Virus record (IMG/VR): IMGVR_UViG_638341087_000022
Reading direction: 5' to 3' (one strand)
Length of the DNA: 43,322 nucleotides
From: a virus
Taxonomy: Duplodnaviria; Heunggongvirae; Uroviricota; Caudoviricetes
Shown: positions 1 to 43,322 of the stretch, piece after piece
Layout: the number at the start of each line of letters is the position of its first letter
How positions within the stretch are numbered: the stretch's first letter is position 1
Notes under the pieces: generated by a model
Seen by the model: the letters and a program-made list of their open reading frames with translations, nothing else
What the model was told of the DNA's origin: nothing
Databases searched by the model: none
Made by a program: the position numbers and the translations under genes

Positions 1-1194
1 ATGATCACCGACACAAAGCTCAGGAAGGCGCTCGGCAAGAAAAGAGATGATATCGAGATTATTTCTGATTCGCACGGGCTCAACGCCAGAATCAGCCAGG
101 CCGGAAAAATATCATTTTTCTATCGGTATCGCTGGGCCGGTAAAGCGGTAAAACTCAATGTTGGTGATTATCCTGCAATGAGTATCACCCAGGCAAGAGA
201 GCGTCGCCAACAATTCAGAAACTGGTTAACTGAGGGACTGGATCCGCGAGAGCAGGTGAAGCTGGATAAGCAGACCCGACAGGAAGCGATGTCCGTTGCC
301 GAAGCGTTCAATTACTGGATTGAAAGGCACTGTATCGCTAACGGGCTAGTTAAAGTCGATTACTATCGCCAGGTGTTTGAGAAACATATCGCCGAACCGA
401 TGAAGAATGTCAAAGTCGATAACACAGCGAAAATGCACTGGATCAACGTCTTCGATTCTATAGAAAGCAGGGTGATGGCTCATTACATGCTTTCGCTGTG
501 CAAACGGGCGTTTAGGTTCTGCGTTAACAGAAGTGTGATCGCCTCAAACCCACTCGAGGGATTACTGCCATCTGATGTCGGGCAAAAGCCTAAAAAGAGA
601 ACTCGCAGGATGGACGATGACGATCTGCGCAAAATCTATCAGTGGTTGAAAAGCCATATGTCGATAGAGTCCGTTTTCCTGGTGAAATTTATTATGCTTA
701 CCGGATGCCGTACGGCTGAGATTCGACTTAGTGAGAGATCATGGTTTCGATTGGATGATAATGAGTGGGTCGTGCCTGCGGGCAGTTATAAAACTCGGGT
801 ACATATTAGAAGGGGACTCTCAGACGCCGCCGTTAACCTGGTCAGAAATCACCTCAAGAAAATAAACACCAATCACCTGGTGACTTCACAACGTAAAATT
901 GATGGCGGGATCAAAGATTCGCCCGTTCATTCACCTGTGGCATCCAATTACGCCCGTTCTATTTGGAATGGAACAGGTATGGCAGAGTGGTCGCTTCATG
1001 ATATGAGGCGGACGATAGCCACAAATCTCTCTGAGTTAGGTTGCCCGCCGCACGTAATTGAAAAGCTGCTCGGGCATCAGATGGTGGGGGTTATGGCGCA
1101 TTACAACCTTCATGACTATATCGATGATCAGAAACACTGGCTCCGCGTTTGGCAGAGCCATCTTGAAGAGATCATCGGAGAGCCCTTCAGTTAA
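1..1194 (+). CDS. int: Tyrosine recombinase / integrase, P4-like family (397 aa)
   Basis: ATG at window position 1; N-terminus resembles P4-type integrases; C-terminal HDMRRT...LGH...Y catalytic region typical of tyrosine recombinases. Reads inward, so the attachment site is expected left of the window. Confidence 0.85.
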
Positions 1195-1388
1195 TTTATC
1201 TTCTTTTTATCCTCCCACTCTTTGATTGACTCAGAGCGCCAGCGGTTAGGGTTGCCGGGCCAGTCAGGGGGTGGGAACGGGCATACGAAGCCCCGAGGCA
1301 TTGTGTCTGCACTTTGCCATGACCAAAGGGTTTTGCGTGAAATTTTGTAGCGACTGGTCAGGTCTGACGTTACCAAAATATCATCCAT
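1191..1388 (-). CDS. xis: Excisionase-like winged-helix protein (Xis/AlpA-like, 65 aa from the internal ATG)
   Basis: ORF track 1191..1433; first ATG at 1388 with GGAGAG RBS; segment [25 protein letters not shown] resembles the lambda Xis DNA-binding region; convergent with int, stop codons overlap. Confidence 0.5.
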
Positions 1389-1429
1389 AGCTCTCTCCAG
1401 TTGCCCGTTCGGGCCATTCAAAATCTTTT

Positions 1430-1672
1430 TCAACCAACCTGCCCGGGCAGGGAGCGGAGACGGCGCATGCCGGTCATCGCTGTGGCCACGTAGCTCGCCT
1501 TTCGGTTCACCACCTCCACCCAGACTTTCACGCCTTCAACCTTCACCGTATAAGTCTCTTTCATCTTGCTTCGCCCATAGTCGCCATATGTTTGCAAGTG
1601 AGCTGCCAGCGCGATGTCGCATGCTTGGCGAGCTAAAGGTGATTGCTTACTTCCTCGATTGATCAGTCGCAT
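1430..1672 (-). CDS. Hypothetical early protein (80 aa)
   Basis: ATG at 1672 preceded by AAGGAG RBS; first gene of the leftward operon after recT; no recognised motif. Confidence 0.45.
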   Translation of the reverse strand: MRLINRGSKQSPLARQACDIALAAHLQTYGDYGRSKMKETYTVKVEGVKVWVEVVNRKASYVATAMTGMRRLRSLPGQVG

Positions 1673-1710
1673 ATAATCTCCTTGAGGGAGGGTTACCCCT
1701 CCCGGTCTCG

Positions 1711-2829
1711 TCAGGCCACGTATTCCGGTTTCATATCCGCCAGGGTGATGCTGAATTGATCGTGCAGTTCATCGCCTAAGTGACGCTTTGAAGATGCAAG
1801 CATGCGCTCGGCTTCAGCGAACCGTTCGGCTGCATGCGGCTCGTCGGGCTGGGGCAGGGATTTAATAGCCTCCTCAACCTTGTTGCGTGCATCCACTAGG
1901 TAATAACGCTTTACGGCTTTGTTTTTCAGCTCGGTGAATAGTGCGGATCCCAGCGTAGCTTTCGCCGTTTCAATGTCGGCACGCAGCGATTTGGCGCTAT
2001 CCACGTCCTGAGCAGATTCGATGCGTTCGCGGAAATCATCGGCAAGAGAGTCGACATTTACCGACGATTCCTGTGCGCTTTGCGTGGTTGTGACGGTGTC
2101 ACCTGAGATATCAGCCAGGCTAACGCGTTGCGGCGTTGGGTTGATCTCTTTTTCTGTGCGCTGTTCAATCTCATCAGGGGTGTACACACCAAGAACAACT
2201 GCAGGGCAATATAGGCGCGCCCAGTATTTGAGTGCCAGATAAGCGATCTGCTGTTTCGGGTTTGATACCCAAAGTGGAGAATTACGTGTGATTACGCTGG
2301 AGAGGAAAACAGGCTCTCCCCAGGTGATATCACTTTCACCGCGAATAACGGCACCTACCCGTACCGACAGTCCTTGTTCATCAGCACTTTCCCAACCGCG
2401 TACCATTTCTTTCTTGTCGTACGTCCCGCCACCTTTCGCAGGCTTTTTAACGGTTATCTCGCGGCTGCTGGCACATTTCGACCAGTCGCCCTCGTACTCA
2501 TAGTGAAAGCGGCCAACGATGGCGTTTGAGCTGGAGATCACCGCATTAACCAGTTGCGCTTCGTATCCCAGGACACCGTTAACCAGGTGCGTCTTTTGCG
2601 CCACGGCGTAAGGGTTCATACCCCACTGCATCGCCTGCATGATGATGGCCATGCAGTCTGCCGGATTGCCGCGGAGGTGCTCAGGCACCGTTACGGCTGC
2701 CTGTGCCATCAACCCGGCGACAGACTGAAGCTGGGTTAAAGCCTGCACGTTGAAAATGGCATTGCTGGCTGAGATCGTGTTTGGAGTCTGCTGTTCAGCG
2801 GTTACGATATTCGTGTTTTCCATCATCAT
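1711..2829 (-). CDS. RecT/Redbeta-family single-strand annealing protein (372 aa)
   Basis: Triple ATG start with AAGGGGA RBS; motif QWGMNPYAVAQK parallels lambda Bet QYGLNPWTKE; lies immediately downstream of the RecE-like gene as in Rac/lambda recombination modules. Confidence 0.7.
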   Translation of the reverse strand: MMMENTNIVTAEQQTPNTISASNAIFNVQALTQLQSVAGLMAQAAVTVPEHLRGNPADCMAIIMQAMQWGMNPYAVAQKTHLVNGVLGYEAQLVNAVISSSNAIVGRFHYEYEGDWSKCASSREITVKKPAKGGGTYDKKEMVRGWESADEQGLSVRVGAVIRGESDITWGEPVFLSSVITRNSPLWVSNPKQQIAYLALKYWARLYCPAVVLGVYTPDEIEQRTEKEINPTPQRVSLADISGDTVTTTQSAQESSVNVDSLADDFRERIESAQDVDSAKSLRADIETAKATLGSALFTELKNKAVKRYYLVDARNKVEEAIKSLPQPDEPHAAERFAEAERMLASSKRHLGDELHDQFSITLADMKPEYVA

Positions 2830-2834
2830 TCCCC

Positions 2835-5800
2835 TTATGCCTGAGTACGCAGCGCTTCAAGGCGGCGCAGGTCGAAGTCGTTCAGTTCGTCGGTGTAGTC
2901 AGCAGTGATTGGCGCTGGCCATTCACCTGTGTCGAATCCGGTTGCGATATTGCGCATCGCTTTGCGGTACTCGAGCATACCCAGCTCCAGTAGTTCAGCG
3001 GATGCCTCGATGATGGCGATCCAGTGGTAGTTCTCGTCTTTGTTGACGAAAATCCAGAAGAACTGATCCAGCGCTGCGGTTTCGCAGTACATAGCCGCGC
3101 TCAGGTGATAATCACGTTCAATAATTTCCCGGTGTAGCCTGGCGCGCAGGCTTTCCTGCTTAACATTCCACATGCTGATGGTTTTCAGGTCTGCACCTAT
3201 ACGCACGCCATCCAGGTCGATCTCAAGGTCAGGGCGCACACGAACTTCCAAGCCCGTCTCCTCGTCAAAACCAAAGTAGCTCACCTCAACGGCTCGGCTA
3301 GGGTGGGTCAGCAGCATGCCGGCGGTCGGGTGTGCCAGAAGCGCTTTTTGAATATTCAGCGCGGTGCTCAGCTGCTGGCGGGTGACCAGCACTTTTCCTT
3401 CCGGGTTATCGCGCCAGGCATCCAGCAGTTCGTCGGCAAATACGGCATCTGGTTTGACTGCCTTCACGGCCTGGATCATGTCTGCTTTGGTACCGGACAC
3501 TTTCAGTGGTGCCGGTTTCTGTGCTTCCTGAGCCACAAGGTCAGGGTTGATGATTGCCAACTGCTCCAGCAGCGCGTCACGGCTGCCGCTGGTTTTAACC
3601 GGCGGCGGCAGGGTGGCGTTGTACTCTTTAATGCATGCCTTCATTGCCGTCGCCGTCTGCTTCTGGTCACCATCAATACGCTGGAAGTCAGCTGGCAGCG
3701 CCATATAGGTCTGTGCCGTTTCTTCCAGGTTAGCGCCAAGCGGAACCTGCGGCGGCAGGGTGGCGTTGTACTCTTCCAGTAACACCTTGATGTCGTCGGC
3801 AGACAGCAGCGCCGGCAGGCTGGCATTGTGCTCATCGATAAAGGCGCGCAGGGTCGCGGCCGTTGTGAATGCGCCTTCAGGGATCACCGGTTCAACGCTG
3901 AATTCTGCGTCCAGTAGTTCAGGCTGCAACGCCAGCGCATGCACCAAGTTGCCCATGTCCAGCACCGCTGAGCGCTCTTTGACGATGGTTTTCTCTACGT
4001 GGCGCGCATTGAAGTACATCAGCGAAACGCGCGCATCTTTCACCTGGGTTGAGCTGATGCCGTTGGCGGCGTGGTAAACCTCGTTTGGCAGCCCTTCATA
4101 GCGGCCTGGCTCGAAATAAGCGGGATAAACAACAGCTGGTTCGTCAGATTGCGCTTCTGGCTCGGTTTGTGCTGCAACTGGTTCGGTTTGGCTTACAGAA
4201 TCGCTATTTTTGGCGACAGAATCCGTATTCTGGTTTACATCGTCCTTCTGGCTGGTATCTGACTCTTCACCAGACTCCAGACTGCTTTCGCCTGGCTGTA
4301 CTTCATCACCAGCTTGTTTTTCATCACTGACAGTTTCTTGAACCTGCACATTGCTGGTGGTCTCCGTAGCCTTTTTCGTGCCATGAGTTGCTGAGTTCTG
4401 CAGCAAAGCCGTAACGTCGAATATTCCGTTGCCGACATTTTTAACCAGTTCTTGTTCGACTTTCTGCGGTTGTGCTGCCGCTTCCTCTGCGCGGCGGCGT
4501 GCTCCTTCTTCACGCACGCGTTGCAGGTTCTCTTCGTGAGTGCAGAAGGATTTGCGCGGAGACTCCTTACCTTCAGGTTGGGGAATTTCCTGTGCTGCGG
4601 GTTCAGCCTCATGCAACGGCAATAACTCGACCGCGGAATTGAACGCGGCTGTCATGGTCTGGTTAACAAATTCCAGGTGAGCGACAGGAGTTAAATGAAT
4701 ATTTTCCGGTGCGATACGTACCAGGTTAAAAATAGCCGTGCGGTTAACACCCAGAACGCCTGGCTGATTGCGCAGGATGTTGCTCCATGATTTCCATGGT
4801 TCTTCTTTTTTGGTCACGATTTCTTTAGCGCGACGAAGAATGCTGCCCGGGATCTCGAAGTGGTTGAAGTCCATAGGCAGAAGGGCACACGCAATCTCTA
4901 AATCGAGAGTGTCCAGTGTGTGGTGTGCGTCAGGTCCACGGTCAGTGACGTAACCGCCGTCGGCATTAGTGCCGGAATCAGTACGCTGCACACTACTGAT
5001 GCGATTACCGGCGGCCCATTCGCGAACGAGGATACCGCGGTCGATGTGATCTGTAGCGAACCACAATTTCAAAAACTGGATTAAGGTTGCGAGTTCAGGG
5101 ATTTTTCCATCGACAGGGAAGACTTTCTTAACGGCATTCACGACTTTATGAATATCGTGCTCAATGGCTTTTTTGAATGCTTCCACATTCTCAGCTGCCA
5201 GCAGCAGGTTCTGGACGTACGCGTCATCGGTGTCCATCTCAAGGAGGACAATCTCATTTTTCTGCCCTGCGTCGATGTGATAGAGATATTCACCATCACC
5301 GATGAACTGAGCCAGTACGCGCTGGCGGAATGGCAGGGTGGCAACAACGATCAGGTTCGGTTGCTGTGTCTGCTGGGATTGCTCTTCGGTATCGACTTCA
5401 CCATCAACGACGCCACCTTCTGCCCGGCCGTTCTCGTCGGTCTGGATACCGTCCTCAACAGTGAGATCTTGACCCGTTGTAACGTCAGCAGCGTTGCTGG
5501 TTTCAGTTTTGAGCAACTGCAACTTACCACTGCGCCAGTCTTCTACCAGTTGATTGCGGTCACCGGCATCGGTGTTCACCCAGTCAGACATGAATGCAGC
5601 GATCAATCTTGGTTCGTGCTCTTCGTCTGGTGTGAAAATGTCCTTAACCGCCCGAATCATTTTCCACTCAGCATTCAGGCTGAGTTTGGCGGTCGCGGGC
5701 ACATCGTTCCTTGCCACAAGCAGGCTATGGAGATATGTATTGCCTTCATCCAGTGACATTTCGCTGGCAGCCAACTGCTGCTCTTTAGTGACGTGGGTTT

Positions 5801-6224
5801 GGTATTTATCGTTCATCAGATGGACGGCAAAGCGGACCGCTGGAGTACGGTTTTCAACCGGGACAATTTCGGACGCAGTCGCATCTTCAACGATTACGGT
5901 CGGAGTAGGTGTGTAGGGGGCGTAAACGGAACCAGTAGACACACCAGCGGCTTTTGGCAGCCAGGTGCGCCCATCGTCCTGAAGCTCGTAGCGATCACAC
6001 CAGGTAAAATCAACTTCACCTTCTTTCGGCAGGCCGTCGACAACTGGGAAATCAGTGCGAATCGGTTTGGCGTAGTCCTTACCCCGACCTGTTTCGATAC
6101 CTGCATCTTCCAGCGCAACATCCAGCATCAGATTGGCGCGAGCCTCGGTTTTAGCAGTGAACCAGACCACTGCATCTTGCTTTCCGGATTTCTGAGTGGC
6201 TTTAACCACATTAAAGAATTCCAT
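2835..6224 (-). CDS. recE: RecE-like exodeoxyribonuclease VIII (1129 aa) with internal repeats
   Basis: Very long ORF; C-terminal region resembles the RecE nuclease domain; paired with the annealing-protein gene; contains three EYNA(T/S)LPP-type repeat units. Confidence 0.7.
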   Translation of the reverse strand: MEFFNVVKATQKSGKQDAVVWFTAKTEARANLMLDVALEDAGIETGRGKDYAKPIRTDFPVVDGLPKEGEVDFTWCDRYELQDDGRTWLPKAAGVSTGSVYAPYTPTPTVIVEDATASEIVPVENRTPAVRFAVHLMNDKYQTHVTKEQQLAASEMSLDEGNTYLHSLLVARNDVPATAKLSLNAEWKMIRAVKDIFTPDEEHEPRLIAAFMSDWVNTDAGDRNQLVEDWRSGKLQLLKTETSNAADVTTGQDLTVEDGIQTDENGRAEGGVVDGEVDTEEQSQQTQQPNLIVVATLPFRQRVLAQFIGDGEYLYHIDAGQKNEIVLLEMDTDDAYVQNLLLAAENVEAFKKAIEHDIHKVVNAVKKVFPVDGKIPELATLIQFLKLWFATDHIDRGILVREWAAGNRISSVQRTDSGTNADGGYVTDRGPDAHHTLDTLDLEIACALLPMDFNHFEIPGSILRRAKEIVTKKEEPWKSWSNILRNQPGVLGVNRTAIFNLVRIAPENIHLTPVAHLEFVNQTMTAAFNSAVELLPLHEAEPAAQEIPQPEGKESPRKSFCTHEENLQRVREEGARRRAEEAAAQPQKVEQELVKNVGNGIFDVTALLQNSATHGTKKATETTSNVQVQETVSDEKQAGDEVQPGESSLESGEESDTSQKDDVNQNTDSVAKNSDSVSQTEPVAAQTEPEAQSDEPAVVYPAYFEPGRYEGLPNEVYHAANGISSTQVKDARVSLMYFNARHVEKTIVKERSAVLDMGNLVHALALQPELLDAEFSVEPVIPEGAFTTAATLRAFIDEHNASLPALLSADDIKVLLEEYNATLPPQVPLGANLEETAQTYMALPADFQRIDGDQKQTATAMKACIKEYNATLPPPVKTSGSRDALLEQLAIINPDLVAQEAQKPAPLKVSGTKADMIQAVKAVKPDAVFADELLDAWRDNPEGKVLVTRQQLSTALNIQKALLAHPTAGMLLTHPSRAVEVSYFGFDEETGLEVRVRPDLEIDLDGVRIGADLKTISMWNVKQESLRARLHREIIERDYHLSAAMYCETAALDQFFWIFVNKDENYHWIAIIEASAELLELGMLEYRKAMRNIATGFDTGEWPAPITADYTDELNDFDLRRLEALRTQA

Positions 6225-6363
6225 GTGAGATCCTCATTTTTGGGTGTTAGAATCCCCGGACCATTGATAGCGCCCATTGGGTTAACTTTGGTTTTAATGT
6301 TGTTTCCGGTGTAACTTTGGTCGGTACCACCGGACGTAGATCCCGCCTTGCGCGGGTTTTACG

Positions 6364-6525
6364 TTAGCCTTCGTGAGCCATCTGGTCGTGCGAAGCGCAA
6401 CGTTTGGAGCAATACTCTTTTTCTTTGCGCGCCAGCTGTGAGCCGTTGCGATAGAGAAGGGTGCTCTTGATTACTTCCTCCGTTTTAACCGGCTTGCCGC
6501 AATATCCGCATTTCTTGTCTAACAT
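6364..6525 (-). CDS. Small C4 zinc-ribbon protein (53 aa), not in the ORF track
   Basis: ATG at 6525 with GGAGGA RBS; CGYCG...C..RC cysteine pairs; sits in the position of Rac ydaE between recE and the kil-position gene. Confidence 0.4.
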   Translation of the reverse strand: MLDKKCGYCGKPVKTEEVIKSTLLYRNGSQLARKEKEYCSKRCASHDQMAHEG

Positions 6526-6536
6526 GACATCCTCCG

Positions 6537-6743
6537 CTAGTGGCTGAGTCCATGCCCCAGACCGTTCAGATAAACTTCAACCAGCAAATCCTTGGTGTAA
6601 GTCATTTCTACGCCGCGATGCAGATACAAACGTCCGCGAGCGTTAGCTGATGCCGTCCAGGTTGAGTCTTTGTGTTTGACGAGCATCCCCGGCTGAACTG
6701 CGCCGCGGTTTACTGTCTGTGTACCGTAGTGCTGATGAACCAT
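6537..6743 (-). CDS. Small early-left protein (68 aa), KilR-position
   Basis: Track ORF 6537..6887 begins with TTG; the only ATG is at 6743 and has a GGAG RBS; function not recognisable. Confidence 0.35.
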   Translation of the reverse strand: MVHQHYGTQTVNRGAVQPGMLVKHKDSTWTASANARGRLYLHRGVEMTYTKDLLVEVYLNGLGHGLSH

Positions 6744-6989
6744 GATGTTCTCCAGTTTTTCTGAGTGAACTTCGCTGGTGGTGCCGCGGCGCTGATCTTC
6801 ACGGTTGAGCGTTTTAACTCTGCAATTCACCACCGCGAAGCTCACTCTGTGCTTTGCCCTTGTCGCCAGGCTGGCGGAACGTTTCAAACCTACTGCGCGT
6901 TAATCTCACCACCTCATTCCGGTCTTCGTATGCCCCGGACAGCTTCTTCGTGGGCGTCCTGCTTTGGTGGTTGTGTTGATGGAGTAATT

Positions 6990-7030
6990 AAACACAATGT
7001 TTATTTACGCGTCAACATAATGAGTGTTTT
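6990..7030. promoter_or_regulatory. OL-like operator cluster
   Basis: Motifs AAACACAATGTTTA and CAACATAATG repeat the half-sites found in the cI-cro intergenic region. Confidence 0.35.
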
Positions 7031-7127
7031 TATATAAACAAAAAGTTTAGTTGGTTGCGCTCGTTGGCACGAGTAGTATGTTTTGTGGTCTATTTTGTGG
7101 TTATAAAAAAATCGATGAGGGTGAGTT

Positions 7128-7334
7128 ATGGATCGTGACGAACTGGAAGAAGACCGCGCAGCGTTTATTGCGGGGGAGATTGGTGGCGCAGTTGTCAGTC
7201 TGATAGCTAACGGGATTGTGATCAGCCGCGATGCGATTGTGGATAGTCTAGAGGCTAAGCGCAGGGTAGTGGGAAACGTCATTCACAAGTGGGTATTGCG
7301 GGATGCGGCTGCTATGGTGAGAAAAGGGCAATAA
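7128..7334 (+). CDS. Hypothetical small protein (68 aa)
   Basis: ATG with GAGGGTGAG RBS; ends just before a perfect hairpin terminator; opposite orientation to both flanking operons. Confidence 0.4.
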   Translation: MDRDELEEDRAAFIAGEIGGAVVSLIANGIVISRDAIVDSLEAKRRVVGNVIHKWVLRDAAAMVRKGQ

Positions 7335-7336
7335 AA

Positions 7337-7358
7337 AACCCAGTTCGGTAACTGGGTT
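7337..7358. terminator. Bidirectional intrinsic terminator
   Basis: AACCCAGTT-CGGT-AACTGGGTT, 9-bp perfect stem, flanked by an A-run upstream and a T-rich tract downstream. Confidence 0.55.
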
Positions 7359-7364
7359 ATTGCT

Positions 7365-7790
7365 TTATTCAACAGATGATGGGGGGGTCGGTGCTTTCTT
7401 AAAGATCGACCACTGAGAAATGTAGGTCAGCAACCTTGAGCTTAACTCGAGTTCTTTTTGTAATATTTCGTCATAACGTTTTTTTGCTGCTTGCATGGTC
7501 GCATCACTAGCGTGATTGTCATCCATAATGATCTTTAGCCTTTTCTTTTCTCGGCTTGAGCATATTGTAAATAACAGACCTGTAAATGACATTCCACCAA
7601 AATCCTTTAACGTTTTGATTACAAAAAGAAGAATCAAAGACAGAAAAGGAACAGATCTGTAGGCCCAATCACGAAACTCACCGTCAGGAAAGAAGATAGG
7701 AATAGCATCTGTAGCATAACCACATATGAGGGAGACAATTAGAAAAGGTAGTCCATTTTTAGCTACATTTTTAACGTTATCGTTAGCCAT
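7365..7790 (-). CDS. Membrane protein (141 aa), possible SieB-type exclusion protein
   Basis: ATG at 7790 overlaps the stop of the upstream gene by 8 nt; about three hydrophobic segments in the N-terminal half, charged helical C-terminus; AT-rich. Confidence 0.5.
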   Translation of the reverse strand: MANDNVKNVAKNGLPFLIVSLICGYATDAIPIFFPDGEFRDWAYRSVPFLSLILLFVIKTLKDFGGMSFTGLLFTICSSREKKRLKIIMDDNHASDATMQAAKKRYDEILQKELELSSRLLTYISQWSIFKKAPTPPSSVE

Positions 7791-8166
7791 GATTTTTTCC
7801 CGAGAACGATTTCGAGTCAACATGTAACTTTTGTGTTTTGACTACATAATACGCAAATCCAATCTTAACTAACCAATAAGCTACTGGTATGAGTGCTGCG
7901 TAAAGAGGGATATAGTACATAACCTTACCTCCTGTTAACCACACTATAACACCTAGCATCACTATTAGCGCGACAGAAAATGCTTTCAGCCCAACACAGC
8001 TATCAGGATGTGAAACACTGTTCCTTAGCAACAATATCCTGGATTCATCAAGTGTGTAAGGAATATCGCCAACATGATTTTCGATTTTTGGGAAGGTCTC
8101 AAATACTTCAACCCGATCAATCGAAATAATTGAGCTTGATTGATGATCTAAGCAAACTGCAGCCAC
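7783..8166 (-). CDS. Membrane protein (127 aa; 2 predicted TM helices)
   Basis: GTG start at 8166 with GAGAGGGA RBS, 2 nt after the stop of the upstream gene; C-terminal hydrophobic helices AFSVALIVMLGVIVWL and YYIPLYAALIPVAYWLV. Confidence 0.45.
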   Translation of the reverse strand: MAAVCLDHQSSSIISIDRVEVFETFPKIENHVGDIPYTLDESRILLLRNSVSHPDSCVGLKAFSVALIVMLGVIVWLTGGKVMYYIPLYAALIPVAYWLVKIGFAYYVVKTQKLHVDSKSFSGKNHG

Positions 8167-8168
8167 TG

Positions 8169-8492
8169 TTATCCCTCTCGAACCTTTAGTGATACTCGGT
8201 TAGCAGCAAATGTGGCAATGAAACCACATTCTACACATATAACAGGGAATGCCCATATACCTCGGCCAGCTGAATGAGGTAGAGGAAGGGTAATTATTGC
8301 AGGATAGTCTTGACTATCTTCTCGTGGAGGAACTCCCCAAAGCGTATGCTTACAAAGCGGACAGGCCATCTCGCCATGTTTTTCTTCGAGGCGTTGAAAA
8401 TAATCTCGAAATTCTTGTCTTGATATTGATAGCGTCAATGCTGTTGTATTGACACTTTCCTGACTTTTTTCTTCTTCAACCTGTTCGCCCAT
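8169..8492 (-). CDS. Zn-ribbon protein (107 aa)
   Basis: ATG at 8492; CPLC...CVEC cysteine pairs; first gene after cI, separated from it by a hairpin. Confidence 0.45.
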   Translation of the reverse strand: MGEQVEEEKSQESVNTTALTLSISRQEFRDYFQRLEEKHGEMACPLCKHTLWGVPPREDSQDYPAIITLPLPHSAGRGIWAFPVICVECGFIATFAANRVSLKVREG

Positions 8493-8603
8493 CTCAGCTC
8501 TCAATATAATGATAATTAACTGGTAAGTGAATTTTGCATATCGTTAAGATGTATCCCATTGGTACAGAAACATCTGAGGGGTAAGTAGCTTTTAACTACC
8601 GTG

Positions 8604-8999
8604 CTACTCACCATCCCCCTTAATCCGCCGTCCCATGTACTTGGCGTACAGTTCATCGAGTTCTTTCAACCGTAGAGATACGATCCGCAACATGTTCTGT
8701 TGTTCTTCTTCGTTTGGGAGTTGATTATAGAGTTCCAACAGTCTCCGTTCGTCGTGTCTCAAACCGTCCTTAGCATCCACGTCCTGACCTAGAACCCACT
8801 CAAGACTTACGCCTAGCGCATCGGCAAGTTTTATTGCTGAGCTTTTTCCTATCGCTCCTCTGACAAACCAGTTGTTGACTGATTGTGCGCTCACACCACA
8901 GATTCTCGCTATATCCGCTTTGGATATGCGCTTCTTCTCGATGATTTCATTTAACCGCCGAACCTGCGGGTTATCTGTTTGGTGTGTGTTTTTTCTCAT
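8604..8999 (-). CDS. CI-type repressor, HTH (XRE family), no S24 peptidase domain (131 aa)
   Basis: HTH segment ISKADIARICGVSAQSVNNW; divergent from a Cro-like gene across an operator-bearing intergenic region; too short for a LexA-like autocleavage domain. Confidence 0.7.
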   Translation of the reverse strand: MRKNTHQTDNPQVRRLNEIIEKKRISKADIARICGVSAQSVNNWFVRGAIGKSSAIKLADALGVSLEWVLGQDVDAKDGLRHDERRLLELYNQLPNEEEQQNMLRIVSLRLKELDELYAKYMGRRIKGDGE

Positions 9000-9031
9000 A
9001 TATCAAGATTCTAAACTAAAAGTTTATCGCC

Positions 9032-9072
9032 TCAACATTCATAATGTTGACTTGAACATAAACATAATGTTT
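9032..9072. promoter_or_regulatory. OR-like operators
   Basis: TCAACATTCATAATGTTGA (7-bp inverted arms) and AAACATAATGTTT (13-bp palindrome) between the divergent repressor and Cro-like genes. Confidence 0.5.
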
Positions 9073-9102
9073 AATTTGGTTCGTTATTACTTGGAGCCAA
9101 AT

Positions 9103-9336
9103 ATGAAAGCACTTGATAAAGCAATATGCATCGTAGGGGGTGCAACCCGTTTAGCAGAAAAGCTCAATGTATCCCCAATGACGGTCAGTCACTGGCGTCA
9201 CCGTGACAATGGATTCGTACCGGCTAACCGTGTCATTCCTATTTTCAATGCTACAGGTGTAACTCCACATGAGTTACGCCCTGATTTGTACCTCAACCCT
9301 ACGGATGGATTACCGGCTCAGGAAGCGAGGGCATAA
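9103..9336 (+). CDS. Cro/YdaS-like HTH regulator (77 aa)
   Basis: Internal ATG of track ORF 8872..9336 with GGAG RBS; HTH segment GGATRLAEKLNVSPMTVSHW. Confidence 0.6.
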   Translation: MKALDKAICIVGGATRLAEKLNVSPMTVSHWRHRDNGFVPANRVIPIFNATGVTPHELRPDLYLNPTDGLPAQEARA

Positions 9337-9338
9337 CC

Positions 9339-9878
9339 ATGCAGTCACTATCACTTCATCAAAATAGCGGATATCAAACGGCTGCGATGATAAATCGCAA
9401 TCAACCTGTCTCGGTAGATAAACATGACCAGATCCGCGATGCCGTTCGTGCGTGGGCGGGTGTAGATGGTCAGGATGTCGTTTCTGCTCTGATCATCGAA
9501 GAGTACCAGGCTCAAGGGGGAGACGAGATCACTTTCCCTGATGACCTCAGCCGACAGCGTCAGAAGCTTTTCCGCTTTCTGGATAACCATTTCAACAGCG
9601 AACGGTACCGCGAAAACGTTCGCCAGCTGACTCCGGCAATCCTCGCTGTCCTGCCGATTGAATACCGCAATCGTCTGCTACCAGAAGACAACGTAATGGC
9701 TCGTCTGGCAAGGCTGGAGAAGGAAACCAGCGAAGCGAAGATTGCTGTCGCAATGGATGCGCCACGTCATCAGAAGCTGAAAGAGTTGAGCGAGGGGATC
9801 GTGGAGATGTATCGCGTTGACCCTGGGTTAACCGGTCCGTTGATGGAAATGGTGCAGATTATGCTGGGGGCTATATGA
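9339..9878 (+). CDS. CII-position protein, possibly YdaT-like (179 aa)
   Basis: Immediately after the Cro-like gene and before O; assignment is by position and vague recollection only. Confidence 0.35.
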   Translation: MQSLSLHQNSGYQTAAMINRNQPVSVDKHDQIRDAVRAWAGVDGQDVVSALIIEEYQAQGGDEITFPDDLSRQRQKLFRFLDNHFNSERYRENVRQLTPAILAVLPIEYRNRLLPEDNVMARLARLEKETSEAKIAVAMDAPRHQKLKELSEGIVEMYRVDPGLTGPLMEMVQIMLGAI

Positions 9879-9962
9879 CCGGTTCAAAAATGGCGAAAGC
9901 CGCGGTGCTCGAACACCAACGGCTTTCAGGTGCAAAAACAGTGCGTAATTGCGGAGAACAGT

Positions 9963-10871
9963 ATGTCAAACACCGCTGAAATAATCAATTTCCCAAATAA
10001 AACCGAACAACCGGGAGGTCGTATGGCCGACCTGTCGAACGGGTATACCAAGGTCGCTAACGAGATCCAACAGCTTAAGCCTCGCCTGAGACTGTCAGGC
10101 CGGGAATGGCAATGTTTTGAGGCGGTGATCTGGCTTACCTACGGCTGGAACAAGAAACAGGACCGCGTGACAAATACGGTTATTGCCGAGCTTACGGGCC
10201 TGAGCGATACGCATGTATCGGACGCGCTTAAGTCTCTCGCAGAACGCAAAATCATCTTTTCACAGAAGCAGGGCATGATGAAAATCGTCGGTGTAAACAC
10301 TGACCTTTCAGCATGGATTTTAGACAAACCGGAAACGGGAAGAAAATTCCCGAAAACGGGAAAATCCTTCCCGAAATCAGGAATAACCTTCCCGAAAACG
10401 GTAGACACCCAATACAAGAACAAGAACAGTATTAAAAGATCTTCGTCCGAGAATTCTGACGAATCCTCTGACGCACGTCTGAAGAAATTTTTATCAACTC
10501 ATCCTGAAGCTGCGGTCTACACACCATCCGGTGCGAAGTGGGGCTCTGCTGAAGACCTCGAGACAGCTAAGTGGATTTCCTCCAGGGTGAAGCTGATTAA
10601 CCCAACCTGCAAAGCCCCGGACATGACCTCCTGGTCTAACACTGTTCGCCTGATGCGCCAGATAGACGACCGGTCGCACCAGGACATCTGCGCGCTGTAT
10701 GACTGGGCTAGCAAACACCACTTCTGGCAGACCAACATCCTGAGTCCCGAAAGCCTGCGTAAGCAGTGGGACAAGCTGACAATGCAGCGTAACGCCGGAG
10801 GTGAGCAGCGCGCTGTCAAGCCAGATCTGGACTTCAACAACACTGACTGGGCCTATGGGGTGATCCGATGA
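9963..10871 (+). CDS. O: Replication initiator, lambda O-like (302 aa)
   Basis: N-terminus NTAEIINFPNKT and TYGWNK..DR match lambda O; iteron repeats are embedded in the coding sequence. Confidence 0.8.
   Translation: MSNTAEIINFPNKTEQPGGRMADLSNGYTKVANEIQQLKPRLRLSGREWQCFEAVIWLTYGWNKKQDRVTNTVIAELTGLSDTHVSDALKSLAERKIIFSQKQGMMKIVGVNTDLSAWILDKPETGRKFPKTGKSFPKSGITFPKTVDTQYKNKNSIKRSSSENSDESSDARLKKFLSTHPEAAVYTPSGAKWGSAEDLETAKWISSRVKLINPTCKAPDMTSWSNTVRLMRQIDDRSHQDICALYDWASKHHFWQTNILSPESLRKQWDKLTMQRNAGGEQRAVKPDLDFNNTDWAYGVIR
10326..10445. repeat. Replication origin: four iterons plus AT-rich tract inside O
   Basis: Four repeats of the TTCCCGAAAACGGGAA type followed by an AT-rich tract; same pattern as lambda ori iterons. 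Confidence 0.6.
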
Positions 10872-11557
10872 AATCTCTTGCAGAGCAGATGCGTAACCAC
10901 GACCGCGAGCAGATGAGCCGCATGGCCCATAACCTGCCAGAGCAGTACCAGGAGTGCGCGCCGGTCGAGCAGGTGGCGCAGGTATTCAACAAGCTGTTCA
11001 ACGAGCTGCGCGCCGCGTTCCCGGCCAGCATGGCGAACTTCCGCACCCAGGAAGACCTGAACGAATTCCGCCGTCAGTGGCTGCTGGCGTTTCAGGAGAA
11101 CGGGATCCACACCATGGCTCAGGTCGATGCCGGCATGCGCATTGCCCGCCGCCAGGAGCGCCCATTCCTGCCGTCGCCGGGCCAGTTCGTCGCCTGGTGC
11201 AAGCAGAGCGGCGGCGCGCTGGGCGTCAACGTTGACCAGGTGATCGCCGAATACTGGGACTGGCGTAACCGCTCGTTCGAATTCATCTCCAGCGAGCAAT
11301 TTCCATGGTCGCAGCCGGTCATGTACCACATTTGCGTAGAATTGCGCCACCGCAGCACCGAGCGCCAGTTAACGCATGGTGAACTGGCACGCGAGGCAGG
11401 CGATCTGCTGGACATGTGGGAAAGGCGCGTCACCGAGGGTAAGCCAGTGCCGCCGGTACGCCGGGCTATTGCCGCACCAGCTGCCGAGCAAGGGCCGACG
11501 CCGATCCAGCTGCTGCTGGCCAAGTACAACCGCAACAAGTCGAACGGGATGGTGTGA
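10868..11557 (+). CDS. P: Replication protein P (helicase loader), lambda P-like (229 aa)
   Basis: Strong colinear match to lambda P, e.g. RPFLPSPGQFVAWC; ATGA overlap with O. Confidence 0.85.
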   Translation: MKSLAEQMRNHDREQMSRMAHNLPEQYQECAPVEQVAQVFNKLFNELRAAFPASMANFRTQEDLNEFRRQWLLAFQENGIHTMAQVDAGMRIARRQERPFLPSPGQFVAWCKQSGGALGVNVDQVIAEYWDWRNRSFEFISSEQFPWSQPVMYHICVELRHRSTERQLTHGELAREAGDLLDMWERRVTEGKPVPPVRRAIAAPAAEQGPTPIQLLLAKYNRNKSNGMV

Positions 11558-11558
11558 C

Positions 11559-11799
11559 ATGAACATAACAATCCGTGAGCAGGTGCTGGCAGCCCTGCGC
11601 AACAACCCAGGGTTGAACAACGCCAAACTGGCAGGGCTTCCCGGAGTGGTACATCATCGATCAGGACTATCGGGGGCAGAAGTACGCGAAGGACAAGCAG
11701 GTTGCGCGTTGTGGCAACGCAGTTCCGCCGCCATTCGCCGAGGCACTGGTGAGGGCTAATTTACCGGAGCTTTGTCAGCAGAAAGAGATCGCAGCTTAA
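11559..11799 (+). pseudogene. Remnant of a C5-cytosine DNA methyltransferase gene (N-terminal stub joined out of frame to a 3' end)
   Basis: ATG at 11559 gives MNITIREQVLAALRNNPGLNNAKLAG; an alternative frame reads QGFPEWYIIDQDYRGQKYAKDKQVARCGNAVPPPFAEALVRANLPELCQQKEIAA*, a typical C5-MTase C-terminus (GNAVPP motif). Confidence 0.5.
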
Positions 11800-11898
11800 T
11801 GTCCGAGTTTCAGAACATGGTGTAACAAATCCTGCTACTTCAATGACGTAGATTCAAACCTGATATAATTAGGCTCTTCACAACACGAGGAGCCTAAA

Positions 11899-12135
11899 AT
11901 GCACCATTACATGATCCCTATCAACGGAACTGTTCACCTGATCAAGACTGACTCTCTAATCCCTGAAGGGACTGAGTATAGCTTTGAAGGAGAAAGTCTA
12001 ATCTGCGCTCATGCCACTTTTAAATCTGGGACGTATGGCTTCCTGATACCAAAGGGAAATCAGTTGAATAGAGAGCATGCGTTCTGGCATGTAAGTGGAA
12101 TTCACCCTAATCCCCTGGGAATGGATAAATCGTAA
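11899..12135 (+). CDS. Hypothetical moron protein (78 aa)
   Basis: ATG with GAGGAG RBS; AT-rich; sits between two copies of the methyltransferase 3' end. Confidence 0.45.
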   Translation: MHHYMIPINGTVHLIKTDSLIPEGTEYSFEGESLICAHATFKSGTYGFLIPKGNQLNREHAFWHVSGIHPNPLGMDKS

Positions 12136-12289
12136 TCCATAATATGCATGCCATCGTCCTGAACATACGGTGGCATGCATCCGGCACTACAACAGAAACG
12201 TTAAAGTGCAAACAATACAATTCGAGCAATATTCAACCTGTCACAGATGGCGAATACCACCGCCATTTCGTGCATTCTGTGGTTTCTAT

Positions 12290-12387
12290 TACCCATTGCG
12301 TTAATGCTGTCCAATCATCAGCTCGCTGAGGCGCTGGTTAGGGCTAACCTACAGGAGCTTTGTCAGCAGAAACAAATAGCGGCGTAA
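12290..12387 (+). pseudogene. Second, degraded copy of the methyltransferase 3' end
   Basis: Reads ...HCVNAVQSSAR* and, in a shifted frame, EALVRANLQELCQQKQIAA*; direct repeat of 11740-11799 at roughly 85 percent identity. Confidence 0.4.
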
Positions 12388-12406
12388 TAAAACATCGCTA
12401 ATTCAA

Positions 12407-12432
12407 CCCGCTACGGCGGGTTTTCTTTTTTT
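12407..12432 (+). terminator. Intrinsic terminator
   Basis: CCCGC-TACG-GCGGG followed by TTTTCTTTTTTT. Confidence 0.6.
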
Positions 12433-12494
12433 ACTACTGACAGAAAATTAACAATTTGTGCTCTTAAAGCGTTGATCATTTCCGCGCATAGGTA

Positions 12495-12514
12495 TACTGT
12501 ATAAAAACACAGTA
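12495..12514. promoter_or_regulatory. LexA (SOS) box
   Basis: TACTGTATAAAAACACAGTA: perfect CTGT-N8-ACAG, 19 bp upstream of the DinI-like start codon. Confidence 0.65.
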
Positions 12515-12532
12515 AATGCAATGGGGGCCATT

Positions 12533-12766
12533 ATGAAAGTTGAATTAACCATTGATCGCATGAAAGAACTTCCTAAAGGCGCAGTACCAGCACTGGAGAA
12601 AGAACTGCTTAAGCGCCTGAATGATCACTATGACAATTGCAGGCTCACAATCCGCCGTGCCGGGGCCGATGGGTTAAGTGTTTTTGGTGGTGACAAGGAC
12701 GATAAAAAGAAAATTGAATCAATCCTCCAGGATACCTGGGAAAGCGCTGACGACTGGTTTTATTAG
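12533..12766 (+). CDS. dinI: DinI-family protein (77 aa)
   Basis: C-terminal ILQDTWESADDWFY matches E. coli DinI; GGGGG RBS; LexA box upstream. Confidence 0.8.
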   Translation: MKVELTIDRMKELPKGAVPALEKELLKRLNDHYDNCRLTIRRAGADGLSVFGGDKDDKKKIESILQDTWESADDWFY

Positions 12767-12883
12767 AATTGCGCTTAAGGCTGGCGCGCATTTTTCAGAA
12801 TACCGCAATTTGCGTAACCCTCTGATGCTGCTGCCGACAATCTTTAATCGCGTCTGTTAGTCGCTCGAAGGGAGAACATAAAT

Positions 12884-13132
12884 GTGAGTGATTCAGCTTT
12901 GCAAACGTCAGAAGACAACTGGTATGACATTGTAAGAAGGTCTGACGGCTGCGTGGTGTTTAGCTTTCCTTCATCGGGCAGGCATCTAATTTATCGCGTC
13001 AATGGCATGGTTTCTATGCGGCCTTTGCTGGATGATGAAGAGGTCTTTACTCCTAATGGTTTTATGCAGTTTATTCACCGTCTCGGCTACCGGGTAACCC
13101 CACCTTCTGATAATATGAAATCAACGGTCTGA
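12884..13132 (+). CDS. Hypothetical protein (82 aa), downstream of the DinI-like gene
   Basis: GTG start in the ORF track; no terminator between it and the DinI-like gene, so it may be co-transcribed under LexA control. Confidence 0.4.
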   Translation: MSDSALQTSEDNWYDIVRRSDGCVVFSFPSSGRHLIYRVNGMVSMRPLLDDEEVFTPNGFMQFIHRLGYRVTPPSDNMKSTV

Positions 13133-13166
13133 ACAACCGTAACCTACTGCGCCACGGAGAGAAACC

Positions 13167-13766
13167 ATGGCGCACGAACTACAACTCATCAAGCAGTCAT
13201 CAGGAATCCTGATCCCCGCGACGCCGGAGACCAGCGATATTCTGCAATCAAAAATCAAACTCGGCGCCGTGCTGGTAGCCGAATTTCGCCAGGTGAGGAA
13301 TCCCGCATTCCATCGCCGTTTTTTTGCGCTCCTGAATCTCGGGTTTGAATACTGGGAACCTACTGGAGGGGCGATATCCAGCAATGAGCGTAAGCTCGTA
13401 AATGGTTATGCTAAATTCCTCGCGGCATTTGGTGGAAACGAAGGCGCACTGCTGGATGCTGCCGAGCAATATCTGGACCGCATCGCCGATAAGCGCGCCG
13501 GTAGCATCAGCATCTGCAAATCCTATGATGCTTATCGCGCCTGGGTGATCGTCGAGTCTGGTCACTATGACGCTATTCAGCTTCCTGACGGAACACTTCG
13601 CAAACATCCCCGCAGTATTGCCTTCGCTAACATGGACGAAACCGAATTCCAGGATCTGTATAAATCTGCTCTGGATGTGCTCTGGCGCTGGATATTGTCC
13701 CGCACTTTCAACAGCAGGGAAGAGGCCGAGAATGCCGCCGCCCAGCTTATGAGCTTTGCGGGGTAA
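13167..13766 (+). CDS. nin-region protein of unknown function (199 aa)
   Basis: ATG with GGAGAG RBS; sits where lambdoid prophages carry NinB/YbcN-type genes; no confident motif. Confidence 0.45.
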   Translation: MAHELQLIKQSSGILIPATPETSDILQSKIKLGAVLVAEFRQVRNPAFHRRFFALLNLGFEYWEPTGGAISSNERKLVNGYAKFLAAFGGNEGALLDAAEQYLDRIADKRAGSISICKSYDAYRAWVIVESGHYDAIQLPDGTLRKHPRSIAFANMDETEFQDLYKSALDVLWRWILSRTFNSREEAENAAAQLMSFAG

Positions 13767-13972
13767 TGGCGATGAGAGAAACATGGTTCCATTACCCCCA
13801 ATGTACCACCCAGCAGGCTGAAGAGCTTATGGCGGAATACCGGCGTCGAGGTATTAGGGTTGAGCGCAGCCTTAATCCCGATTACATCACCTGGACCGTC
13901 AGCGCCCGGCTGCCGGAGGGGAAGAAACCGCCGCGAACCAGTCGCCGCTGGCAAAACAGGGTGTGGGGGTGA
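13766..13972 (+). CDS. Hypothetical small protein (68 aa), NinE position
   Basis: ATG overlaps the upstream stop (TAATG); no recognised motif. Confidence 0.4.
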   Translation: MAMRETWFHYPQCTTQQAEELMAEYRRRGIRVERSLNPDYITWTVSARLPEGKKPPRTSRRWQNRVWG

Positions 13973-14256
13973 GCGTGGCTATCTATCGCAGCAAAAAATG
14001 GCTCGCCGCCGTCGGGCAGATCGAGCGTTGTGTTCTTTGTGGAGCATGGGGAACGCAGGTGGCACACCGGAACGAAGGGAAAGGCATGGGATTAAAAACC
14101 GATGACTGTGCGACAGCTGCGCTCTGCATTTGCTGTCATGACAGCATTGATAACGGGAATAAGCTGAACAGGGAGGAGCGTCGGCAGCTTATGGACCGCG
14201 CGATTGTTCTGACAGTGATTGAAGTTGCCCGCCGTGGGCTGGTGGTGCCCGTATGA
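13963..14256 (+). CDS. Cys/His-rich nin-region protein (97 aa), possibly YbcO-like
   Basis: CxxC...H...C.CC.H pattern; immediately upstream of rusA, as ybcO is in DLP12. Start codon uncertain (GTG). Confidence 0.4.
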   Translation: MGVSVAIYRSKKWLAAVGQIERCVLCGAWGTQVAHRNEGKGMGLKTDDCATAALCICCHDSIDNGNKLNREERRQLMDRAIVLTVIEVARRGLVVPV

Positions 14257-14609
14257 AAATTTACGAAATAACGCCGATTGGCAAGCCCCGAATGACTCAG
14301 CGTGACCGATGGCATAAACGGCCAGCAACAGCAGCGTACTGGGCATACAAAGAACGGGTCAGGTTGCTGGGCATTCGCCTGCCAGAGTCCGGATATCACG
14401 TCACGTTCGTCATCCCCATGCCAAAGAGCTGGAGTAAGACGAAGCGGGAGAAATACGCCGGGCAGCCACATCAGCAGAAGCCAGACAAAGACAATCTGGA
14501 AAAGGCGCTGCTGGATGCAGTGTTTGACGAGGATAGCCATGTCTGGGACGGGCGTGTTACCAAAATCTGGGGAGAAACCGGGCAAATTATCATCGGGGAG
14601 GCCAGATGA
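14253..14609 (+). CDS. rusA: RusA Holliday-junction resolvase (118 aa)
   Basis: Size, conserved DKDNLEKALLDA acidic motif and position just upstream of Q. Confidence 0.8.
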   Translation: MKIYEITPIGKPRMTQRDRWHKRPATAAYWAYKERVRLLGIRLPESGYHVTFVIPMPKSWSKTKREKYAGQPHQQKPDKDNLEKALLDAVFDEDSHVWDGRVTKIWGETGQIIIGEAR

Positions 14610-14743
14610 AGCCAGAAACGCTCGAGGAACTCCGCGCACGCTGGCAGCGCCTTCGCATTTACCGCTACCGTGGATCGGTGCTGGTGGATTACCGCATTCT
14701 TCGTAATTTTGTTCGCATCTATCATTCAGCAGGAGCCGCATAA
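14606..14743 (+). CDS. Small basic protein (45 aa), YlcG-position; not in the ORF track
   Basis: ATGA overlap with rusA and TAATG overlap with Q; same size and position as DLP12 ylcG. Confidence 0.4.
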   Translation: MKPETLEELRARWQRLRIYRYRGSVLVDYRILRNFVRIYHSAGAA

Positions 14744-15552
14744 TGAACCTCGAATCAATCGCTAAATATTTCGCGCCAAAATCACCGATGTTCAGTGACT
14801 CCTCGAGGGCGACTGCCACCGACAACCTGACCGGAACTGATGTTATGGCCGCGCTTGGACTGGTTAACGCCAAGTGTGGGTTTGGATTTGATTTGTACCT
14901 TGCAAAAATTGGCATCAGCAGCCCGGATCGGGCAATGGAGGCGCTTTATGAATCATCCGTTGAACTTTGCCGACGCTTCAAATCAGTTTCAGAACTCAAT
15001 GAAGAAATCCGTCGGCGAGTTCTCGAAATTTTGTGTGCTTTTGCATATCAGGATTATGCCCGCAGCGCGGCAAGTGTCAGACGCTGTGATTGCTGCGCTG
15101 GTAGCGGCCTCATCGAAGCTGATGTCTTCACAAACAAGGTCCAATACCCGGACGGTAAGCCTCCGGTATGGGCGAAGGCTACAAAAGGAGTGTTTCCGTC
15201 GTATTGGGAAGAATGGAAGTCTGTACGGGAGACTGCGCGGGTTATGTGCAATACCTGTAACGGCAAGGGTGTTATCAGCAATGCGTGTCGCTGTCATGGG
15301 AAAGGGAAGGTACTGGATAAGAAGGCAACTGAATTACAGGGCGTTCCGGTGATGAAAGTTTGTGAGCGGTGTACGGGCAGAGGTTATGCCAGGTTAAAAT
15401 TCTCCAATGTGTTAGAAGGTATCCGCACCACATGGGATGTGAAGAAAACGACGGCATATGAGCAAGTGCAACCGTTGTTTGAACTGCTGGTGGAGGAATG
15501 CCATCGTCAGGAGAGTTATGCAGACAGCGCCTTAAAGTCAGTTACCCGTTAG
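14743..15552 (+). CDS. Q: Late-gene antiterminator Q, lambda-type (269 aa)
   Basis: N-terminus ESIAKYFAPKSPMFSDSSRATATDNLTGTDVMAALG closely parallels lambda Q; CxxC Zn-finger pairs; C-terminal ESYADSALKSVTR parallels lambda ESIADNILNAVTR. Confidence 0.85.
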   Translation: MNLESIAKYFAPKSPMFSDSSRATATDNLTGTDVMAALGLVNAKCGFGFDLYLAKIGISSPDRAMEALYESSVELCRRFKSVSELNEEIRRRVLEILCAFAYQDYARSAASVRRCDCCAGSGLIEADVFTNKVQYPDGKPPVWAKATKGVFPSYWEEWKSVRETARVMCNTCNGKGVISNACRCHGKGKVLDKKATELQGVPVMKVCERCTGRGYARLKFSNVLEGIRTTWDVKKTTAYEQVQPLFELLVEECHRQESYADSALKSVTR

Positions 15553-15593
15553 AAAAATTTTTCACGGTCAATTCTTTTTATAGAAAATAACTG

Positions 15594-15622
15594 TTGTGTT
15601 TTCCGGAAAATCTGTCTACTAT
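15594..15622 (+). promoter_or_regulatory. Candidate late promoter (pR'-like)
   Basis: TTGTGT-17 bp-TACTAT about 40 bp downstream of the Q stop; assignment by position only. Confidence 0.3.
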
Positions 15623-15962
15623 CAACTCTAACGCTGGGAATCCGTTCAATCGTTTCGGCCAGCAATAAAACATATAAGCCCTGCGGTTAATTCCGTGGGG
15701 CCTTCGCGTTTCTGAAGGGGAAGAAAATGCCATGTCATTAAACGGATAGGCCGTAGCAGCCAAATGGCGGCAATCTCAGGGTTATACCTGAGCCCGAGTC
15801 TCTCGACGTGAGCCAGCTTCGCATCTGGTTAGGGTTAATGAATAGTAGTAGCGCCGGTGAAGCATCAGGAACGCCAATCCTGAACTGGTTATGGGCGGCC
15901 ATAGGGCGGCATATGACTCAAAGGCATGAGCGCGGCCACTGCGAGAGTGTGGAACGAATTTC

Positions 15963-16037
15963 GCCGGTCTAGTTCAGTGGGAGAACGGCAGATTTGTAAT
16001 CTGCGCGTCAGAGGTTCGATTCCTTTGCCCGGCACCA
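15963..16037 (+). tRNA. tRNA-Thr (anticodon UGU), phage-encoded
   Basis: Manual cloverleaf: acceptor GCCGGTC/GCCCGGC (one U6-C67 mismatch), D-arm GTTC-AGTGGGA-GAAC, anticodon arm GCAGA-TTTGTAA-TCTGC, T-arm AGAGG-TTCGATT-CCTTT, discriminator A plus CCA. Confidence 0.65.
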
Positions 16038-16092
16038 GAACCCAGCCAGGGTATCTTCAGCCGCAGAGCTGACATTGCCACACCATCATATT

Positions 16093-16114
16093 CCCGCCGA
16101 GAGCGGGTTTTTTA
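16093..16114 (+). terminator. Intrinsic terminator downstream of the tRNA
   Basis: CCCGC-CGAGA-GCGGG followed by TTTTTT. Confidence 0.6.
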
Positions 16115-16465
16115 ATTTTGCGGAATACTTTTTTAATCGCAGAAAAGCATGTCGTTTCGTTTTGATAGGAAAAAACGATGGATAGGCAACACAAGGCTCT
16201 AATGTGCGTAAGTTTGATGGATATGATAATTACGCACAGCTTATCAACAATATTTTGCTATTAGTTAAGTTGTGAATAACTTTTTTTGTTGATAACTCTT
16301 TTTTCTGTGGATAAGTCTGTAGGTTTATTAAATTCTTATGCACAAGTAGAACGCTGATGGTCCTGTACAATCCCGTAAAAGCTTCAATACTGATGACAGC
16401 AATATAAAAACCTATCCAGTGAAGCTATTGAAAACATACAGAATTTGGTTTTCTTCGGGAAAATT

Positions 16466-17221
16466 ATGTCAGGACAGCCTGAGTCAAAAGAACAAGAACT
16501 GCTTGCAACAATCCTCGATTACTTCCAGAAGGGAGAAGTCCCGGATACAGACACTATTGCGGAAATTGAGCACGACATTGCTAAACTTCCAATAAGTGAG
16601 CGCGCACATGCGTATGCATGGCTTAATGGAACTCTCGGGCGTCACTCTGATGCAGTACGTTTATTCAAAGACGCGATGAGCTCTGGGAGTCCAACGATCG
16701 CACAAAACTACTTGGCGTATCTTTCTCGTTCGGCTCATAACTATGAGCATCGCGTTGAGTTGTTTAGAATAGTTGAGCTTTTCCCTTCACATGAACTGAG
16801 GCTTGTAGCAAGAAACGCTGCATTTTGTATCGGCAACGACAAGTTGGTTAAAAAGTTCTCCCTCAAAATGGCTGCTCTTTATGATGGCCAAGAGCGAGAG
16901 GATATAATCAATCAGGGAAATTATATGGCTGAACAGATTGTTGATTTCAAAAACGCTACCCGTCTTTCTTCTCGAGAACTAGAAGCCCTTTGCGATCAAG
17001 CTGAAGAGATTGCGAACAAGCGCGGTATTAACTGTTCAAGTGTTAGCTATTATCTTGGTGGAGATGATGACAATGCATTCATCGTTAGAGCCCAAACTGC
17101 TGATCCGCAGGTTTTAGCTGAAATGAACATGGAACTGTTGGTTTTGCTCTCAGATGATAGTTATCGGAACAGCCCTTTTACATCCTGGTTCCAAAGCGAT
17201 GAAAAAAGAGGGATTTACTGA
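16466..17221 (+). CDS. Cargo protein A, unknown function (251 aa)
   Basis: ATG at 16466 (the track start at 16445 is TTG); AT-rich; no recognised catalytic motif; first gene of a two-gene operon in the Q-to-lysis slot. Confidence 0.6.
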   Translation: MSGQPESKEQELLATILDYFQKGEVPDTDTIAEIEHDIAKLPISERAHAYAWLNGTLGRHSDAVRLFKDAMSSGSPTIAQNYLAYLSRSAHNYEHRVELFRIVELFPSHELRLVARNAAFCIGNDKLVKKFSLKMAALYDGQEREDIINQGNYMAEQIVDFKNATRLSSRELEALCDQAEEIANKRGINCSSVSYYLGGDDDNAFIVRAQTADPQVLAEMNMELLVLLSDDSYRNSPFTSWFQSDEKRGIY

Positions 17222-17625
17222 TGAGCGTATCGGGGAAAGATTTTATTGTTTTTGCTGGTAAATGCATTTCTCACAACGATGAAATCGGTTACAGAAACGC
17301 CATTGGTCGAGCGTATTATGGAGTTTATCATGAAACGCTTGATAAGCTTGAGAAATGCCCAAACAAGTCGTCACACCAAGCTGTTCGCGACTATCTTACA
17401 AATGATGCATGGTTAAAAGGAAATGAGCCGTTTGAAAAAATGAAACTCATTTCTATGGGAACAATGCTGAGACATTTGCATACCCGACGTAAATGGGCAG
17501 ATTACGAGCTTGATAGAACTTTAAGTAAGGCTGATGCGGAAGCTATATTGATAATGGCTAACAAAGCTATTGACACCCTTCAGCAGATGTATGAGCAGGT
17601 TTATCCATCCGAACCTGCTGCTTGA
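17221..17625 (+). CDS. Cargo protein B, unknown function (134 aa) with an Arg-x6-His motif
   Basis: Start overlaps the stop of A (TGATG); motif RAYYGVYH fits the HEPN-style Rx4-6H spacing, unverified; followed by an intrinsic terminator. Confidence 0.6.
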   Translation: MSVSGKDFIVFAGKCISHNDEIGYRNAIGRAYYGVYHETLDKLEKCPNKSSHQAVRDYLTNDAWLKGNEPFEKMKLISMGTMLRHLHTRRKWADYELDRTLSKADAEAILIMANKAIDTLQQMYEQVYPSEPAA

Positions 17626-17642
17626 TTATCTATTCGAAATAA

Positions 17643-17666
17643 CCTCGCTTAAGCGGGGTTTTTTTA
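17643..17666 (+). terminator. Intrinsic terminator ending the cargo operon
   Basis: CCTCGC-TTAA-GCGGGG followed by TTTTTTT. Confidence 0.6.
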
Positions 17667-17834
17667 TGCCTTCGCACCTCCATTTCGGAGGTATTTTGCT
17701 GTGAAAATGGGCGGCTGGTGGATGTTGGAGCACCCACCAGCCATCAGCTCATGCTTTCAGGTCACAAGCTAACCAAGGCCCATTGCTTTAGCGCAAAAGC
17801 AAAGAGAGCCTATCAGAGTTACGCTTATTGATCT

Positions 17835-18887
17835 ATGAAAAATACTGTAAATATAAACAGTGTTGAGTTAGTCAACGCTGATAGCCTGCAATACATCGCC
17901 ACTCTCCCTGATAACTCCATTGACCTGATAGTCACGGATCCGCCGTACTTCAAAGTGAAACCCAACGGCTGGGACAATCAGTGGAAAGGGGATGAGGATT
18001 ATCTTCGCTGGCTTGATATGTGCCTCGCACAATTCTGGCGAGTGCTTAAACCTGCTGGCAGTCTTTATCTTTTCTCCGGTCACCGCCTGGCGGCAGACAT
18101 TGAGATCATGATGCGTGAGCGGTTCAACGTCCTGAACCACATCATCTGGGCTAAACCGTCGGGCCGCTGGAATGGCTGTAATAAAGAGAGTCTGCGCTCT
18201 TACTTCCCTGCAACAGAGCGCATCCTCTTCGCTGAGCATTACCAGGGGCCGTATAAACCAAAGAGCGACGGTTACGCGGAGAAGGGAAGCGAGCTGAAGC
18301 AGCATGTAATGACTCCCCTAATTTCTTATTTCCGGGATGCACGTGAAGCGCTTGGCATAACCTCAAAACAAATAGCCGATGCGACTGGAAAGAAGAACAT
18401 GGTGTCTCACTGGTTCAGCGGTAGCCAGTGGCAATTACCGAATGAATCAGACTACCGGAATCTTCAGTCCCTTTTCACGCAGGTAGCCATCGAAAAGCAC
18501 CAGAACGGCGAACTGGCAACACCACACCACCAGCTGGTGGCTATGTGGCATTCTTTAAATCGCAAGTATTCAGAGCTGCTCGAAGAGTACAAATCGCTTC
18601 GGCGGCATTTCTCTGTTTCCGTATCCGTTCCTTATACCGACGTCTGGACACATAAAACCGTTCAGTTTTACCCAGGTAAACACCCATGCGAAAAACCCGC
18701 TGACATGTTGCGGCAGATCATCAACGCCAGCAGTAAGCCTGGTGATGTGGTGGCTGATTTCTTTATGGGGTCCGGTTCGACCGTGAAAATCGCGCTGGAA
18801 CTTGGCCGCCAGGCTATCGGCGTTGAACTCGAGGAGGACAGGTTTAGCCAGACGGTGGAGGAAATAAGGGCGTTAACAGGGGAATAA
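17835..18887 (+). CDS. DNA methyltransferase, N6-adenine/N4-cytosine type (350 aa)
   Basis: DPPY catalytic motif near the N-terminus (IVTDPPYF) and AdoMet-binding motif near the C-terminus (DFFMGSGST); no adjacent restriction gene. Confidence 0.8.
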   Translation: MKNTVNINSVELVNADSLQYIATLPDNSIDLIVTDPPYFKVKPNGWDNQWKGDEDYLRWLDMCLAQFWRVLKPAGSLYLFSGHRLAADIEIMMRERFNVLNHIIWAKPSGRWNGCNKESLRSYFPATERILFAEHYQGPYKPKSDGYAEKGSELKQHVMTPLISYFRDAREALGITSKQIADATGKKNMVSHWFSGSQWQLPNESDYRNLQSLFTQVAIEKHQNGELATPHHQLVAMWHSLNRKYSELLEEYKSLRRHFSVSVSVPYTDVWTHKTVQFYPGKHPCEKPADMLRQIINASSKPGDVVADFFMGSGSTVKIALELGRQAIGVELEEDRFSQTVEEIRALTGE

Positions 18888-18893
18888 ACGTGA

Positions 18894-18917
18894 GGTCGCT
18901 CAAGCGGCCTTTTTTAT
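18894..18917 (+). terminator. Intrinsic terminator after the methyltransferase gene
   Basis: GGTCGC-TCAA-GCGGCC followed by TTTTTT. Confidence 0.6.
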
Positions 18918-18955
18918 TACCTCAATAACACCCGCACACAGCGAGGTGAGAGACC

Positions 18956-19258
18956 ATGAAAATGAATGATTCAGGGAACATTTTCACGCAGTTCTTCGCG
19001 TGGGTAGCAGCTCTGGCGTCAGCCATTGGTTTTACCACTCAGGATATGGTGTTCATGTTCTTTGGCGCCGCTGGTCTGCTTATCTCGTTTGCCTCCTATG
19101 TCAATGGTCGCGTGGATGCCCACCGCAGGCGTAGAGAGGACGAGAAGCGAACAAAAATGGTTAATGACTACCTGAAAGGCGTTGGTGATAAACCCCTTCA
19201 CGAACGTCCTGCGGCTGCAAGCGTGGTCGTTGAGGCATTACAAAAGGAAGGTGAGTGA
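18956..19258 (+). CDS. Holin (100 aa)
   Basis: Met-Lys-Met dual-start motif, two hydrophobic helices, charged C-terminus; immediately upstream of the endolysin with an overlapping stop/start. Confidence 0.65.
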   Translation: MKMNDSGNIFTQFFAWVAALASAIGFTTQDMVFMFFGAAGLLISFASYVNGRVDAHRRRREDEKRTKMVNDYLKGVGDKPLHERPAAASVVVEALQKEGE

Positions 19259-19791
19259 TGGGATCCAGAGCAAAATTAAGTGCTGCTGTTCTGGGGTTGG
19301 TACTTGCTGGTGCGCCAGCATCCGTCATTCTCGATCAGTTTCTGAATGAGAAAGAGGGAAACAGCCTTACAGCGTACAAAGATGGCAGCGGTATCTGGAC
19401 GATTTGCCGGGGAGCTACCACGGTTGACGGCAAGCCTGTTACCCCAGGTATGAGGCTATCGCCAGAGAAATGTAATCAGGTGAACGCCAGCGAGCTGAAC
19501 AAGGCGCTGGCTTGGGTCGACCGCAATATCCAGGTACCACTGACCGAACCGCAGAAAGCGGGGATTGCCTCATTCTGCCCGTACAACATTGGTCCTGGTA
19601 AATGCTTCCCTTCTACCTTTTATAAACGCATCAACGCCGGTGATCGTAAAGGGGCATGTGAAGCAATCCGCTGGTGGATCAAAGACGGTGGCCGCGATTG
19701 CCGACTAACCAAAGGCCAGAAGAATGGCTGCTATGGTCAGGTTGAGAGACGGGACCAGGAAAGCGCGCTGGCGTGTTGGGGGTTAGATTAG
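19258..19791 (+). CDS. SAR endolysin, T4-lysozyme-like muramidase (177 aa)
   Basis: Gly/Ala-rich N-terminal signal-anchor-release segment [20 protein letters not shown]...D...T catalytic triad context [20 protein letters not shown]. Confidence 0.8.
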
Positions 19792-20252
19792 TGAGCCGAT
19801 TAACAGCAATTATCTGTGCTGTCGTTATCTGCCTGATGGTTTCCATGGCTTGGGCTATTAACCACTACCGCGGCAACGCCATCACCTACAAAGACCAGCG
19901 CGATAAAGCCATTAAGAATCTTAACCAGGCGAACGCCACCATCAAAGACATGCAGATCCGCCAGCGTGATGCAGCGGTGCTGGATGCCAAATACACGAAG
20001 GACTTAGCTGATGCTAAAAAGCAGCTTGATGATTTGCAGCGTTGTGTTCGCACTGGCAAGTGTGGGCTGCACGTCAACGCCAGATGTCCCGCGAACGGAG
20101 CGACCAGCACCGGCGGCCTGGGCGATGTTACCGGCCCCCGACTTACTGACTCCGCTGAACGGGATTATTTCACCCTCAGAGAGCGAATCGTCACAGTGAC
20201 GAAACAGGTTGGATATTTGCAGGAATACATCAAAGAGCAGTGCTTAAATTGA
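19791..20252 (+). CDS. Rz-like i-spanin
   Basis: N-terminal TM helix then coiled-coil-like periplasmic domain; contains the embedded Rz1 ORF; start uncertain (GTG at 19773 or 19791). Confidence 0.6.
20011..20199 (+). CDS. Rz1-like o-spanin lipoprotein embedded in Rz (62 aa)
   Basis: +1-frame ORF wholly inside Rz; signal peptide with lipobox-like LASVGC; proline-rich mature part. Confidence 0.65.
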
Positions 20253-20284
20253 TGTTAAATTAACCTTTTACATACGGAGGGGTT

Positions 20285-20689
20285 ATGCAAATAGATCAAG
20301 AATACCTTAAAGGTTTGCTCGAGGCTTTCGAGGCATCGGATTCACCTGATACCGATATTATTCGATTAAATGATTTAGGGTTCAATTGTGAAACTGACAC
20401 ATTTGTGTTTCATATGCGTTTGCTTGAGGATAGAGGGCTGATTATCAGGAGTGATGGAGAGCCCGGCTTTGGTGCTATTCAGTCTTTAGACGGAATGACT
20501 CACTGGGCTGTAATGCCCTTGCGATTGACCGCGATGGGGCATGACTTCTTGGATGCTCTCCGTAACAAAGAGGTTTGGGCAACATTAAAAACCGGATTCA
20601 AAGATGCCAGTATGGGCACGCTGATGACAGTTTCGAAGGAGCTGTTTAACCGAGCTCTAGCTAAGCAACTTGATAAAATGTTCGACTAA
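20285..20689 (+). CDS. Hypothetical moron protein (134 aa)
   Basis: ATG with GGAGGGG RBS; followed directly by a strong terminator; between the lysis cassette and cos. Confidence 0.5.
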   Translation: MQIDQEYLKGLLEAFEASDSPDTDIIRLNDLGFNCETDTFVFHMRLLEDRGLIIRSDGEPGFGAIQSLDGMTHWAVMPLRLTAMGHDFLDALRNKEVWATLKTGFKDASMGTLMTVSKELFNRALAKQLDKMFD

Positions 20690-20710
20690 CCGCCTACGGG
20701 CGGTTTTTTA
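20689..20710 (+). terminator. Intrinsic terminator
   Basis: ACCGCC-TACG-GGCGGT followed by TTTTTT. Confidence 0.65.
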
Positions 20711-20765
20711 TTGTCAACTTTATGAGCAAACTGATCTTAATTACTGTAACTAGGTGGTCAATGAT

Positions 20766-21407
20766 ATGGCAACGCTTAAGGACCTTTCCAGTCAGTTAAG
20801 ACAGCTGCAGAAGCAAATACCGTTTGCGACTGCCCAGGCTATGACTAAAGTGGTTCGCCAGATAGAAGCGGCCCAAAAAACAGCATTTGAGCGGAATCTG
20901 GATAATCCAACACCTTTTACAGTTAAATCGGTTGGGTCAGTTGGTGCCAGGAAAAACAGCCTTCGTGCGAAGGTGTTTGTTCGTGATACTGCTGCTGGTT
21001 ACCTTGAACCCTTCGAGTTCGGCGGAGAGCACAAGCTTAATGGTAGTGCTTTGCTTAACCCGAAAGACATAAAGCTTAATAAATACGGCAACCTGCCGCG
21101 TAATAAGCTCTCTCAGCTCAAAGCAAAGCCAAACGTATTTATTGGTGACGTGGGTGGCGTGAATGCCGTGTGGCAGAGAAAAAAGCCGAAAACCAAAAAA
21201 GGGAAGAAACGGGCAAAACGTTCTCCGAACGGCACGCGCAGAGACAAGATTAAGCAACCTGCACCAAAATTGCTCATTCGGTTTGGAGACGCGCTTCCAG
21301 TCAAACCAACGCTCGGCTATATGGACAGGGCAAACACCATGGCCAACGCATTGTTACCCTCAGCGCTGCACCAGGCGATTGCTGAGGCGATCAGCTCGGC
21401 CAGATAG
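20766..21407 (+). CDS. Hypothetical protein with a Lys/Arg-rich patch (213 aa)
   Basis: ATG at 20766 with AGGTGG RBS; basic segment KKPKTKKGKKRAKR; last gene before the cos repeats. Confidence 0.5.
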   Translation: MATLKDLSSQLRQLQKQIPFATAQAMTKVVRQIEAAQKTAFERNLDNPTPFTVKSVGSVGARKNSLRAKVFVRDTAAGYLEPFEFGGEHKLNGSALLNPKDIKLNKYGNLPRNKLSQLKAKPNVFIGDVGGVNAVWQRKKPKTKKGKKRAKRSPNGTRRDKIKQPAPKLLIRFGDALPVKPTLGYMDRANTMANALLPSALHQAIAEAISSAR

Positions 21408-21498
21408 CCCCCCCAGGGGTTTTGGGTCCTTCCTGAGCCTTTTGTAAGGCACGGGCATTGCGCGCCGCGGTGTTTTCCTAGCTACAACTTTCAGATTT

Positions 21499-21647
21499 GT
21501 GTCCCATGTCCCACCTCTGGCGATCATTACGGACACCTCGCCAGCTCTGGCTATTCCAGTTTATTCCAGTGGGACATTCTGGTGGGACATGGCAAAAATG
21601 TCCCAGGCGAATGTCCCACCCCAGAAAATGTCCCAGGTGATGTCCCA
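21499..21647. promoter_or_regulatory. cos region: cluster of ATGTCCCA repeats (candidate terminase small-subunit binding sites)
   Basis: Eight copies of ATGTCCCA / TGGGACAT in both orientations in about 150 bp, ending at the start codon of the Nu1-like gene. Confidence 0.5.
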
Positions 21648-22216
21648 TGACCACGATGAACCAGAGTCAGTACGCACAACATTCAGGTGTGGATCGCAAA
21701 ACAATTGGCCGGTGGATTAAAGCCGGGCGCTTCATTGTGATGGACGGAGACCTGATTGACGTAGAGGCCAGCGATGCGGCATTGAAGAAAAACCGCGATG
21801 GCAAAGACCCGCGCGCCTCGAACGCGAAGAAAAAGAAAACTCCCGTCGTTAGCGATAACGATGATGACGGTGATGAAATCAATAAAACTGTCCGCCAGAT
21901 AATGCTCACTGAAGGGGCAGATCTTTCGAGAGAGGAAGCGGGACGTATCCGCGAGAATTACATGGCCCTGCAGGCAAAGCTGCAGTATGAAAAAGACAGC
22001 GGCCAGCTTATTGAGCTGACAGCAGCCGAGGAGGTTTTATTCAACGCCTTTCGCCAACAGCGTGATGCCTGGCTTAACTGGCCGTCCAGGGTGGCGCCGC
22101 TAATGGCTGCTGATCTGGATGTACCGGCGGACAGGATGACAGAGGTGCTGATTGAACATGTCCACAAACACATCTCAGTCCTCGGAGAGCCAGAGTTTAA
22201 CCCGGCAGAAGATTGA
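21647..22216 (+). CDS. Terminase small subunit, Nu1-like (189 aa)
   Basis: N-terminal HTH YAQHSGVDRKTIGRWIKAG; immediately upstream of and overlapping the large terminase gene. Confidence 0.65.
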   Translation: MTTMNQSQYAQHSGVDRKTIGRWIKAGRFIVMDGDLIDVEASDAALKKNRDGKDPRASNAKKKKTPVVSDNDDDGDEINKTVRQIMLTEGADLSREEAGRIRENYMALQAKLQYEKDSGQLIELTAAEEVLFNAFRQQRDAWLNWPSRVAPLMAADLDVPADRMTEVLIEHVHKHISVLGEPEFNPAED

Positions 22217-24281
22217 GCGTCTTGAATTAAGCGTCCGCAAAGGCTGGACACCCCCGCCGCGTATCAGTGTGCCGCAGTGGGCAGATGACTATCGTAAGCT
22301 GGCAAAAGAGGCTGGGAGCACTTCGGGAAACTGGGAAACATCGACGGTAGAAATTGCCCGCGGACCGATGCTTGCCGCGACGGAGTCCGGGGTTCATATC
22401 ATCACTGTAATGTGCTGTACCCAGTTGATGAAGACAGCACTGCTGGAAAACCTTTTTGGCTATTTTGCCCACCTCGATCCTTGTCCGATACTGCTGCTGC
22501 AGCCGAAAGAAGAAGCCGCTGAACAGTTTTCGAAAGAGCGTATTAGCCCGCTGGTAAGGGTGACGCCGGTACTGCGTAAAATCATCGGTGATTCGAAACA
22601 GAAAAGCTCGAAAGAAACCATTCTTTACAAGGCATTCACTGGCGGATTTCTGGCGCTGGCGGGTGCTGGTAGCCCTGATAACCTTGCGCGTCGTCCGATT
22701 CGTGTCCTGCTGGCGGATGAAGTGGACAAGTACCCGATAACCCGCGAAGGCGATCCAATTGCGCTGGCCGAAGAGCGTACAGCGACATTTGGCCTGACCT
22801 GGCTGTCTGTACGCGCCTGTTCGCCGACGGTGGAGGATGAGAGCCGCATTGCTGACAGCTACGCCGACTCCGATCAGCGCCGGGCATCTGTGGTTTGCCC
22901 GCACTGTGGCCACCGCCAGTTCCCCGACTTTTTCAAACACGTTCAGTGGCCGAAAGAGGGAGATAAACACCTGACTAAATCGGCGATGCTCTATTGCGAA
23001 TGCTGTGGTAGTGGCTGGTCCGAAGGACAGCGCCTCAGAGCTCTGCACACTATTCGATGGCATCAGACGCGCCCATTTGAGTGCTGCGGGGAGCGGCACT
23101 CACCGCTGATGGATTATGACCTTGCCTGGCGGGCGGCAGACGAGGGCAGCGTTGAAAAGGTCTGGCAATGGTCAGAGTCGGAACGGCATGCGGTCTATCG
23201 CGCAATCTGCCCCTCCTGTGGAAAGGAGGCAGTCGATAACCACCACGCGGGGTACCAGGCATCCAAGCTTTTCAGCCCCTGGCAAAAAGATAAGCCGTCG
23301 GATATTGCGAAAAAATATATCGATGCGAAGGGCGATCCGGATAAGGAACAGGCGTGGTGGAATACCCAGATGGGGCTTCCGCACCGACCTAATCATGGGA
23401 AACAGCTCCCTGTTGATGTTCTGCTGGCGCGCCGGGAAATATTTCCGGCCGTCGTTCCGGACGGGGTGGCATTGTTAACAGCTGGAGTTGATACCCAGGA
23501 CGATCGCTTCGAAATTACGATCACCGGCTGGGGGAGAGATGAAGAATCGTGGTCGGTCGCGCATGACGTTATTTATGGTGACCTTGAGACGGAAGAACCC
23601 TGGAAGCGACTGGATGCATACCTGAAACAGATCTGGCGACGTGGTGACGGGCGCGGCCTGAATATCATGGCAACGTGCATGGACTCCGGCGGCCACCATA
23701 CGCAGAAGGTATACGAATTCGCCAAAGAGCGTCTTGGCCGTCGTGTCTGGGCAATTAAGGGGGAGTCTGCACAGGGAGGCAAACGCAATCCTGTCTGGCC
23801 GACCAAACGACCATCATCGAAAAGCAAAGCCAGTTTCCGCCCTGTCATTCTGGGGGTTAACTCAGCGAAAGACGTGATACGCGGTCGCCTGCATCTTGAG
23901 CCACCCAAACCTGGCGCCGCCGCTGCGGGTTATATGCATTTTCCTGACGATCGCGATCTCGGGTACTTCAATCAGCTGCTGGCGGAGCGACTGGTTTACA
24001 AAGTCATTTCCGGGCAGCGGTACAGTATCTGGGAAGCAATACCAGGACGAGCTAACGAAGCGCTTGACTGCCTCGTTTACAGCTATGCCGCGCTGTGCGG
24101 TCTCAAACATATGGGGTTAAAACTCAACGTCCGGGCCGCCAACCTCGAAGCCGATCCGGATAAGTTCCTGCCAGCGCCAGTTGGACAGGAAGAAAAAATC
24201 AATTACGAGCTGCCGGGTGCGGTTATTGAAGAACCAGCGCCGGTCAAACGTAAGCGAATATCGCAACTCCTGCCGAAATAA
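22158..24281 (+). CDS. Terminase large subunit, lambda gpA family
   Basis: Zn-finger-like CPHCGHRQF region and overall colinearity with lambda A; start taken at the first ATG (22158), overlapping the Nu1-like gene. Confidence 0.8.
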   Translation: MSTNTSQSSESQSLTRQKIERLELSVRKGWTPPPRISVPQWADDYRKLAKEAGSTSGNWETSTVEIARGPMLAATESGVHIITVMCCTQLMKTALLENLFGYFAHLDPCPILLLQPKEEAAEQFSKERISPLVRVTPVLRKIIGDSKQKSSKETILYKAFTGGFLALAGAGSPDNLARRPIRVLLADEVDKYPITREGDPIALAEERTATFGLTWLSVRACSPTVEDESRIADSYADSDQRRASVVCPHCGHRQFPDFFKHVQWPKEGDKHLTKSAMLYCECCGSGWSEGQRLRALHTIRWHQTRPFECCGERHSPLMDYDLAWRAADEGSVEKVWQWSESERHAVYRAICPSCGKEAVDNHHAGYQASKLFSPWQKDKPSDIAKKYIDAKGDPDKEQAWWNTQMGLPHRPNHGKQLPVDVLLARREIFPAVVPDGVALLTAGVDTQDDRFEITITGWGRDEESWSVAHDVIYGDLETEEPWKRLDAYLKQIWRRGDGRGLNIMATCMDSGGHHTQKVYEFAKERLGRRVWAIKGESAQGGKRNPVWPTKRPSSKSKASFRPVILGVNSAKDVIRGRLHLEPPKPGAAAAGYMHFPDDRDLGYFNQLLAERLVYKVISGQRYSIWEAIPGRANEALDCLVYSYAALCGLKHMGLKLNVRAANLEADPDKFLPAPVGQEEKINYELPGAVIEEPAPVKRKRISQLLPK

Positions 24282-24289
24282 GGAAAATC

Positions 24290-24553
24290 ATGTTCAACCG
24301 GAACACCAGCCTGCTTGCCGGCGCAATGACTGACGATCAGCTCAGGGATGCGCTTGCGAAAGCTCAGCAGGCGTACATTGATTTAGCAACCGGGAGCCAC
24401 GGTGTTTCGTTTTCCTATACGCAGGGAGACGGGACGCGATCAGTGTCCTATCAGCAAAGCACCCTGGCTGATCTGCTGGCCCTGATTCAACTTCTGCAGG
24501 CGCAACTGGGGATTATCTCTCGTCCCCGGAAACCAGCGAGGTTTAGATTCTGA
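24290..24553 (+). CDS. Head-tail joining protein W-like (87 aa)
   Basis: Size and position between terminase and portal; C-terminal ...RPRKPARFRF resembles lambda W. Confidence 0.55.
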   Translation: MFNRNTSLLAGAMTDDQLRDALAKAQQAYIDLATGSHGVSFSYTQGDGTRSVSYQQSTLADLLALIQLLQAQLGIISRPRKPARFRF

Positions 24554-26190
24554 TGAATAAAGTACAGATACTGGGCTCTGATGGGCAGCCGTTGCGACAG
24601 CAGCGTCCCTCTATGCTGGTGGGGGGGAGCCGCGTACCTTATGACGCAGCTGACTCTTTCAGCGATCAACTGGCGAACTGGCAACCCGCGCTGTGGTCCC
24701 CGGACAATGAAATTAACATTTACCGGGATCGCATCGTGTCCCGCGCACGCGATCTGGTCCGTAATGACGGCTGGGCAAACGGTGCGGTCACACGTCTGCT
24801 GGATAATGCGGTTGGTGCCAACTTCCGCCCCATCATGAAACCCGATTACCGTGTTCTCAGAATGATCACCGGAAACAAGGCGTTTGATGCGTCCTGGGCG
24901 GAAGAGTACGGAAAAGCACTGGACGGGCACTGGCGGACCTGGAGTAACGATCCTGGCCGGTATTGTGATGTTGAACGAAAACTCACCGTGTCGCAGATGT
25001 TGCGCCTGGGATTTCGTCACAAGCTTATTGACGGGGATGCTCTGGCCATTCTCCAGTACAGAACTGACAGGCTTGGTCCCGGAAGAGGGCGTTACGCCAC
25101 CACGGTACAGATTGTCGATCCTGACCGCCTCAGTAATCCTCAGCAGAATTTCGATATGCCAAATGTCCGTGGTGGCGTTGAAATTGATGCGGACGGTGCG
25201 CCGGTTGCTTACCACATCAGGGAGGCCCATATCGGTGACTGGTGGAGCGGGGCTAAAACCATGACGTGGCAGCGTATCCCGCGTGAAACTGACTGGGGCC
25301 GCCCGCATGTGGTTCACGATTTTGATCATGAGCGTGGCGCGCAGCACCGCGGTAACGGCATCCTGACTCCGGTTATTCAGCGTCTGAAAATGCTGGTGAA
25401 GTATGACCAGAGTGAGCTTGAGGCAGCAATTCTTAATGCCATATTCGCCGCTTACATTGAGTCACCCTATGACCCTGCGATGGTTCAGTCTGCCCTGGGC
25501 GAGACCTATGACGAGTCGGAGTTAGGCACTTATCAGGACGGGCGTGTTGAGTTCCATAACGATCGGCGTCTGACACTTCAGAATGGTGCCCGAATGCCCA
25601 TTCTTTATCCTGGTGAGAAAATCACGACGGTTAACGCGGCGCGGCCCTATAGCAATTTTGAAGTCTTCGAATCTGCTGTTCTCCGTAATTTTTCTTCAGG
25701 AACAGGGTTGTCCCCACAGCAGGTCACCCAGGACTGGTCTGACGTTAACTACAGTTCTGCACGCTCCTCGTTGCTGGAGGCATGGAAAACACTGACTCGC
25801 CGCCGGGACGATTTTTCTACCGGCTTCGCTCAGCCCATTCTCACCGCCTTTGTTGAAGAAGTTCACGACAATGAGGATTTACCCCTGCCCGCAGGCGCAC
25901 CTGATTTTGTTGACGCCAGAGCCGCGTATTCTCGCGCGCGCTGGATGGGGCCAGGGCGCGGCTGGGTGGATCCGGTTGCAGAGAAAAAAGGCGCCATTCT
26001 TGGTCTGGATGCCGGACTTTCCACCCTCGAGATTGAGGTGGGTGAAAACGTCGGTGAAGACTGGGAAGAAGTGCTTGATCAGCGCCAGAGAGAAATTGAG
26101 TCATGTCTTAAACGCGGATTACCGCTTCCGAGCTGGGCACAGGCTGACCAGTTTGCGAGCCAGACCATTACCGATCCGGAGGAAAAGTGA
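24553..26190 (+). CDS. Portal protein, lambda gpB family (545 aa)
   Basis: Position after W; DLVRNDGWANGAV motif resembles lambda B. Confidence 0.8.
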   Translation: MNKVQILGSDGQPLRQQRPSMLVGGSRVPYDAADSFSDQLANWQPALWSPDNEINIYRDRIVSRARDLVRNDGWANGAVTRLLDNAVGANFRPIMKPDYRVLRMITGNKAFDASWAEEYGKALDGHWRTWSNDPGRYCDVERKLTVSQMLRLGFRHKLIDGDALAILQYRTDRLGPGRGRYATTVQIVDPDRLSNPQQNFDMPNVRGGVEIDADGAPVAYHIREAHIGDWWSGAKTMTWQRIPRETDWGRPHVVHDFDHERGAQHRGNGILTPVIQRLKMLVKYDQSELEAAILNAIFAAYIESPYDPAMVQSALGETYDESELGTYQDGRVEFHNDRRLTLQNGARMPILYPGEKITTVNAARPYSNFEVFESAVLRNFSSGTGLSPQQVTQDWSDVNYSSARSSLLEAWKTLTRRRDDFSTGFAQPILTAFVEEVHDNEDLPLPAGAPDFVDARAAYSRARWMGPGRGWVDPVAEKKGAILGLDAGLSTLEIEVGENVGEDWEEVLDQRQREIESCLKRGLPLPSWAQADQFASQTITDPEEK

Positions 26191-27053
26191 ATCTACCCCA
26201 TCTGGCCCAGCGATTATTTAACACCCCGTTGGCGCTGCACCCGAGTAAAGCCGAAGTCATCATGGCATCCGTAATGGACCGATTTGGTATCAGTAAAATC
26301 GAATCTTCTCTTGCCATGGAGGATGACTGGTACGGATATGACGATAACCGGGGACGTGAATCCCGTAGTGATCCGGGTTATGACAATGTGCTGGGTGTCG
26401 CCGTCATCCCGATATGCGGAACGCTGGTGCAAAAACTGGGCAGTCTGCGTCCGTACAGTGGAATGACAGGGTATGACGGCATTCGTCAGGCGTTTCTTAC
26501 TGCGATGGAAGATCCCGACATTTCGGGCATTTGCCTGGATATCGACTCACCCGGCGGCGAGGTCGCTGGATGCTTCGATCTGGTTGATGTCATTTACGGC
26601 TCCCGGGGGAAAAAGCCTATCCATGCCATTCTGACGGAAAGCGCTTATTCCGCTGCGTATGCCATTGCCAGTGCAGCGGACCGGATTTCTGTTCCGCGCA
26701 CCGGCGGAGTGGGTTCTGTGGGTGTGATCACCATGCACCTTGACTGGACGCAGCGGATTAAAGATGACGGTCTTAAAGTTACGATCATCACCTATGGATC
26801 CCGCAAGGCTGAAGGTTCGCCGCTGAGAGAGTTGTCAGATGAAGCGCTGGCCGCCATCCAGCAGGACATTAACACCATGGGCGAATTGTTTGTGAACACT
26901 GTTGCCAGAAACCGGGGGATTAGCGCAAAGGTTATAAAAAGTACCCAGGCCGCCTGTTTTATGGCTGCTGATGGCGTTGAAATTGGACTGGCTGATGAGG
27001 TGTGTCCTCCTGACGCTGCGTTCAAAAACTTACTTGAAAAAACAGGAGCCTGA
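26187..27053 (+). CDS. Prohead protease, S49/ClpP-like (gpC-like, 288 aa)
   Basis: N-terminus NLPHLAQ...FNTPLALHP parallels lambda C; DIDSPGG motif; GTG start overlapping the portal stop. Confidence 0.8.
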   Translation: MNLPHLAQRLFNTPLALHPSKAEVIMASVMDRFGISKIESSLAMEDDWYGYDDNRGRESRSDPGYDNVLGVAVIPICGTLVQKLGSLRPYSGMTGYDGIRQAFLTAMEDPDISGICLDIDSPGGEVAGCFDLVDVIYGSRGKKPIHAILTESAYSAAYAIASAADRISVPRTGGVGSVGVITMHLDWTQRIKDDGLKVTIITYGSRKAEGSPLRELSDEALAAIQQDINTMGELFVNTVARNRGISAKVIKSTQAACFMAADGVEIGLADEVCPPDAAFKNLLEKTGA

Positions 27054-27054
27054 A

Positions 27055-36656: not shown

Positions 36657-37738
36657 ATGCAGACAGCGATCTGGATGTTGTTTCTTTGACGGTCGACGGC
36701 AAAATCATCGAGGGGTGGGATTCTGTCCGGGTAACGCGGGGTATTGAGCGTTTTCCCTCTGATTTCGATCTTGGGCTAATGGATTACTTCCCTGGCAACG
36801 AAGATCGTCAACTCGTTGAAGAGGGAATGTCTTGTGAAGTTCGTATCGGAGATGATCTGACACTGACGGGATATGTTGATGACTGGGAACCCGCACTATC
36901 GCGCTCCCGCCATGAGGTCCGCGCCACGGGCAGGAGCAAATGTCAGGACCTGGTGGATTGCTCAGCCGAGTGGCCTAACAACGTCATCAATGCCAGTAAT
37001 GCGCTTGAAATTGCTTCTCGCCTGGCATCCTACTACGGCATCACCGTAACCACGGATGTTGATGAACTTGTGAAGGTACCCCAGTTCACTCTGAACTGGG
37101 GTGAGTCTCCGCAAGAAGTCATCGATCGGGTGGCCAGATGGTCTGCTCTGCTTTACTACGATCAGCCCGATGGAAACCTGTTACTGACCCGGGTGGGAAC
37201 ACGTCGTGCGGCAAGTGGGATAGCCGAAGGGGTAAATGTCGAGCAGGCATACTACCGCAAATCGATGGCTGACAGGTTTTCAGATTATGTCGGTGTATCA
37301 ATGAGCGTTTCTCCAATTGCAGGGTATTCGCCTGATACGGCCTATGACGCTGTGACTCTGGCAACGGCGAGAGATCCGGAGGCCGCCCGCATGCGGTACC
37401 GAAAACATATATCGATTGTGGAAAGTACCCTGATGGCTACTCAACAGGCACAAAGTGCGATCGACTGGGAAATGAACCGGCGGTACGGACGTTCAAAACA
37501 GCTCTCGGTAACCATCGATTCCTGGCGGGATAAAGACGGGAAACTGTGGGAACCAAACACATTGATCCCCGTTGATCTTCCCACCTTACGGTTGCCGAAG
37601 ACTGAATTGCTACTGGCAGAAGTCACCTATATGCGCGATGACTACGGCACCCATGCACGCATGACGCTGATGCCGCCTGAAGCATTCTCCATTCAGCCAT
37701 ATGCCTTCTACCAGAACCTGGCGGGATTCAATACATGA
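36653..37738 (+). CDS. Tail/baseplate protein (Mu P / P2 D-like)
   Basis: Size and position between the DNA circulation and baseplate V genes. Confidence 0.65.
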   Translation: MNADSDLDVVSLTVDGKIIEGWDSVRVTRGIERFPSDFDLGLMDYFPGNEDRQLVEEGMSCEVRIGDDLTLTGYVDDWEPALSRSRHEVRATGRSKCQDLVDCSAEWPNNVINASNALEIASRLASYYGITVTTDVDELVKVPQFTLNWGESPQEVIDRVARWSALLYYDQPDGNLLLTRVGTRRAASGIAEGVNVEQAYYRKSMADRFSDYVGVSMSVSPIAGYSPDTAYDAVTLATARDPEAARMRYRKHISIVESTLMATQQAQSAIDWEMNRRYGRSKQLSVTIDSWRDKDGKLWEPNTLIPVDLPTLRLPKTELLLAEVTYMRDDYGTHARMTLMPPEAFSIQPYAFYQNLAGFNT

Positions 37739-38319
37739 AGCAACTATTTAAACATGCAGCGACCAGGATCGCCGGCATGCTGGGGATTGGCCGGATCACG
37801 GCTATGAAAGATGGTGGGGTGGTGCAGTCTATCCAGTACCAGACTCCGCTGGAGGTGGCCAGCGCTCCGCGGATGGCAGAATTTGGCTTTTCATCCGGCC
37901 TGCCGTCAGGGACTGACGTGGTTCTGGCTTTTATTGGCGGTGATCGTTCCAGCGCGGTGGTAATTGCGTCCAACCATCAGGGGTTCCGTCATACAGGCCT
38001 GAAAGCGGGCGAAACGGTCATGTATAACCAGTGGGGCCTTAATATTCTCCTGACGGAGAAGGGGATCTTCCTGGATGCAAAGGGCCAGAATGTTGAGGTC
38101 AATAACGCCACTAACGTGACCATCAATGCCAGCCAGGGGATCCTTGCAAATACCCCGATCCTGAGGTGCACGGGTGACATTGTTGATAACTGTGAAACCA
38201 ATACCCGAACACTGAAAGAGCTGCGGGATGCACATAATGACCATGATCATGTGGTTAAAAATGCCCAGAGTGGCAATGACAATATCCGCAGCCAAAAAAC
38301 AGAGGATCAGGTGACATGA
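37735..38319 (+). CDS. Baseplate assembly protein V (spike)
   Basis: Size and position in the Mu-like baseplate cluster. Confidence 0.65.
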   Translation: MKQLFKHAATRIAGMLGIGRITAMKDGGVVQSIQYQTPLEVASAPRMAEFGFSSGLPSGTDVVLAFIGGDRSSAVVIASNHQGFRHTGLKAGETVMYNQWGLNILLTEKGIFLDAKGQNVEVNNATNVTINASQGILANTPILRCTGDIVDNCETNTRTLKELRDAHNDHDHVVKNAQSGNDNIRSQKTEDQVT

Positions 38320-38753
38320 GTGACATCGCTTCATTCTGGAATGTGGATGAGATGTTTGCTGACTGGCAGAAAGGGCTGGGTGAACTCACCACGGGGAACG
38401 ATTTACAGACTGCAATACTGGACAGCCTGTTTACCGACAGGCTGGCGCGCGCTGACGATGATTATGAGGATAGCGATCGCCGCGGCTGGTGGGGGGATTC
38501 CGGGGAGGAATCCCAACTGGGATCCCGGCTGTGGCTGCTACGGCGGAAAAAACTGACCCCGGATGTAGCAAAAAAAGCGGAGGAATACTCGAGTGAAGCG
38601 CTCAACTGGTTAAAGGTTGATGGCGTTGTCAGCGAGGTTATTCCTGTTGCAAGGATCGTCCTGCCTGACCGGCTCAATCTCATTATCCGCTATCAGGCAC
38701 CGGGGAAGGACTGGCAGGAATTCAGGTTTTACTGGATATGGGAGCAACGTTAA
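38316..38753 (+). CDS. Baseplate protein W / gp25-like
   Basis: Size and position between V-like and J-like genes. Confidence 0.65.
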   Translation: MSDIASFWNVDEMFADWQKGLGELTTGNDLQTAILDSLFTDRLARADDDYEDSDRRGWWGDSGEESQLGSRLWLLRRKKLTPDVAKKAEEYSSEALNWLKVDGVVSEVIPVARIVLPDRLNLIIRYQAPGKDWQEFRFYWIWEQR

Positions 38754-38754
38754 T

Positions 38755-39897
38755 ATGCCGTTTAAACGACCGACGCTGAGCGAACTCCGCGACGGAAACC
38801 GGAAATTTATGCAGGCGGAGCTTGAGGATGTTGGTGCGCTCCTGCGCTTCGCGAACCTGAAGGTACTGGCTGACATGGATGCGGGGATGGGGCATCTGCA
38901 TTACGCCTACCTTGACTATATTGCCCTGCAGACAAACCCGTTTACCTCTACCGATGAGTATCTCGCCGGGTGGATGGCCCTTAAGCAGGTATTCAGAAAA
39001 CCAGCTGCAGCGGCGAAGTCGCCTGCGGTACAGGCTAGTGGCAGTGTTGACTGTATTATCCCTGTTGGCTCGATCATTAACCGCGGGGACGGATACCAGT
39101 ACCGGACGGATGCAGATCTTAAAATTCAGGCAGATGGATTTGGTATCGTCGCGGTGACGGCCATACTGCCGGATATTACCAGTGATGTAACGGGTGGAGG
39201 CGCGCGCGGTAACGCTGATGCCGGGACCATAATGACCCTGGACGCGAATATTGCTGGCGTGGATCCACAGGTAACGTTACTGTCCGCTGCGACCGGCGGA
39301 GCCGATATTGAAACGGAAGAGGATTTTCGCAGTCGTGGCTTGCTGGCATGGCAGAATCCGCCTCAGGGTGGAAGCGACGCCGATTATAAAAAATGGGCGC
39401 TTGAGGTTTCGGGCGTCACCCGCGCGTGGGTAAAGCGGCGTCTGAACGGGGCCGGGACCGTTGGCGTGTATATCATGTGTGATCGGAATGACAATGGTGG
39501 GTTTCCGGTCGGTACCGACGGAATATCCCAACTTGAGGACTGGGGGGCTGTTAAAGCCACCGGAGACCAGCTCGCTGTCGCCGACCACATCTATCCGCAG
39601 CAGACAGACACTGCCATTGTTTTCGTATGTTCCCCGATCAAGAAAGTCATCAATATTGAAATCTCTGGGATCAAAAATGCCGACAGCACCACAGTTCAGG
39701 GGATAAAAGACGCGCTGACGGCGCTGTTTTTTGATGAAGCTAACCCTGATGGTTCTGGGAAAGTTTACCTCTCTGATATTAACGGGAGTATCGGCGGTGT
39801 TAGCGGCACGACGGGCTATATTCTTAACTCTCCGACGGCCAATATCACCTTTGCTGTTGGCGAAATTCCGGTGCTTGGCGGGGTGAATTTTGTATGA
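38755..39897 (+). CDS. Baseplate J-like protein (380 aa)
   Basis: Internal ATG of track ORF 38617..39897; size and position typical of baseplate J. Confidence 0.75.
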   Translation: MPFKRPTLSELRDGNRKFMQAELEDVGALLRFANLKVLADMDAGMGHLHYAYLDYIALQTNPFTSTDEYLAGWMALKQVFRKPAAAAKSPAVQASGSVDCIIPVGSIINRGDGYQYRTDADLKIQADGFGIVAVTAILPDITSDVTGGGARGNADAGTIMTLDANIAGVDPQVTLLSAATGGADIETEEDFRSRGLLAWQNPPQGGSDADYKKWALEVSGVTRAWVKRRLNGAGTVGVYIMCDRNDNGGFPVGTDGISQLEDWGAVKATGDQLAVADHIYPQQTDTAIVFVCSPIKKVINIEISGIKNADSTTVQGIKDALTALFFDEANPDGSGKVYLSDINGSIGGVSGTTGYILNSPTANITFAVGEIPVLGGVNFV

Positions 39898-40487
39898 GCC
39901 TCTTTTCAAAAAATGATTATGCCGGTGCGCTTGGTGCGCTGCTACCGACGGGCAGGGCGTGGCCCCGGTCGCAAAGAACGGTACAGGCTGCGGTATTACG
40001 GGCACTGGGCAGCGCGTTTCAGCGTTCTGACAACGATGCGCAAAGCCTGATTACTGGTGCTTTTCCCCCTACAGCGACGGTAATGTTGTCAGAATGGGAA
40101 AGCTCTCTGGGGTTACCAGATGATTGTGCGATTGGTGAATCCGGTGGCGTCAGCGATCGCCAGCGCGCCGTGGTGGCAAAGTTAATCAGCACCGGCGGCC
40201 TGAACCGCGATTATTACATCCGGGTGGCTGCAGCTCTTGGTTATACCATCACTATCACACAGTTCCGGCCCGCTATGAGTGGCATGTCAGTATGCGGTGA
40301 TGCGCTTAACGGTGACGAGTGGCCATTTACCTGGCGGATAAATGCGCCACAAACAACGATCAAGTATTCGCTTGCTGGCGCGTCCTACTGCGGAGATCCG
40401 CTCGCATCGTGGGGCAATAAACAACTGGAGTGTTCAATCAACAAAATTGCCCCATCCCATCTGAACATCATTTTCAATTATTCATAA
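39894..40487 (+). CDS. Tail protein (Mu gp48 / YmfQ-like)
   Basis: Position between baseplate J and the tail fibre gene, as in e14/Mu-like tails. Confidence 0.55.
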   Translation: MSLFSKNDYAGALGALLPTGRAWPRSQRTVQAAVLRALGSAFQRSDNDAQSLITGAFPPTATVMLSEWESSLGLPDDCAIGESGGVSDRQRAVVAKLISTGGLNRDYYIRVAAALGYTITITQFRPAMSGMSVCGDALNGDEWPFTWRINAPQTTIKYSLAGASYCGDPLASWGNKQLECSINKIAPSHLNIIFNYS

Positions 40488-40538
40488 CTGATATTTCCCC
40501 CTCTGATTTTATCGCTTAACACTAAGTGAGGATTAACT

Positions 40539-41330
40539 ATGCTCCGAATCGGGCAAGTCGAAGCCACTGCAACGCAGGATGGCAAATATACTGATGGAAG
40601 TGTTGCTGGTGGTATTGCCGCAACGAGGCTGCGGGCAGCAGCGTTTAATGCCATGCAGGAAGAGTTAGCGCATATCGTAGAGTCAGCAGGATTGGCGCTC
40701 GACATTAACGATATGACTCAGGTTTTAAAAGCCATTCAAAAACTCACACTGAGCCGTGCAAACCCATTTGCCGATATCAAATCAGATGGTGCAGCGGCGA
40801 TTTCTACGGCTCTCACAAACCTTGGTTTGGGAGAAGGTTCAGCATTACCTGTTGGTGCACCTGTTCCGTGGCCTTCAGAGACACCTCCAACAGGCTGGCT
40901 GAAATGCAACGGAGCAGCTTTTTCTGCTGAAGAATACCCGGAACTGGCAAAGGCTTACCCGACAAATAAATTGCCTGATTTACGTGGTGAGTTTATTCGT
41001 GGCTGGGATGATTCTAGAGGGATTGATACGGGGCGTTCATTGCTAAGTGGTCAGGCTGCAACATTTATTCGTACAGCTTTGCAGGATTATTACGGTTACG
41101 ATCTGAATACTAATGTCAAAGTAGGTATCGCTTTTGCTACTGCTGATTCTGTTATAACTGTTGGAAACCCAGCTAATCCTAAAGCAGGAAATAATAGCGA
41201 TTATGTTCCTGCATCAGCAGATAACTCCATAACGGGTACTCAAAGGACAGCGGAGGATAATTTTACCGGGGCATGGATATCAATGCGCCCTCGTAACCTT
41301 TCATTTAATTACATCGTGAGGGCTGCATAA
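40539..41330 (+). CDS. Tail fibre protein: constant N-terminus (about 95 aa) joined to an invertible C-terminal segment
   Basis: GTGAGGA RBS; a recombination-site-like dyad lies inside the coding sequence at the NLGLG codons. Confidence 0.7.
   Translation: MLRIGQVEATATQDGKYTDGSVAGGIAATRLRAAAFNAMQEELAHIVESAGLALDINDMTQVLKAIQKLTLSRANPFADIKSDGAAAISTALTNLGLGEGSALPVGAPVPWPSETPPTGWLKCNGAAFSAEEYPELAKAYPTNKLPDLRGEFIRGWDDSRGIDTGRSLLSGQAATFIRTALQDYYGYDLNTNVKVGIAFATADSVITVGNPANPKAGNNSDYVPASADNSITGTQRTAEDNFTGAWISMRPRNLSFNYIVRAA
40811..40836. promoter_or_regulatory. Left inversion site (hix/gix-like)
   Basis: CACAAACC-TT-GGTTTGGGAGAA has dyad symmetry and shares the half-site TTGGTTTGGG with the inverted right site. 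Confidence 0.45.
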
Positions 41331-41932
41331 TGGATAATGCCGTATTAAATAGCGAGCTTATTGCCACGAAGGCGGGGGATATTACTGTCTATAATTATAA
41401 TGGTGAAACACGAGAATATATTTCCACATCAACTGAATATCTTGCTGTTGGTGTCGGTATTCCGGCATGTTCCTGTTTAGATGCACCAGGAACATATAAA
41501 GCTGGTTATGCCATCTGCCGCTCTGCGGATTTAAACTCATGGGAATATGTGCCAGACCATCGCGGAGAAATCGTCTATAACACCGAAACGGGAGACGCCA
41601 AAGAAATCACAACTCCGGGTGATTACCCCGAAAATACAACCACTATCGCCCAGTTAACGCCATACGATAAATGGGATGGTGAGAAATGGGTGACCGATAC
41701 TGAGGCACAGCATTGCGCCGCAGTAGACGCGGCAGAAGCACAGCGCCAGTCACTGATTGATGCAGCAATGGCTTCCATTAGTCTGATTCAGCTGAAATTA
41801 CAGGCCGGGCGGAAACTGACGCAGGCAGAAACAACCCGGCTTAACGCTGTGCTGGATTACATTGACGCGGTGACGGCAACAGATACCAGCACCGCGCCGG
41901 ATGTCATCTGGCCTGAACTGCCGGAGGCGTAG
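41330..41932 (+). CDS. Tail fibre assembly protein (Tfa)
   Basis: Conserved C-terminus LDYIDAV...TSTAPDVIWPELPEA; directly follows the tail fibre gene. Confidence 0.75.
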   Translation: MDNAVLNSELIATKAGDITVYNYNGETREYISTSTEYLAVGVGIPACSCLDAPGTYKAGYAICRSADLNSWEYVPDHRGEIVYNTETGDAKEITTPGDYPENTTTIAQLTPYDKWDGEKWVTDTEAQHCAAVDAAEAQRQSLIDAAMASISLIQLKLQAGRKLTQAETTRLNAVLDYIDAVTATDTSTAPDVIWPELPEA

Positions 41933-42374
41933 GCCATTCAATATCTGGCGTACCGGAAGTATCGACCATTTCCAGTGCGTCCAGGTAATCCAGCCACGCG
42001 TTATACTGTACCTTTTCGGCGTCTTTCAGCCGTCCCATTGCAGCTTTTCCCGGCCATTGCTTGCTGTTCATGTACTCGTTAGCCTGGTCGATTAGCAGCT
42101 GTTTTTGTGCTTCAGCTGCTGCAACAAGTTGATCGTGCGTTGGCGGCGGAATATCACCCCAGGCAGGAAAACCATCTTCACCAGCAATGCGGATTTTCCC
42201 TTTCGGTGGTTTGCCTGAATACTCAACAAATAGTTCTTCATCAACCTCCTTAGCATTGTCAAAATTCATTCCATTTGATTCATAAATTTCCTTCATAGCT
42301 ATCGGACAGAAAGCATTTGTAGATACATCATAAAAATATTTATTCATTCTAATTATCTCCCGATAGCAATCCAT
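41904..42374 (-). CDS. Alternative tail fibre assembly protein (Tfa') on the inverted side
   Basis: C-terminus WLDYLDALEMVDTSGTPDIEWPTPP parallels Tfa; convergent with and overlapping the Tfa 3' end. Confidence 0.7.
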   Translation of the reverse strand: MDCYREIIRMNKYFYDVSTNAFCPIAMKEIYESNGMNFDNAKEVDEELFVEYSGKPPKGKIRIAGEDGFPAWGDIPPPTHDQLVAAAEAQKQLLIDQANEYMNSKQWPGKAAMGRLKDAEKVQYNAWLDYLDALEMVDTSGTPDIEWPTPPAVQAR

Positions 42375-42721
42375 CTCGCGTAGGCGAAATTCGCGTTGCC
42401 TAATGAGTTTAACAGTCTAAAAGAACTGGTGGTGTTAGCTTTTGCGGCAAAGTGAACCGGTCCGTTAGGCGCGTCAGGATTGTCATACGTGGCAACAATC
42501 TGGATAGAGCCTAAATCCGTAAACGCTATCGGGAACGGATTTGTCTGAACTTCACCAACCTGACCTGATAACGCAGTACCCCACTGAATTATTACGCCAC
42601 TGGGCAGGCGCTGCCACCCTGAACCGCTTGAAAAGCTGGTCATGTCAGGGATTTGTCCAGCACCTGTACCCACATTTTTTGTTGCTGCTGTACCCAAACC
42701 AACCTTTTTTATAACCATCAA
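42353..42721 (-). CDS. Alternative tail fibre C-terminal segment (no own start expected; fused to the constant part after inversion)
   Basis: Begins at the right inversion site with ...KKVGLGTAATKNVGTGAG, matching the NLGLGEG junction of the expressed fibre; the track start is TTG. Confidence 0.6.
   Translation of the reverse strand: MMVIKKVGLGTAATKNVGTGAGQIPDMTSFSSGSGWQRLPSGVIIQWGTALSGQVGEVQTNPFPIAFTDLGSIQIVATYDNPDAPNGPVHFAAKANTTSSFRLLNSLGNANFAYARWIAIGR
42689..42714. promoter_or_regulatory. Right inversion site (hix/gix-like), inverted relative to the left site
   Basis: Reverse complement reads AAAAAAGG-TT-GGTTTGGGTA, sharing TTGGTTTGGG with the left site. Confidence 0.4.
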
Positions 42722-42743
42722 AAATCTGGTGATGCTTCGCCGT

Positions 42744-42768
42744 TTCTCCTGTTTTCATAACAGGAGAA
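42744..42768 (+). promoter_or_regulatory. Perfect 10-bp-stem hairpin covering the invertase RBS
   Basis: TTCTCCTGTT-TTCAT-AACAGGAGAA; the AGGAGA Shine-Dalgarno of the invertase lies in the 3' arm. Confidence 0.4.
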
Positions 42769-42773
42769 ATCCC

Positions 42774-43322
42774 ATGATTTACGGTTATGCCCGAGTATCA
42801 ACAAACCACCAGGACACTGAATTGCAACTAACGGCGCTCAAGTCAGCGGGTTGTGAGAAAATTTTTGAAGAGCATGCCAGCGGGAGGAAATCGAATCGGC
42901 CGGTTCTAAAACGGCTGATCGCCACTATGCAGCCGGGGGATGAACTGGTGGTCTGGAAGCTGGACAGGATAGGCCGCAACGTTCTGCATGCGCTGTTGAT
43001 GTTCCAGCAGTTACAGGAAAAGGGTATCAACTTCCGCAGTATTACCGATGGCGTGGATCTCAAAACAGCCAGCGGCCGCTATAACTTTCGTAACATCCTT
43101 TCCGCAGCACAATATGAATCTGATCTTAATAGCGAACGTACCTTAGCAGGGCTGGCCGTAGCCAGGGCAAAAGGGCGAGTTGGTGGTCGCAGGCCTAAGT
43201 TCACGGATGAGCAATGGCGGGAAATGGGGGAGCGGATGGCAACCGGTGAATCACGACAAAGCGTATCAAAAACGTATGGAGTAGGGCTCTCAACTCTGTA
43301 TAAAAAGTTTCCAGCTAGCTGA
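42774..43322 (+). CDS. Serine DNA invertase, Hin/Gin/Pin family (182 aa)
   Basis: N-terminus MIYGYARVSTNHQD with the catalytic Ser context; C-terminal HTH; true start is the internal ATG of track ORF 42642..43322. Confidence 0.85.
   Translation: MIYGYARVSTNHQDTELQLTALKSAGCEKIFEEHASGRKSNRPVLKRLIATMQPGDELVVWKLDRIGRNVLHALLMFQQLQEKGINFRSITDGVDLKTASGRYNFRNILSAAQYESDLNSERTLAGLAVARAKGRVGGRRPKFTDEQWREMGERMATGESRQSVSKTYGVGLSTLYKKFPAS

Follow-up and report, generated by a model that had tools for sequence, protein, structure and literature searches.

Repeated 15-bp palindromes on both sides of a repressor and its cargo genes point to a lambda-type immunity circuit in a Rac/Gifsy-like prophage of Escherichia coli

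The locus raises two questions: whether a single repressor controls both early promoters of the phage, and whether the genes enclosed between the two control regions are expressed with it in the lysogen. The window, i.e., the whole stretch of DNA analyzed (43,322 bp), holds an E. coli prophage of the lambdoid, Rac/Gifsy-like kind. The initial annotation had noted similar half-sites in the repressor–cro gap and about 2 kb to its left, and had taken these motifs to define an immunity region enclosing cargo genes. From computed motif statistics, site geometry, conservation, covariation, cassette distribution, and domain content we infer that the repressor binds the sites, that the promoters are active, that repressor and cargo are co-transcribed, that pRM is activated, and how induction proceeds. 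With a probability of roughly 0.85, these elements make up a lambda-type immunity circuit: one repressor acting at OL and OR, a passenger cassette read from pRM, and induction by a LexA-controlled antirepressor. The genes concerned are as follows.

6537–6743, minus strand: kil-like gene, first gene of the pL operon; phrog_294 "Kil protein", E 2.3e-34
7128–7334, plus strand: small opposite-strand gene, 68 aa; phrog_3975; accessory, with a putative promoter of its own
7337–7358, both strands: predicted bidirectional intrinsic terminator, ending the cargo operon and the small gene
7365–7790, minus strand: cargo gene 3, 141 aa (RefSeq start); N-terminal part hydrophobic, C-terminal part helical
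7783–8166, minus strand: cargo gene 2, 127 aa; C-terminal half hydrophobic; 8-nt overlap between its end and the gene 3 start
8169–8492, minus strand: cargo gene 1, 107 aa; conserved CPLC...CxEC zinc-ribbon-like motif
8604–8999, minus strand: repressor, 131 aa; N-terminal helix-turn-helix, C-terminal helical domain; phrog_8
9103–9336, plus strand: Cro-like regulator of the YdaS family, 77 aa; Pfam YdaS_toxin 7.6e-16; phrog_35
9339–9878, plus strand: cII-like regulator of the YdaT family, 179 aa; Pfam YdaT_toxin 1.9e-25; phrog_163 "CII-like transcriptional activator"

Homology between the window and the heteroimmune locus L003 is lost from 6978 to 9253, except for a segment encoding the repressor C-terminus (8605–8711). 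By the classical definition, 6979–9252 is the immunity region, and the two breakpoints bound the interval that the repeated motifs had been proposed to mark. The repressor, the three packed genes at 7365–8492, and the small plus-strand gene all lie between the operator regions, as the initial annotation had it. To the left, predicted pL is followed by a conserved leader of 240 nt and then by the kil-like gene, at whose locus a 68-aa CDS is annotated in RefSeq relatives; an N gene was not recognized. To the right, the YdaT-type protein is 38% identical to YdaT of CP-933P, while the two YdaS proteins show no BLASTP similarity (E 0.42). Nowhere in the window does the CP-933P YdaT site (TTGATT-N6-AATCAA) occur, and an Rfam search of the region found no RNA families.

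The operator unit derived from the motif analysis of the window is a 15-bp palindrome, T(A/C)AAC-N5-GTT(T/G)A. In the form TAAAC-N5-GTTTA it occurs exactly at four places (6989–7003, 7035–7049, 9012–9026, and 9059–9073), all inside the two regulatory gaps, against a shuffle mean of 0.02; four or more copies were seen in 0 of 100 shuffles, and permitting one mismatch returns the same four sites (0.85 expected). The recurrence is thus stronger than first described, and two of these sites, the outer ones at 7035–7049 and 9012–9026, had been missed. The 10-mer originally put forward, ATAATGTT(G/T)A, stands in part. With one mismatch it matches the window 12 times, where 4.45 matches are expected, and five of these positions fall in the two regions named (6994, 7012, 9041, 9059, and 9064), but its exact matches number two (9041–9050 and 9064–9073), both in the repressor–cro gap, the left copies being variants. 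Since it is exact at OR only, the 10-mer was ruled out as the operator unit and replaced by the 15-bp palindrome. Each side, left of the cargo (OL) and in the repressor–cro gap (OR), has two strong sites and a weaker, conserved site midway, in mirrored order, with centers at 6996/7019/7042 (spacings 23/23 bp) and 9019/9043/9066 (24/23 bp). The predicted operators, none of them assigned a strand, are given below with their weight-matrix scores.

6989–7003: OL site a (TAAACACAATGTTTA), strong, 20.7 bits; overlaps the pL −10; arms invariant in alignment A2
7012–7026: OL site b (TCAACATAATGAGTG), weak, 14.0 bits; one good half; overlaps the pL −35
7035–7049: OL site c (TAAACAAAAAGTTTA), strong, at the outer position, 19.9 bits; kept in alignment A2
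9012–9026: OR site c (TAAACTAAAAGTTTA), 18.5 bits; overlaps the pRM −10; conserved in alignment A1
9036–9050: OR site b (CATTCATAATGTTGA), weak, 14.3 bits; abuts the pRM −35 and overlaps the pR −35
9059–9073: OR site a (TAAACATAATGTTTA), perfect palindrome, 23.4 bits, the best of the window; overlaps the pR spacer and −10

The matrix was built from these six sites and compared with 30 shuffles, the best of which reached 15.4 bits. The four strong sites (18.5–23.4 bits) exceed this value, and the best remaining score in the window is 11.8 bits. The two middle sites, at about 14 bits and with a single good TCAAC half each, fall inside the shuffle range and are not significant by score alone; hence, their case rests on position and conservation. 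OL site b lies exactly midway between a and c, and its block GTCAACAWAATGAGT is kept in three genera, as is the block CTCAAYATTCAWAAWGTTGAC of OR site b; part of this conservation may stem from the −35 hexamers that the sites overlap. OR site b also lies within a 19-bp palindrome (9032–9050), which was tried as the middle register and gave uneven spacings of 22 and 25 bp; the 15-bp register was retained because its spacings of 24 and 23 bp mirror those at OL.

The promoters that these sites overlap are predicted as follows, pL and pR having been read from the sequence and pRM having been found by a promoter scan.

6987–7015, minus strand: pL; −35 TTGACG (7015–7010), 17-bp spacer, −10 TTTAAT (6992–6987)
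9047–9075, plus strand: pR; −35 TTGACT (9047–9052), 17-bp spacer, −10 TTTAAT (9070–9075)
9008–9035, minus strand: pRM; −35 TTGAGG (9035–9030), 16-bp spacer, −10 TAGAAT (9013–9008)

Predicted pL and pR share the −10 hexamer and the 17-bp spacer, have nearly identical −35 hexamers, and are both overlapped by sites a and b. The pL hexamers and spacer are retained in Salmonella and Klebsiella relatives, as are the pRM hexamers, and pR is conserved in alignment A1. The scan of the region called neither pL nor pR, both of which have the non-consensus −10 TTTAAT; for pL, the miss is due to T at position 2 of this hexamer. Over the whole region the scan gave eight promoter-like matches, with 5.4 expected by chance. 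The possibility that OL holds a pRM-like promoter in mirror image was rejected, the corresponding hexamers (GTGTTT and TAGTTG) being degenerate. The repressor ATG (8999) stands 8 nt beyond the pRM −10, so the predicted repressor mRNA would be leaderless or nearly so, for which the leaderless paaR2 and cI mRNAs are precedents (PMC8630535).

The overlap of sites and promoters also admits another reading, that the motifs are mainly operators of the YdaS-type Cro, or simply the same promoter sequence present in two copies, at pL and at pR, and not repressor sites. The conserved blocks do include the shared −10 and −35 hexamers, and in CP-933P the YdaS footprint covers the interval of the repressor (PMC8630535). 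However, the outer sites (7035–7049 and 9012–9026) lie beyond pL and pR and yet carry the same palindrome, equally conserved, and their dyad symmetry is as expected for helix-turn-helix dimers. We consider this reading very improbable. In every lambdoid switch studied, to our knowledge, the operators are common to repressor and Cro, and Cro binding would accordingly add to the main explanation rather than replace it.

Assignment of the palindromes to the repressor, which most likely binds them as a dimer, is favored by conservation and covariation. The repressor matches helix-turn-helix families only (HTH_3 2.9e-08, Phage_CI_repr 1.6e-05), the Pfam search finding no S24 peptidase (cleavage) domain, and a sequence search of PDB returned nothing at E ≤0.01. 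It has 707 homologues in Enterobacteriaceae (E. coli, Salmonella, Klebsiella, Enterobacter, Citrobacter, and Cronobacter). Exactly four strong sites, spaced 46/47 bp throughout, are found in 16 of 16 fetched loci with this repressor type (E. coli, Salmonella, Klebsiella, and one Klebsiella phage). TAAAC-type sites occur in none of the seven other fetched loci, six of which lack this repressor type; the seventh, L006, has it only as a passenger. The arms of the sites are kept, while centers and spacers vary, in Salmonella (repressor 74% identical) and Klebsiella (93%). In the heteroimmune loci L003 and L006, both OL and OR carry TAAAT-N5-GTTTA sites at 47-bp spacing, and the repressors have the C-terminal domain in common with that of the window but differ in the N-terminal helix-turn-helix domain. 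Operator type thus covaries with the repressor N-terminal domain, supporting a single repressor at both early promoters; as cro also differs from L003 up to 9253, the covariation does not by itself tell Cro and the repressor apart. Taken with the four-site conservation and the promoter overlap, this pattern supports the earlier proposal that the repressor controls both early promoters, as far as sequence comparison can.

The same data bear on the idea that the circuit is a decayed relic of a cryptic prophage, with motifs persisting by descent and no control left. Defective Rac-like elements are common in E. coli. Against this, integrase, recombination, replication, lysis-side, and tail-side ORFs are all present in the window without obvious truncation; the sites are kept in three genera while neighboring bases vary, which indicates selection; the exact repressor sequence occurs on 692 contigs; and a sequenced Klebsiella phage record has the same four sites. 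There is accordingly little chance that the circuit is a relic.

The enclosed genes occupy a sharply bounded slot. It starts at the repressor stop codon: homology with same-immunity relatives ends at 8605/8613 and resumes at 7132 or 7341, and the relatives carry at least seven different gene sets here, including HicAB, ParA-like, and several without known family. Even a repressor can be taken up here: L006 carries a second, orphan one in the slot. In the window, the cargo has a GC content of 37–41% vs. about 50% in the flanks. The three cargo proteins have no Pfam or NCBIfam family and a weak partial match only in PHROGs, and neither they nor the small-gene product hit PADLOC-DB v2 defense models at E ≤0.01. 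The AlphaFold model of the gene 1 product has a mean pLDDT of 71.7, and a Foldseek search of PDB with it gave zinc-ribbon-like hits, all non-significant (best E 0.41); no function is drawn from these results. The hydrophobic segments of the products of genes 2 and 3 are likely membrane-spanning.

The family is rare, with six homologue clusters found. Elsewhere, the 107/127/141-aa cassette adjoins four unrelated repressors, including S24-type ones of 228 and 240 aa (Peptidase_S24 is present in the repressors of L019–L021) and one of 134 aa; gene 3 copies behind other repressors are 73–76% identical. In all five immunity contexts the cassette stands directly downstream of the repressor gene, in the same orientation. 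Upstream conservation among the copies is limited to about 30 nt before the start codon, i.e., the ribosome-binding region, and this, together with the unrelated repressors, makes co-transcription with the repressor likely. The proposal that the enclosed cargo is co-expressed with the repressor can therefore be kept, on sequence grounds, for the three minus-strand genes, which are on the repressor strand with no intervening intrinsic terminator found, but not for the small plus-strand gene, for which such co-transcription is impossible. The latter is replaced in relatives, where the junction coincides with the start codon, and has two candidate promoters that are indistinguishable, TTGGTT-17-TAGTAT (7051–7079) and one using TATAAA (7102–7107), neither conserved in Klebsiella. 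The strong terminator at 7337–7358, which follows both this gene and the last cargo gene, has a predicted RNA fold of −16.2 kcal/mol (z −4.58), with the U-run on the minus strand.

A cargo promoter of its own, with independent expression and position as the sole link to the repressor, would be compatible with a 9-of-12 sigma-70-like match, TTCACT-17-TATATT (8531–8503), just upstream of gene 1, with a repressor–cargo gap (111 nt) longer than the 40–85 nt of other cassettes, and with lambda rexB, which also has an internal promoter. However, these hexamers are not conserved in the four other cassette copies, the ribosome-binding region alone being common; the gap in L022 is only 49 nt; chance alone would already give several promoter-like matches in the region (5.4 of the eight found, as noted above); and the constant placement behind the repressor, along with the missing terminator, favors read-through. 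We judge independent expression unlikely. More tentatively, and with the odds against it, the trio may represent a promoterless, RexAB-like module for exclusion or abortive infection that has yet to be described, confined to the repressor-downstream slot, moving between heteroimmune lambdoid phages, and relying on the promoter of whichever repressor it stands behind.

The arrangement resembles that of lambda in the divergent repressor and cro genes; three operators over pR and pRM, and a mirror-ordered second triple operator at pL about 2 kb off (the site a centers in the window are 2,070 bp apart); a site spacing of 23–24 bp, with the middle OR site abutting the pRM −35; a (nearly) leaderless repressor mRNA, predicted here; and passengers after the repressor, with a terminator before OL. 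Unlike in lambda, the repressor is a 131-aa protein without the S24 self-cleavage domain, the operators are 15 bp long and unrelated in sequence to the lambda 17-mers, Cro and cII belong to the YdaS and YdaT families, an N gene is not recognized, the cargo is not related to rexAB, and an extra opposite-strand gene lies inside the region.

The nearest system with all steps shown experimentally is PaaR2–YdaS–YdaT of CP-933P/Sp12, with paaA2-parE2 as cargo (Jurenas et al., 2021, PMC8630535). There, gel shifts, footprints, and reporter assays demonstrated that the three regulators act at operators in both OR and OL; the PL and PR hexamers are the same, the repressor mRNA is leaderless, and a toxin–antitoxin pair follows in the same operon (PMC8630535). 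Common features are a short repressor, predicted to be non-cleavable in the window, with leaderless start geometry, a YdaS-type Cro and a YdaT-type cII, palindromic operators repeated at OR and PL, and cargo directly after the repressor. The differences are that the repressors are not detectably homologous, that CP-933P uses 18-bp palindromic operators based on GTTTAGTAA, four of which stand at OR, that its cargo is a toxin–antitoxin pair, and that PL933P comes right after the cargo with no opposite-strand gene between. PaaR2 homology was rejected at BLASTP E 3.5 against PaaR2 of O157:H7 (L008:3501–3872, gene start rebuilt using the published primers).

Gifsy-1/-3, with GfoR/GfhR (Lemire et al., 2011, PMC3121763), are likewise governed by repressors of some 130 aa that lack a cleavage domain. 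The window repressor is 74–75% identical to 131-aa Salmonella repressors with parA next, none of which is named GfoR or GfhR in the cluster names; "parA-int" deletion names imply the same neighbor for gfoR/gfhR (PMC3121763), and it is this context that suggests a possible homology of the window repressor to GfoR/GfhR. The Salmonella loci differ in their cargo (ParA-like and two genes vs. the zinc-ribbon and membrane-protein trio) and in having a Phage_CII-type cII, not YdaT. GfoR is a dimer by gel filtration (PMC3121763), which does not imply lambda-like cooperativity or OL–OR looping. Finally, bstA of BTP1 sits downstream of cI, in the cI–N interval, where mosaic diversity is known to concentrate (Owen et al., 2021, PMC8585504). 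Like rexAB and bstA, the trio lies right after the repressor, presumably under a common promoter, in the cI–N interval, with one cassette behind different repressors; unlike them, it has no PADLOC, Pfam, or NCBIfam match, is not known to confer a defense phenotype, and belongs to a rare family.

With a repressor lacking a cleavage domain, attention turns to the following features further right.

12495–12514, plus strand: LexA box TACTGTATAAAAACACAGTA, with a terminator-like hairpin ahead (12405–12432)
12533–12766, plus strand: dinI homologue; Pfam DinI 3.9e-26; NCBIfam PRK10597; first gene of a predicted SOS-controlled operon
12884–13132, plus strand: GTG-start ORF, 82 aa; phrog_340; candidate antirepressor by position only

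The Gifsy antirepressor is encoded by a small ORF with a GUG start, located between dinI and irsA (PMC3121763). The module of the window matches this layout: a LexA box about 0.9 kb past the replication genes and preceded by the hairpin, then dinI, the small ORF with its GTG start, and another conserved gene. By this analogy, induction most likely proceeds via the LexA-controlled dinI–antirepressor operon at 12.5–13.1 kb.

In the proposed lambda-type circuit, the repressor at OR would cover pR from sites a and b and the pRM −10 from site c, with site b abutting the pRM −35, the position used by lambda cI for autoactivation. At OL, pL would be covered from sites a and b, and kil, ydaE, recE, and recT would be controlled in this way. 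Both lytic operons would then be shut in the lysogen by one protein, itself self-regulating. The YdaS-type Cro probably competes for the sites of the repressor, and the YdaT-type protein probably takes the cII role. The putatively promoterless cargo cassette would most likely be read through from pRM as far as the terminator at 7337–7358, like lambda rexAB.

The principle, OL/OR operators with cargo at the rexAB position, is textbook and no surprise to a specialist. What the locus adds is a concrete, testable operator model, with three 15-bp sites per side, for a repressor type common in prophages of Enterobacteriaceae. Immunity groups become predictable from sequence, as the TAAAC vs. TAAAT type tracks the repressor DNA-binding domain, and an orphan repressor such as that of L006, if translated, would give the lysogen immunity to a second phage type. 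The sharply bounded slot behind the repressor is also a useful place to seek accessory or defense genes expressed in the lysogen.

The window (43 kb) represents a Rac/Gifsy-like lambdoid prophage and carries the following genes:

1-1194, plus strand, integrase
1711-2829, minus strand, recT
2835-6224, minus strand, recE (1129 aa)
6364-6525, minus strand, ydaE-like gene
6537-6743, minus strand, kil-like gene (68-aa CDS in RefSeq relatives)
7128-7334, plus strand, small gene
7365-8492, minus strand, three cargo genes
8604-8999, minus strand, helix-turn-helix repressor (131 aa)
9103-9336, plus strand, YdaS-family Cro
9339-9878, plus strand, YdaT-family cII analogue
9930-11557, plus strand, replication genes O and P

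Over 6300-9400, the window matches E. coli chromosomal prophages at 99.8% identity, and parts of this segment are present in 79 out of 5,426 complete E. coli genomes. The prophage also contains a tRNA gene at positions 15963-16034 (Rfam tRNA, 58.8 bits).

The operator unit is a 15-bp palindrome, not the 10-mer ATAATGTT(G/T)A that the initial annotation placed both in the repressor-cro gap (OR) and to the left of the cargo (OL). With at most one mismatch, the 10-mer has 12 matches in the window (4.45 expected window-wide), five of them in these two regions, and at this level half-sites are indeed seen on both sides; exact matches are found at 9041 and 9064 only, that is, only on the right. The window has exactly four copies of the palindrome TAAAC-N5-GTTTA, at 6989, 7035, 9012, and 9059 (mean of 0.02 in shuffled sequences; four sites in none of 100 shuffles), and the search for further copies thereby adds two outer sites, 7035 and 9012, missed initially. 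A weaker site with one good half, TCAAC, lies midway in each pair. Each side hence has three sites, a (6989-7003 and 9059-9073), b (7012-7026 and 9036-9050), and c (7035-7049 and 9012-9026), centered at 6996, 7019, and 7042 on the left and at 9019, 9043, and 9066 on the right, with spacings of 23/23 and 24/23 bp, respectively. The site order is mirrored, the best site on each side being closest to the lytic genes. The four strong sites have weight-matrix scores of 18.5-23.4 bits, higher than anything in the shuffles; the middle sites, at about 14 bits, do not reach significance by themselves; no other site in the window exceeds 11.8 bits.

Sites a and b cover the predicted pL on the left (TTGACG-17-TTTAAT, 7015-6987, minus strand) and the predicted pR on the right (TTGACT-17-TTTAAT, 9047-9075). 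The two promoters have identical -10 hexamers and spacer lengths, with a single-base difference between the -35 hexamers. The promoter scan places pRM (TTGAGG-16-TAGAAT) at 9035-9008, where site c overlaps the -10 hexamer and site b abuts the -35 hexamer; OR3, OR2, and OR1 of lambda occupy very similar positions relative to its pRM. Since the repressor ATG (8999) is 8 nt beyond the pRM -10 hexamer and lacks a Shine-Dalgarno sequence, the predicted repressor mRNA would be leaderless or nearly so.

Comparison of 23 related loci shows that all 16 with the window repressor type (from E. coli, Salmonella, and Klebsiella, plus one Klebsiella phage record) have exactly four TAAAC-N5-GTTTA sites, two 47 bp apart in the repressor-cro gap and two 46 bp apart beyond the cargo. 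Repressor identity to the window is 74% in Salmonella and 93% in Klebsiella. The remaining seven loci have no such sites; six of them lack the window repressor type, and one, L006, a heteroimmune relative, carries it as a passenger only. The alignments show three conserved blocks per side, separated by variable spacers; within each site, the central five bases vary too.

In L003, the other heteroimmune relative, the repressor shares its C-terminal domain with the window, while its helix-turn-helix domain is changed; here, four TAAAT-N5-GTTTA sites are seen at OL and OR, each pair 47 bp apart. Sites of the TAAAT type are also found in L006, where three of them lie in OR at 24-bp spacing. As the operator type covaries with the repressor type at both promoters, the comparison gives the strongest computational support for control of both pL and pR by one repressor, as had been proposed. 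Between 6978 and 9253, the window has no homology to L003, except for the segment 8605-8711 encoding the C-terminal part of the repressor. By sequence comparison, this interval is the immunity region in the classical sense, in agreement with the initial claim that the motifs define such a region.

Relatives of the same immunity are homologous as far as the repressor stop codon (8605 or 8613) and again from the small-gene start codon (7132) or from 7341. The slot so bounded is occupied by at least seven different gene sets:

window trio, 107-, 127-, and 141-aa proteins
pair of 101-aa and 211/217-aa proteins
YoaK, HicA, HicB, and a 141-aa protein (L002:2556-3945)
pair of 149-aa and 136-aa proteins
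ParA-like ATPase with 128-aa and 220-aa proteins (Salmonella, L009:4455-6335)
54-aa protein and DUF6414 protein (Klebsiella, L014:4565-5531)
IS1-disrupted version (Klebsiella phage)

The window cargo has a GC content of 37-41% vs about 50% in the flanks, and its genes lie close together, the first two separated by 2 nt and the last two overlapping by 8 nt. In locus L019, a YoaK-like mini-gene precedes the window-type cassette. In L006 (E. coli 1368KP, 4339-5240), an L003-type repressor is followed, after 19 nt, by a window-type repressor with its 101/211-aa cargo. This window-type repressor has no Shine-Dalgarno sequence and, as a second repressor within the cargo slot, is an orphan: TAAAC-N5-GTTTA operators are absent from the whole locus. 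For the upstream repressor, RefSeq probably sets the start (GTG) too early, extending the gene across an operator at 5148-5162.

No intrinsic terminator is found between the repressor and the cargo, where two hairpins lack U-runs (fold z -0.85); beyond the last cargo gene, at 7337-7358, there is a strong bidirectional terminator (z -4.58). Homologues of the first cargo protein are few, with six clusters in a search of 5.8 billion proteins. Wherever its cassette was examined, it sits immediately behind a prophage repressor and is oriented the same way. The repressors preceding the other copies, S24-type (228 and 240 aa) or helix-turn-helix (134 aa), are unrelated to that of the window (25-29% identity). 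Only about 30 nt upstream of the cassette start codon, the ribosome-binding region, are conserved among the copies; the promoter-like match at 8531-8503 in the window is not kept in the others. Because of the missing upstream terminator, the constant position behind repressors, and the short conserved upstream region, the cassette looks promoterless and would depend on repressor transcription.

The suggested co-expression of the cargo with the repressor is thus supported for the three minus-strand genes, by the lack of a terminator and the cassette position, and fails for the small plus-strand gene, which cannot be co-transcribed with the repressor and is a separate, swappable accessory gene. 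Relatives carry different versions of it, joined at its start codon (7132), and the 80 nt upstream stay with the immunity type; the versions found belong to phrog_3975, a 36%-identical 64-aa family (locus L001), and the FumD/DUF2767 family (L003 and locus L022).

The cargo proteins have no matches in Pfam, PADLOC, or NCBIfam. The product of gene 1 has a conserved CPLC...CxEC motif, and its predicted model (mean pLDDT 71.7) shows helices, then a small sheet, with non-significant zinc-ribbon matches only; the other two proteins contain strongly hydrophobic segments. Judging by position only, one might guess at a RexAB-like exclusion or abortive-infection role.

The architecture matches the order OL, rexAB, cI, OR of lambda, and also the CP-933P switch, dissected by experiment (PMC8630535). 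In CP-933P, OR contains repeated palindromes that bind PaaR2 and YdaS; the PL hexamers are the same as those of PR, and PL is repressed by both proteins; paaR2 is leaderless and is followed by a toxin-antitoxin pair in the same operon (PMC8630535). The window repressor has no detectable homology to PaaR2 (E 3.5), while the YdaT proteins are 38% identical. Accessory or defence genes downstream of cI and sharing its promoter are documented for rexAB and bstA, and the cI-N interval is likewise known to be mosaic (PMC8585504).

The predicted pL transcript opens with ~115 nt (6870-6980, minus strand) that hardly vary between E. coli, Salmonella, and Klebsiella or between immunity types. RNAalifold yields an outer helix around hairpins, with a few compensatory changes, and no Rfam match is found for the leader. 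Since no N gene is recognised, a cis-acting RNA element here is conceivable. A 116-aa TTG-start ORF (6537-6887) is a mechanical listing; its upstream part, coinciding with the conserved leader, is probably spurious, RefSeq relatives calling the 68-aa Kil-like CDS only. Adjoining OL site c, a hairpin is followed by a T-rich tract (7059-7074, plus strand); Klebsiella has a hairpin with another stem sequence at this position, then the same GTATGTTT.

The repressor lacks an S24 domain. A module (12405-13766) lies about 0.9 kb beyond the replication genes:

12405-12432, terminator-like hairpin
12495-12514, near-consensus LexA box
12533-12766, dinI homologue
12884-13132, GTG-start 82-aa ORF
following this ORF, DUF1367 gene

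By analogy, this is a candidate antirepressor module of the Gifsy type, SOS-controlled: Gifsy has the same layout, with a LexA-controlled small antirepressor (GUG start) encoded between dinI and irsA, which takes a non-cleavable repressor off DNA (PMC3121763). In Salmonella homologues of the window repressor, parA is next downstream, as also for gfoR and gfhR, as implied by the strain list (PMC3121763).

The results are of value in two ways: they give a widespread repressor type a precise operator model, and they mark out a cargo slot with sharp boundaries.

Follow-up and report, generated by a model that had tools for sequence, protein, structure and literature searches.

A 68-aa ORF of a prophage encodes a conserved phage variant of the AriR/YmgB connector fold that had not been characterised before and is not a new kind of system. 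The substitution pattern among its alleles shows that this ORF codes for a protein and that purifying selection on it is strong. As judged from alignments, a promoter-like element, the ORF and a hairpin are inherited together as a cassette of about 300 bp. The product is a remote phage-borne variant of the AriR/YmgB fold family, and not a member of PF10798.

The window, i.e. the whole 43,322-nt stretch of DNA that was analysed, is a Rac/Gifsy-like lambdoid prophage. The feature under study has the early operon (PL/Kil/RecE) on one side and the repressor operon on the other, both of them leftward, and the genes and modules referred to below are:

2835-6224, leftward from PL: RecE
6364-6525, leftward from PL: YdaE
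6537-6887, leftward: Kil (PHROG 294)
7128-7334, plus strand: 68-aa ORF (ATG at 7128, TAA at 7332-7334, 68 codons)
7365-7823, minus strand: 152-aa ORF without family match, the convergent last gene of the repressor operon
7365-8504, leftward, to the right of the 68-aa ORF: three ORFs without an assigned family, one of them hydrophobic
8604-8999: repressor of 131 aa, consisting of an HTH only, without cleavage domain
9103-9336: Cro, YdaS-type
12497-13132: Gifsy-type module (LexA box at 12497, DinI at 12521-12766, 82-aa ORF at 12884-13132)

The coordinates and the 68 codons of the plus-strand ORF proposed in the first-pass annotation were confirmed by reading of the sequence, as was its good ribosome-binding site (GAGGG at 7117-7121, 6 nt upstream of the ATG). 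The ORF was also correctly described as reading against both flanking leftward operons, with Kil on one side and the 152-aa ORF on the other. The size of the ORF is uninformative on its own, 79 ORFs of at least 30 aa overlapping the 7-kb span from 4000 to 11000, and it is because of its conservation that the ORF is considered to be real. The product matched PHROG 3975, a family of unknown function, over 68/68 positions (E 1e-34), and its homologues formed 578 clusters, mostly of 68 aa, in Salmonella, Citrobacter and E. coli, so that the conservation in related prophages on which the earlier annotation had made the ORF depend is present. An exhaustive homologue search returned 54 representatives at 50% identity. 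The median pairwise dN/dS was 0.07 over 1113 allele pairs, with a dS of about 1.1 (near saturation), the sample being 54 distinct alleles from 85 loci. The length was 68 aa in 83 of these 85 loci, and the start codon and ribosome-binding site were conserved. Pfam and NCBIfam scans of the product gave no matches. In the literature, no paper was found on this family or linking AriR-like proteins to lambdoid phages, and the paper on ST313 prophages does not cover the gene. In the annotations examined, the gene is labelled 'hypothetical protein', and the reference annotation of phi80 omits it.

Opposite the 68-aa ORF, the other strand has no overlapping gene or predicted transcript. A 93-aa antisense ORF (7001-7282, minus strand) was dismissed, as it is of low complexity and the opposite frame is under strong purifying selection. 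The suggestion of an anti-sense element did not hold: a dN/dS of 0.07 is the pattern of a protein, and the predicted transcription starts diverge without overlap (PL at about 6980, leftward; the ORF at about 7086, rightward). An antisense or regulatory RNA was accordingly rejected on the lack of overlap with the neighbouring genes, the dN/dS and the absence of any Rfam family above threshold. The Rfam search covered 6200-9400 and gave only sub-threshold matches at chance level. The region of the Rac sRNA KilS showed no convincing alignment with the PL leader of the window.

The gene occupies a slot that directly follows the outermost left operator on its right side; it points away from PL and is convergent with the repressor operon. 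The same slot and orientation were found in HK225 (66% identity), phi80 (41% identity, unannotated in the reference record) and HK639 (40% identity), in a phage with lambda-like operators and cI, in Gifsy-like Salmonella prophages with ParA or HipA_2 cargo, and in 80 IMG/VR prophage contigs. Salmonella ATCC14028 has a homologue of 91% identity, located beside parA/gfoR-type repressors. The carriers span at least 13 upstream (operator-region) sequence types. They differ in their repressors, which are either cleavable CI or of the short RacR/Gifsy type, and in their antitermination, which relies on N, on put RNA or on neither. Homology stops abruptly right after the hairpin. At 82 of 83 loci, the next gene to the right is encoded by the other strand, and the right-hand cargo varies among the phages (membrane ORFs, HK97 gp48/49-like genes as in HK225, 40A, HicAB, ParA, HipA_2); the 152-aa ORF of the window is part of this variable cargo and lies outside the cassette. 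Up to the ATG, E. coli WEM25 is about 96-97% identical to the window over the aligned 233 bp, and it carries in the same slot a divergent allele of 64 aa (probability of 96% to the family by hhalign). Rac has sieB in this slot, on the strand opposite PL, with kilR to one side and the racR operon to the other. Among the accessory genes at the left edge of lambdoid immunity regions, the gene is one of those whose position is best conserved.

The cassette is very common in Salmonella and Citrobacter prophages. It is rare in E. coli, with about 17 carriers among 5426 complete genomes, and any benefit that it brings is therefore not universal. Lambda itself is not known to carry the cassette, and was not among the matches of a tblastn search with the ORF product.

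The control elements around the ORF are:

6989-7049: left operator cluster, not part of the cassette (TAAAC-N5-GTTTA at 6989-7003 and at 7035-7049, the latter being OL3; middle site at 7012-7028)
7015..6987, minus strand: PL, not part of the cassette (TTGACG at 7015..7010, 17-nt spacer, TTTAAT at 6992..6987)
7051-7079, plus strand: candidate ORF promoter, proposed from conservation (TTGGTT at 7051-7056, 17-nt spacer, TAGTAT at 7074-7079, start at about 7086)
7096-7121, plus strand: conserved upstream element of the cassette, from the alignment of the 13 upstream (operator-region) sequence types, including the ribosome-binding site
7327-7358, minus strand: intrinsic terminator for the repressor operon (hairpin 7358..7337, U-run 7336..7327)
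7337-7368, plus strand: hairpin that would form the 3' end of the ORF transcript or terminate it weakly (tail ATTGCTTTAT)

Exactly four copies of TAAAC-N5-GTTTA are present in the 43-kb window, two at OL (6989 and 7035) and two at OR (9012 and 9059), with spacings of 46 and 47 nt. With up to one mismatch allowed, 0.85 matches were expected, and four were reached in 0 of 100 shuffles. The upstream region of the ORF had been said to overlap OL-like repeats, and the third left site (7035-7049) does fall within the interval assigned to the feature. PL is an inverted copy of PR (TTGACT-17-TTTAAT, 9047-9075), and the position of its -10 is that of the annotated pL -10 of phi80, inside a common GATGGAGTAATTAAACA stretch.

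A sigma-70 scan of 6700-9200 found no plus-strand promoter at its threshold. The scan also fails to detect PL and PR, on account of their TTTAAT -10, and the promoter calls are therefore based on conservation. Within the operator group of the window, TAGTATGT (7074-7081) is invariant in 13 distinct sequences, at 24 nt (23 in two cases) after OL3, from which it is separated by at least seven unrelated GC-rich spacers. A -35-like TTGGTT begins 1 nt from OL3. The candidate formed by TTGGTT and TAGTAT scores 7/12 against the consensus, below the threshold of the scan. The conserved element further downstream (7096-7121) has the family consensus TG.TATG[C/G/A]T.A.AAAAACA.CA..GAGGG, and is inferred from the alignment to be an extended -10 plus 5'UTR. 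In the window, this element reads TGTGGTTATAAAAAAATCGATGAGGG, and an A-to-G change at position 2 makes its -10-like hexamer degenerate, with TGTGGT (7096-7101) in place of TATGGT and AAAAAATCGA in place of AAAAACATCA. This downstream hexamer is mostly degenerate throughout the operator group of the window, as if the upstream promoter had taken over from it.

The annotation had proposed that expression of the ORF might be repressor-controlled. Since neither candidate core promoter is overlapped by an operator, the nearest of which ends at 7049, simple repression by occlusion is unlikely. The centre of OL3 was calculated to be about 44 bp upstream of the predicted start at 7086, and from this arrangement a repressor bound there could at most activate, in a PRM-like manner, or have no effect. 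The distance from the last operator to the hexamer is 31.5 bp in phi80, 35 or 41 bp in the L031 group, 49 bp in the lambda-like L078 group and 32 or 54 bp in the window. A universal coupling of operator and promoter was rejected, as this distance varies across immunity types and is fixed only within the operator group of the window. Because of this variation among the other immunity groups (31.5 to 49 bp), the promoter is considered to belong to the cassette and not to the immunity system.

The perfect hairpin with a 9-bp stem, previously noted 2 nt after the stop codon, is present at 7337-7358 (AACCCAGTT/cggt/AACTGGGTT). Its folding energies were -18.1 and -17.3 kcal/mol on the two strands, with z of about -5 for each. 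On the other side, 7 nt separate the hairpin from the stop codon of the 152-aa ORF. The hairpin was kept in 42 of 46 distinct contexts, with compensatory changes in the stem (CCCAGTT/AACTGGG in the window, CCCGGC/GCCGGG elsewhere). Termination in both directions had been claimed, and a terminator scan did detect the hairpin on both strands in the window. However, the minus strand has a good T-run (TTTTATTGCC) and the plus strand a marginal one, and the run is consistent across the family on the minus strand only: T-runs of at least 5 were found in 32 contexts on the minus strand and in 16 on the plus strand, and the mean number of T in the 8-nt tail was 5.4 versus 3.7, the plus-strand tail not being conserved in relatives. 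The U-run on the minus strand (7336..7327) overlaps the stop codon and last codons of the ORF, being derived from the stop codon and the A-run that follows it. Because the minus-strand T-run alone is conserved, the hairpin most likely serves mainly, as far as its conserved role goes, to stop leftward transcripts of the repressor operon short of OL/PL. The earlier proposal that this region insulates the repressor operon from the early-left operon agrees with the conserved hairpin and the minus-strand T-run, and the hairpin plausibly acts as such an insulator from OL/PL. The hairpin may also provide the ORF mRNA with a stable 3' end.

The prediction of the structure of the 68-aa product, advised in the first-pass annotation, yielded a confident AlphaFold2 model (34-sequence alignment; pLDDT 93.2) with three helices at residues 3-27, 34-47 and 51-66. 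The predicted fold is the three-helix fold of AriR/YmgB (PDB 2oxl), and this assignment is made with high confidence from the model, with the caveat that a three-helix bundle is a simple fold and that 2oxl was in the AlphaFold2 training set. A relationship was also detectable in sequence, where it is remote but consistent. When a profile of 30 diverse members was searched against PDB sequences, 2oxl was the sole match below 0.01 (E 1.5e-4, 48 residues). Comparison by hhalign with AriR, and with an AriR alignment, gave E 2e-5 and a probability of 76-77% over 48-49 columns; the reciprocal search of AriR against phrog_3975 was weak (E 0.039), and the identity to AriR was about 19-23%. Pfam PF10798 did not match the window protein at E up to 1, and was reached by 2 of the 30 diverse relatives (best E 0.016). 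In both hmmsearch and hhalign, R74 of AriR aligned with R58 of the window protein, which lies inside the conserved LRDAA motif of the family, and an arginine was present in this column in 22 of the 30 diverse members. The window protein lacks the first 30 or so residues of AriR, including its conserved YF motif, and begins at about residue 17-20 of the aligned core. No YcgZ/YmgA-like paralogue adjoins the ORF, the hhalign comparisons with YmgA and YcgZ were insignificant, and a Foldseek search of viral structures (BFVD) returned nothing significant.

The reading adopted here, which is given about an even chance of being correct, is that of a self-contained 'moron'-like accessory cassette with an AriR-like host-signalling role in the lysogen. 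The cassette would consist of promoter, short leader, 68-aa ORF and hairpin, held in a fixed slot in lambdoid, Rac-like and Gifsy-like prophages. Expression in the prophage state is probable, being compatible with the lack of operators over the candidate promoters, and might be aided by the repressor on OL3. The phage protein would bind a host signalling protein as AriR does, and Rcs and/or SpoT may be modulated as a result. AriR acts on the HK domain of RcsC (PMC6900184), with an RcsF-independent effect on Rcs (PMC11709261). It also binds the TGS-Helical region of SpoT, leading to ppGpp accumulation, and its residue R74 is essential for the activity on SpoT but not for Rcs activation (PMC10704370). 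The pay-off could be lysogenic conversion, e.g. capsule-mediated protection from other phages, or altered stress tolerance or growth. Concordant with this, Rcs-driven overproduction of colanic acid and mucoidy confer broad phage resistance in E. coli (PMC7553319). The AriR-like role is to be read within the limits of a remote homology (hhalign about 76%) and of a promoter scoring 7/12, the usual -10 being mutated in the lineage of the window. A wider version is regarded as unlikely. It would place an AriR-like connector in widespread lambdoid, Gifsy-like and Rac-like prophages (including phi80 and probably Gifsy-1/-3), with a promoter coupled in a PRM-like manner to the OL3-bound repressor, so that lysogeny reprograms Rcs and/or SpoT-ppGpp, and would make the chromosomal ycgZ-ymgA-ariR genes domesticated descendants of the phage gene.

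In every phage examined, the ORF is located beside OL at the edge of the immunity region, which might instead indicate a phage-internal regulator that tunes the lysis-lysogeny switch by binding the repressor (as an antirepressor) or Cro/CII. An antirepressor would be needed because the 131-aa HTH-only repressor has no cleavage domain, and the antirepressors of Gifsy, which are of small size, can also act on repressors other than their own (PMC3121763). However, the same family accompanies unrelated repressors, both cleavable CI (phi80, HK225, lambda-like) and the short RacR/Gifsy type, and its fold match is AriR and not any known antirepressor. Published Gifsy antirepressor genes adjoin dinI, outside the immunity region (PMC3121763). 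The LexA box (CTGT-N8-ACAG) is found in the whole window only at 12497, before dinI, and at 17845, with none near 7000-7130 upstream of the ORF, and a Gifsy-type module of LexA box, DinI and 82-aa ORF already exists at 12497-13132. For these last three reasons, the antirepressor was rejected as the main reading, and a switch regulator of any of these kinds is doubtful. A superinfection-exclusion or defence component acting with the neighbouring leftward genes (7365-8504), in parallel to sieB of Rac, would fit the presence of sieB opposite PL in the same Rac slot (kilR to racR operon), the adjacent ORFs without family match, one of which is hydrophobic, and the region downstream of cI being a known home of exclusion genes such as rex, with HK97 gp48/49-like genes in HK225. 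Such a component is distinctly unlikely: the neighbours change completely between phages while the ORF persists, which makes a dedicated partnership unlikely, a PADLOC scan gave no matches, and the protein is soluble, made of three helices and unrelated to SieB.

Lee and colleagues reportedly described YmgB in 2007 as a structural relative of Hha that influences the expression of acid-resistance genes. Together with the small size, helical nature and basic C-terminus (RKGQ) of the protein, this would be consistent with a nucleoid-associated or DNA-binding modulator (Hha-like, H-NS-interacting) of the silencing of prophage or host genes, a role that is considered improbable. The idea of a 'small regulator' in the first-pass annotation is broadly right, although the fold suggests a signalling connector of the AriR/YmgB kind that binds proteins, and not a phage regulator that binds DNA. 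It is very improbable that the ORF is incidental and that function resides only in the RNA or DNA features, as an antisense or insulator transcript with its terminator. The hairpin is indeed conserved and functional-looking, and small ORFs arise by chance. This explanation is nevertheless contradicted by the selection pattern (the median dN/dS of 0.07 with saturated synonymous change), by the conserved start codon, ribosome-binding site and length (68 aa at 83/85 loci), by the confident predicted fold, and by the lack of an opposite-strand gene or predicted transcript overlapping the ORF.

For the AriR-like reading, the link to AriR/YmgB turns an anonymous ORF into a testable idea, namely that prophages tap the Rcs phosphorelay or the SpoT/ppGpp stringent response. 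Salmonella has been reported to be without a complete bluR-bluF-ycgZ-ymgAB unit (PMC3509220). If this is true, the prophage copies might be the only AriR-like proteins of Salmonella, and could affect its capsule, biofilm, acid tolerance and persistence as well as its resistance to superinfecting phages. If the connector were coupled to OL3, lysogeny would alter the capsule, the biofilm and the growth rate as well as phage susceptibility, and perhaps also the decision between lysis and lysogeny. The relationship also suggests a phage origin of the E. coli ariR gene cluster. The design of the cassette is compact, in that a single hairpin, fused to the stop codon of the gene, would end the repressor operon.

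Among known systems, AriR/YmgB (PDB 2oxl; PF10798) is a small connector protein of the E. coli ycgZ-ymgA-ariR-ymgC operon, and the activities of its family comprise dimerisation, binding of the RcsC HK domain with Rcs activation, and binding of SpoT with a rise in ppGpp. The E. coli gene belongs to a four-gene operon under BluR/MarA/RpoS, whereas the phage gene is single, with its own promoter-like element and terminator, in a slot flanking the prophage immunity region. AriR is reported to act on RcsC together with YcgZ and YmgA, neither of which is present at the phage locus. Like GfoA, GftA and FsoA, the product is a small protein of a Gifsy/Rac-like prophage with a non-cleavable repressor. 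The Gifsy-type antirepressor genes are located beside dinI under LexA, or in the left operon in Fels-1 (PMC3121763), whereas the 68-aa ORF has neither LexA box nor dinI linkage and faces away from PL.

The sieB gene of Rac has the identical slot (from kilR/PL to the racR operon) and the orientation of the 68-aa ORF, and is likewise accessory and separate from the PL/PR circuitry. The SieB proteins of Rac, lambda and P22, which act in exclusion, are membrane-associated and have about 160-190 aa; they are unrelated to the 68-aa soluble three-helix product, and no esc/sas-type antisense arrangement is evident at the phage ORF. In lambda, the cI-rexA-rexB transcript is ended before OL by tImm. The position, and presumably the role, of tImm are shared by the hairpin (7337-7358) and its minus-strand U-run, which follow the repressor operon's last gene by 7 nt and precede OL/PL. 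Unlike tImm, the hairpin is physically joined to a convergent gene and inherited together with it, the stop codon of this gene contributing to the U-run, and in the window it is symmetric enough to serve both strands. Lastly, the cassette resembles a moron in having its own promoter-like element, with a function deduced from conservation, and its own terminator, in a compact unit carrying a dispensable gene that is patchy among related phages (sieB being found instead in Rac, and a divergent allele in WEM25). Typical morons are scattered in late regions, whereas this cassette is fixed relative to OL across many immunity types.

An unannotated homologue of the 68-aa ORF (7128-7334, + strand) is present in the reference genome of phi80 (NC_021190), where it encodes 69 aa and matches PHROG 3975 with an E-value of 7e-35. 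Its RBS, upstream element and terminal hairpin are the same as those of the cassette in the window. Three related loci bear on the cassette or its slot:

L003 (phi80) 2998-3207, NC_021190 about 33348-33557: 69-aa homologue, between OL3 and gene 40A
L078 (IMGVR_UViG_2876513427_000004) 1873-4356: cassette-bearing prophage locus
L086 (E. coli WEM25, NZ_CP061530) 3229-3423: divergent 64-aa allele in the cassette slot

In L078, the OL/OR operators, cI (237 aa) and cro are lambda-like, and the cassette protein carries an N-terminal extension of 6 residues. This prophage also has a 134-aa ORF at the position occupied in lambda by rexAB. The WEM25 prophage shares OL and the upstream DNA with the window (about 96-97% identity over 233 bp), and its slot is an allelic replacement starting at the start codon. 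Because the WEM25 allele also matches PHROGs 33151 and 3946, several PHROGs of 'unknown' function probably form a single AriR-like superfamily.

Between the two candidate promoters of the ORF in the window lies a direct repeat, TTTTGTGGT(c/t)TA, present twice (7082-7093 and 7094-7105). The second copy, which may stem from a limited duplication or conversion event, bears an A-to-G change that inactivates the usual -10-like hexamer of the cassette, a putative promoter element. Between recE and ydaE, a sub-threshold Rfam match to the Salmonella island sRNA isrB (6266-6362, + strand; E 0.02) scores 28.6 bits, below the gathering score of 35, and is probably due to chance.

On the repressor side lies the following promoter-like sequence:

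9035..9008 (within 8997-9035), minus strand: candidate PRM-like promoter, TTGAGG-16-TAGAAT

Only 8 nt remain between this promoter and the repressor ATG (8999), so the transcript of the repressor gene probably has little or no leader and would in this respect resemble that of lambda cI. Three leftward ORFs of 152, 127 and 111 aa (7365-8504) lie between the hairpin and the repressor. For these, Pfam, NCBIfam and PADLOC gave nothing significant, and the PHROG search gave a single partial match. Their position corresponds to that of exclusion cargo such as rex, and every related phage has a different set of genes there.

Two CTGT-N8-ACAG sites were observed in the window versus 0.5 expected; they are listed here with the neighbouring genes:

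12497-12512: perfect LexA box, CTGTATAAAAACACAG, immediately preceding the DinI homologue
12521-12766: DinI homologue, PHROG 189
12884-13132: 82-aa ORF, PHROG 340
17845-17860: second site, CTGTAAATATAAACAG, at the start of ORF 17835-18887

The last of these ORFs encodes a methyltransferase-like protein of 350 aa with a DPPY motif. The module at 12497-13132 is consistent with a 131-aa repressor (8604-8999) without a cleavage domain, and its LexA box, DinI homologue and 82-aa ORF have the same arrangement as the LexA-controlled antirepressors of the Gifsy prophages.

Follow-up and report, generated by a model that had tools for sequence, protein, structure and literature searches.

A repressor-linked three-gene cassette in a Rac-like Escherichia coli prophage and its possible role in phage exclusion

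The RexA/RexB system of phage lambda follows a two-part logic, in which a soluble sensor (RexA, ~279 aa) is combined with a membrane effector (RexB, a single protein with four transmembrane (TM) helices). The inner-membrane entry blockers P22 SieA, T4 Imm and HK97 gp15 act on superinfecting phages. E. coli prophage defences were reportedly the subject of a screen by Brenes and Laub in 2025 (Cell Host Microbe 33:1004). The crystal structure of lambda RexA has been solved (PDB 8TWQ, cited in PMC12894663), and in P. putida, RexAB-type genes were likewise described behind a CI-like repressor (PMC12894663). The interval between cI and N is a mosaic hotspot and a recognised defence site, which is occupied by rexAB in lambda and by bstA in prophage BTP1 (PMC8585504). 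How the sensor controls the effector in RexAB is still open after more than 60 years (PMC8585504).

The window analysed here is a stretch of 43,322 nucleotides and contains a Rac-like lambdoid E. coli prophage, in whose immunity region a trio of small genes, A, B and C, occupies the repressor-proximal site. The repressor gene (8604–8999, minus strand) encodes a 131-aa helix-turn-helix protein, which is DicA/cI-like without an S24 peptidase domain and matches the profiles Pfam HTH_3 (2.9e-8), Phage_CI_repr (1.6e-5) and phrog_8 (2.6e-19). The trio follows on the same strand: gene A (8169–8492, ATG start) encodes a protein of 107 aa, gene B (7783–8166, GTG start at 8166) one of 127 aa and gene C (7365–7790, ATG at 7790) one of 141 aa. 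The TAA stop codon of A (8171–8169) is followed 2 nt later by the GTG of B, and B and C share 8 nt, at the end of B and the start of C (ATGGCTAA). The same three coding sequences are called by RefSeq in the identical DNA of other E. coli genomes. A bidirectional intrinsic terminator, with its stem at 7337–7358 and T-runs on both strands, ends the trio as well as a convergent 68-aa gene (7128–7334, plus strand), which lies between OL and the trio and belongs to phrog_3975, a family of unannotated function. This gene is an immunity-region neighbour outside the cassette and is retained beside several different cassettes. To its left lie OL, kilR, ydaE and the gene of a 1129-aa RecE. In K-12 Rac, ydaG and ydaF are located behind racR on the same strand, with sieB facing them from the opposite strand, so the earlier statement that Rac-like phages carry sieB in this slot was imprecise; the place of Rac sieB is taken in the window by the 68-aa gene.

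The trio lies between two operator regions. A 15-bp palindromic operator-like sequence (TAAACnnnnnGTTTA) is present twice in OL (6989–7049; sites at 6989–7003 and 7035–7049), upstream of kilR, and twice in OR (9012–9073; sites at 9012–9026 and 9059–9073), between the repressor gene and the cro-like ydaS. The 14-nt operator pattern gave five matches, compared with 0.43 expected, and a 43-nt inverted repeat with 81% complementarity connects OL with OR. On the plus strand to the right of OR, ydaS/cro (9103–9336) and ydaT/cII (9339–9878) are found, with the replication genes beyond. GC content is 0.37–0.43 in windows within 7400–8599 and mostly ~0.49–0.54 in the flanks (4000–7000 and 9200–10400). 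The layout given in the original prediction, with three tightly packed minus-strand genes behind the repressor, a 2-nt gap and an 8-nt overlap, an AT-rich composition, a bidirectional terminator at the end and an operator region on either side, is correct.

The organisation of the leader is compatible with expression in the lysogen. Within the window, no terminator-like site was found from the repressor stop codon to A. The sole promoter-like site in the leader (8531–8503) would give ~4 nt of 5´ UTR, and it was taken as a chance match because almost no 5´ UTR would remain. Since the trio is co-oriented with the repressor gene, no terminator-like site lies between them and the terminator behind C is strong, co-transcription from the maintenance promoter is the simplest reading, and the trio would be expressed on the leftward transcript of the repressor in the lysogen. 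At other loci, as few as 31 nt separate A from the repressor gene. A hairpin had been predicted between the repressor gene and the first gene of the trio, at about 8570–8603. The hairpin exists, at a different position: with a stem of 4 + 10 bp and a 13-nt loop, it occupies 8576–8618 (minus strand) and spans the repressor stop codon. The 10-bp core extends over 8580–8612, and the 5´ arm is formed by the last codons of the repressor, including its TAG stop (8606–8604). No T-run accompanies this hairpin, and the surrounding 161-nt region folds no better than shuffled sequences (z = −0.62). The leaders of other loci do not retain the hairpin, and the proposal of a conserved regulatory element at the repressor end was rejected on this ground.

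A, B and C are genuine genes that form one conserved module, as indicated by their homologues, the constant A-B-C order, low dN/dS ratios and patterned conservation. The three genes were found together and in the same order in 27 Enterobacteriaceae prophage loci, including two in which the gene caller had overlooked C, with identities down to 42%, 33% and 44% for A, B and C. Locus L004 shows the same 2-nt interval from A to B, and B and C overlap there as well. Homologues of the three proteins are restricted to Enterobacteriaceae and fall into 6–17 clusters among 5.8 billion. The dN/dS ratio is 0.11–0.22 where it can be computed, which shows purifying selection; in the other comparisons dS is saturated and dN is 0.13–0.42. 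The whole block is present in 5 of 5426 complete E. coli genomes, and the trio is carried by one deposited phage, PHB10. No homologue of C was found on plasmids. The carriers come from sources as diverse as seawater, human and chicken, and strain B18271 retains the cassette intact, at 100% identity, inside a truncated prophage remnant.

A is an acidic (pI 5.3) cytosolic protein with a disordered N-terminus, a helix (residues 25–39) and a zinc-ribbon motif (CPLC...CVEC) that is interrupted by a 38-residue insert. The four cysteines Cys44, Cys47, Cys86 and Cys89 are the only invariant columns among 36 diverse relatives, and a GRG.W.[YF]P element in the insert is also conserved. In the AF2 model (pLDDT 71.7), three strands (67–70, 78–86 and 92–96) form a ribbon. 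The Foldseek search with this model returned zinc-ribbon proteins only (e.g. TFIIS, Rpb9 and NrdR), none of which was significant (all E > 0.008). As judged from sequence and model, A is a Cys4 zinc ribbon with two CxxC knuckles and a β-hairpin/three-strand fold, which is predicted to bind metal.

B and C are predicted to be small membrane proteins. B comprises a soluble N-terminal domain of ~59 aa, a tight hairpin of two TM helices (60–79 and 82–109) joined by a 3-residue turn, and a basic C-terminal tail; the positive-inside rule predicts an N-in/C-in topology. Its N-terminal domain contains an invariant P..EN..G motif, and the second TM helix is almost invariant. C contains two TM helices (15–33 and 46–62), a weakly hydrophobic helix (66–79), a basic amphipathic C-terminal helix and a Pro-rich tail. 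Its conserved motifs are CGY, P.G...WAY, which forms the invariant loop between the TM helices, and EK..L. The structure model of C is of low confidence (pTM 0.38), and the fold search with it gave no usable match. The tiny periplasm-facing turns are among the best-conserved parts of both proteins (GG[KRN].M.Y.PLY in B and P.G...WAY in C). Predicted periplasmic exposure is minimal, with the 3-residue turn in B and ~12 residues in C. From the anatomy and predicted topology of the three proteins, most of their mass would therefore face the cytoplasm.

The three proteins are absent from the family libraries that were searched, with a single exception. No match to Pfam or NCBIfam, including the toxin and antitoxin families and the MqsA-type models, was obtained for A, B or C; PADLOC-DB 2.0.0 gave no family at E ≤ 1; and profiles of the three proteins found no relative, RexA and RexB included, in the PDB sequence set. 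In PHROGs, only A was matched, by phrog_4293 (E 3.7e-7), which is the only library family joined by any of the three proteins and which 35 of the 36 A-family members also match (best E 9.4e-12). This family carries no annotation, and membership of A is therefore uninformative on function. The RefSeq accessions of the trio do not appear in the paper texts searched or in the DefensePredictor supplements. The assignments made in the original prediction, a zinc-ribbon protein at 8169–8492, a 2-TM protein and a second membrane protein, agree with these analyses, and the profile and structure searches that it had proposed placed none of the three in a well-characterised family.

The association with a repressor holds well beyond the window. 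In 22 of the 23 loci examined, a phage repressor gene is the nearest upstream open reading frame on the same strand, and in the remaining one (L028) a single extra gene lies between; this set includes one locus (L010) that carries an A-like gene with other partners in place of the trio. The repressors (a subset identified with Pfam, the others by eye) are of several kinds, ranging from short DicA-like proteins of 124–132 aa to various S24-type cI proteins of ~211–253 aa. The rex-equivalent position that was originally assigned to the trio, directly downstream of and co-oriented with the repressor gene, is supported by these loci.

The slot itself is a site of cassette exchange. In two further complete E. 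coli genomes, the flanks are retained but enclose another cassette, of two genes; homology breaks exactly at the repressor stop codon and in the T-run of the terminator, and in H6/L002 the two-gene cassette lies between these points. The left edge of the swappable cassette lies in the T-run of the terminator at 7337–7358. Among 80 IMG/VR prophages with a repressor at least 93% identical, the trio is present in six, and elsewhere in this set the slot holds the PADLOC candidate PDC-M11A/B (E 1e-133 and 3e-49). Other cargo in the slot includes a HipA-like kinase gene (L085), a DUF3037 gene (L110), a DUF1828-containing pair, pairs encoding coiled-coil/TM (membrane-anchored coiled-coil) proteins, and IS1. 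Its own terminator, its deviant GC content and its presence in some prophages but not in others with conserved flanks mark the trio as a mobile cassette (moron), or swappable cargo.

A-like genes also occur with partners other than B and C. An exhaustive A-family profile search of 1.84 billion representatives returned only 46 proteins at E ≤ 0.001, almost all of ~100 aa; the exceptions, of 751 and 1980 aa, appear spurious. In Pseudomonas-like high-GC prophages (L113–L116), the A-like gene lies behind a cI-type repressor gene (in L114, the identity of the upstream reading frame is putative), and the gene downstream, usually with overlapping start and stop codons, encodes a single-pass membrane protein with a cytoplasmic N-terminal domain of 70–90 aa and a coiled coil. 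The A-like gene of L112 and L114 is preceded by a long co-oriented reading frame (a putative repressor gene) and followed by two successive genes for 2-TM proteins. In a second enterobacterial subfamily (L119, L121 and L123), an A-like protein is paired with a single-pass coiled-coil membrane protein downstream of an S24-type or DicA-like repressor gene, and the pair of L119 and L123 adjoins the same 68-aa neighbour as in the window. Finally, the A-like gene of Yersinia phage vB_YenM_30.14 (26% identity) lies precisely in the cI–N interval and is followed by genes for two soluble uncharacterised proteins. The membrane partners of the distant A-like genes are non-homologous proteins with cytoplasmic N-terminal domains of 60–90 aa, and their start codons usually overlap the preceding stop; HMMs of B and C showed no homology to the partner proteins at these loci. 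Near residue 30, the product of the second gene contains a short motif, h-E-N-x-x-G/D...Y, in every A subfamily. Its profile comparison with hhalign was not significant (P = 0.11), and the motif is therefore recorded as a lead only. Two A-family profiles confirmed no relative in species-representative genomes, and a scan of viral contigs with the Yersinia A-like protein alone gave no matches. The alignment of all 36 relatives and that of one subfamily were too diverse for a locus search.

A function for the trio is inferred from its position and architecture, and guilt by position is the main argument. We tentatively favour, at somewhat less than an even chance, a role in which the trio protects the lysogen against other phages through a lysogen-expressed, Rex-like abortive infection. 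This reading is suggested by the combination of a conserved small cytosolic protein, interchangeable and mostly membrane-bound partners, tight translational coupling and a place on the presumed lysogenic transcript within a cargo hotspot. In the mechanism that we propose, A, the cytosolic Cys4 zinc ribbon, would dock onto the cytoplasmic N-terminal domain of B, and B and C, with four TM helices together, would form a small inner-membrane complex facing the cytoplasm. On infection, A may sense a phage product or be lost, upon which the B/C complex would compromise the membrane; the energy supply of the infected cell would collapse and the infection would abort. The A–B and B–C contacts, the anti-phage activity and the abortive mechanism are all presumed steps of this scheme, whose logic would be that of lambda RexA/RexB, with a soluble sensor and a membrane effector. 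By extension, phrog_4293 A-type proteins could mark unrecognised repressor-linked prophage immune modules in Enterobacteriaceae and Pseudomonas, in which a conserved sensor or regulator is combined with interchangeable effectors. The effectors would mostly be membrane proteins (B plus C, single-pass coiled-coil proteins or 2-TM pairs), and such modules would constitute a new family for abortive infection or exclusion that has a sensor fold of its own. We regard this wider generalisation as doubtful.

Several observations weigh against the abortive reading. The lack of any match to the defence models of PADLOC, Pfam and NCBIfam, to RexA or RexB, or to a solved structure counts against it, as do fold searches that gave generic zinc ribbons only and the low confidence of the C model. 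Guilt by position is weak here, because the PDC systems of the hotspot are themselves no more than candidates and IS elements, too, are found in the slot. In P. putida, moreover, two genes (PP_3897 and PP_3898 of KT2440) lie between the repressor gene and RexAB, and their deletion gave no phenotype on two phages; this null result would count against an anti-phage role of the trio if these genes are A-like. The invariant periplasm-facing turns of B and C agree no less well with a block of DNA entry. A B/C complex that blocks entry of the incoming phage genome without cell death, in the manner of P22 SieA, T4 Imm or HK97 gp15, with A as an assembly or regulatory partner, is the next alternative, albeit an unlikely one. 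B and C are small inner-membrane proteins whose periplasm-facing turns are among their most invariant residues, the genes are so positioned that the lysogen would express them, and membrane-anchored coiled-coil proteins are among the products of alternative cassettes at this slot. The minimal periplasmic exposure described above argues against such a block, as does the pattern of conservation across families, in which the cytosolic A is kept and the membrane partners change, these being soluble in one phage. In addition, known entry blockers are, to our knowledge, single proteins without a conserved cytosolic (zinc-ribbon) partner. Abortive infection and DNA-entry exclusion both protect against phages, and an anti-phage role in either form is therefore moderately probable when the two are added together.

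Two further readings assign the trio to other tasks, and each of them appears rather improbable. In the first, the trio would be an addiction module of the toxin-antitoxin kind, with B and/or C as membrane toxins restrained by A, which would stabilise the prophage or serve the phage's own cycle (induction or lysis timing). The tight translational coupling, the juxtaposition of a small acidic zinc-ribbon protein with small hydrophobic proteins and the survival of an identical, intact cassette in the remnant of B18271 are consistent with this possibility. The lack of any match to toxin, antitoxin or MqsA-type families, as well as the presence of three genes in place of two, speaks against it, and a core function in the phage cycle is disfavoured by the location in a cargo hotspot and the frequent replacement by unrelated cassettes. 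The addiction reading would overlap with the abortive model if phage infection releases the toxin. In the second reading, equally improbable, the trio would mediate a lysogenic conversion unrelated to phages, in which the complex alters host physiology (stress, transport, envelope or colonisation) and the slot gives constitutive expression. Morons at such positions can carry non-defence cargo, A, B and C contain no defence-specific domain, and the carriers come from varied environments. Against this, the family is confined to prophages: the search of plasmids with C found no homologue, and the A profiles confirmed no relative in species-representative genomes. The neighbouring alternative cassettes, furthermore, resemble defence candidates.

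That C is a divergent SieB, as had been suggested, and the trio a SieB-type abortive system is very improbable, because the loose resemblance (small size, N-terminal TM helices, a helical C-terminus and a Rac-like immunity region) stands against the lack of any Pfam match for C at E ≤ 0.1, no match of the 14 C-family members to the Pfam SieB models at E ≤ 1, an hhalign probability of 1.1% against Rac SieB and the different slot and strand of sieB in Rac. At the level of sequence, the SieB identity of C is effectively refuted.

If the trio protects the lysogen as favoured here, it would be a defence system of three very small proteins without known domains, which current defence finders have overlooked. 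It would also provide, within ~1.2 kb, a compact model of a cytosolic sensor that controls a membrane effector. Whatever the function, the Rac-type repressor slot is a rich hotspot of cassette exchange, and phrog_4293 proteins can be used as a marker for further repressor-linked cargo modules.

Cargo behind a repressor, probably for exclusion, is of a known kind; the proteins of the trio and the A-centred architecture are absent from the libraries searched. PDC-M11 and the other hotspot cassettes can take the place of the trio, with an unchanged repressor gene on one side and unchanged downstream genes on the other. Their proteins are unrelated to those of the trio, and the PDC systems are unvalidated predictions. 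SieB of P22, lambda and Rac resembles the trio as a small membrane protein in a lambdoid immunity region; C does not belong to the SieB sequence family, and Rac sieB occupies the opposite strand in a different slot. P22 SieA, T4 Imm and HK97 gp15 are, like B and C, small inner-membrane proteins encoded by prophages or phages. We know of no homology between these blockers and B or C, and their families are absent among the profile matches of A, B and C. BstA of the Salmonella prophage BTP1 is likewise found directly behind repressors of different kinds in a mosaic hotspot (PMC8585504). In contrast to the trio, to whose proteins it has no similarity, BstA is a single protein, which was reported at sites of phage DNA replication and comes with a DNA self-immunity element (PMC8585504).

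A close parallel is RexAB. The trio differs from lambda RexA/RexB in that it has no sequence or fold similarity to either protein and consists of three small proteins instead of two. It lacks a soluble protein of ~280 aa, and its soluble part is a 107-aa zinc ribbon. Whereas RexB is one protein with four TM helices, B and C contribute two TM helices each and match no family. In composition, however, both systems combine a soluble with a membrane component, and the TM helices of B and C add up to the four of RexB. The trio, like RexAB, would be cargo that the lysogen expresses. Lambda RexA/RexB and PP_5643/5644 of the P. putida P1 prophage share with the trio the same slot, the same orientation and, apparently, the repressor transcript.

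The slot between the repressor stop codon and the bidirectional terminator holds other genes in related prophages. An alternative two-gene cassette is located at 5058–5920 in L002 (E. coli 23CRST046), and a cassette of the same type is located at 4439–5300 in L038. Like the A-B-C trio, the L002-type cassette is bounded on one side by this repressor stop and on the other by the T-run of the bidirectional terminator, and it contains a terminator of its own. One product of this type comprises 141–149 aa and exhibits a weak match to DUF6941. The other is a coiled-coil protein of 136–144 aa with SlyX/XhlA-like matches below threshold, and its C-terminal hydrophobic stretch looks like a TM anchor. 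In prophages whose repressor is 99% identical, the slot is filled by PDC-M11, a PADLOC candidate system (L049, 4466–5876; component A, E = 1e-133; component B, E = 2.6e-49, with an ASCH domain). Additional occupants include a HipA-like kinase (L085, 4567–5415), a DUF3037 protein (L110, 5412–6218), and a pair formed by a 178-aa protein and a DUF1828 protein (L100/L101, 4526–5817); weak matches to PDC-M03A, PDC-M66B and PDC-M24B were observed for the slot proteins of these loci. Some copies of the slot carry an IS1 insertion.

The interval between the repressor gene and gene A sometimes holds small extra genes, namely a 32-aa YoaK-like ORF in Cedecea (L003, 7648–7746) and, in L028 (4504–4902), a gene for a protein of 132 aa whose N-terminal part includes a hydrophobic stretch. 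In E. coli B18271 (L001, 10627–11428), a partial baseplate J gene comes right after ydaS, the prophage appears to be truncated directly past ydaS, and recE carries a frameshift. Both the repressor and the trio of this prophage are 100% identical to those of the window, which indicates that the cassette is retained in a decaying prophage.

A-like genes are also found with different partners. In Yersinia phage vB_YenM_30.14 (L010, 4980–6784), the gene order is cI, an A-like zinc ribbon (26% identity), 103-aa, 124-aa and N, and the 103-aa and 124-aa products are soluble proteins without a family match. L027, with a repressor of the same kind as that of L010, contains the full trio in place of these genes. 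A motif, h-E-N-x-x-G/D...Y, recurs approximately 30 residues from the N-terminus of the protein encoded 3´ of each A-like gene, with instances such as PKIENHVGDIPY, IIENMDGGMMY and IDNVDTS...VY. It spans residues 26–37 of B (window about 8056–8091) and is shared by the partners in L113–L124, the loci of distant A-like genes. This motif, which lacks statistical support (hhalign P = 0.11), may be an A-docking motif. The A-family profile also matched seven stretches of P0051 (E = 1.4e-10), a 751-aa protein of cystatin-like repeats; the Cys4 motif is absent from this protein, and the match is almost certainly spurious.

Outside the trio, a 43-nt inverted repeat (6986–7028 and 9034–9076; 81% complementary) links the OL and OR operator regions, in addition to the individual operator palindromes. 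One terminator serves both the trio and a convergent 68-aa gene (phrog_3975; 7128–7334, plus strand). Homologues of this gene adjoin several different cassettes, and also the two-gene A-like module in L119/L123. In K-12 Rac, the place of the 68-aa gene is taken by sieB. The RecE protein of the window (2835–6224, minus strand), whose N-terminal and middle part is long, acidic and of low complexity, comprises 1129 aa, far more than the 866 aa deduced from the coordinates of recE in K-12 Rac.

What the first reader, a model, noticed from the sequence alone, without database searches (positions are those of the whole stretch)
8604..13132. Repressor without an autocleavage domain, plus a LexA box driving a DinI-like gene and a downstream ORF
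Seen: the repressor is only 131 aa (HTH plus a short C-terminus), too small for an S24 peptidase domain. A perfect LexA box (CTGT-N8-ACAG, 12497-12512) lies 19 bp upstream of a DinI-family gene, followed by an 82-aa ORF with no intervening terminator. Established: phages with non-cleavable repressors are often induced through SOS-controlled antirepressors. Inference: SOS input to this prophage may pass through the LexA-controlled dinI-orf82 unit, with the 82-aa protein as antirepressor candidate and the DinI-like protein modulating RecA.
Basis: partly seen in the sequence, partly recalled or inferred. Interest (0 to 1): 0.55.

Follow-up and report, generated by a model that had tools for sequence, protein, structure and literature searches.

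The report
Gifsy-type SOS antirepressor switch, E. coli prophage

Summary
A 131-aa repressor with only a helix-turn-helix domain lies at 8604-8999 (-). A perfect LexA box (12497-12512) overlaps the -10 of a promoter in front of a dinI gene (12533-12766). An 82-aa GTG-start ORF (12884-13132) follows, then a DUF1367/irsA gene.

In the Gifsy prophages, a short non-cleavable repressor is inactivated by a small antirepressor. That antirepressor is encoded in a LexA-repressed dinI-antirepressor-irsA operon.

The match is orthology, not just analogy. I identified true Gifsy-1 (ATCC14028-type) loci through exact matches to that paper's gfoR and gfoA cloning primers. The 82-aa protein is 93% identical to the GfoA encoded there. 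The repressor is 74% identical to GfoR, with an identical stretch covering the predicted recognition helix and similar operator palindromes.

A perfect LexA box sits upstream of dinI in all 90 loci examined (89 related loci plus the window). There are seven spacer variants, and the half-sites never change. Heteroimmune repressors paired with near-identical antirepressors share a conserved C-terminal module.

Novelty is low. The useful by-products are an annotation gap (PGAP and PHROGs give the antirepressor no function) and a conserved 116-117-nt dinI-antirepressor spacer of unknown role.

The parts
8604..8999 (-). Immunity repressor, GfoR orthologue (131 aa: N-terminal HTH plus a helical C-terminal module with the LLELYxQLP...SLRLKELDELYAKYM motif). 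No S24 peptidase domain.
   Evidence: ORF. Pfam finds HTH only. 74% identity to GfoR from a locus where both gfoR cloning primers match exactly. 27% identity to GtgR and 30% to DicA, both including the C-terminal motif.
9000..9102 (.). Divergent promoter and operator region. Palindromes at 9012-9026 (TAAAC-N5-GTTTA), 9032-9050 (TCAACATT-CAT-AATGTTGA) and 9059-9073 (TAAAC-N5-GTTTA). Rightward promoter read by eye: TTGACT 9047-9052, 17 nt, TTTAAT 9070-9075. Leftward promoter: TTGAGG 9035-9030, 16 nt, TAGAAT 9013-9008, which would give a near-leaderless repressor mRNA.
   Evidence: Inverted and direct repeats. Leftward promoter. The palindromes are largely conserved in the Gifsy-1 (14028-type) locus L068. 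Assigning them as operators is inference.
9103..9336 (+). Cro-like regulator (YdaS family HTH), divergent from the repressor gene.
   Evidence: Pfam PF15943 E=7.6e-16 and P22_Cro E=3.8e-4. phrog_35.
9339..9878 (+). CII-like / YdaT-family protein.
   Evidence: Pfam PF06254 E=1.9e-25. phrog_163 'CII-like transcriptional activator' E=1e-57.
12405..12422 (+). Strong intrinsic terminator (7-bp stem, 5 G-C, then TTCTTTTTTT) just upstream of the dinI promoter. It would insulate the SOS unit from early-right transcription.
   Evidence: The insulating role is inference.
12472..12498 (+). PdinI-gfoA promoter: TTGATC (12472-12477), 15-nt spacer, TATACT (12493-12498). The -10 overlaps the left half of the LexA box.
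   Evidence: Read. TTGA and AGGTATACTGT are invariant between the window, mEp237 and Gifsy-2. The 15-nt spacer lies outside the 16-18 range of the scan, so it was not listed there. A -10 SNP in this promoter abolishes Gifsy-1 induction in D23580 (PMC5322425).
12495..12514 (.). LexA box TACTGTATAAAAACACAGTA (core CTGT-N8-ACAG at 12497-12512).
   Evidence: Present in all 90 loci examined, with 7 different N8 spacers and invariant half-sites.
12533..12766 (+). dinI homologue (77 aa), first gene of the LexA-controlled operon.
   Evidence: Pfam DinI E=4.3e-26. NCBIfam PRK10597 E=4.4e-26, below its equivalog cutoff. PGAP 'DinI family protein' in a 99.1% identical E. coli locus.
12767..12883 (+). Conserved 117-nt spacer between dinI and the antirepressor gene. 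It contains a weak terminator-like hairpin (12770-12788 plus a T-run) and the Shine-Dalgarno sequence GGGAG (12872-12876).
   Evidence: Length is 116-117 nt in 86 of 90 loci. About 93% identical to Gifsy-2, although the Gifsy-2 antirepressor GftA cannot be aligned. Related but shorter in a Klebsiella phage, which has a different hairpin right after the dinI stop. Function unknown; the RNA fold is no more stable than shuffles.
12884..13132 (+). Antirepressor, GfoA orthologue (82 aa, GTG start).
   Evidence: 93% identity (76/82) to GfoA of the Gifsy-1 14028-type locus L068. The gfoA forward primer pp866 matches 12888-12904 with 1 mismatch and matches the Salmonella loci exactly. phrog_340, listed as 'unknown function'. 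AF2 model: four beta-strands plus one helix, pLDDT 81.7.
13167..13766 (+). irsA homologue (DUF1367), the third gene in the Gifsy operon order.
   Evidence: Pfam PF07105 E=1.1e-92. 87% identity to Gifsy-2 STM1020.

Best explanation
This is the immunity and induction circuit of a lambdoid prophage, most likely in E. coli, built like those of Salmonella Gifsy-1 and Gifsy-3. In the lysogen, the 131-aa GfoR-type repressor binds palindromic operators between its own gene and the cro-like gene and keeps the lytic promoters off. It has no protease domain and is not cleaved. About 3.5 kb away, host LexA sits on a box overlapping the -10 of the dinI promoter and silences a dinI-gfoA-irsA transcription unit. 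An upstream terminator shields this unit from early-right transcription. DNA damage activates RecA, LexA cleaves itself, and the operon is transcribed. The 82-aa GfoA-type antirepressor then accumulates, binds the repressor (in Gifsy, a stable complex consistent with A2B2) and takes it off the DNA, which starts lytic development. Shown here: all the sequence features, their orthology to the tested Gifsy-1 genes, and their conservation. Inferred from Gifsy experiments: LexA control, co-transcription, binding, and lack of cleavage. Inferred by me: the antirepressor recognises the conserved C-terminal module of the repressor, and the hairpin after dinI attenuates rather than stops transcription.
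For: 1. Published mechanism and operon order (dinI, GUG-start antirepressor, irsA; LexA box; non-cleaved 136-aa-class repressors; pull-downs): PMC3121763.
2. Loci L068 and L090 match both gfoR primers (le144, le145) and the gfoA forward primer exactly, so they encode true GfoR and GfoA. The window proteins are 74% and 93% identical to them.
3. Residues 31-52 of the repressor (ARICGVSAQSVNNWFVRG) are identical to GfoR, and the operator palindromes are similar.
4. All 90 loci examined have a perfect LexA box upstream of dinI, with 7 spacer variants.
5. All 40 IMG/VR loci whose flank reaches the immunity region carry a repressor of this family; 39 are at least 52% identical to the window's. At least 15 of 17 phage records with an orf82 relative also have a repressor relative.
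6. Among 29 distinct repressors paired with antirepressors at least 91% identical to orf82, mean pairwise identity is 0.58 for residues 1-72 and 0.78 for residues 80-125.
7. A SNP in the -10 of PdinI-gfoA is enough to abolish Gifsy-1 induction (PMC5322425).
Against: Nothing was tested biochemically for this element. The repressor is 26% diverged from GfoR, and antirepressor specificity can be narrow: GtgR is insensitive to GfoA (PMC3121763). A terminator-like hairpin lies between dinI and orf82. The promoter has a short 15-nt spacer. The C-terminal-module argument is only correlative, because that module could be conserved for dimerisation alone.
Confidence: 0.82

Rival explanations
1. The module is present, but the resident antirepressor and repressor are not a working pair. 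Modules have been shuffled, so induction would depend on an antirepressor supplied in trans by another prophage, or would not occur.
For: Mosaic boundaries flank the spacer-antirepressor block at about 12733 and 13153. mEp237 shares the antirepressor at 97.6% identity, but its nearest repressor paralogue is only 72.5% identical. Locus L070 pairs a GtgR-type repressor (exact gftR primer match) with a GfoA-type antirepressor, and PMC3121763 reports that GfoA does not act on GtgR. LT2 Gifsy-1 carries gftA rather than gfoA.
Against: GfoA and GfhA each act on both GfoR and GfhR, which are heteroimmune (PMC3121763). The window's repressor has the conserved C-terminal module shared by all repressors found with this antirepressor type. 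39 of 40 loci show this pairing.
Confidence: 0.08
2. LexA controls only dinI. The hairpin at 12770-12788 terminates transcription, and orf82 is silent or expressed from another signal.
For: Terminator-like site. The spacer is conserved and could hold an independent promoter or regulatory site.
Against: The same spacer, about 93% identical, is present in Gifsy-2. There, replacing the LexA box upstream of dinI with PBAD makes induction arabinose-dependent, and the antirepressor accumulates after mitomycin C (PMC3121763). In Gifsy-1 a PdinI -10 SNP blocks induction (PMC5322425). The hairpin is short, and the region folds no better than shuffled sequence (z=+1.06). No sigma-70-like site was listed in the spacer.
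Confidence: 0.05
3. The 131-aa protein is not the immunity repressor. It could be an accessory regulator or the HTH partner of a YdaS/YdaT-type module, and the prophage is defective or controlled elsewhere.
For: Pfam labels the neighbours 'YdaS toxin' and 'YdaT toxin'. Some relatives carry two tandem repressor paralogues, so roles could be split.
Against: 74% identity to GfoR, for which immunity was shown (PMC3121763). It is divergent from a cro-like gene with operator-like palindromes. The window carries a full lambdoid gene set: integrase, RecE/RecT, O/P, Q, methylase and large late-region ORFs. Near-identical modules occur in the isolated phage mEp237.
Confidence: 0.03

Closest known systems
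Gifsy-1 / Gifsy-3 GfoR-GfoA (GfhR-GfhA) repressor-antirepressor system of Salmonella Typhimurium ATCC14028 (Lemire, Figueroa-Bossi and Bossi 2011, PMC3121763)
   Same: The operon is the same: LexA box, dinI, about 117-nt spacer, non-ATG-start small ORF, irsA/DUF1367. The antirepressor is 93% identical and the repressor 74% identical, with an identical stretch over the predicted recognition helix and similar operators. The module sits in the nin region, separate from the immunity region.
   Different: The host and phage backbone differ: an mEp237/phi80-like O/P replication module in E. coli (99.1% identical loci in E. coli genomes) rather than Gifsy's O/DnaC. The repressor's N-terminal 30 residues and extreme C-terminus differ. 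Nothing has been tested experimentally for this element.
Gifsy-2 GtgR(GftR)-GftA
   Same: Same architecture, LexA box position, conserved dinI-antirepressor spacer (about 93% identity) and irsA (87%).
   Different: GftA is only marginally related: hhalign probability 26-47%, E 7e-4 to 2e-4, over 52 collinear columns. BLASTP is not significant. The repressor is only 27% identical. PMC3121763 reports that the two types are not cross-reactive.
Coliphage 186 Tum and P2-like relatives (LexA-controlled p95 operon)
   Same: A LexA-repressed promoter drives an antirepressor linked to a DinI-like sequence, and a partial terminator follows it (t95a, annotated in NC_001317).
   Different: Tum is a single polypeptide with the antirepressor part in front of the DinI-like part, so the order is reversed. 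There is no detectable similarity between the orf82 family and Tum's N-terminal half (hhalign probability 0.3%). Tum's target, 186 CI, is unrelated.
DicA-Rem of the Qin cryptic prophage, E. coli K-12 (bioRxiv 10.1101/2023.04.14.536235)
   Same: A short DicA-type repressor (30% identity to the window's, including the LLELFxxLP motif) is relieved by a small antirepressor of about 83 aa. That antirepressor was found by iterated searches starting from GfoA.
   Different: Similarity between Rem and the orf82 family is not significant here. The signal that induces Rem is unknown, and I did not look for a LexA box or a dinI gene near it.
Lambda CI / P22 C2 / LexA-type self-cleaving repressors
   Same: N-terminal HTH, divergent from cro, multiple operators, SOS-responsive induction.
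   Different: There is no S24 peptidase domain and no room for one in 131 aa. The SOS signal is read by host LexA at a distant promoter instead of by the repressor itself, so induction is reversible in principle.

Membership tests
Gifsy-type LexA-controlled antirepressor module (GfoR/GfoA) | Short (about 130-140 aa) HTH repressor without an S24 autocleavage domain | tested here: met
   131 aa, with only HTH Pfam families.
Gifsy-type LexA-controlled antirepressor module (GfoR/GfoA) | Repressor homologous to GfoR/GtgR | tested here: met
   74% identity over 127 aa to GfoR from L068, E=2e-73. L068 was identified by exact matches to primers le144 and le145. 27% identity to GtgR, E=1e-9.
Gifsy-type LexA-controlled antirepressor module (GfoR/GfoA) | LexA box overlapping the promoter of a dinI homologue, outside the immunity region | tested here: met
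   12497-12512. Conserved in all 90 loci examined. It lies 3.5 kb from the repressor gene.
Gifsy-type LexA-controlled antirepressor module (GfoR/GfoA) | Small ORF with a non-ATG start between dinI and irsA, homologous to GfoA | tested here: met
   GTG start at 12884. 93% identity to GfoA. Primer pp866 matches with 1 mismatch. DUF1367/irsA lies downstream.
Gifsy-type LexA-controlled antirepressor module (GfoR/GfoA) | Repressor not cleaved on SOS induction; antirepressor binds it and releases it from the operator; induction blocked in lexA(Ind-) | not testable with these tools
   Known only for Gifsy-1 and Gifsy-2 (PMC3121763). Needs Western blots, pull-downs, EMSA and genetics on this element.
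Lambda CI / LexA family (S24 self-cleaving repressors) | C-terminal Peptidase_S24 domain with Ser/Lys dyad and an Ala-Gly cleavage site | tested here: not met
   No S24 hit at E<=0.01. The protein ends about 55 residues after the HTH.
Tum (phage 186) antirepressor | Sequence similarity to the Tum N-terminal antirepressor half, fused to a DinI-like half | tested here: not met
   hhalign probability 0.3%. Here DinI and the antirepressor are separate genes in the opposite order.
P22 Ant / Bro-N / KilAC-type antirepressors | ANT, Bro-N or KilA-type domains (proteins of roughly 200-300 aa) | tested here: not met
   orf82 has no Pfam or NCBIfam hit and is 82 aa.
DicA-Rem (Qin) | DicA-family repressor plus a Rem-like small antirepressor | tested here: inconclusive
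   Repressor side met (30% identity to DicA, E=7e-9; NCBIfam DicA model E=1.6e-6 but far below its cutoff). Rem side not significant.

The most novel reading that the evidence does not exclude
The 116-117-nt spacer between dinI and the antirepressor gene is kept at about 93% identity even where the antirepressor gene has been swapped for a barely related one (Gifsy-2 GftA). It could be a cis-regulatory element: a partial terminator or translational gate. Such a gate would set how much antirepressor is made per dinI transcript, and so set the SOS threshold at which these prophages commit to lysis. This would parallel the partial terminator t95a after tum in phage 186.
Probability: 0.2. Interest if true: 0.4.

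Novelty: already known. Interest (0 to 1): 0.15.

Why it matters
As biology it adds little. The mechanism was established in 2011, and its authors already noted that the dinI-irsA region is conserved in Escherichia, Citrobacter, Klebsiella and Enterobacter prophages.

It has practical value in three ways.
- **Annotation gap.** Databases still give the antirepressor no function. PGAP calls it 'hypothetical protein', phrog_340, phrog_1813 and phrog_4847 are 'unknown function', and there is no Pfam or NCBIfam model. SOS-inducible prophages of this type are therefore easily mis-scored as lacking an induction route.
- **Prevalence.** The module is common: 394 IMG/VR contigs encode a relative of the antirepressor, and 191 of 5426 complete E. 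coli genomes match at least part of the 5-kb region.
- **Cross-induction.** One near-identical antirepressor is paired with several heteroimmune repressors that share a C-terminal module. This predicts cross-induction between co-resident E. coli prophages, as shown for Gifsy-1 and Gifsy-3.

Tried and rejected
- **Direct similarity of orf82 to Gifsy-2 GftA.** BLASTP is not significant. Profile-profile comparison gives only probability 26-47%. The link to Gifsy was instead made through GfoA, using the primer sequences printed in PMC3121763.
- **Reverse gfoA primer pp867.** It has no exact match in any locus or in IMG/VR. It matches 20 of 22 bases in true Gifsy-1 loci. I take the two 5' bases printed with the annealing part to belong to the linker.
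- **Tum N-terminal half and Rem as relatives of orf82.** Neither is significant.
- **Solved structures.** No sequence match for orf82 or the repressor.
- **Fold of orf82.** The AF2 model has pLDDT 81.7. Foldseek finds nothing significant in the PDB (best E=1.9), and in BFVD only an uncharacterised protein 60% identical to orf82, evidently a family member.
- **Structured RNA in the dinI-orf82 spacer.** The fold is no better than shuffles (z=+1.06). No Rfam family matches in the window except a tRNA. Hairpin variants in related loci show no clear compensatory changes.
- **Coding potential of the spacer.** I considered a small ORF in another frame. Its length is not conserved between the window and Gifsy-2, so I dropped it.
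- **Not done.** A third database search plus a structure model of the repressor; it would not change the verdict.


Full report
**What is in the sequence.** The finding spans the immunity region and part of the nin region of a complete lambdoid prophage. The window carries an integrase at 1-1194, RecT and RecE-like genes, O and P replication genes, a Q antiterminator at 14743-15552, a tRNA, a DNA methylase and large late-region ORFs. The 5-kb region is 99.1% identical over its full length to chromosomal loci in three complete E. coli genomes. Part of it matches in 191 of 5426 genomes. From 9252 rightwards it is 98.7% identical to coliphage mEp237.

**Checking the observation.** The repressor ORF (8604-8999, minus strand, 131 aa) matches only helix-turn-helix Pfam families and has no Peptidase_S24 domain. 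It is transcribed divergently from a YdaS-family Cro-like gene (9103-9336), which is followed by a YdaT/CII-like gene. The 103-bp gap between them holds three palindromes and promoter-like hexamers.

CTGT-N8-ACAG occurs at 12497-12512. Counted across the window the motif is only mildly unexpected: 2 hits against 0.49 expected, and 8 of 100 shuffles reach two. Its context is what matters. It overlaps a TATACT -10 hexamer, lies 20 nt before the ATG (12533) of a DinI-family gene (Pfam E=4.3e-26), and sits just downstream of a strong intrinsic terminator (12405-12422).

The 82-aa ORF starts with GTG at 12884 behind a GGGAG Shine-Dalgarno sequence. The scan does flag a weak terminator-like hairpin between dinI and this ORF (12770-12788).

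**What it is.** A literature search led to Lemire, Figueroa-Bossi and Bossi 2011 (PMC3121763). That paper showed the following:
- The Gifsy prophage repressors are small and are not cleaved on induction.
- They are inactivated by binding of small antirepressors (GfoA, GfhA, GftA).
- The first gene of that operon is a dinI homologue, the second is the antirepressor (non-canonical start codon), and the third is an irsA homologue.

The window shows exactly this order. The gene after orf82 (13167-13766) is DUF1367 and is 87% identical to Gifsy-2 STM1020, the gene at the irsA position.

**Orthology, not just analogy.** The Gifsy-2 antirepressor GftA sits at the same position (L002 11464-11685, GTG start) but is barely alignable with orf82. 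The GfoA sequence is given only in a figure. I therefore used the cloning primers printed in the paper.
- The annealing part of the gfoA forward primer matches window 12888-12904 with one mismatch. It matches Salmonella loci encoding a 90%-identical protein exactly.
- Among 80 IMG/VR loci retrieved with the orf82 family, two (L068, L090) match both gfoR primers and the gfoA forward primer exactly. These are Gifsy-1 of the ATCC14028 type.
- Their GfoA is 93% identical to orf82 (76/82).
- Their GfoR is 74% identical to the window's repressor, with an identical stretch ARICGVSAQSVNNWFVRG over the predicted recognition helix. The operator palindromes are largely shared. Immunity may therefore be related, though I did not test this.

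The gfoA reverse primer matches 20 of 22 bases in these loci. I take its two 5' bases to be linker.

**Conservation supports function.**
- All 90 loci examined (89 related loci plus the window) have a perfect CTGT-N8-ACAG upstream of dinI. It lies 20-21 nt upstream in 89 of them. There are seven different N8 spacers, the half-sites never change, and DinI identity ranges from 64 to 100%.
- All 40 IMG/VR loci whose flank reaches the immunity region carry a repressor of this family next to a cro-like gene. In 39 it is at least 52% identical to the window's. The exception (L070) has a GtgR-type repressor.
- In GenBank phages, at least 15 of 17 records with an orf82 relative also have a repressor relative. 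These include distant cases such as Aeromonas phage pAEv1818, which keeps the DicA-like repressor, YdaT gene, dinI, small ORF and DUF1367 layout.
- The antirepressors in these loci are at least 91% identical, yet the repressors fall into several N-terminal (immunity) types that share a C-terminal module (...LLELYRQLPEEEQQNM.RI.SLRLKELDELYAKYM...). Mean pairwise identity is 0.58 for residues 1-72 and 0.78 for residues 80-125.

The last point fits the published finding that GfoA and GfhA inactivate both GfoR and GfhR although those phages are heteroimmune. It suggests, by correlation only, that the C-terminal module is what the antirepressor recognises.

**Mechanism.** In the lysogen the repressor holds the early promoters off, and LexA holds PdinI-gfoA off. 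After DNA damage LexA is cleaved and the operon is transcribed. The antirepressor accumulates, binds the repressor and removes it from DNA. For the Gifsy systems these steps are supported by lexA3 genetics, PBAD replacement of the LexA box, Western blots, pull-downs and gel filtration (PMC3121763). A single -10 SNP in PdinI-gfoA also silences Gifsy-1 in strain D23580 (PMC5322425). For the present element they are inferred from orthology. The role of DinI remains open, because dinI and irsA deletions had no significant effect on Gifsy induction (PMC3121763).

**Comparison with other systems.**
- Phage 186 Tum is the classical LexA-controlled antirepressor, but it shows no similarity to orf82 and fuses the DinI-like part behind the antirepressor part.
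- E. coli K-12 Qin has DicA and Rem (bioRxiv 10.1101/2023.04.14.536235). DicA is 30% identical to the window's repressor. Similarity to Rem is not significant here.
- An exhaustive profile search found only 39 representative relatives of orf82 at E<=1e-3, so the family is small.
- Neither protein has a solved relative.
- The AF2 model of orf82 has four strands and one helix, with pLDDT 81.7. It has no significant structural neighbour in the PDB. In BFVD its only significant neighbour is an uncharacterised protein 60% identical to it, evidently a family member.

**Verdict.** The window holds an E. coli-type orthologue of the Gifsy-1 GfoR/GfoA circuit. Two things remain worth noting. First, there is an annotation gap: PGAP calls the antirepressor 'hypothetical protein', PHROGs list it as 'unknown function', and there is no Pfam or NCBIfam model. 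Second, a 116-117-nt dinI-antirepressor spacer is conserved even across antirepressor types, and its role is unknown.

Noticed in passing
window 17843-17862: A second good LexA-like box, TACTGTAAATATAAACAGTG, lies inside codons 4-9 of an N6/N4 DNA methylase gene (17835-18887). That gene sits in the late region, after Q and a tRNA. The CTGT/ACAG half-sites are kept in mEp460 and phage LLS while two spacer bases change. The flanks there are 93% identical too, so this is weak evidence.
   Followed up: partly
window 12767-12883; L002 11353-11463: The dinI-antirepressor spacer has a fixed length (116-117 nt in 86 of 90 loci). It is about 93% identical to Gifsy-2, although the Gifsy-2 antirepressor gene cannot be aligned. 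A mosaic boundary lies inside the dinI 3' end at about 12733. A Klebsiella phage has a shorter, related spacer with a different hairpin right after the dinI stop. More distant phages (SPN3UB, Chris1, pAEv1818) have unrelated spacers of 42-45 nt.
   Followed up: partly
L070 (IMGVR_UViG_2724679262_000001), repressor 824-1192, antirepressor 7001-7246: This locus pairs a GtgR-type repressor (exact gftR primer match) with a GfoA-type antirepressor. According to Lemire et al. 2011 this pair should not interact, so the prophage may depend on an antirepressor supplied in trans.
   Followed up: no
L001 (mEp237) 1968-2360 and 2380-2847; also L052, L066, L088, L067/L069/L077: Several phages carry two tandem paralogous repressor genes with different HTH domains but the same C-terminal module. 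The mEp237 gp39 annotation starts 13 bp from cro. It probably corresponds to the long 'GfhR*' form described for Gifsy-3, with the real start at the internal MSENTM... codon.
   Followed up: partly
window 11735-11800 and 12323-12388: A 66-nt direct repeat (83% identical) encodes the C-terminal end of a cytosine methylase. The two copies bracket a 78-aa ORF of unknown function (11899-12135, phrog_30079). It looks like a moron insertion with duplication and deletion relative to mEp237.
   Followed up: no
window 12884-13132; L096 5985-6233: The GfoA orthologue is 'hypothetical protein' in RefSeq/PGAP (WP_001568777.1). Its PHROG families (340, 1813; 4847 for GftA) are labelled 'unknown function', although the function was published in 2011.
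   Followed up: yes
window 8999-9013: The predicted -10 of the repressor promoter (TAGAAT, 9013-9008) ends 8 nt before the repressor ATG (8999). The repressor mRNA may therefore be leaderless or nearly so, as for lambda cI from PRM (inference).
   Followed up: no

What the first reader, a model, noticed from the sequence alone, without database searches (positions are those of the whole stretch)
11559..12432. Methyltransferase gene remnants duplicated around an inserted moron
Seen: a stub beginning MNITIREQ... runs out of frame into a C5-cytosine methyltransferase C-terminus (..RCGNAVPPPFAEALVRANLPELCQQKEIAA*, ending 11799). About 590 bp downstream a second, more degraded copy of the same 3' end (..EALVRANLQELCQQKQIAA*, ending 12387) is followed by the terminator. 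The 60-bp direct repeats are about 85 percent identical and flank an AT-rich 78-aa ORF (11899-12135). Inference: a footprint of successive cassette exchange by recombination inside a conserved methyltransferase gene, leaving a new moron of unknown function.
Basis: seen in the sequence. Interest (0 to 1): 0.5.

Follow-up and report, generated by a model that had tools for sequence, protein, structure and literature searches.

The report
Decayed phage methylase module keeping small gene
This stretch of an E. coli lambda-like prophage is what remains of a large DNA-methylase gene and its small 78-residue companion gene: the methylase was lost by deletions, the companion was kept, and two leftover methylase tails still recombine, which is ordinary phage mosaic evolution seen in unusual detail.

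Summary
The sequence features are real, but one is misread. Two C5-cytosine-methyltransferase 3' ends (11735-11800 and 12323-12388; 66 nt, 83% identical) flank a 78-aa ORF (11899-12135), and a terminator follows.

The 'MNITIREQ' stub is not methyltransferase. It is the first 27 codons of a Ren-like gene, fused out of frame to the last 55 methyltransferase codons. The fusion comes from a 718-bp deletion relative to phage mEp237, with 9 bp of microhomology at the junction.

In related IMG/VR phage contigs an intact 650-737-aa methyltransferase sits directly upstream of the same promoter and an orf78-family gene. Orf78 is therefore this methyltransferase's usual downstream neighbour, not a new insert.

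Copy 2 is a 48-codon fragment of a second methyltransferase. It lies where a methyltransferase 3' end natively abuts the terminator and dinI (Klebsiella phage 5 LV-2017).

At least eight different 5' truncations of the methyltransferase all spare orf78. Four E. coli genomes carry the exact crossover product between the two copies, without orf78.

Orf78 belongs to a small uncharacterised family with no recognisable fold, so its function is unknown. This is a well-documented case of known lambdoid mosaicism, of modest interest.

The parts
11559..11639 (+). 5' stub of a Ren-like winged-helix gene (27 of 114 codons). Its last 9 nt (11631-11639, GCAGGGCTT) are the microhomology at the deletion junction.
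   Evidence: 100% identical to mEp237 L001 2660-2740. mEp237 gp44 matches PHROG 142 (E 1.8e-28) and Pfam HTH_24.
11559..11759 (+). 66-aa chimeric ORF: the ren-like N-terminus read out of frame through the methyltransferase fragment. RefSeq annotates it as a hypothetical protein; it is most likely non-functional.
   Evidence: The exact protein is on at least 1000 public contigs. It exists only because of the 718-bp deletion.
11631..11799 (+). Methyltransferase copy 1: the last 55 codons (motif IX-X region, ..QGFPEWYIIDQDYRGQKYAKDKQVARCGNAVPPPFAEALVRANLPELCQQKEIAA*) of a large orphan C5-cytosine methyltransferase.
   Evidence: Identical to the end of the mEp237 134-aa fragment (Pfam PF00145 E 3.9e-7, profile positions 270-320; PHROG 23072 positions 259-399 of 400). 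Collinear with intact 649-737-aa methyltransferases in L036, L043 and L023.
11735..11800 (+). Direct repeat, arm 1 (66 nt).
   Evidence: 83% identical to 12323-12388. A 19-nt block (11766-11784) is identical in both arms.
11843..11869 (+). Conserved promoter segment ATGACGTAGATTCAAACCTGATATAAT with an extended -10 (TGaTATAAT, 11861-11869).
   Evidence: The exact motif is in 29 IMG/VR contigs, always upstream of an orf78-family gene. L012 has TGgTATAAT at the equivalent place. TGNTATAAT occurs only twice in the window. mEp237 annotators marked a promoter here. The generic -35/-10 scan did not call it.
11869..11897 (+). 11-bp hairpin that buries the orf78 Shine-Dalgarno (GAGGAG, 11887-11892).
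   Evidence: Folding gives -16.4 kcal/mol, z -7.4. Analogous hairpins occur in three other orf78 subfamilies. Any regulatory role is inferred.
11899..12135 (+). orf78: a 78-aa protein of a small uncharacterised family (PHROG 30079).
12144..12180 (+). 14-bp hairpin just after the orf78 stop, without a U-tract.
   Evidence: -22.2 kcal/mol, z -3.7. It is weaker in L007 (z 0.2), and the terminator scan did not call it.
12243..12387 (+). Methyltransferase copy 2: a 48-codon C-terminal fragment of a second methyltransferase allele, broken by a +1 frameshift (extra A at 12320).
   Evidence: The unbroken 80-aa ORF in L036 and L043 aligns to the methyltransferase C-terminus: 24 of 48 identical, E 4e-14. 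L007 has a 58-nt deletion here.
12323..12388 (+). Direct repeat, arm 2 (66 nt). From here rightwards the sequence is 97-99% identical to prophages that have unrelated DNA to the left.
12405..12431 (+). Intrinsic terminator (AACCCGC-TACG-GCGGGTT followed by a T-run).
   Evidence: z -4.3. It is orthologous to the terminator after the intact methyltransferase of Klebsiella phage 5 LV-2017.
12495..12766 (+). LexA box (TACTGTATAAAAACACAGTA, 12495-12514) and the dinI-family gene (12533-12766): the conserved right-hand neighbour.
   Evidence: Sequence read. Pfam DinI E 4.3e-26. RefSeq annotation.

Best explanation
The region is the decayed remnant of a two-gene nin-region module of an mEp237-like lambdoid prophage. 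The module is a large orphan C5-cytosine methyltransferase followed about 100 nt later by a small gene, orf78, with its own extended -10 promoter.

Proposed history:
1. The methyltransferase-orf78 module was joined out of register to another phage's methyltransferase-terminator-dinI arrangement (inferred). This left a 48-codon tail of the second methyltransferase (copy 2) between orf78 and the terminator.
2. In this lineage the first methyltransferase was cut down to a 134-codon stub, as seen in mEp237 (shown).
3. A 718-bp deletion at a 9-bp microhomology then fused codon 27 of the ren-like gene, out of frame, to the last 55 methyltransferase codons (shown).
4. Copy 2 picked up a +1 frameshift (shown).

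Orf78, its promoter and its ribosome-binding site stayed intact.

The two 66-bp tails are 83% identical and remain substrates for homeologous recombination. A crossover within their 19-nt identical block removes orf78, and exchanges at copy 2 swap the right or left flank (shown).

Likely cause of repeated methyltransferase loss (inferred): a prophage C5-methyltransferase is harmful in hosts carrying methyl-dependent nucleases such as McrBC.

Orf78 is most likely a cytoplasmic accessory protein made from its own promoter. Its biochemical function is unknown.
For: Deletion:
- Window 11300-11639 matches mEp237 L001 2401-2740, and window 11631 onward matches L001 3450 onward. That is a 718-bp gap with a 9-nt overlap.
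- The stub is Ren-like.

Intact relatives:
- L043 (716 aa), L036 (649 aa), L023 and L028 (737 aa) and L044 (687 aa) carry a full methyltransferase with a Pfam PF00145 match (tested for L043 and L036).
- In each, the methyltransferase is followed by the same promoter and an orf78-family gene.
- L012 has an intact 657-aa methyltransferase followed by a 40%-identical orf78 homologue with TGgTATAAT upstream.

Repeated truncation:
- Eight distinct left junctions of methyltransferase homology map to reference positions 7776, 7871, 7901, 7952, 7958, 7977, 8016 and 8091 in L043.
- All of them keep the promoter and orf78.

Copy 2:
- It is native to the terminator and dinI. Klebsiella phage 5 LV-2017 has an intact methyltransferase, then the homologous terminator, then DinI.
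- It occurs behind unrelated DNA in KL53 and ECCWS199.
- It is a methyltransferase tail.

Recombination between the copies:
- AR_0119, WEM25, GPEC60-12-649 and M172-1 carry the same ren'::'methyltransferase junction.
- Their single methyltransferase end matches copy 1 up to GGAGCTTTGTCAGCAGAAA and copy 2 after it. Orf78 is absent.

Other support:
- The prophage encodes RecT and an exonuclease VIII-like protein.
- Phage Rad52-like recombinases recombine about 22%-diverged DNA and leave traces at mosaic borders (PMC2327257, PMC3945230).
- McrBC kills cells when a methyltransferase gene enters on a phage (PMC2614495).
Against: - The order and direction of events cannot be proven. The orf78-less hybrid could also arise by exchange between two phages rather than by intramolecular deletion.
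- The founding out-of-register join is inferred from the end product only, and its left boundary (about 12181-12243) has no identifiable donor.
- Selection against the methyltransferase is an inference. The mcrBC status of hosts with intact or truncated copies was not examined.
- dN/dS among close orf78 alleles is only 0.2-1.0, based on very few substitutions. Recent purifying selection on orf78 is therefore not demonstrated.
- The methyltransferase family also occurs without orf78 (L011, L014, ZF40), and orf78 occurs without it (L013, L030). The pairing is frequent but not obligatory.
Confidence: 0.8

Rival explanations
1. One reading: a moron cassette (promoter plus orf78) was inserted into a single conserved methyltransferase gene by successive cassette exchanges, and the two remnants are the footprints of that insertion.
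For: - Orf78 is absent between the methyltransferase and dinI in Klebsiella phage 5 LV-2017 and in AR_0119-type prophages.
- It has its own promoter-like element.
- Methyltransferase tails lie on both sides.
- L020 also has two methyltransferase remnants, around a three-gene insert.
Against: - In L036 and L043 the upstream methyltransferase is complete up to its stop codon, so nothing was inserted into it.
- Within copy 2, the first 26 aligned codons match copy 1 at about 23% and the last 22 at about 82%, so the two copies are not halves or duplicates of one gene.
- Orf78 homologues only 40% identical occupy the same position behind intact methyltransferases.
- Gene loss in the window is by deletion.
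Confidence: 0.12
2. Intragenomic tandem duplication of the methyltransferase 3' end (slippage or unequal crossover), followed by divergence, with orf78 arising or landing between the copies.
For: The repeats are direct, close together (588 bp apart) and in the same orientation.
Against: - The 17% divergence within the 66 nt and the near-random identity further upstream do not fit a recent duplication.
- Copy 2 alleles 97% identical to the window's are attached to the terminator and dinI in prophages that lack copy 1 and orf78.
- Window copy 2 and L007 copy 2 differ more in the last 66 nt than in the upstream part, which indicates allele swapping.
Confidence: 0.04
3. Copy 2 is not junk but a small functional gene: the 80-aa ORF that is open in L036 and L043, built from a methyltransferase tail.
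For: An uninterrupted 80-aa ORF is present in two phages that also keep the intact methyltransferase.
Against: - It is frameshifted by one A in the window, in mEp237 and in 32 E. coli genomes.
- It carries a 58-nt deletion in L007 and a different truncation in L033.
- Its ATG sits inside the hairpin, with no Shine-Dalgarno sequence visible.
Confidence: 0.03
4. Assembly or sequencing artefact that created a false repeat.
For: None found.
Against: The identical structure is present in an independently sequenced phage, in 32 complete genomes from different laboratories and platforms, and in many metagenomic viral contigs.
Confidence: 0.01

Closest known systems
Enterobacteria phage mEp237 (NC_019704) gp44-gp48 region
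   Same: 99.7% identical DNA. It has the same methyltransferase C-terminal fragment, annotated promoter, 78-aa hypothetical gene (gp47), copy 2, terminator and DinI gene.
   Different: mEp237 still has the complete ren-like gene, a 65-aa ORF and a 134-codon methyltransferase stub. The window lacks these 718 bp. Among 5426 complete E. coli genomes the deleted form is the common one: 31 genomes against 1.
Morons of lambdoid phages (Juhala/Hendrix concept; reviewed in PMC3594210)
   Same: A small gene with its own promoter, present or absent between genes that are adjacent in related phages (methyltransferase and dinI), in the nin region.
   Different: It has no canonical terminator of its own. 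Its GC content differs only from the left flank. It is usually found with one particular neighbour, the C5-methyltransferase, rather than as a free-standing insert.
Mosaic borders made by homeologous recombination (Martinsohn 2008, PMC2327257; De Paepe 2014, PMC3945230)
   Same: Short diverged homologies (66 nt, 83%) at the edges of exchanged segments. A RecT/exonuclease VIII recombinase pair is encoded in the same prophage. An actual crossover product was observed.
   Different: Here the homology is a fossil gene tail that persists as a linker after the gene itself is gone. No recombination assay was done.
Orphan C5-cytosine methyltransferases of temperate phages (Pfam PF00145; PHROG 23072; e.g. 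Klebsiella phage 5 LV-2017, Pectobacterium phage ZF40 gp21)
   Same: Copy 1 and copy 2 are homologous to the C-terminal motif IX-X region of these 650-740-aa enzymes. The genomic position, between the replication genes and dinI/ninB, is also the same.
   Different: The window holds only the last 55 and 48 codons, with no catalytic or SAM-binding motifs, so there is no enzyme here.

Membership tests
C5-cytosine DNA methyltransferase (Pfam PF00145) | Full catalytic core: SAM-binding motif I (FxGxG) and catalytic motif IV (PC), as well as motifs IX-X | tested here: not met
   The window fragment covers only profile positions 288-320 of 324 (E 0.041 on its own). The mEp237 stub covers 270-320 (E 3.9e-7). 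Intact relatives match both the N- and C-terminal parts.
C5-cytosine DNA methyltransferase (Pfam PF00145) | Homology of both fragments to the C-terminal motif X region (..GNAVPP..) | tested here: met
   Copy 1 is identical to the end of the mEp237 fragment and about 82% identical to Klebsiella phage methyltransferases. Copy 2, in its unbroken form, is 50% identical over 48 aa, E 4e-14.
Ren-like exclusion protein (PHROG 142) | Complete winged-helix protein of about 114 aa | tested here: not met
   Only codons 1-27 remain, followed by out-of-frame sequence.
Moron | Absent between the same two neighbouring genes in related phages | tested here: met
   In Klebsiella phage 5 LV-2017 the methyltransferase stop, terminator and dinI are contiguous. 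AR_0119-type prophages lack orf78.
Moron | Own promoter | tested here: inconclusive
   A perfect extended -10 (TGaTATAAT) lies 29 nt before the ATG. It is conserved in all five orf78 subfamilies and is rare in the window. There is no good -35, the generic scan is negative, and activity was not measured.
Moron | Own terminator directly downstream | tested here: not met
   The hairpin at 12144-12180 lacks a U-tract and is degraded in L007. The first canonical terminator is at 12405-12431, beyond copy 2.
Moron | Base composition different from both flanks | tested here: not met
   GC is 42-45% against 57-67% on the left, but equal to dinI and the following genes on the right.
Deletion or exchange by recombination between direct repeats | A hybrid repeat with the crossover in a shared identical stretch, found in a sibling genome | tested here: met
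   The L003 sequence matches copy 1 up to the 19-nt identical block and copy 2 after it. This form is found in 4 complete genomes.
Known anti-defence or defence protein families (PADLOC, Pfam, NCBIfam; solved and predicted folds) | Sequence or fold similarity of orf78 to any described family | tested here: not met

The most novel reading that the evidence does not exclude
Orf78 may define a new family of small phage proteins functionally tied to carrying an orphan C5-methyltransferase. One example would be an inhibitor of methyl-dependent (type IV, McrBC/Mrr-like) restriction or of another host defence. The family evolves as highly divergent alleles (about 40% identity) between conserved flanks. 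In this reading it is translated only from its own promoter, because an anti-Shine-Dalgarno hairpin, cut off by the predicted transcription start, silences read-through transcripts.
Probability: 0.15. Interest if true: 0.6.

Novelty: new member of a known kind. Interest (0 to 1): 0.3.

Why it matters
- **A worked example of mosaicism.** This one locus shows an out-of-register join that leaves a gene tail, stepwise loss of a large gene by deletion at microhomology, and reuse of the fossil tails as homology for later exchanges. Natural intermediates and products are all present in public genomes.
- **An annotation error on many contigs.** The 66-aa 'hypothetical protein' found on at least 1000 contigs is a fusion artefact of a deletion. 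The conserved orf78 is left unannotated in the one RefSeq genome examined (AR_0118).
- **A testable candidate gene.** Orf78 is widespread in E. coli and Citrobacter prophages, linked to a methyltransferase, driven by its own promoter, and of unknown function. That makes it a reasonable target for anti-defence or exclusion screens.

None of this changes current understanding of lambdoid phage evolution.

Tried and rejected
- **Rfam scan of 11400-12900.** Only one sub-threshold chance hit.
- **Generic sigma-70 scan.** It found no promoter. The extended -10 was found by eye and then supported by conservation.
- **Exhaustive HMMER search.** The long repeat proteins it returned (P0006-P0010) are summed weak repeat matches, not relatives.
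- **Promoter motif scan of species-representative genomes.** No matches.
- **Literature on mEp237.** Nothing about this locus. One anti-CRISPR preprint mentions mEp237-like regions as places where acr genes cluster, but says these phages lack those genes.
- **ZF40 neighbour.** The gene next to the homologous methyltransferase in ZF40 is an HTH regulator, not an orf78 relative.
- **dN/dS on close orf78 alleles.** Too few substitutions to be informative.
- **DNA mimic idea.** Orf78 is only mildly acidic (pI 5-6.3), which does not support a DNA-mimic role.
- **Chance similarity upstream of copy 2.** I first thought the similarity upstream of the 66-nt repeat (ITHCVNAV versus VARCGNAV) might be chance. 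The unbroken ORFs in L036 and L043 showed it is real.

Full report
**Context**

The window is a lambdoid prophage. In order it carries:
- an integrase (1-1194);
- RecT and an exonuclease VIII-like protein;
- a CI-type repressor and a YdaT-like gene;
- replication genes O (9930-10871) and P (10868-11557);
- the region in question;
- dinI, ninB-like, ybcO-like and rusA-like genes, and Q (14743-15552);
- a tRNA-Thr, then lysis and structural genes.

The region is 100% identical to prophages in many complete E. coli genomes and 99.7% identical to phage mEp237.

**Checking the observation**

- An ORF beginning MNITIREQ (11559-11759) overlaps, in another frame, a C5-methyltransferase C-terminus ending at 11799.
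- A second methyltransferase-like end finishes at 12387.
- A canonical terminator follows at 12405-12431.
- The direct repeat is 66 nt (11735-11800 / 12323-12388), 83% identical, with a 19-nt identical block.
- Between the repeat arms lies the 78-aa ORF (11899-12135).

The structure recurs in independent sequences, so it is not an artefact.

**What the stub really is**

Aligning the window with mEp237 shows that 11300-11639 and 11631 onward match two places 718 bp apart in the phage. The 9 nt GCAGGGCTT are present at both ends.

In mEp237 the MNITIREQ gene is a complete 114-aa Ren-like winged-helix protein (PHROG 142, Pfam HTH_24). It is followed by a 65-aa ORF and a 134-codon methyltransferase C-terminal fragment.

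The window therefore carries a microhomology-mediated deletion. It fused codon 27 of the ren-like gene, out of frame, to the last 55 methyltransferase codons. The resulting 66-aa ORF is annotated as a hypothetical protein in RefSeq and sits on at least 1000 public contigs.

Among 5426 complete E. coli genomes:

| Form | Genomes |
|---|---|
| Deleted form, as in the window | 31 |
| mEp237 form | 1 (CUWW10) |
| Derivative without orf78 | 4 |

**The small ORF is a real gene, and it is not new to this position**

Orf78 matches only PHROG 30079, of unknown function. Large-database searches found two close clusters and two 40%-identical relatives.

One distant relative, P0004, lies directly behind an intact 657-682-aa C5-methyltransferase in a lambdoid prophage (L012). 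An extended -10 (TGgTATAAT) and a GAGGAG ribosome-binding site lie in between.

I scanned IMG/VR for the 27-nt promoter segment upstream of orf78 (window 11843-11869). This returned 29 contigs.
- In every one an orf78-family gene follows, including a fifth allele group.
- In L043, L036, L023, L028 and L044 a complete 649-737-aa methyltransferase ending ...AEALVRANLPELCQ[QS]K[EQ]IAA* lies immediately upstream. L043 and L036 were confirmed as PF00145 members.

So methyltransferase followed by orf78 is a recurrent two-gene arrangement, and the window holds a decayed copy of it.

The pairing is not obligatory. The methyltransferase occurs without orf78 in Klebsiella phage 5 LV-2017, in an E. coli ExPEC prophage and in ZF40. 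Orf78 occurs without the methyltransferase in L013 and L030.

**Repeated loss of the methyltransferase**

I mapped where methyltransferase homology begins in each locus relative to L043. This gives eight distinct left junctions, at reference positions 7776, 7871, 7901, 7952, 7958, 7977, 8016 and 8091.
- Each junction is followed by a retained promoter and an intact orf78.
- L041 even shows a second out-of-frame fusion, of another gene's N-terminus to the methyltransferase tail.
- L007's remnant carries an in-frame stop and a lost stop codon.

The large gene has therefore been destroyed many times while its small neighbour was kept.

A plausible reason, inferred and not tested here, is that a prophage C5-methyltransferase is harmful in hosts with methyl-dependent nucleases. 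McrBC kills cells when a methyltransferase gene enters on a phage (PMC2614495).

**What copy 2 is**

- In L036 and L043 the sequence downstream of orf78 is an unbroken 80-aa ORF. Its last 48 residues align without gaps to the methyltransferase C-terminus: 24 of 48 identical, E 4e-14.
- In the window one extra A at 12320 breaks it. L007 has a 58-nt deletion here.
- Identity to copy 1 is about 82% in the last 22 codons and about 23% in the preceding 26. The two copies are therefore different alleles, not a fresh duplication.
- Copy 2 sits where a methyltransferase end belongs. In Klebsiella phage 5 LV-2017 an intact methyltransferase is followed by the homologous terminator and a DinI gene.
- From 12321-12323 rightwards the window is 97-99% identical to prophages whose left side is unrelated. 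KL53 keeps a 99-nt remnant behind an HTH gene, and ECCWS199 keeps about 75 nt behind other small genes.
- In L007 the whole copy1-orf78-copy2 module is conserved at 84-90%, but a different terminator, a 60-aa ORF and a HolE-like gene follow the stop codon.

The simplest history is an out-of-register join of a methyltransferase-orf78 module to the 3' part of another phage's methyltransferase-terminator-dinI. Later exchanges then used the tail as homology.

**Recombination between the two copies is directly visible**

AR_0119, WEM25, GPEC60-12-649 and M172-1 have the same ren'::'methyltransferase junction. They carry a single methyltransferase end that is copy 1 up to GGAGCTTTGTCAGCAGAAA and copy 2 afterwards. 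Orf78 and 588 bp are missing.

I cannot tell whether this arose within one genome or by exchange between phages.

The prophage encodes RecT and an exonuclease VIII-like protein. Such recombinases are known to recombine about 22%-diverged sequences and to leave homology traces at mosaic borders (PMC2327257, PMC3945230).

**Orf78 itself**

- Fourteen distinct intact alleles fall into five groups, about 40% identical between groups. They align without gaps, with invariant M1, Y4, P7, L14, K16, P22, G24, G31, C36, H38, Y46-G47, L49, G53 and PNPL70-73.
- This argues for a folded protein under long-term constraint. dN/dS among the close alleles is uninformative (0.2-1.0 from at most 14 substitutions).
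- AlphaFold2 gives a five-strand sheet with a C-terminal helix (pLDDT 80.5).
- There is no signal peptide-like or strongly acidic character.
- The promoter evidence is a perfect TGaTATAAT 29 nt before the ATG. It is conserved in all groups, including the otherwise unalignable L012 spacer, and occurs only twice in 43 kb. Activity was not measured, and the generic scan was negative.
- The hairpin after the gene lacks a U-tract and is not conserved in L007.
- As a 'moron' it meets the presence/absence criterion and probably the promoter criterion. It does not meet the terminator or composition criteria.

**Comparison with what is known**

Phage mosaicism through illegitimate and homeologous recombination, gene remnants at junctions, and morons are all well described. 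The mEp237 record already annotates the methyltransferase fragment, the promoter and the hypothetical gene.

What is added here:
- the correct identity of the stub;
- the deletion mechanism;
- the origin of the two tails;
- the observed crossover product;
- the recurrent methyltransferase-orf78 association, with repeated methyltransferase loss.

**Verdict**

- This is a new, well-resolved example of a known kind of phage genome evolution.
- It contains an uncharacterised but widespread small gene whose function is the only open question of wider interest.
- Interest is 0.3.
- The most novel reading not excluded is that orf78 is a methyltransferase-linked anti-restriction or anti-defence factor with hairpin-gated translation. 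I give this about 0.15 probability.

Noticed in passing
window 11869-11897: An 11-bp hairpin (-16.4 kcal/mol, z -7.4) pairs the orf78 Shine-Dalgarno with a segment that starts at the last base of the -10 element. A transcript started about 7 nt after the -10 would lack the 5' arm, and the remaining fold is only -1.7 kcal/mol. Read-through from upstream would contain the whole hairpin. Comparable SD hairpins exist in the L007-, L013- and L020-type alleles (the last with a different sequence) but not in L012.
   Followed up: partly
window 11843-11901 versus L013 1233-1291 and L030: The promoter and 5' UTR are about 90% identical between loci whose orf78 proteins are only 40% identical. These are divergent alleles between conserved flanks, as expected for cassette exchange or diversifying selection.
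   Followed up: partly
protein P0003 (public collection); window 9339-9878 and 11899-12135: A 142-aa database protein joins the N-terminal part of the YdaT-like gene to residues 19-78 of orf78. This implies another deletion variant, spanning O, P and the methyltransferase remnant, or a misassembly, somewhere in public data.
   Followed up: no
window 12495-12514 and 12533-12766: A consensus LexA box (TACTGTATAAAAACACAGTA) lies in front of the prophage dinI-family gene. L012 has a similar box (TACTGTATATAACAACAGTA) before its homologue of window ORF 12884-13132.
   Followed up: no
L002 (E. coli AR_0118, NZ_CP020048) 3160-4134: RefSeq annotates the 66-aa deletion-fusion ORF as a protein but leaves the conserved orf78 unannotated in this genome. 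GenBank mEp237 annotates orf78 as gp47.
   Followed up: partly
L005 (E. coli ECCWS199) 2850-2941: A tRNA-Ile gene is annotated on the opposite strand inside the variable cassette that replaces the methyltransferase-orf78 module upstream of copy 2 and dinI.
   Followed up: no
L020 3200-4260: A second double-remnant example: a methyltransferase tail of about 55 nt, the promoter, an L020-type orf78, two further small ORFs (85 and 72 aa), then only the last 32 nt of copy 2 with the terminator and dinI. The right junction (window 12356) falls inside the 19-nt block shared by both copies.
   Followed up: partly
window 15963-16037: A tRNA-Thr (anticodon TGT) lies downstream of the Q antiterminator gene.
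   Followed up: no

Follow-up and report, generated by a model that had tools for sequence, protein, structure and literature searches.

The window analysed here is the whole 43,322-nucleotide stretch of DNA from a caudoviricete virus (IMG/VR record IMGVR_UViG_638341087_000022), numbered from its first letter. Between 16093 and 17668 it carries a leader and two translationally coupled genes, here termed A and B, with intrinsic terminators on both sides (Table 1). Both open reading frames lie exactly where the original prediction had placed them, including the TGATG junction, at which the stop codon of A and the start codon of B have one base in common. The open reading frame tool starts A at a TTG (16445), whereas homologues and the conserved upstream DNA favour the ATG at 16466. 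The genes had been assigned to the slot between Q and the lysis genes, behind a late-region tRNA; the tRNA is present, and the slot label is correct, because the neighbours are RusA and a Q antiterminator on one side and a DNA methylase, lysozyme and Rz on the other.

Table 1. Features of the A-B cassette and its neighbours in the window.
Feature	Position	Strand	Description
RusA	14253-14609		upstream neighbour
Q antiterminator (PF03589)	14743-15552		upstream neighbour
tRNA-Thr(UGU)	15963-16037		located by ARAGORN and Rfam
Upstream intrinsic terminator	16093-16114	+	stem CCCGC-CGAGA-GCGGG followed by T6; also the left homology junction
AT-rich leader	16115-16465	+	351 bp, GC 0.33; travels with the genes
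Array of seven DnaA-box-like 9-mers	16203-16344	both	includes the inverted repeat noted earlier
Gene A	16466-17221	+	251 aa; TPR-like helical array and small α/β C-terminal domain
Gene B	17221-17625	+	134 aa; stand-alone HEPN protein, AF0298/UPF0332 (HEPN-T, PF05168) branch
Downstream intrinsic terminator	17641-17668	+	stem AACCTCGC-TTAA-GCGGGGTT followed by a T-run; closes the cassette
N6/N4 DNA methylase	17835-18887		downstream neighbour
Lysozyme	19255-19791		downstream neighbour
Rz	19773-20252		downstream neighbour

A scan of 15500-18200 for terminator-like sites returned eight, against 2.9 ± 1.6 in shuffled sequences, and the two top-ranked sites bracket the pair (stems at 16093-16107 and 17641-17660, each followed by a T-run), in agreement with the proposed insulation of A and B by intrinsic terminators on both sides. 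The AT-richness that had been judged by eye is borne out by calculation, with GC values of 0.33-0.36 for the leader and 0.40-0.46 for the genes as against 0.50-0.56 for the flanks. The same tendency is seen beyond the window, the GC of the pair being lower than that of its flanks in all 31 non-redundant loci, and in 25 of these 31 a terminator-like hairpin lies 3' of B. DNA identity to five other loci (L001, L007, L008, L010 and L013) starts exactly at 16093, despite the presence of other Q genes upstream, and the homologous block shared with L014, at 75% identity, is limited to 16160-17664, i.e. to the leader, A, B and the terminator, with homology stopping at 17664. The cassette is best explained as a self-contained accessory ('moron') unit of enterobacterial lambdoid prophages, the features seen being mobility of the unit, possession of its own terminator and a composition unlike that of the flanks.

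Comparison of loci reveals considerable variety in the surroundings of the pair. The upstream neighbour is a Q gene of PF06323 in seven cases, of PF03589 in five and of PF06530 in two, these three Pfam families being mutually unrelated, and in five further cases it is a chromosomal formate/nitrite transporter gene. Downstream lie either methylase, holin and lysozyme genes or integrase, excisionase, UmuD-like, DinI, HicAB and tail-fibre genes. Prophage slots of at least two kinds harbour the A-B unit, and some pairs are located outside late operons, at prophage ends or on the strand opposite the tail genes. The sharp homology boundaries, the varied slots, the three unrelated Q families and the consistently lower GC content all support the earlier proposal that the pair is cargo. 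The hosts of the cassette are E. coli, Enterobacter, Klebsiella, Erwinia and Morganella; of 5426 complete E. coli genomes, 12 carry it at ≥99.8% identity, with both genes annotated as hypothetical proteins, and contigs encoding the exact A and B proteins number in the hundreds among E. coli, Enterobacter and Klebsiella.

Neither a megablast search with the region nor a tblastn search with A gave a match in INPHARED (50,697 sequenced phages), and the pair was seen only in prophages and prophage-like contigs. This distribution bears on the possibility that A and B have a counter-defence function that aids lytic growth, for example as an RNase or sponge acting against host immune RNAs or signals. 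Such a role would suit the location downstream of Q and beside an orphan DNA methylase, which is a possible anti-restriction cargo site, but it is very unlikely given the absence of A from sequenced phages, the confinement of the pair to prophages and prophage-like contigs, and the alternative slot outside lytic operons; nor did any similarity to known anti-defence proteins emerge.

The association of the two genes is strict. In each of the 71 loci examined, B is the next gene after A and has the same orientation, and the two either overlap or are no more than 15 nt apart; 70 of these loci (some 33 non-redundant) come from complete genomes, assemblies and IMG/VR contigs, and the last is L071. 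The pairing also holds in high-GC hosts (L068 and L070), and at the far edge of the A family, where one distant A member was found, it is documented by L068-L071; one of the pairs shares just 18% (A) and 37% (B) identity with the proteins of the window (hhalign E 8e-31). The pairwise identities of A and B are correlated (r = 0.91 over 465 locus pairs), with A diverging faster than B (mean identity 40% versus 49%), and both are under purifying selection, with dN/dS values of 0.04-0.09.

Searched alone, B of the window reaches no Pfam, NCBIfam or PADLOC threshold, with no Pfam match at E ≤ 1 and a single PADLOC match, to PDC-M05B, at E 0.012; it does match phrog_5176, a PHROG of unknown function. 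The profile of 24 B homologues reaches PDB entries 9xbd (E 3e-5) and 9xbc (E 1e-4), both named 'HEPN domain-containing protein', and members of the family match Pfam HEPN PF05168 (8 of 24, best E 1.5e-5), PADLOC PDC-M05B (8 of 24, best E 8.7e-5) and HEPN_IX (3 of 24, best E 8.9e-4). The AF2 model of B (pLDDT 93.7) has five helices and displays the HEPN fold, a four-helix up-and-down bundle with an insert between helices 2 and 3. The identification of B as a HEPN protein, made originally from its RAYYGVYH segment, is supported by the profile and family matches, but the motif itself had been misread. RAYYGVYH is present, and its R30 and H37 are retained by all 52 unique homologues, which extend down to about 30% identity; however, the R30-x6-H37 stretch forms part of helix 2, and the place of the canonical Rx4-6H motif is the end of HEPN helix 3 (Anantharaman 2013, PMC3710099), and so the HEPN call was right and the reason given for it wrong. 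Judged on the alignment, RAYYGVYH is a real invariant signature, the Rx4-6H spacing of which does not identify the canonical motif.

The canonical Rx4-6H motif is absent from B. The end of helix 3, which spans residues 73-95 of the model, reads R90-K-W-A-D94-Y95, with the Arg kept and no His, and this missing His counts against assignment of the pair as a defence module. The residues invariant in all 52 unique sequences are A12, E21, R25, R30, Y32, Y33, H37, H52, Y58, L83, R90, D94 and Y95; E21-x3-R25 is in helix 2, and H52 is the first residue of the insert helix (residues 52-62). Prior analysis of the HEPN superfamily (PMC3710099) has described an Ex3[KR] motif in helix 2 and has found that AF0298-like HEPN-T proteins and AbiV usually lack the motif His, often with Asp in its place, and that the insert between helices 2 and 3 supplies another conserved His instead; that such AF0298-type sites are catalytic is, in that work, a prediction. 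The putative site of B comprising E21-x3-R25, H52, R90 and D94 fits the AF0298-type HEPN variant exactly, and profile matches indicate a distant relationship between B and the HEPN subunit of MNT-HEPN modules (PDC-M05B).

It is conceivable that B is a non-catalytic HEPN protein and that the pair binds RNA, nucleotides or protein, acting as a regulator or host-takeover factor, for example in late gene expression. We consider this unlikely, because the invariance of thirteen residues to about 30% identity, including E, R, R, H, H, R, D and Y, is as expected for an active site, and because pairs also occur outside late operons, at prophage ends and opposite in strand to tail genes, and have their own leader and terminator.

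Protein A likewise gives nothing significant when searched alone against Pfam, NCBIfam and PADLOC, and the inability of either window protein to reach a curated threshold in these collections by itself is a point against a defence assignment. The sole single-sequence match of A is phrog_17809, another PHROG of unknown function, and its family showed no consistent match in PADLOC. An exhaustive profile search with A returned 71 cluster representatives, nearly all of about 255 aa and matching end to end; the A proteins form a separate family of constant architecture. No relatives were detected when the A alignment was run against the GTDB species-representative genomes. The AF2 model (pLDDT 86.7) shows ten helices to residue 184 and then a β-β-α-β unit, which divides the protein into a TPR-like array (about residues 8-184) and an α/β C-terminal domain (about residues 185-245) with a conserved DMNxELA...FTxWF sequence. 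That A is a TPR protein is evident from the family, 22 of 51 members of which match TPR_2 and others further TPR models.

The profile of the C-terminal 90 residues of A found no relative in the PDB or Pfam; a match to a designed-repeat PDB entry was spurious (per-stretch E about 74), and a cryptic nucleotidyltransferase in the C-terminal domain was rejected. More generally, no nucleotidyltransferase, nuclease, DNA-binding (HTH/RHH) or other enzymatic signal was observed anywhere in A. Unlike typical type II or type VII antitoxins, A has neither a DNA-binding domain nor an enzyme fold, an observation which does not favour the assignment of the pair to defence.

The absence of a nucleotidyltransferase distinguishes the pair from the systems to which B is most closely connected. 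Members of the AF0298/UPF0332 HEPN branch are typically the RNase toxins of MNT-HEPN toxin-antitoxin modules (AF0298, PDB 2hsb; PDC-M05; HepT/MntA), in which an adjacent minimal nucleotidyltransferase neutralizes the HEPN protein. PDC-M05 is a candidate pair of nucleotidyltransferase and HEPN proteins, unvalidated, and it is the PADLOC model that the B family touches, with a best E of 8.7e-5. Since A is not a nucleotidyltransferase, the A-B pair lacks the feature that defines both MNT-HEPN and HepT/MntA modules. The original prediction that the pair corresponds to no described system is in accord with a check against PADLOC-DB v2, which gave no significant system match; the pair is, however, not wholly without relatives, B being distantly akin to PDC-M05B and both families being PHROGs.

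Several characterised or proposed systems resemble the pair in part. HepS, the HEPN anticodon nuclease of the Gifsy-1 prophage, is a single, self-sensing protein with a canonical catalytic His (H105) and no detectable sequence similarity to B, whereas A-B always includes a separate TPR protein and lacks the canonical His. Tha/Ith from Staphylococcus aureus prophages is alike in combining a prophage HEPN RNase with a second phage-encoded controlling protein; however, Tha carries a canonical Rx4H motif, Ith is a small Xis-like inhibitor encoded antisense, and neither the genes nor the architecture are homologous to those of A-B. AbiV from Lactococcus, a proven abortive-infection RNase that was among the Foldseek matches, is like B a HEPN protein without the canonical His and with a predicted alternative His from the helix 2-3 insert, but its control is by an RNA antitoxin, its trigger is the phage protein SaV, and it has no TPR partner. 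Two-gene defence systems made up of an effector and a TPR partner, such as BcTir/BcTpr, have the same design, in which a small effector gene is accompanied by a separate TPR protein proposed to be involved in recognition, although the effector of BcTir/BcTpr is a TIR domain rather than a HEPN protein and there is no homology to A-B. With respect to type II toxin-antitoxin systems, gene order and overlap fit, while A is 251 aa long and lacks an HTH or RHH domain.

A literature search found no TPR-HEPN pairing, and the RefSeq accessions, the PHROG identifiers and the PDB entries 9xbd and 9xbc appeared in no relevant paper; the A and B accessions were likewise absent from those parts of the DefensePredictor supplements that were searchable. 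UniRef carries the automatic names 'HEPN domain-containing protein' for B and 'Tetratricopeptide repeat protein' for A, and the domain content of both is therefore already known. What is new, on these comparisons, is the partner found with a HEPN toxin-type module carried as prophage cargo.

On the best reading of the available evidence, A-B is a toxin-antitoxin or abortive-infection module with a new partner. A occupies the usual position of an antitoxin gene, upstream of and translationally coupled to B, and may bind B and keep it inactive. A phage-derived signal would then either be captured by the TPR array or remove A, and the B so freed would cut cellular RNA (tRNA, rRNA or mRNA), whereupon growth of the infecting phage would stop. 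We see an even chance that this outline, in which A both restrains B and provides recognition, with RNA cleavage and abortion of infection following release of B by a phage signal, is correct. The defence interpretation is supported by the match of the invariant polar residues of B to the AF0298-type alternative site, by the strict A-B pairing, the correlated identities, the cargo behaviour and the dN/dS values, and by the precedents for prophage-borne HEPN proteins in abortive infection, i.e. HepS, Tha/Ith and AbiV; HEPN RNases that are encoded by prophages and await a phage protein are an established type. From the position between Q and the lysis genes, the pair would also be transcribed late in the lytic cycle of its own phage, which is awkward for a toxin.

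Much of the same evidence could be accommodated by a classical addiction module that stabilizes the prophage through post-segregational killing, or that excludes close relatives only, with no broader anti-phage role. The toxin-antitoxin-like arrangement of overlapping genes and the relationship of B to the HEPN proteins of MNT-HEPN toxin-antitoxin modules are consistent with this proposal, as is the frequent location of the pair near prophage ends beside HicAB, DinI and UmuD-like toxin-antitoxin or SOS cargo. However, A is large, built from TPRs and much faster evolving than B, properties which better fit a sensor of variable partners than a simple labile antitoxin, and the characterised prophage HEPN proteins target incoming phages; a role limited to addiction thus appears rather improbable. 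Overall, we regard A-B as a credible candidate for an anti-phage defence system of the toxin-antitoxin type, with B as its probable RNA-cutting toxin.

The leader provides a further unusual feature. It contains seven DnaA-box-like 9-mers with at most one mismatch within 16203-16344, as against 0.59 expected, and none of 5000 dinucleotide shuffles of the leader reached seven. The boxes, with the consensus TGTGNATAA / TTATNCACA, are at 16203 (+), 16230 (-), 16241 (-), 16271 (+), 16287 (+), 16306 (+) and 16336 (-); three are exact and four have one mismatch, and no other exact match is found in the 43-kb window. The single DnaA-box-like element noted in the original prediction, TGTGGATAA at 16306-16314, is an exact match to the DnaA-box consensus and is one of these seven. 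By the sequence criterion applied (three exact and four one-mismatch copies), the TTATNCACA cluster represents putative DnaA sites. The 9-bp inverted repeat described earlier also exists, with arms TGTGCGTAA (16203-16211) and TTACGCACA (16230-16238) separated by 18 nt instead of the 19 nt given. Its two arms are two of the seven boxes, facing each other, and the right arm drifts in relatives without a compensating change; for this reason we reject a conserved operator palindrome, the repeat being better read as part of the box array.

The leader is 75-87% conserved in L012-L014, in which the number of boxes is maintained at seven to eight, whereas more distant A-B pairs have no such array upstream. 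A family-wide DnaA-box array was consequently rejected; the array is confined to the clade of the window and is therefore a clade-specific regulatory feature outside the core of the module. On the plus strand of the leader no sigma-70 promoter matched at 9/12 or better and none was convincing; the best conserved -10-like hexamers are TACAAT (16366-16371) and AATACT (16386-16391). The failure to find a clear promoter in the leader weighs against a defence module.

The repeated elements of the leader, lying ahead of coding genes, and the RNA antitoxin control of AbiV, another HEPN protein without the canonical His, raise the question of whether the leader encodes an RNA antitoxin, in a type III toxin-antitoxin arrangement like that of AbiV/AbiF, with A as an accessory. 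Tandem Repeats Finder, however, identified just 2.1 copies of a 19-nt unit, and an Rfam scan of the leader gave no match, such that neither an RNA antitoxin nor a known RNA has support there. Further, the boxes are on both strands, occur in one clade and are missing from the other A-B clades, whereas A is always present, and a type III system is accordingly scarcely probable.

Returning to A-B as a protein-based toxin-antitoxin type module, a more elaborate version can be envisaged, in which the pair constitutes an undescribed two-component anti-phage system. A rapidly diversifying TPR protein, A, would have taken the place of the MNT nucleotidyltransferase as keeper and phage sensor of an AF0298-type HEPN RNase. 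The RNase would cut RNA through a non-canonical site comprising H52, R90 and D94, to which R30 and H37 might also belong, and in the E. coli clade the seven-box leader array would couple expression to DnaA and hence to replication status. This combination of proposals is put forward tentatively, as possible rather than probable.

Bacterial immunity and toxin-antitoxin systems repeatedly employ HEPN RNases as effectors. The AF0298/UPF0332 branch has many members, most of them archaeal, and little of its biochemistry has been characterised. In mobile prophage cargo, one member of the branch is now seen in fixed association with a partner of a new kind. If the pair is active, it would provide a tractable E. 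coli model for a non-canonical HEPN active site, would imply that a non-enzymatic TPR protein can take the regulator slot of MNT-HEPN modules, and would represent a defence candidate missed by current detection tools. If B is inert, this HEPN branch would instead be marked as a binding module, which would bear on the interpretation of thousands of 'HEPN toxin' annotations. A-B is one among many HEPN-based candidates, but it is well bounded, with testable residues and an unusual DnaA-box leader. With respect to how its two proteins might interact, most B proteins end in a conserved VYPxxPAA tail, modelled with low confidence, which we speculate is the kind of peptide that is bound by TPR grooves.

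The tRNA-Thr(UGU) gene lying directly upstream of the cassette (the coupled genes A and B with their AT-rich leader and flanking terminators) is phage-specific: a sensitive blastn search of 5426 complete E. coli genomes found it in only 12, and in none of these genomes was a host tRNA-Thr gene the match. Of the 12 genomes that carry the cassette, at least 5 have this tRNA, or a variant that is 92% identical and paired with a tRNA-Asn, beside it; the gene is part of the phage backbone and lies outside the cassette. HepS, a prophage HEPN nuclease, has tRNA-Thr among its substrates, including the UGU isoacceptor; any connection of the phage tRNA with the cassette, for instance as a spare or decoy, would be speculative.

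On the downstream side, the orphan N6/N4 DNA methyltransferase, which contains a weak HTH_3-like insert, accompanies the cassette in most close relatives, with homology running from 16093 to ~18900 in six of the compared A-B loci (L001, L007, L008 and L011-L013); at another, L014, the cassette occurs without accompanying methyltransferase homology. At two distant loci, L068 and L070, probably far outside the Enterobacteriaceae, the cassette retains its own composition, the A-B pair being ~45% GC versus 62-64% GC in the contig flanks.

Features in and around the cassette and at distant A-B loci
Feature	Location	Strand	Context
tRNA-Thr(UGU)	15963-16037		Directly 5' of cassette
Promoter-like TTCACA-16-AATATT	16249-16276	minus	Inside box array
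Second hairpin ACCTCCATTTCGGAGGT	17676-17692		3' of B terminator
sRNA P26 match (Rfam)	17713-17780	minus	Sub-threshold
Orphan N6/N4 DNA methyltransferase	17835-18887		Between cassette and lysis genes
100-aa ORF	18956-19258		Holin position, immediately 5' of lysozyme gene
Distant A-B pair	L068 1173-2410		GC compared with flanks
Distant A-B pair	L070 5123-6330		GC compared with flanks

Within 15500-18200, promoter-like matches scoring at least 9/12 occur only on the minus strand; they fall within the leader's array of DnaA-box-like 9-mers and face the tRNA, away from the cassette. The sRNA P26 match in Rfam scores 24.6 bits (E 0.031), short of the gathering score of 36, and is probably due to chance. 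The ORF in the holin position had no match in a Pfam search, and a gene identical to it is labelled hypothetical by RefSeq.

Among solved structures, the best sequence relatives of the HEPN protein B are PDB 9xbd and 9xbc, for which a literature search found no accompanying paper. The deposited chains differ by a Tyr to Phe change (RNRSDY versus RNRSDF) at the residue that aligns with the invariant Y95 of B, which suggests that the depositors regard this Tyr as functionally important.

What the first reader, a model, noticed from the sequence alone, without database searches (positions are those of the whole stretch)
20285..21407. Two unassigned genes between the lysis cassette and cos
Seen: a 134-aa ORF with a strong RBS and its own terminator (moron-like), then a 213-aa protein with a Lys/Arg-rich patch (KKPKTKKGKKRAKR) ending just before the cos repeats. 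Neither fits a lysis, packaging or structural role I can recognise. Established: this right-end region carries accessory genes such as bor and lom in lambda. Inference: accessory or lysogenic-conversion functions, or a DNA-binding packaging accessory protein.
Basis: inference. Interest (0 to 1): 0.45.

Follow-up and report, generated by a model that had tools for sequence, protein, structure and literature searches.

The report
Displaced tail-completion gene plus winged-helix moron
The two "unassigned" genes are unrelated: the 213-aa one is the phage's tail completion protein (lambda gpZ / HK97 gp10 class), encoded in an unusual but widely conserved spot just before the cos site. The 134-aa one is a sporadic winged-helix DNA-binding accessory gene of unknown role.

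Summary
Both ORFs are real and lie at the stated coordinates.

**ORF2 (20766-21407, 213 aa)** is not an accessory gene.
- It matches PHROG 1924 "minor tail protein" (E 6.6e-62).
- Relatives reach Pfam Minor_tail_Z, the lambda gpZ family.
- The usual slot for this gene, between the head-closure and tail genes, holds no related gene.
- In 146 of 150 informative related loci the homolog sits just upstream of cos/TerS/TerL.
- Its divergence tracks gpW and portal, not the terminase.
- The Lys/Arg patch is a variable, low-confidence loop that many relatives lack.

- It has low GC and its own terminator.
- It lies beside ORF2 in only 10 of 144 loci.
- Distant homologs lie beside tyrosine integrases in cassette-like gene arrays.
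- It is moron-like, and its function is unknown.

This is a new member of a known kind, with modest interest.

The parts
20276..20282 (+). Shine-Dalgarno sequence GGAGGGG of ORF1
   Evidence: Read directly from the sequence; 3 nt before ATG 20285.
20285..20689 (+). ORF1: a 134-aa DUF2513 winged-helix protein, a sporadic accessory (moron-like) gene
20688..20711 (+). Intrinsic-terminator-like hairpin plus T-run after ORF1
   Evidence: Terminator scan. RNA fold -13.9 kcal/mol, z -3.4.
20748..20753 (+). Shine-Dalgarno sequence AGGTGG of ORF2
   Evidence: Read directly from the sequence; 12 nt before ATG 20766.
20766..21407 (+). ORF2: a 213-aa tail completion protein (gpZ / HK97 gp10 class) and the last gene before cos
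21180..21266 (+). Basic loop of ORF2 (residues 139-167; 14 K+R, 1 D+E), lineage-variable and predicted with low confidence
   Evidence: pLDDT about 60 for residues 141-160. The insertion is absent in R4C, RcCronus, Ralstonia and Yersinia homologs. Length ranges 3-42 aa across 387 family members and is basic when long.
21455..21466 (+). Probable cosN: a 12-nt cohesive-end sequence GCATTGCGCGCC
   Evidence: Exact match, unique in the window. Identical to the experimentally determined BZS1 overhang (PMC7556043). The flank is homologous to the BZS1 right end.
21497..21650 (.). GTCCCA(C/T)/TGGGAC repeats in both orientations: a probable cosB, the terminase small-subunit binding sites
   Evidence: Repeat families D2, D5, D7 and I1-I9. 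They lie between cosN and the TerS start. The function is inferred.
21647..22216 (+). Terminase small subunit (context)
   Evidence: phrog_57, E 4.6e-36.
22152..24281 (+). Terminase large subunit, GpA type (context)
   Evidence: ORF. Conserved downstream of ORF2 homologs in 146 of 150 loci. The GpA-type label is from reading the sequence.
24290..24553 (+). gpW-like head-tail adaptor. Its divergence co-varies with that of ORF2.
   Evidence: PF02831, E 1.3e-14. phrog_75. Spearman rho 0.92 with ORF2 identity.
29478..30484 (+). The canonical slot for a tail completion gene. It holds a gpFII-like head-closure gene (29478-29942) and a 181-aa gene of unknown family (29939-30484), just before the sheath gene (30682). 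Neither relates to ORF2.
   Evidence: PF05354 / phrog_82 and phrog_6774. hhalign probabilities of 0.1% or lower against the ORF2 family.

Best explanation
The interval holds two functionally unrelated late-operon genes of a complete lambdoid prophage. The prophage has a lambda-like head, a Mu-like contractile tail, and is 100% identical to a prophage of E. coli NCTC9040.

**ORF2** is the phage's tail completion protein (TCP). This is the class of lambda gpZ, HK97 gp10, SPP1 gp16.1 and 80alpha gp51.
- Shown: its family, its fold, and its conserved position as the last gene before cos.
- Inferred by analogy with the solved 80alpha neck: one or a few copies sit in the lumen of the neck. The long N- and C-terminal helices would bundle with the tape-measure protein. 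The apical beta/loop domain would face the adaptor (gpW) ring and cap the last-packaged (right, cos) end of the DNA. The protein would then be needed for productive head-tail joining and correct DNA delivery.
- Inferred: the Lys/Arg-rich loop is a lineage-specific basic extension of that apical, DNA/adaptor-facing side.
- Inferred: the gene is transcribed from the Q-dependent late promoter, through the lysis genes and ORF1's terminator, before transcription crosses the joined cos site into the head genes.

**ORF1** is a stand-alone DUF2513 winged-helix protein carried as a mobile cassette. My best guess is a DNA-binding regulator, possibly dimeric, that is dispensable for virion production and acts on host or competitor DNA. 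Its target and phenotype are unknown.
For: **ORF2 is a TCP.**
- phrog_1924 'minor tail protein', E 6.6e-62, full length.
- 18 of 66 aligned relatives hit Pfam PF06763 Minor_tail_Z. P0325 scores 31.5 bits against a gathering score of 23.9, over profile positions 9-149 of 190. P0326 is sub-threshold but aligns over positions 12-185 of 190.
- hhalign of the family against lambda gpZ: probability 70%, E 3.9e-5.
- The AF2 model has pLDDT 87. It shows a long N-terminal helix (4-44), an apical beta domain, and a long C-terminal helix (185-212).
- 80alpha gp51 is a monomer in the neck lumen that caps the DNA end and binds the tape measure. About 60% of its buried surface with the neck's outer ring proteins is with the adaptor (PMC11661146).

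**ORF2 is the only TCP candidate.** The canonical slot has no related gene. No other late gene hits a TCP family.

**ORF2 is a core gene.**
- A GpA-type TerL lies downstream on the same strand in 146 of 150 informative loci, at 34-100% identity.
- Ten more contigs end within 150 nt of the gene, as expected for cos ends.
- The same placement holds in siphoviruses R4C and RcCronus and in myovirus BZS1, and in phiAP1, which its paper's abstract describes as myovirus-like (PMC8601537, PMC6836515, PMC7556043, PMC8566455).

**ORF2 co-inherits with the connector.** Its identity correlates with gpW (rho 0.92) and portal (0.94). The correlation is weaker with the physically closer TerS (0.66) and TerL (0.79). 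In 22 loci the terminase is highly divergent (TerL about 47%), consistent with replacement. Those loci keep ORF2 at about 73%, W at 69% and portal at 74%.

**Late expression.** A Q antiterminator is present. No + strand promoter was found locally.

**ORF1.** Supported (winged helix; low GC; terminator; 10 of 144 loci; one frameshifted; cassette-like arrays beside tyrosine integrases).
Against: - The window protein itself does not reach any Pfam TCP family. It has no sequence match in the PDB.
- Foldseek ranked the same PDB chain only weakly (E 4.3).
- No member of this subfamily has been shown in a virion. BZS1 gel-band mass spectrometry found 13 proteins but not p72, the homolog at 72% identity. 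It also missed the portal p04, so its sensitivity was low (PMC7556043).
- The R4C cryo-EM model lists 12 structural proteins and omits gp49. The neck maps were 6.6 A or worse and the model was built into the symmetrised one (PMC10276861).
- TCPs may not all share one location. T5 p143 sits at the tail tip (PMC11784142).
- The identity correlations use related, non-independent loci, and the proteins evolve at different intrinsic rates.
- For ORF1 there is no functional evidence at all. No promoter was detected, so expression in the lysogen is unproven.
Confidence: 0.78

Rival explanations
1. ORF2 is a DNA-packaging accessory factor. It would work with the terminase at cos, for example in cosQ/cosN end recognition or termination, analogous to lambda gpFI or the HK97 gp74 HNH protein encoded next to cos. 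It would not be a virion neck component.
For: It has a near-absolute position immediately upstream of cos/TerS/GpA-type TerL (146 of 150 loci). The stop codon is 47 nt from cosN. It carries a basic loop. It was not detected in BZS1 virion mass spectrometry (PMC7556043) or in the R4C cryo-EM model (PMC10276861).
Against: The fold and family are those of tail completion proteins. It has no cysteine and no HNH-type motif (sequence). Its divergence follows gpW and portal and survives apparent terminase replacement in 22 loci. The basic loop is absent in many family members that keep the same position.
Confidence: 0.1
2. ORF2 is an accessory or lysogenic-conversion gene like bor or lom.
For: Its location is the right-arm region, where lambda carries bor. 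Neighbouring slots do hold morons, namely ORF1 and a reverse-strand 178-aa ORF whose N-terminus looks like a signal peptide in L022-type relatives.
Against: It is conserved in essentially all relatives across alpha-, beta- and gamma-proteobacterial phages. It has no signal peptide or membrane segment in the sequence (my reading of the sequence). It has the TCP fold. No promoter of its own was found.
Confidence: 0.02
3. ORF1 is part of an anti-phage defence, superinfection-exclusion or anti-defence function, rather than a plain transcription regulator.
Against: There is no PADLOC match. There is no enzymatic or effector domain in 134 aa and no partner gene conserved with it. The only literature mention of DUF2513 is incidental.
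Confidence: 0.2

Closest known systems
Lambda gpZ (minor tail protein Z, Pfam PF06763), the prototype tail completion protein
   Same: ORF2 is of similar length (213 aa against 192 aa) and also comes from a cos-packaging phage with gpW/gpFII-type connectors. Family members reach the PF06763 profile over nearly its full length. hhalign aligns the N-terminal helix region. Both have an enlarged apical beta domain between the terminal helices (the description of the gpZ model is in PMC11661146).
   Different: There is no direct pairwise similarity, and the window protein is below Pfam detection. The lambda Z gene sits between FII and U, whereas this gene is the last one before cos. The tail here is contractile and Mu-like. 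ORF2 carries an extra 29-aa basic loop.
80alpha/SaPI1 gp51 (PDB 9mu2 chain P), HK97 gp10 family; the first TCP solved in situ
   Different: Sequence identity is 11%. gp51 is about half the size and comes from a headful-packaging siphovirus of Gram-positive hosts. It caps a blunt DNA end, whereas here the end would carry a 12-nt 5' overhang. Its gene is in the canonical position.
Mu gpG and P2 gpS (TCPs of contractile-tailed phages)
   Same: Both are myovirus TCPs whose genes have lost the canonical 'just before terminator and tube' context (PMC11099176, Table 1).
   Different: Those genes remain inside the structural module. ORF2 lies on the other side of cos from all the other structural genes. 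No Pfam match to those families was seen.
DUF2513 (PF10711) and MarR/PadR/HxlR-type winged-helix regulators (for ORF1)
   Same: ORF1 passes the PF10711 gathering score. It has a winged-helix core with C-terminal helices, like small dimeric repressors.
   Different: It has no ligand-binding domain and no identified operator or target. Sequence identity to the solved regulators is only 10-23%. It is carried as a single-gene cassette.

Membership tests
Tail completion protein (TCP / Ne1; gpZ, HK97 gp10, SPP1 gp16.1, 80alpha gp51) | The fold: a long N-terminal helix, an apical loop/beta region and a long C-terminal helix, superposable on a solved TCP | tested here: met
Tail completion protein (TCP / Ne1) | Sequence-profile membership in a curated TCP family (PF06763 Minor_tail_Z or PF04883 HK97-gp10_like) above the gathering score | tested here: not met
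   The window protein has no hit. The link is indirect. 18 of 66 relatives hit PF06763 at E <= 0.1. Of the 10 relatives rescanned, only P0325 exceeded the cut-off (31.5 against 23.9 bits). hhalign against gpZ gives probability 70%.
Tail completion protein (TCP / Ne1) | Gene located after the head-closure gene and just before the tail terminator and tube genes (the criterion used by Lopes et al. 2014 and PMC11099176) | tested here: not met
   The gene lies upstream of cos and TerS, about 8 kb before the gpFII-like gene. This displaced position is itself conserved. The literature notes that the context is also lost in P2 and Mu (PMC11099176).
Tail completion protein (TCP / Ne1) | Present in virions or tails at low copy number | not testable with these tools
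   Published data on homologs are negative but insensitive. BZS1 gel-band mass spectrometry also lacks the portal (PMC7556043). [quoted passage not shown]
Tail completion protein (TCP / Ne1) | Loss gives normal-looking heads and tails but defective joining or non-infectious particles | not testable with these tools
This requires genetics.
PHROG 1924 (annotated 'minor tail protein') | Full-length profile match | tested here: met
   E 6.6e-62; residues 2-213 aligned to profile positions 8-237 of 237.
DUF2513 (PF10711), for ORF1 | Profile match above the gathering score | tested here: met
   41.1 bits against 29.6; residues 5-110. All 115 homologs carry PF10711.
Moron (an autonomous accessory gene in a prophage), for ORF1 | Variable presence among otherwise syntenic relatives, and atypical base composition | tested here: met
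   Present in 10 of 144 loci, one frameshifted. GC is 0.40-0.46 against 0.50-0.56 in the flanks.
Moron, for ORF1 | Its own terminator | tested here: met
   Hairpin plus T-run at 20688-20711.
Moron, for ORF1 | Its own promoter that allows expression from the repressed prophage | tested here: inconclusive
   No + strand sigma-70 consensus lies in 18800-22300. Only 32 nt separate the Rz stop from the ORF1 start. A weak extended -10-like TGTTAAATT is visible by eye but is unvalidated.
Known anti-phage defence proteins (PADLOC-DB) | A match to any model | tested here: not met
   ORF1 has none. ORF2 has only a spurious REase_II hit at E 0.041.

The most novel reading that the evidence does not exclude
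ORF2-type proteins form a large TCP clade (8157 clusters at 50% identity) that is inherited with the lambda-type head/connector module rather than with the tail. It occurs with both non-contractile and contractile tails. On this reading it acts from the head/DNA side as a cap for the cohesive right DNA end, using its recurrent basic loop on the terminal duplex or the 12-nt overhang. It would then be a 'DNA-end plug' tied to the cos-type head/connector module, rather than a tail-assembly protein in the lambda gpZ sense.
Probability: 0.18. Interest if true: 0.55.

Novelty: new member of a known kind. Interest (0 to 1): 0.3.

Why it matters
**Annotation.** RefSeq calls ORF2 'hypothetical protein' in the E. 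coli genomes listed among the 58 that match this region, and GenBank does the same in phages phiNP, BZS1 and phiAP1. It can now be labelled a tail completion protein. This fills an apparent gap in the neck gene set of this lambda-head/Mu-tail phage group.

**Biology.** TCPs are under active study, and the location of lambda gpZ is still unresolved (PMC11661146, PMC11784142). This clade offers three testable points:
- A gene position rule opposite to the one used to find TCPs.
- Co-variation with gpW and portal across apparent terminase replacements. This independently supports the TCP-adaptor contact seen in 80alpha.
- A recurrent basic loop that could be probed for contact with the cohesive end.

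ORF1 adds one more uncharacterised, mobile winged-helix cassette to the prophage cargo list. None of this is categorically new.

Tried and rejected
- **PDB sequence searches.** Neither ORF2 alone nor its 66-sequence profile found anything. ORF1 gave only chance IlvA hits.
- **Weak family hits judged spurious.** The Pfam hits of ORF2 to MIF and Tas3 (E above 0.1) and the PADLOC REase_II hit (E 0.041) are below cut-offs and inconsistent with the fold.
- **NCBIfam.** No hit for either protein.
- **HNH idea.** I considered an HK97 gp74-like HNH endonuclease, which is a known occupant of the position next to cos. ORF2 has no cysteine and no HNH motif and a different fold, so I rejected it.
- **The canonical slot.** I tested whether the 136-aa and 181-aa genes there are the real TCP. 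hhalign probabilities against the ORF2 family are 0.04% and 0.15%. The 181-aa protein has no PDB sequence match. I assume it is the tail terminator, from its position only.
- **Virion evidence for homologs.**
  - The R4C cryo-EM paper does not list gp49.
  - The marine-phage proteomics paper has no held supplement.
  - BZS1 mass spectrometry did not detect p72.
  - The RcCronus papers give no basis for their 'minor tail protein' label.
- **DUF2513 literature.** One incidental mention only.
- **Rfam.** No RNA family lies in the interval.
- **Exceptions to the synteny.** Two of the four exceptions have only 1.6-2.2 kb downstream. I examined one of the others, L068. It looks like a deleted prophage in which ORF2 is followed by tail genes.

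Full report
**1. What is there**

The window is a complete lambdoid prophage. Its gene order is:
- integrase (1-1194), RecT, a RecE-like exonuclease, O, P, and Q antiterminator (14743-15552);
- a tRNA, two genes of unknown function, and a Dam-type methylase;
- holin, endolysin and Rz/Rz1;
- ORF1, ORF2 and cos;
- TerS, a GpA-type TerL, gpW, portal, protease, scaffold, a gpD-like decoration protein, major capsid and a gpFII-like protein;
- a 181-aa protein of unknown family, sheath, tube, and a Mu-like baseplate (gpP, gp45, gp46, J, gp48);
- fibre, fibre-assembly protein and an invertase.

It is 100% identical over the interval to a prophage of E. coli NCTC9040. Matches occur in 58 of 5426 complete E. 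coli genomes. In the records listed, the two genes are annotated 'DUF2513 domain-containing protein' and 'hypothetical protein'.

- ORF1 is 20285-20689, with a GGAGGGG ribosome-binding site. A terminator-like hairpin lies at 20688-20711. It folds at -13.9 kcal/mol, z -3.4.
- ORF2 is 213 aa from ATG 20766. The ribosome-binding site and the homolog N-termini favour this start over GTG 20754. It ends at 21407.
- The patch KKPKTKKGKKRAKR is residues 139-152.

**2. The cos site**

BZS1 is a Serratia myovirus whose p72 is 72% identical to ORF2. Its 12-nt 5' cohesive end was determined experimentally as GCATTGCGCGCC (PMC7556043). That exact sequence occurs once in the window, at 21455-21466. It sits in a flank homologous to the BZS1 right end.

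ORF2 therefore stops 47 nt from the right end of the virion chromosome. They are best read as cosB-type small-terminase binding sites, which is an inference.

**3. ORF2 is a tail completion protein**

Sequence evidence:
- A full-length match to phrog_1924 'minor tail protein', E 6.6e-62.
- The window protein alone hits no Pfam, NCBIfam or PDB sequence.
- I built a 66-sequence alignment from two homolog searches. Of its members, 18 hit Pfam PF06763 Minor_tail_Z.
- One relative exceeds the gathering score: P0325, 31.5 against 23.9 bits, over profile positions 9-149 of 190. Another aligns over positions 12-185 of 190.
- hhalign of the family against lambda gpZ gives probability 70%, E 3.9e-5, over the N-terminal helix.
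- One source names a relative 'minor tail protein Z' (P0104) and another names one 'HK97 gp10 family' (P0328).

Structural evidence:
- The AlphaFold2 model has pLDDT 87 and pTM 0.73. It has a 40-residue N-terminal helix, an apical beta domain and a 28-residue C-terminal helix.
- Foldseek saw the same chain only weakly.

What that class does, from the literature:
- In 80alpha, a gp51 monomer sits in the neck lumen. It caps the end of the packaged DNA with its apical loop. It forms a beta-sheet and helical bundle with the three tape-measure chains. Most of its contact with the neck's outer ring proteins is with the adaptor ring (PMC11661146).
- SPP1 gp16.1 assists tail-to-head joining and is needed for correct routing of DNA into the cell (PMC11099176).
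- Lambda Z-minus particles assemble but are about 500-fold less infectious (cited in PMC11661146).

I infer the same role here. That step is by analogy and is not shown.

**4. An unusual but conserved gene position**

TCP genes normally sit between the head-closure gene and the terminator and tube genes. That context has been used to identify them, and it is known to be lost in P2 and Mu (PMC11099176, PMC11784142).

In this window the slot holds only a gpFII-like gene and a 181-aa gene of unknown family. Neither these nor the 136-aa gene just upstream relate to the ORF2 family. No other late gene hits a TCP family. ORF2 is therefore the only TCP candidate in the phage.

Its position before cos is conserved.
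- I collected 166 loci, partly redundant, from annotated phages and two scans of viral contigs.
- Of the 150 with enough downstream sequence, 146 have a GpA-type TerL downstream on the same strand. The median gap is 833 nt, room for cos and TerS.
- In 10 further contigs the sequence ends within 150 nt of the gene, as expected for genomes assembled from cos to cos.
- RcCronus has 13-nt cohesive ends and R4C has 14-nt ones. In both, the homolog is the last gene of the linear genome (PMC8601537, PMC6836515).
- The family is large: 8157 clusters at 50% identity with E <= 1e-3.
- It is found with non-contractile tails (R4C, RcCronus) and contractile tails (this window, BZS1). phiAP1's paper describes its phages as myovirus-like (PMC8566455, abstract).

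**5. Virion component or terminase helper?**

The position next to cos and the basic patch make a packaging role a fair rival. Two results argue against it.
- **Co-variation.** Across loci, ORF2 identity to the window protein correlates with gpW (Spearman 0.92) and portal (0.94). The correlation is weaker with the physically nearer TerS (0.66) and TerL (0.79). In 22 loci the terminase is only about 47% identical, consistent with replacement. Those loci keep ORF2 at about 73%, gpW at 69% and portal at 74%. This matches the TCP-adaptor contact seen in 80alpha. The caveats are that the loci are not phylogenetically independent and that the proteins evolve at different rates.
- **The basic loop is not a family feature.** It is an insertion of 3-42 aa at one position of the apical domain. 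It is short in most alpha- and beta-proteobacterial members. When long, it is consistently basic. In the enterobacterial set the median is 29 aa, with 15 K+R and 1 D+E. It is the low-confidence part of the model.

My inference is that the loop extends the positively charged, DNA/adaptor-facing side.

The negative virion data exist but are weak.
- BZS1 gel-band mass spectrometry found 13 proteins, without p72 and also without the portal (PMC7556043).
- The R4C cryo-EM model omits gp49. Its stopper-terminator map was 6.6 A and its asymmetric portal-vertex map 11.5 A (PMC10276861).

**6. ORF1 is a separate, sporadic winged-helix cassette**

- It passes PF10711 DUF2513 (41.1 against 29.6 bits) and matches phrog_585, of unknown function.
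- It has no PADLOC, NCBIfam or PDB sequence match.
- The AF2 model (pLDDT 91.6) is a winged helix-turn-helix with an extended wing and three C-terminal helices.
- GC is 0.40-0.46 against 0.50-0.56 around it.
- It lies directly upstream of ORF2 in only 10 of 144 loci. One of those copies is frameshifted (L014). A diverged copy lies 2.3 kb upstream in a Yersinia phage.
- It stays about 100% identical in loci where ORF2 is only 90% identical, which suggests a mosaic joint in the ORF1-ORF2 intergenic region.
- Homologs at 47-53% identity lie beside divergently oriented tyrosine integrases. In L168, and in L171 which has no integrase in the fetched stretch, they sit in arrays of short same-strand genes. 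I read the L168 array as integron-like.
- Other relatives carry different cargo in the same slot. Some carry a reverse-strand 178-aa ORF, whose N-terminus looks like a signal peptide, between ORF2 and cos.

ORF1 therefore fits 'moron-like accessory gene', with the reservation that no promoter was detected. As written it would be expressed with the late operon, and Q-modified polymerase would read through its terminator (inference). Its target is unknown. I favour a DNA-binding regulator and give about 0.2 to a defence or anti-defence role.

**7. Verdict**

Novelty is limited. PHROGs and a few GenBank records already say 'minor tail protein'. The added value has three parts:
- the structural link to a solved TCP;
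- the rule that this large clade is encoded as the last gene before cos;
- its co-inheritance with the connector rather than with the terminase.

Interest is 0.3.

Noticed in passing
window 21455-21466: GCATTGCGCGCC is identical to the experimentally determined 12-nt cohesive end of Serratia phage BZS1, and the upstream flank is homologous. It is the likely cosN, so the virion right end is 47 nt after the ORF2 stop.
   Followed up: yes
window 21497-21650: There are at least eight GTCCCA(C/T)/TGGGAC(A) motifs in both orientations, some with 30-nt spacing. They run from just after cosN into the TerS start codon and are probably cosB-like TerS binding sites.
   Followed up: partly
window 16445-17625: Two adjacent genes (258 aa and 134 aa; phrog_17809 and phrog_5176, both of unknown function) lie between the Q/tRNA region and the methylase. 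Neither has a Pfam or PADLOC hit. They may be another cargo pair.
   Followed up: partly
window 15963-16034: A tRNA gene (Rfam RF00005, 58.8 bits) lies downstream of the Q antiterminator gene. I did not determine the anticodon.
   Followed up: no
window 29939-30484 and 29168-29578: A 181-aa protein (phrog_6774, unknown) occupies the place where a tail terminator is expected, just before the sheath gene. A 136-aa ORF (phrog_24496, unknown) lies between the capsid gene and the gpFII-like gene. Neither has a Pfam hit, and the 181-aa protein has no PDB sequence match.
   Followed up: partly
L022 6650-7186 (minus strand); same arrangement likely in L025-L033: Relatives with ORF2 at about 90% identity carry a reverse-oriented 178-aa ORF between ORF2 and cos. 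Its hydrophobic N-terminus looks like a signal peptide, and it matches phrog_19473 (unknown). It looks like a second moron slot that is empty in this window.
   Followed up: partly
L068 6001-12687: Here the ORF2 homolog (61% identity) is followed after about 0.8 kb by sheath-like and baseplate genes, with no terminase or head genes. It looks like a deleted or defective prophage that kept ORF2 with the tail genes.
   Followed up: partly
L014 5500-5921: The DUF2513 gene is split into two ORFs (a frameshift) in an otherwise near-identical prophage. This fits ORF1 being dispensable.
   Followed up: no
L168 3679-10299, L170 464-2196, L171: DUF2513 homologs (47-53% identity) lie beside divergently oriented tyrosine integrases. 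In L168 and L171 they sit in arrays of short, same-strand, mostly unannotated genes. The L168 array looks like a chromosomal integron cassette array.
   Followed up: partly
window 41904-43322: A serine invertase (Resolvase plus HTH_7) follows the tail-fibre and fibre-assembly genes, with two reverse-strand ORFs (41904-42374 and 42353-42721) in between. This suggests a Mu G-segment-like invertible host-range switch.
   Followed up: no
Phage R4C (from PMC10276861; right end of the genome fetched as L004): In R4C the tail terminator was assigned to gene 018. By their gene numbers the stopper (009) and the tube (010) are adjacent, so I infer that no gene lies between them. Both the terminator and the TCP-like gene (049) would then be displaced from the canonical neck-gene order.
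   Followed up: no
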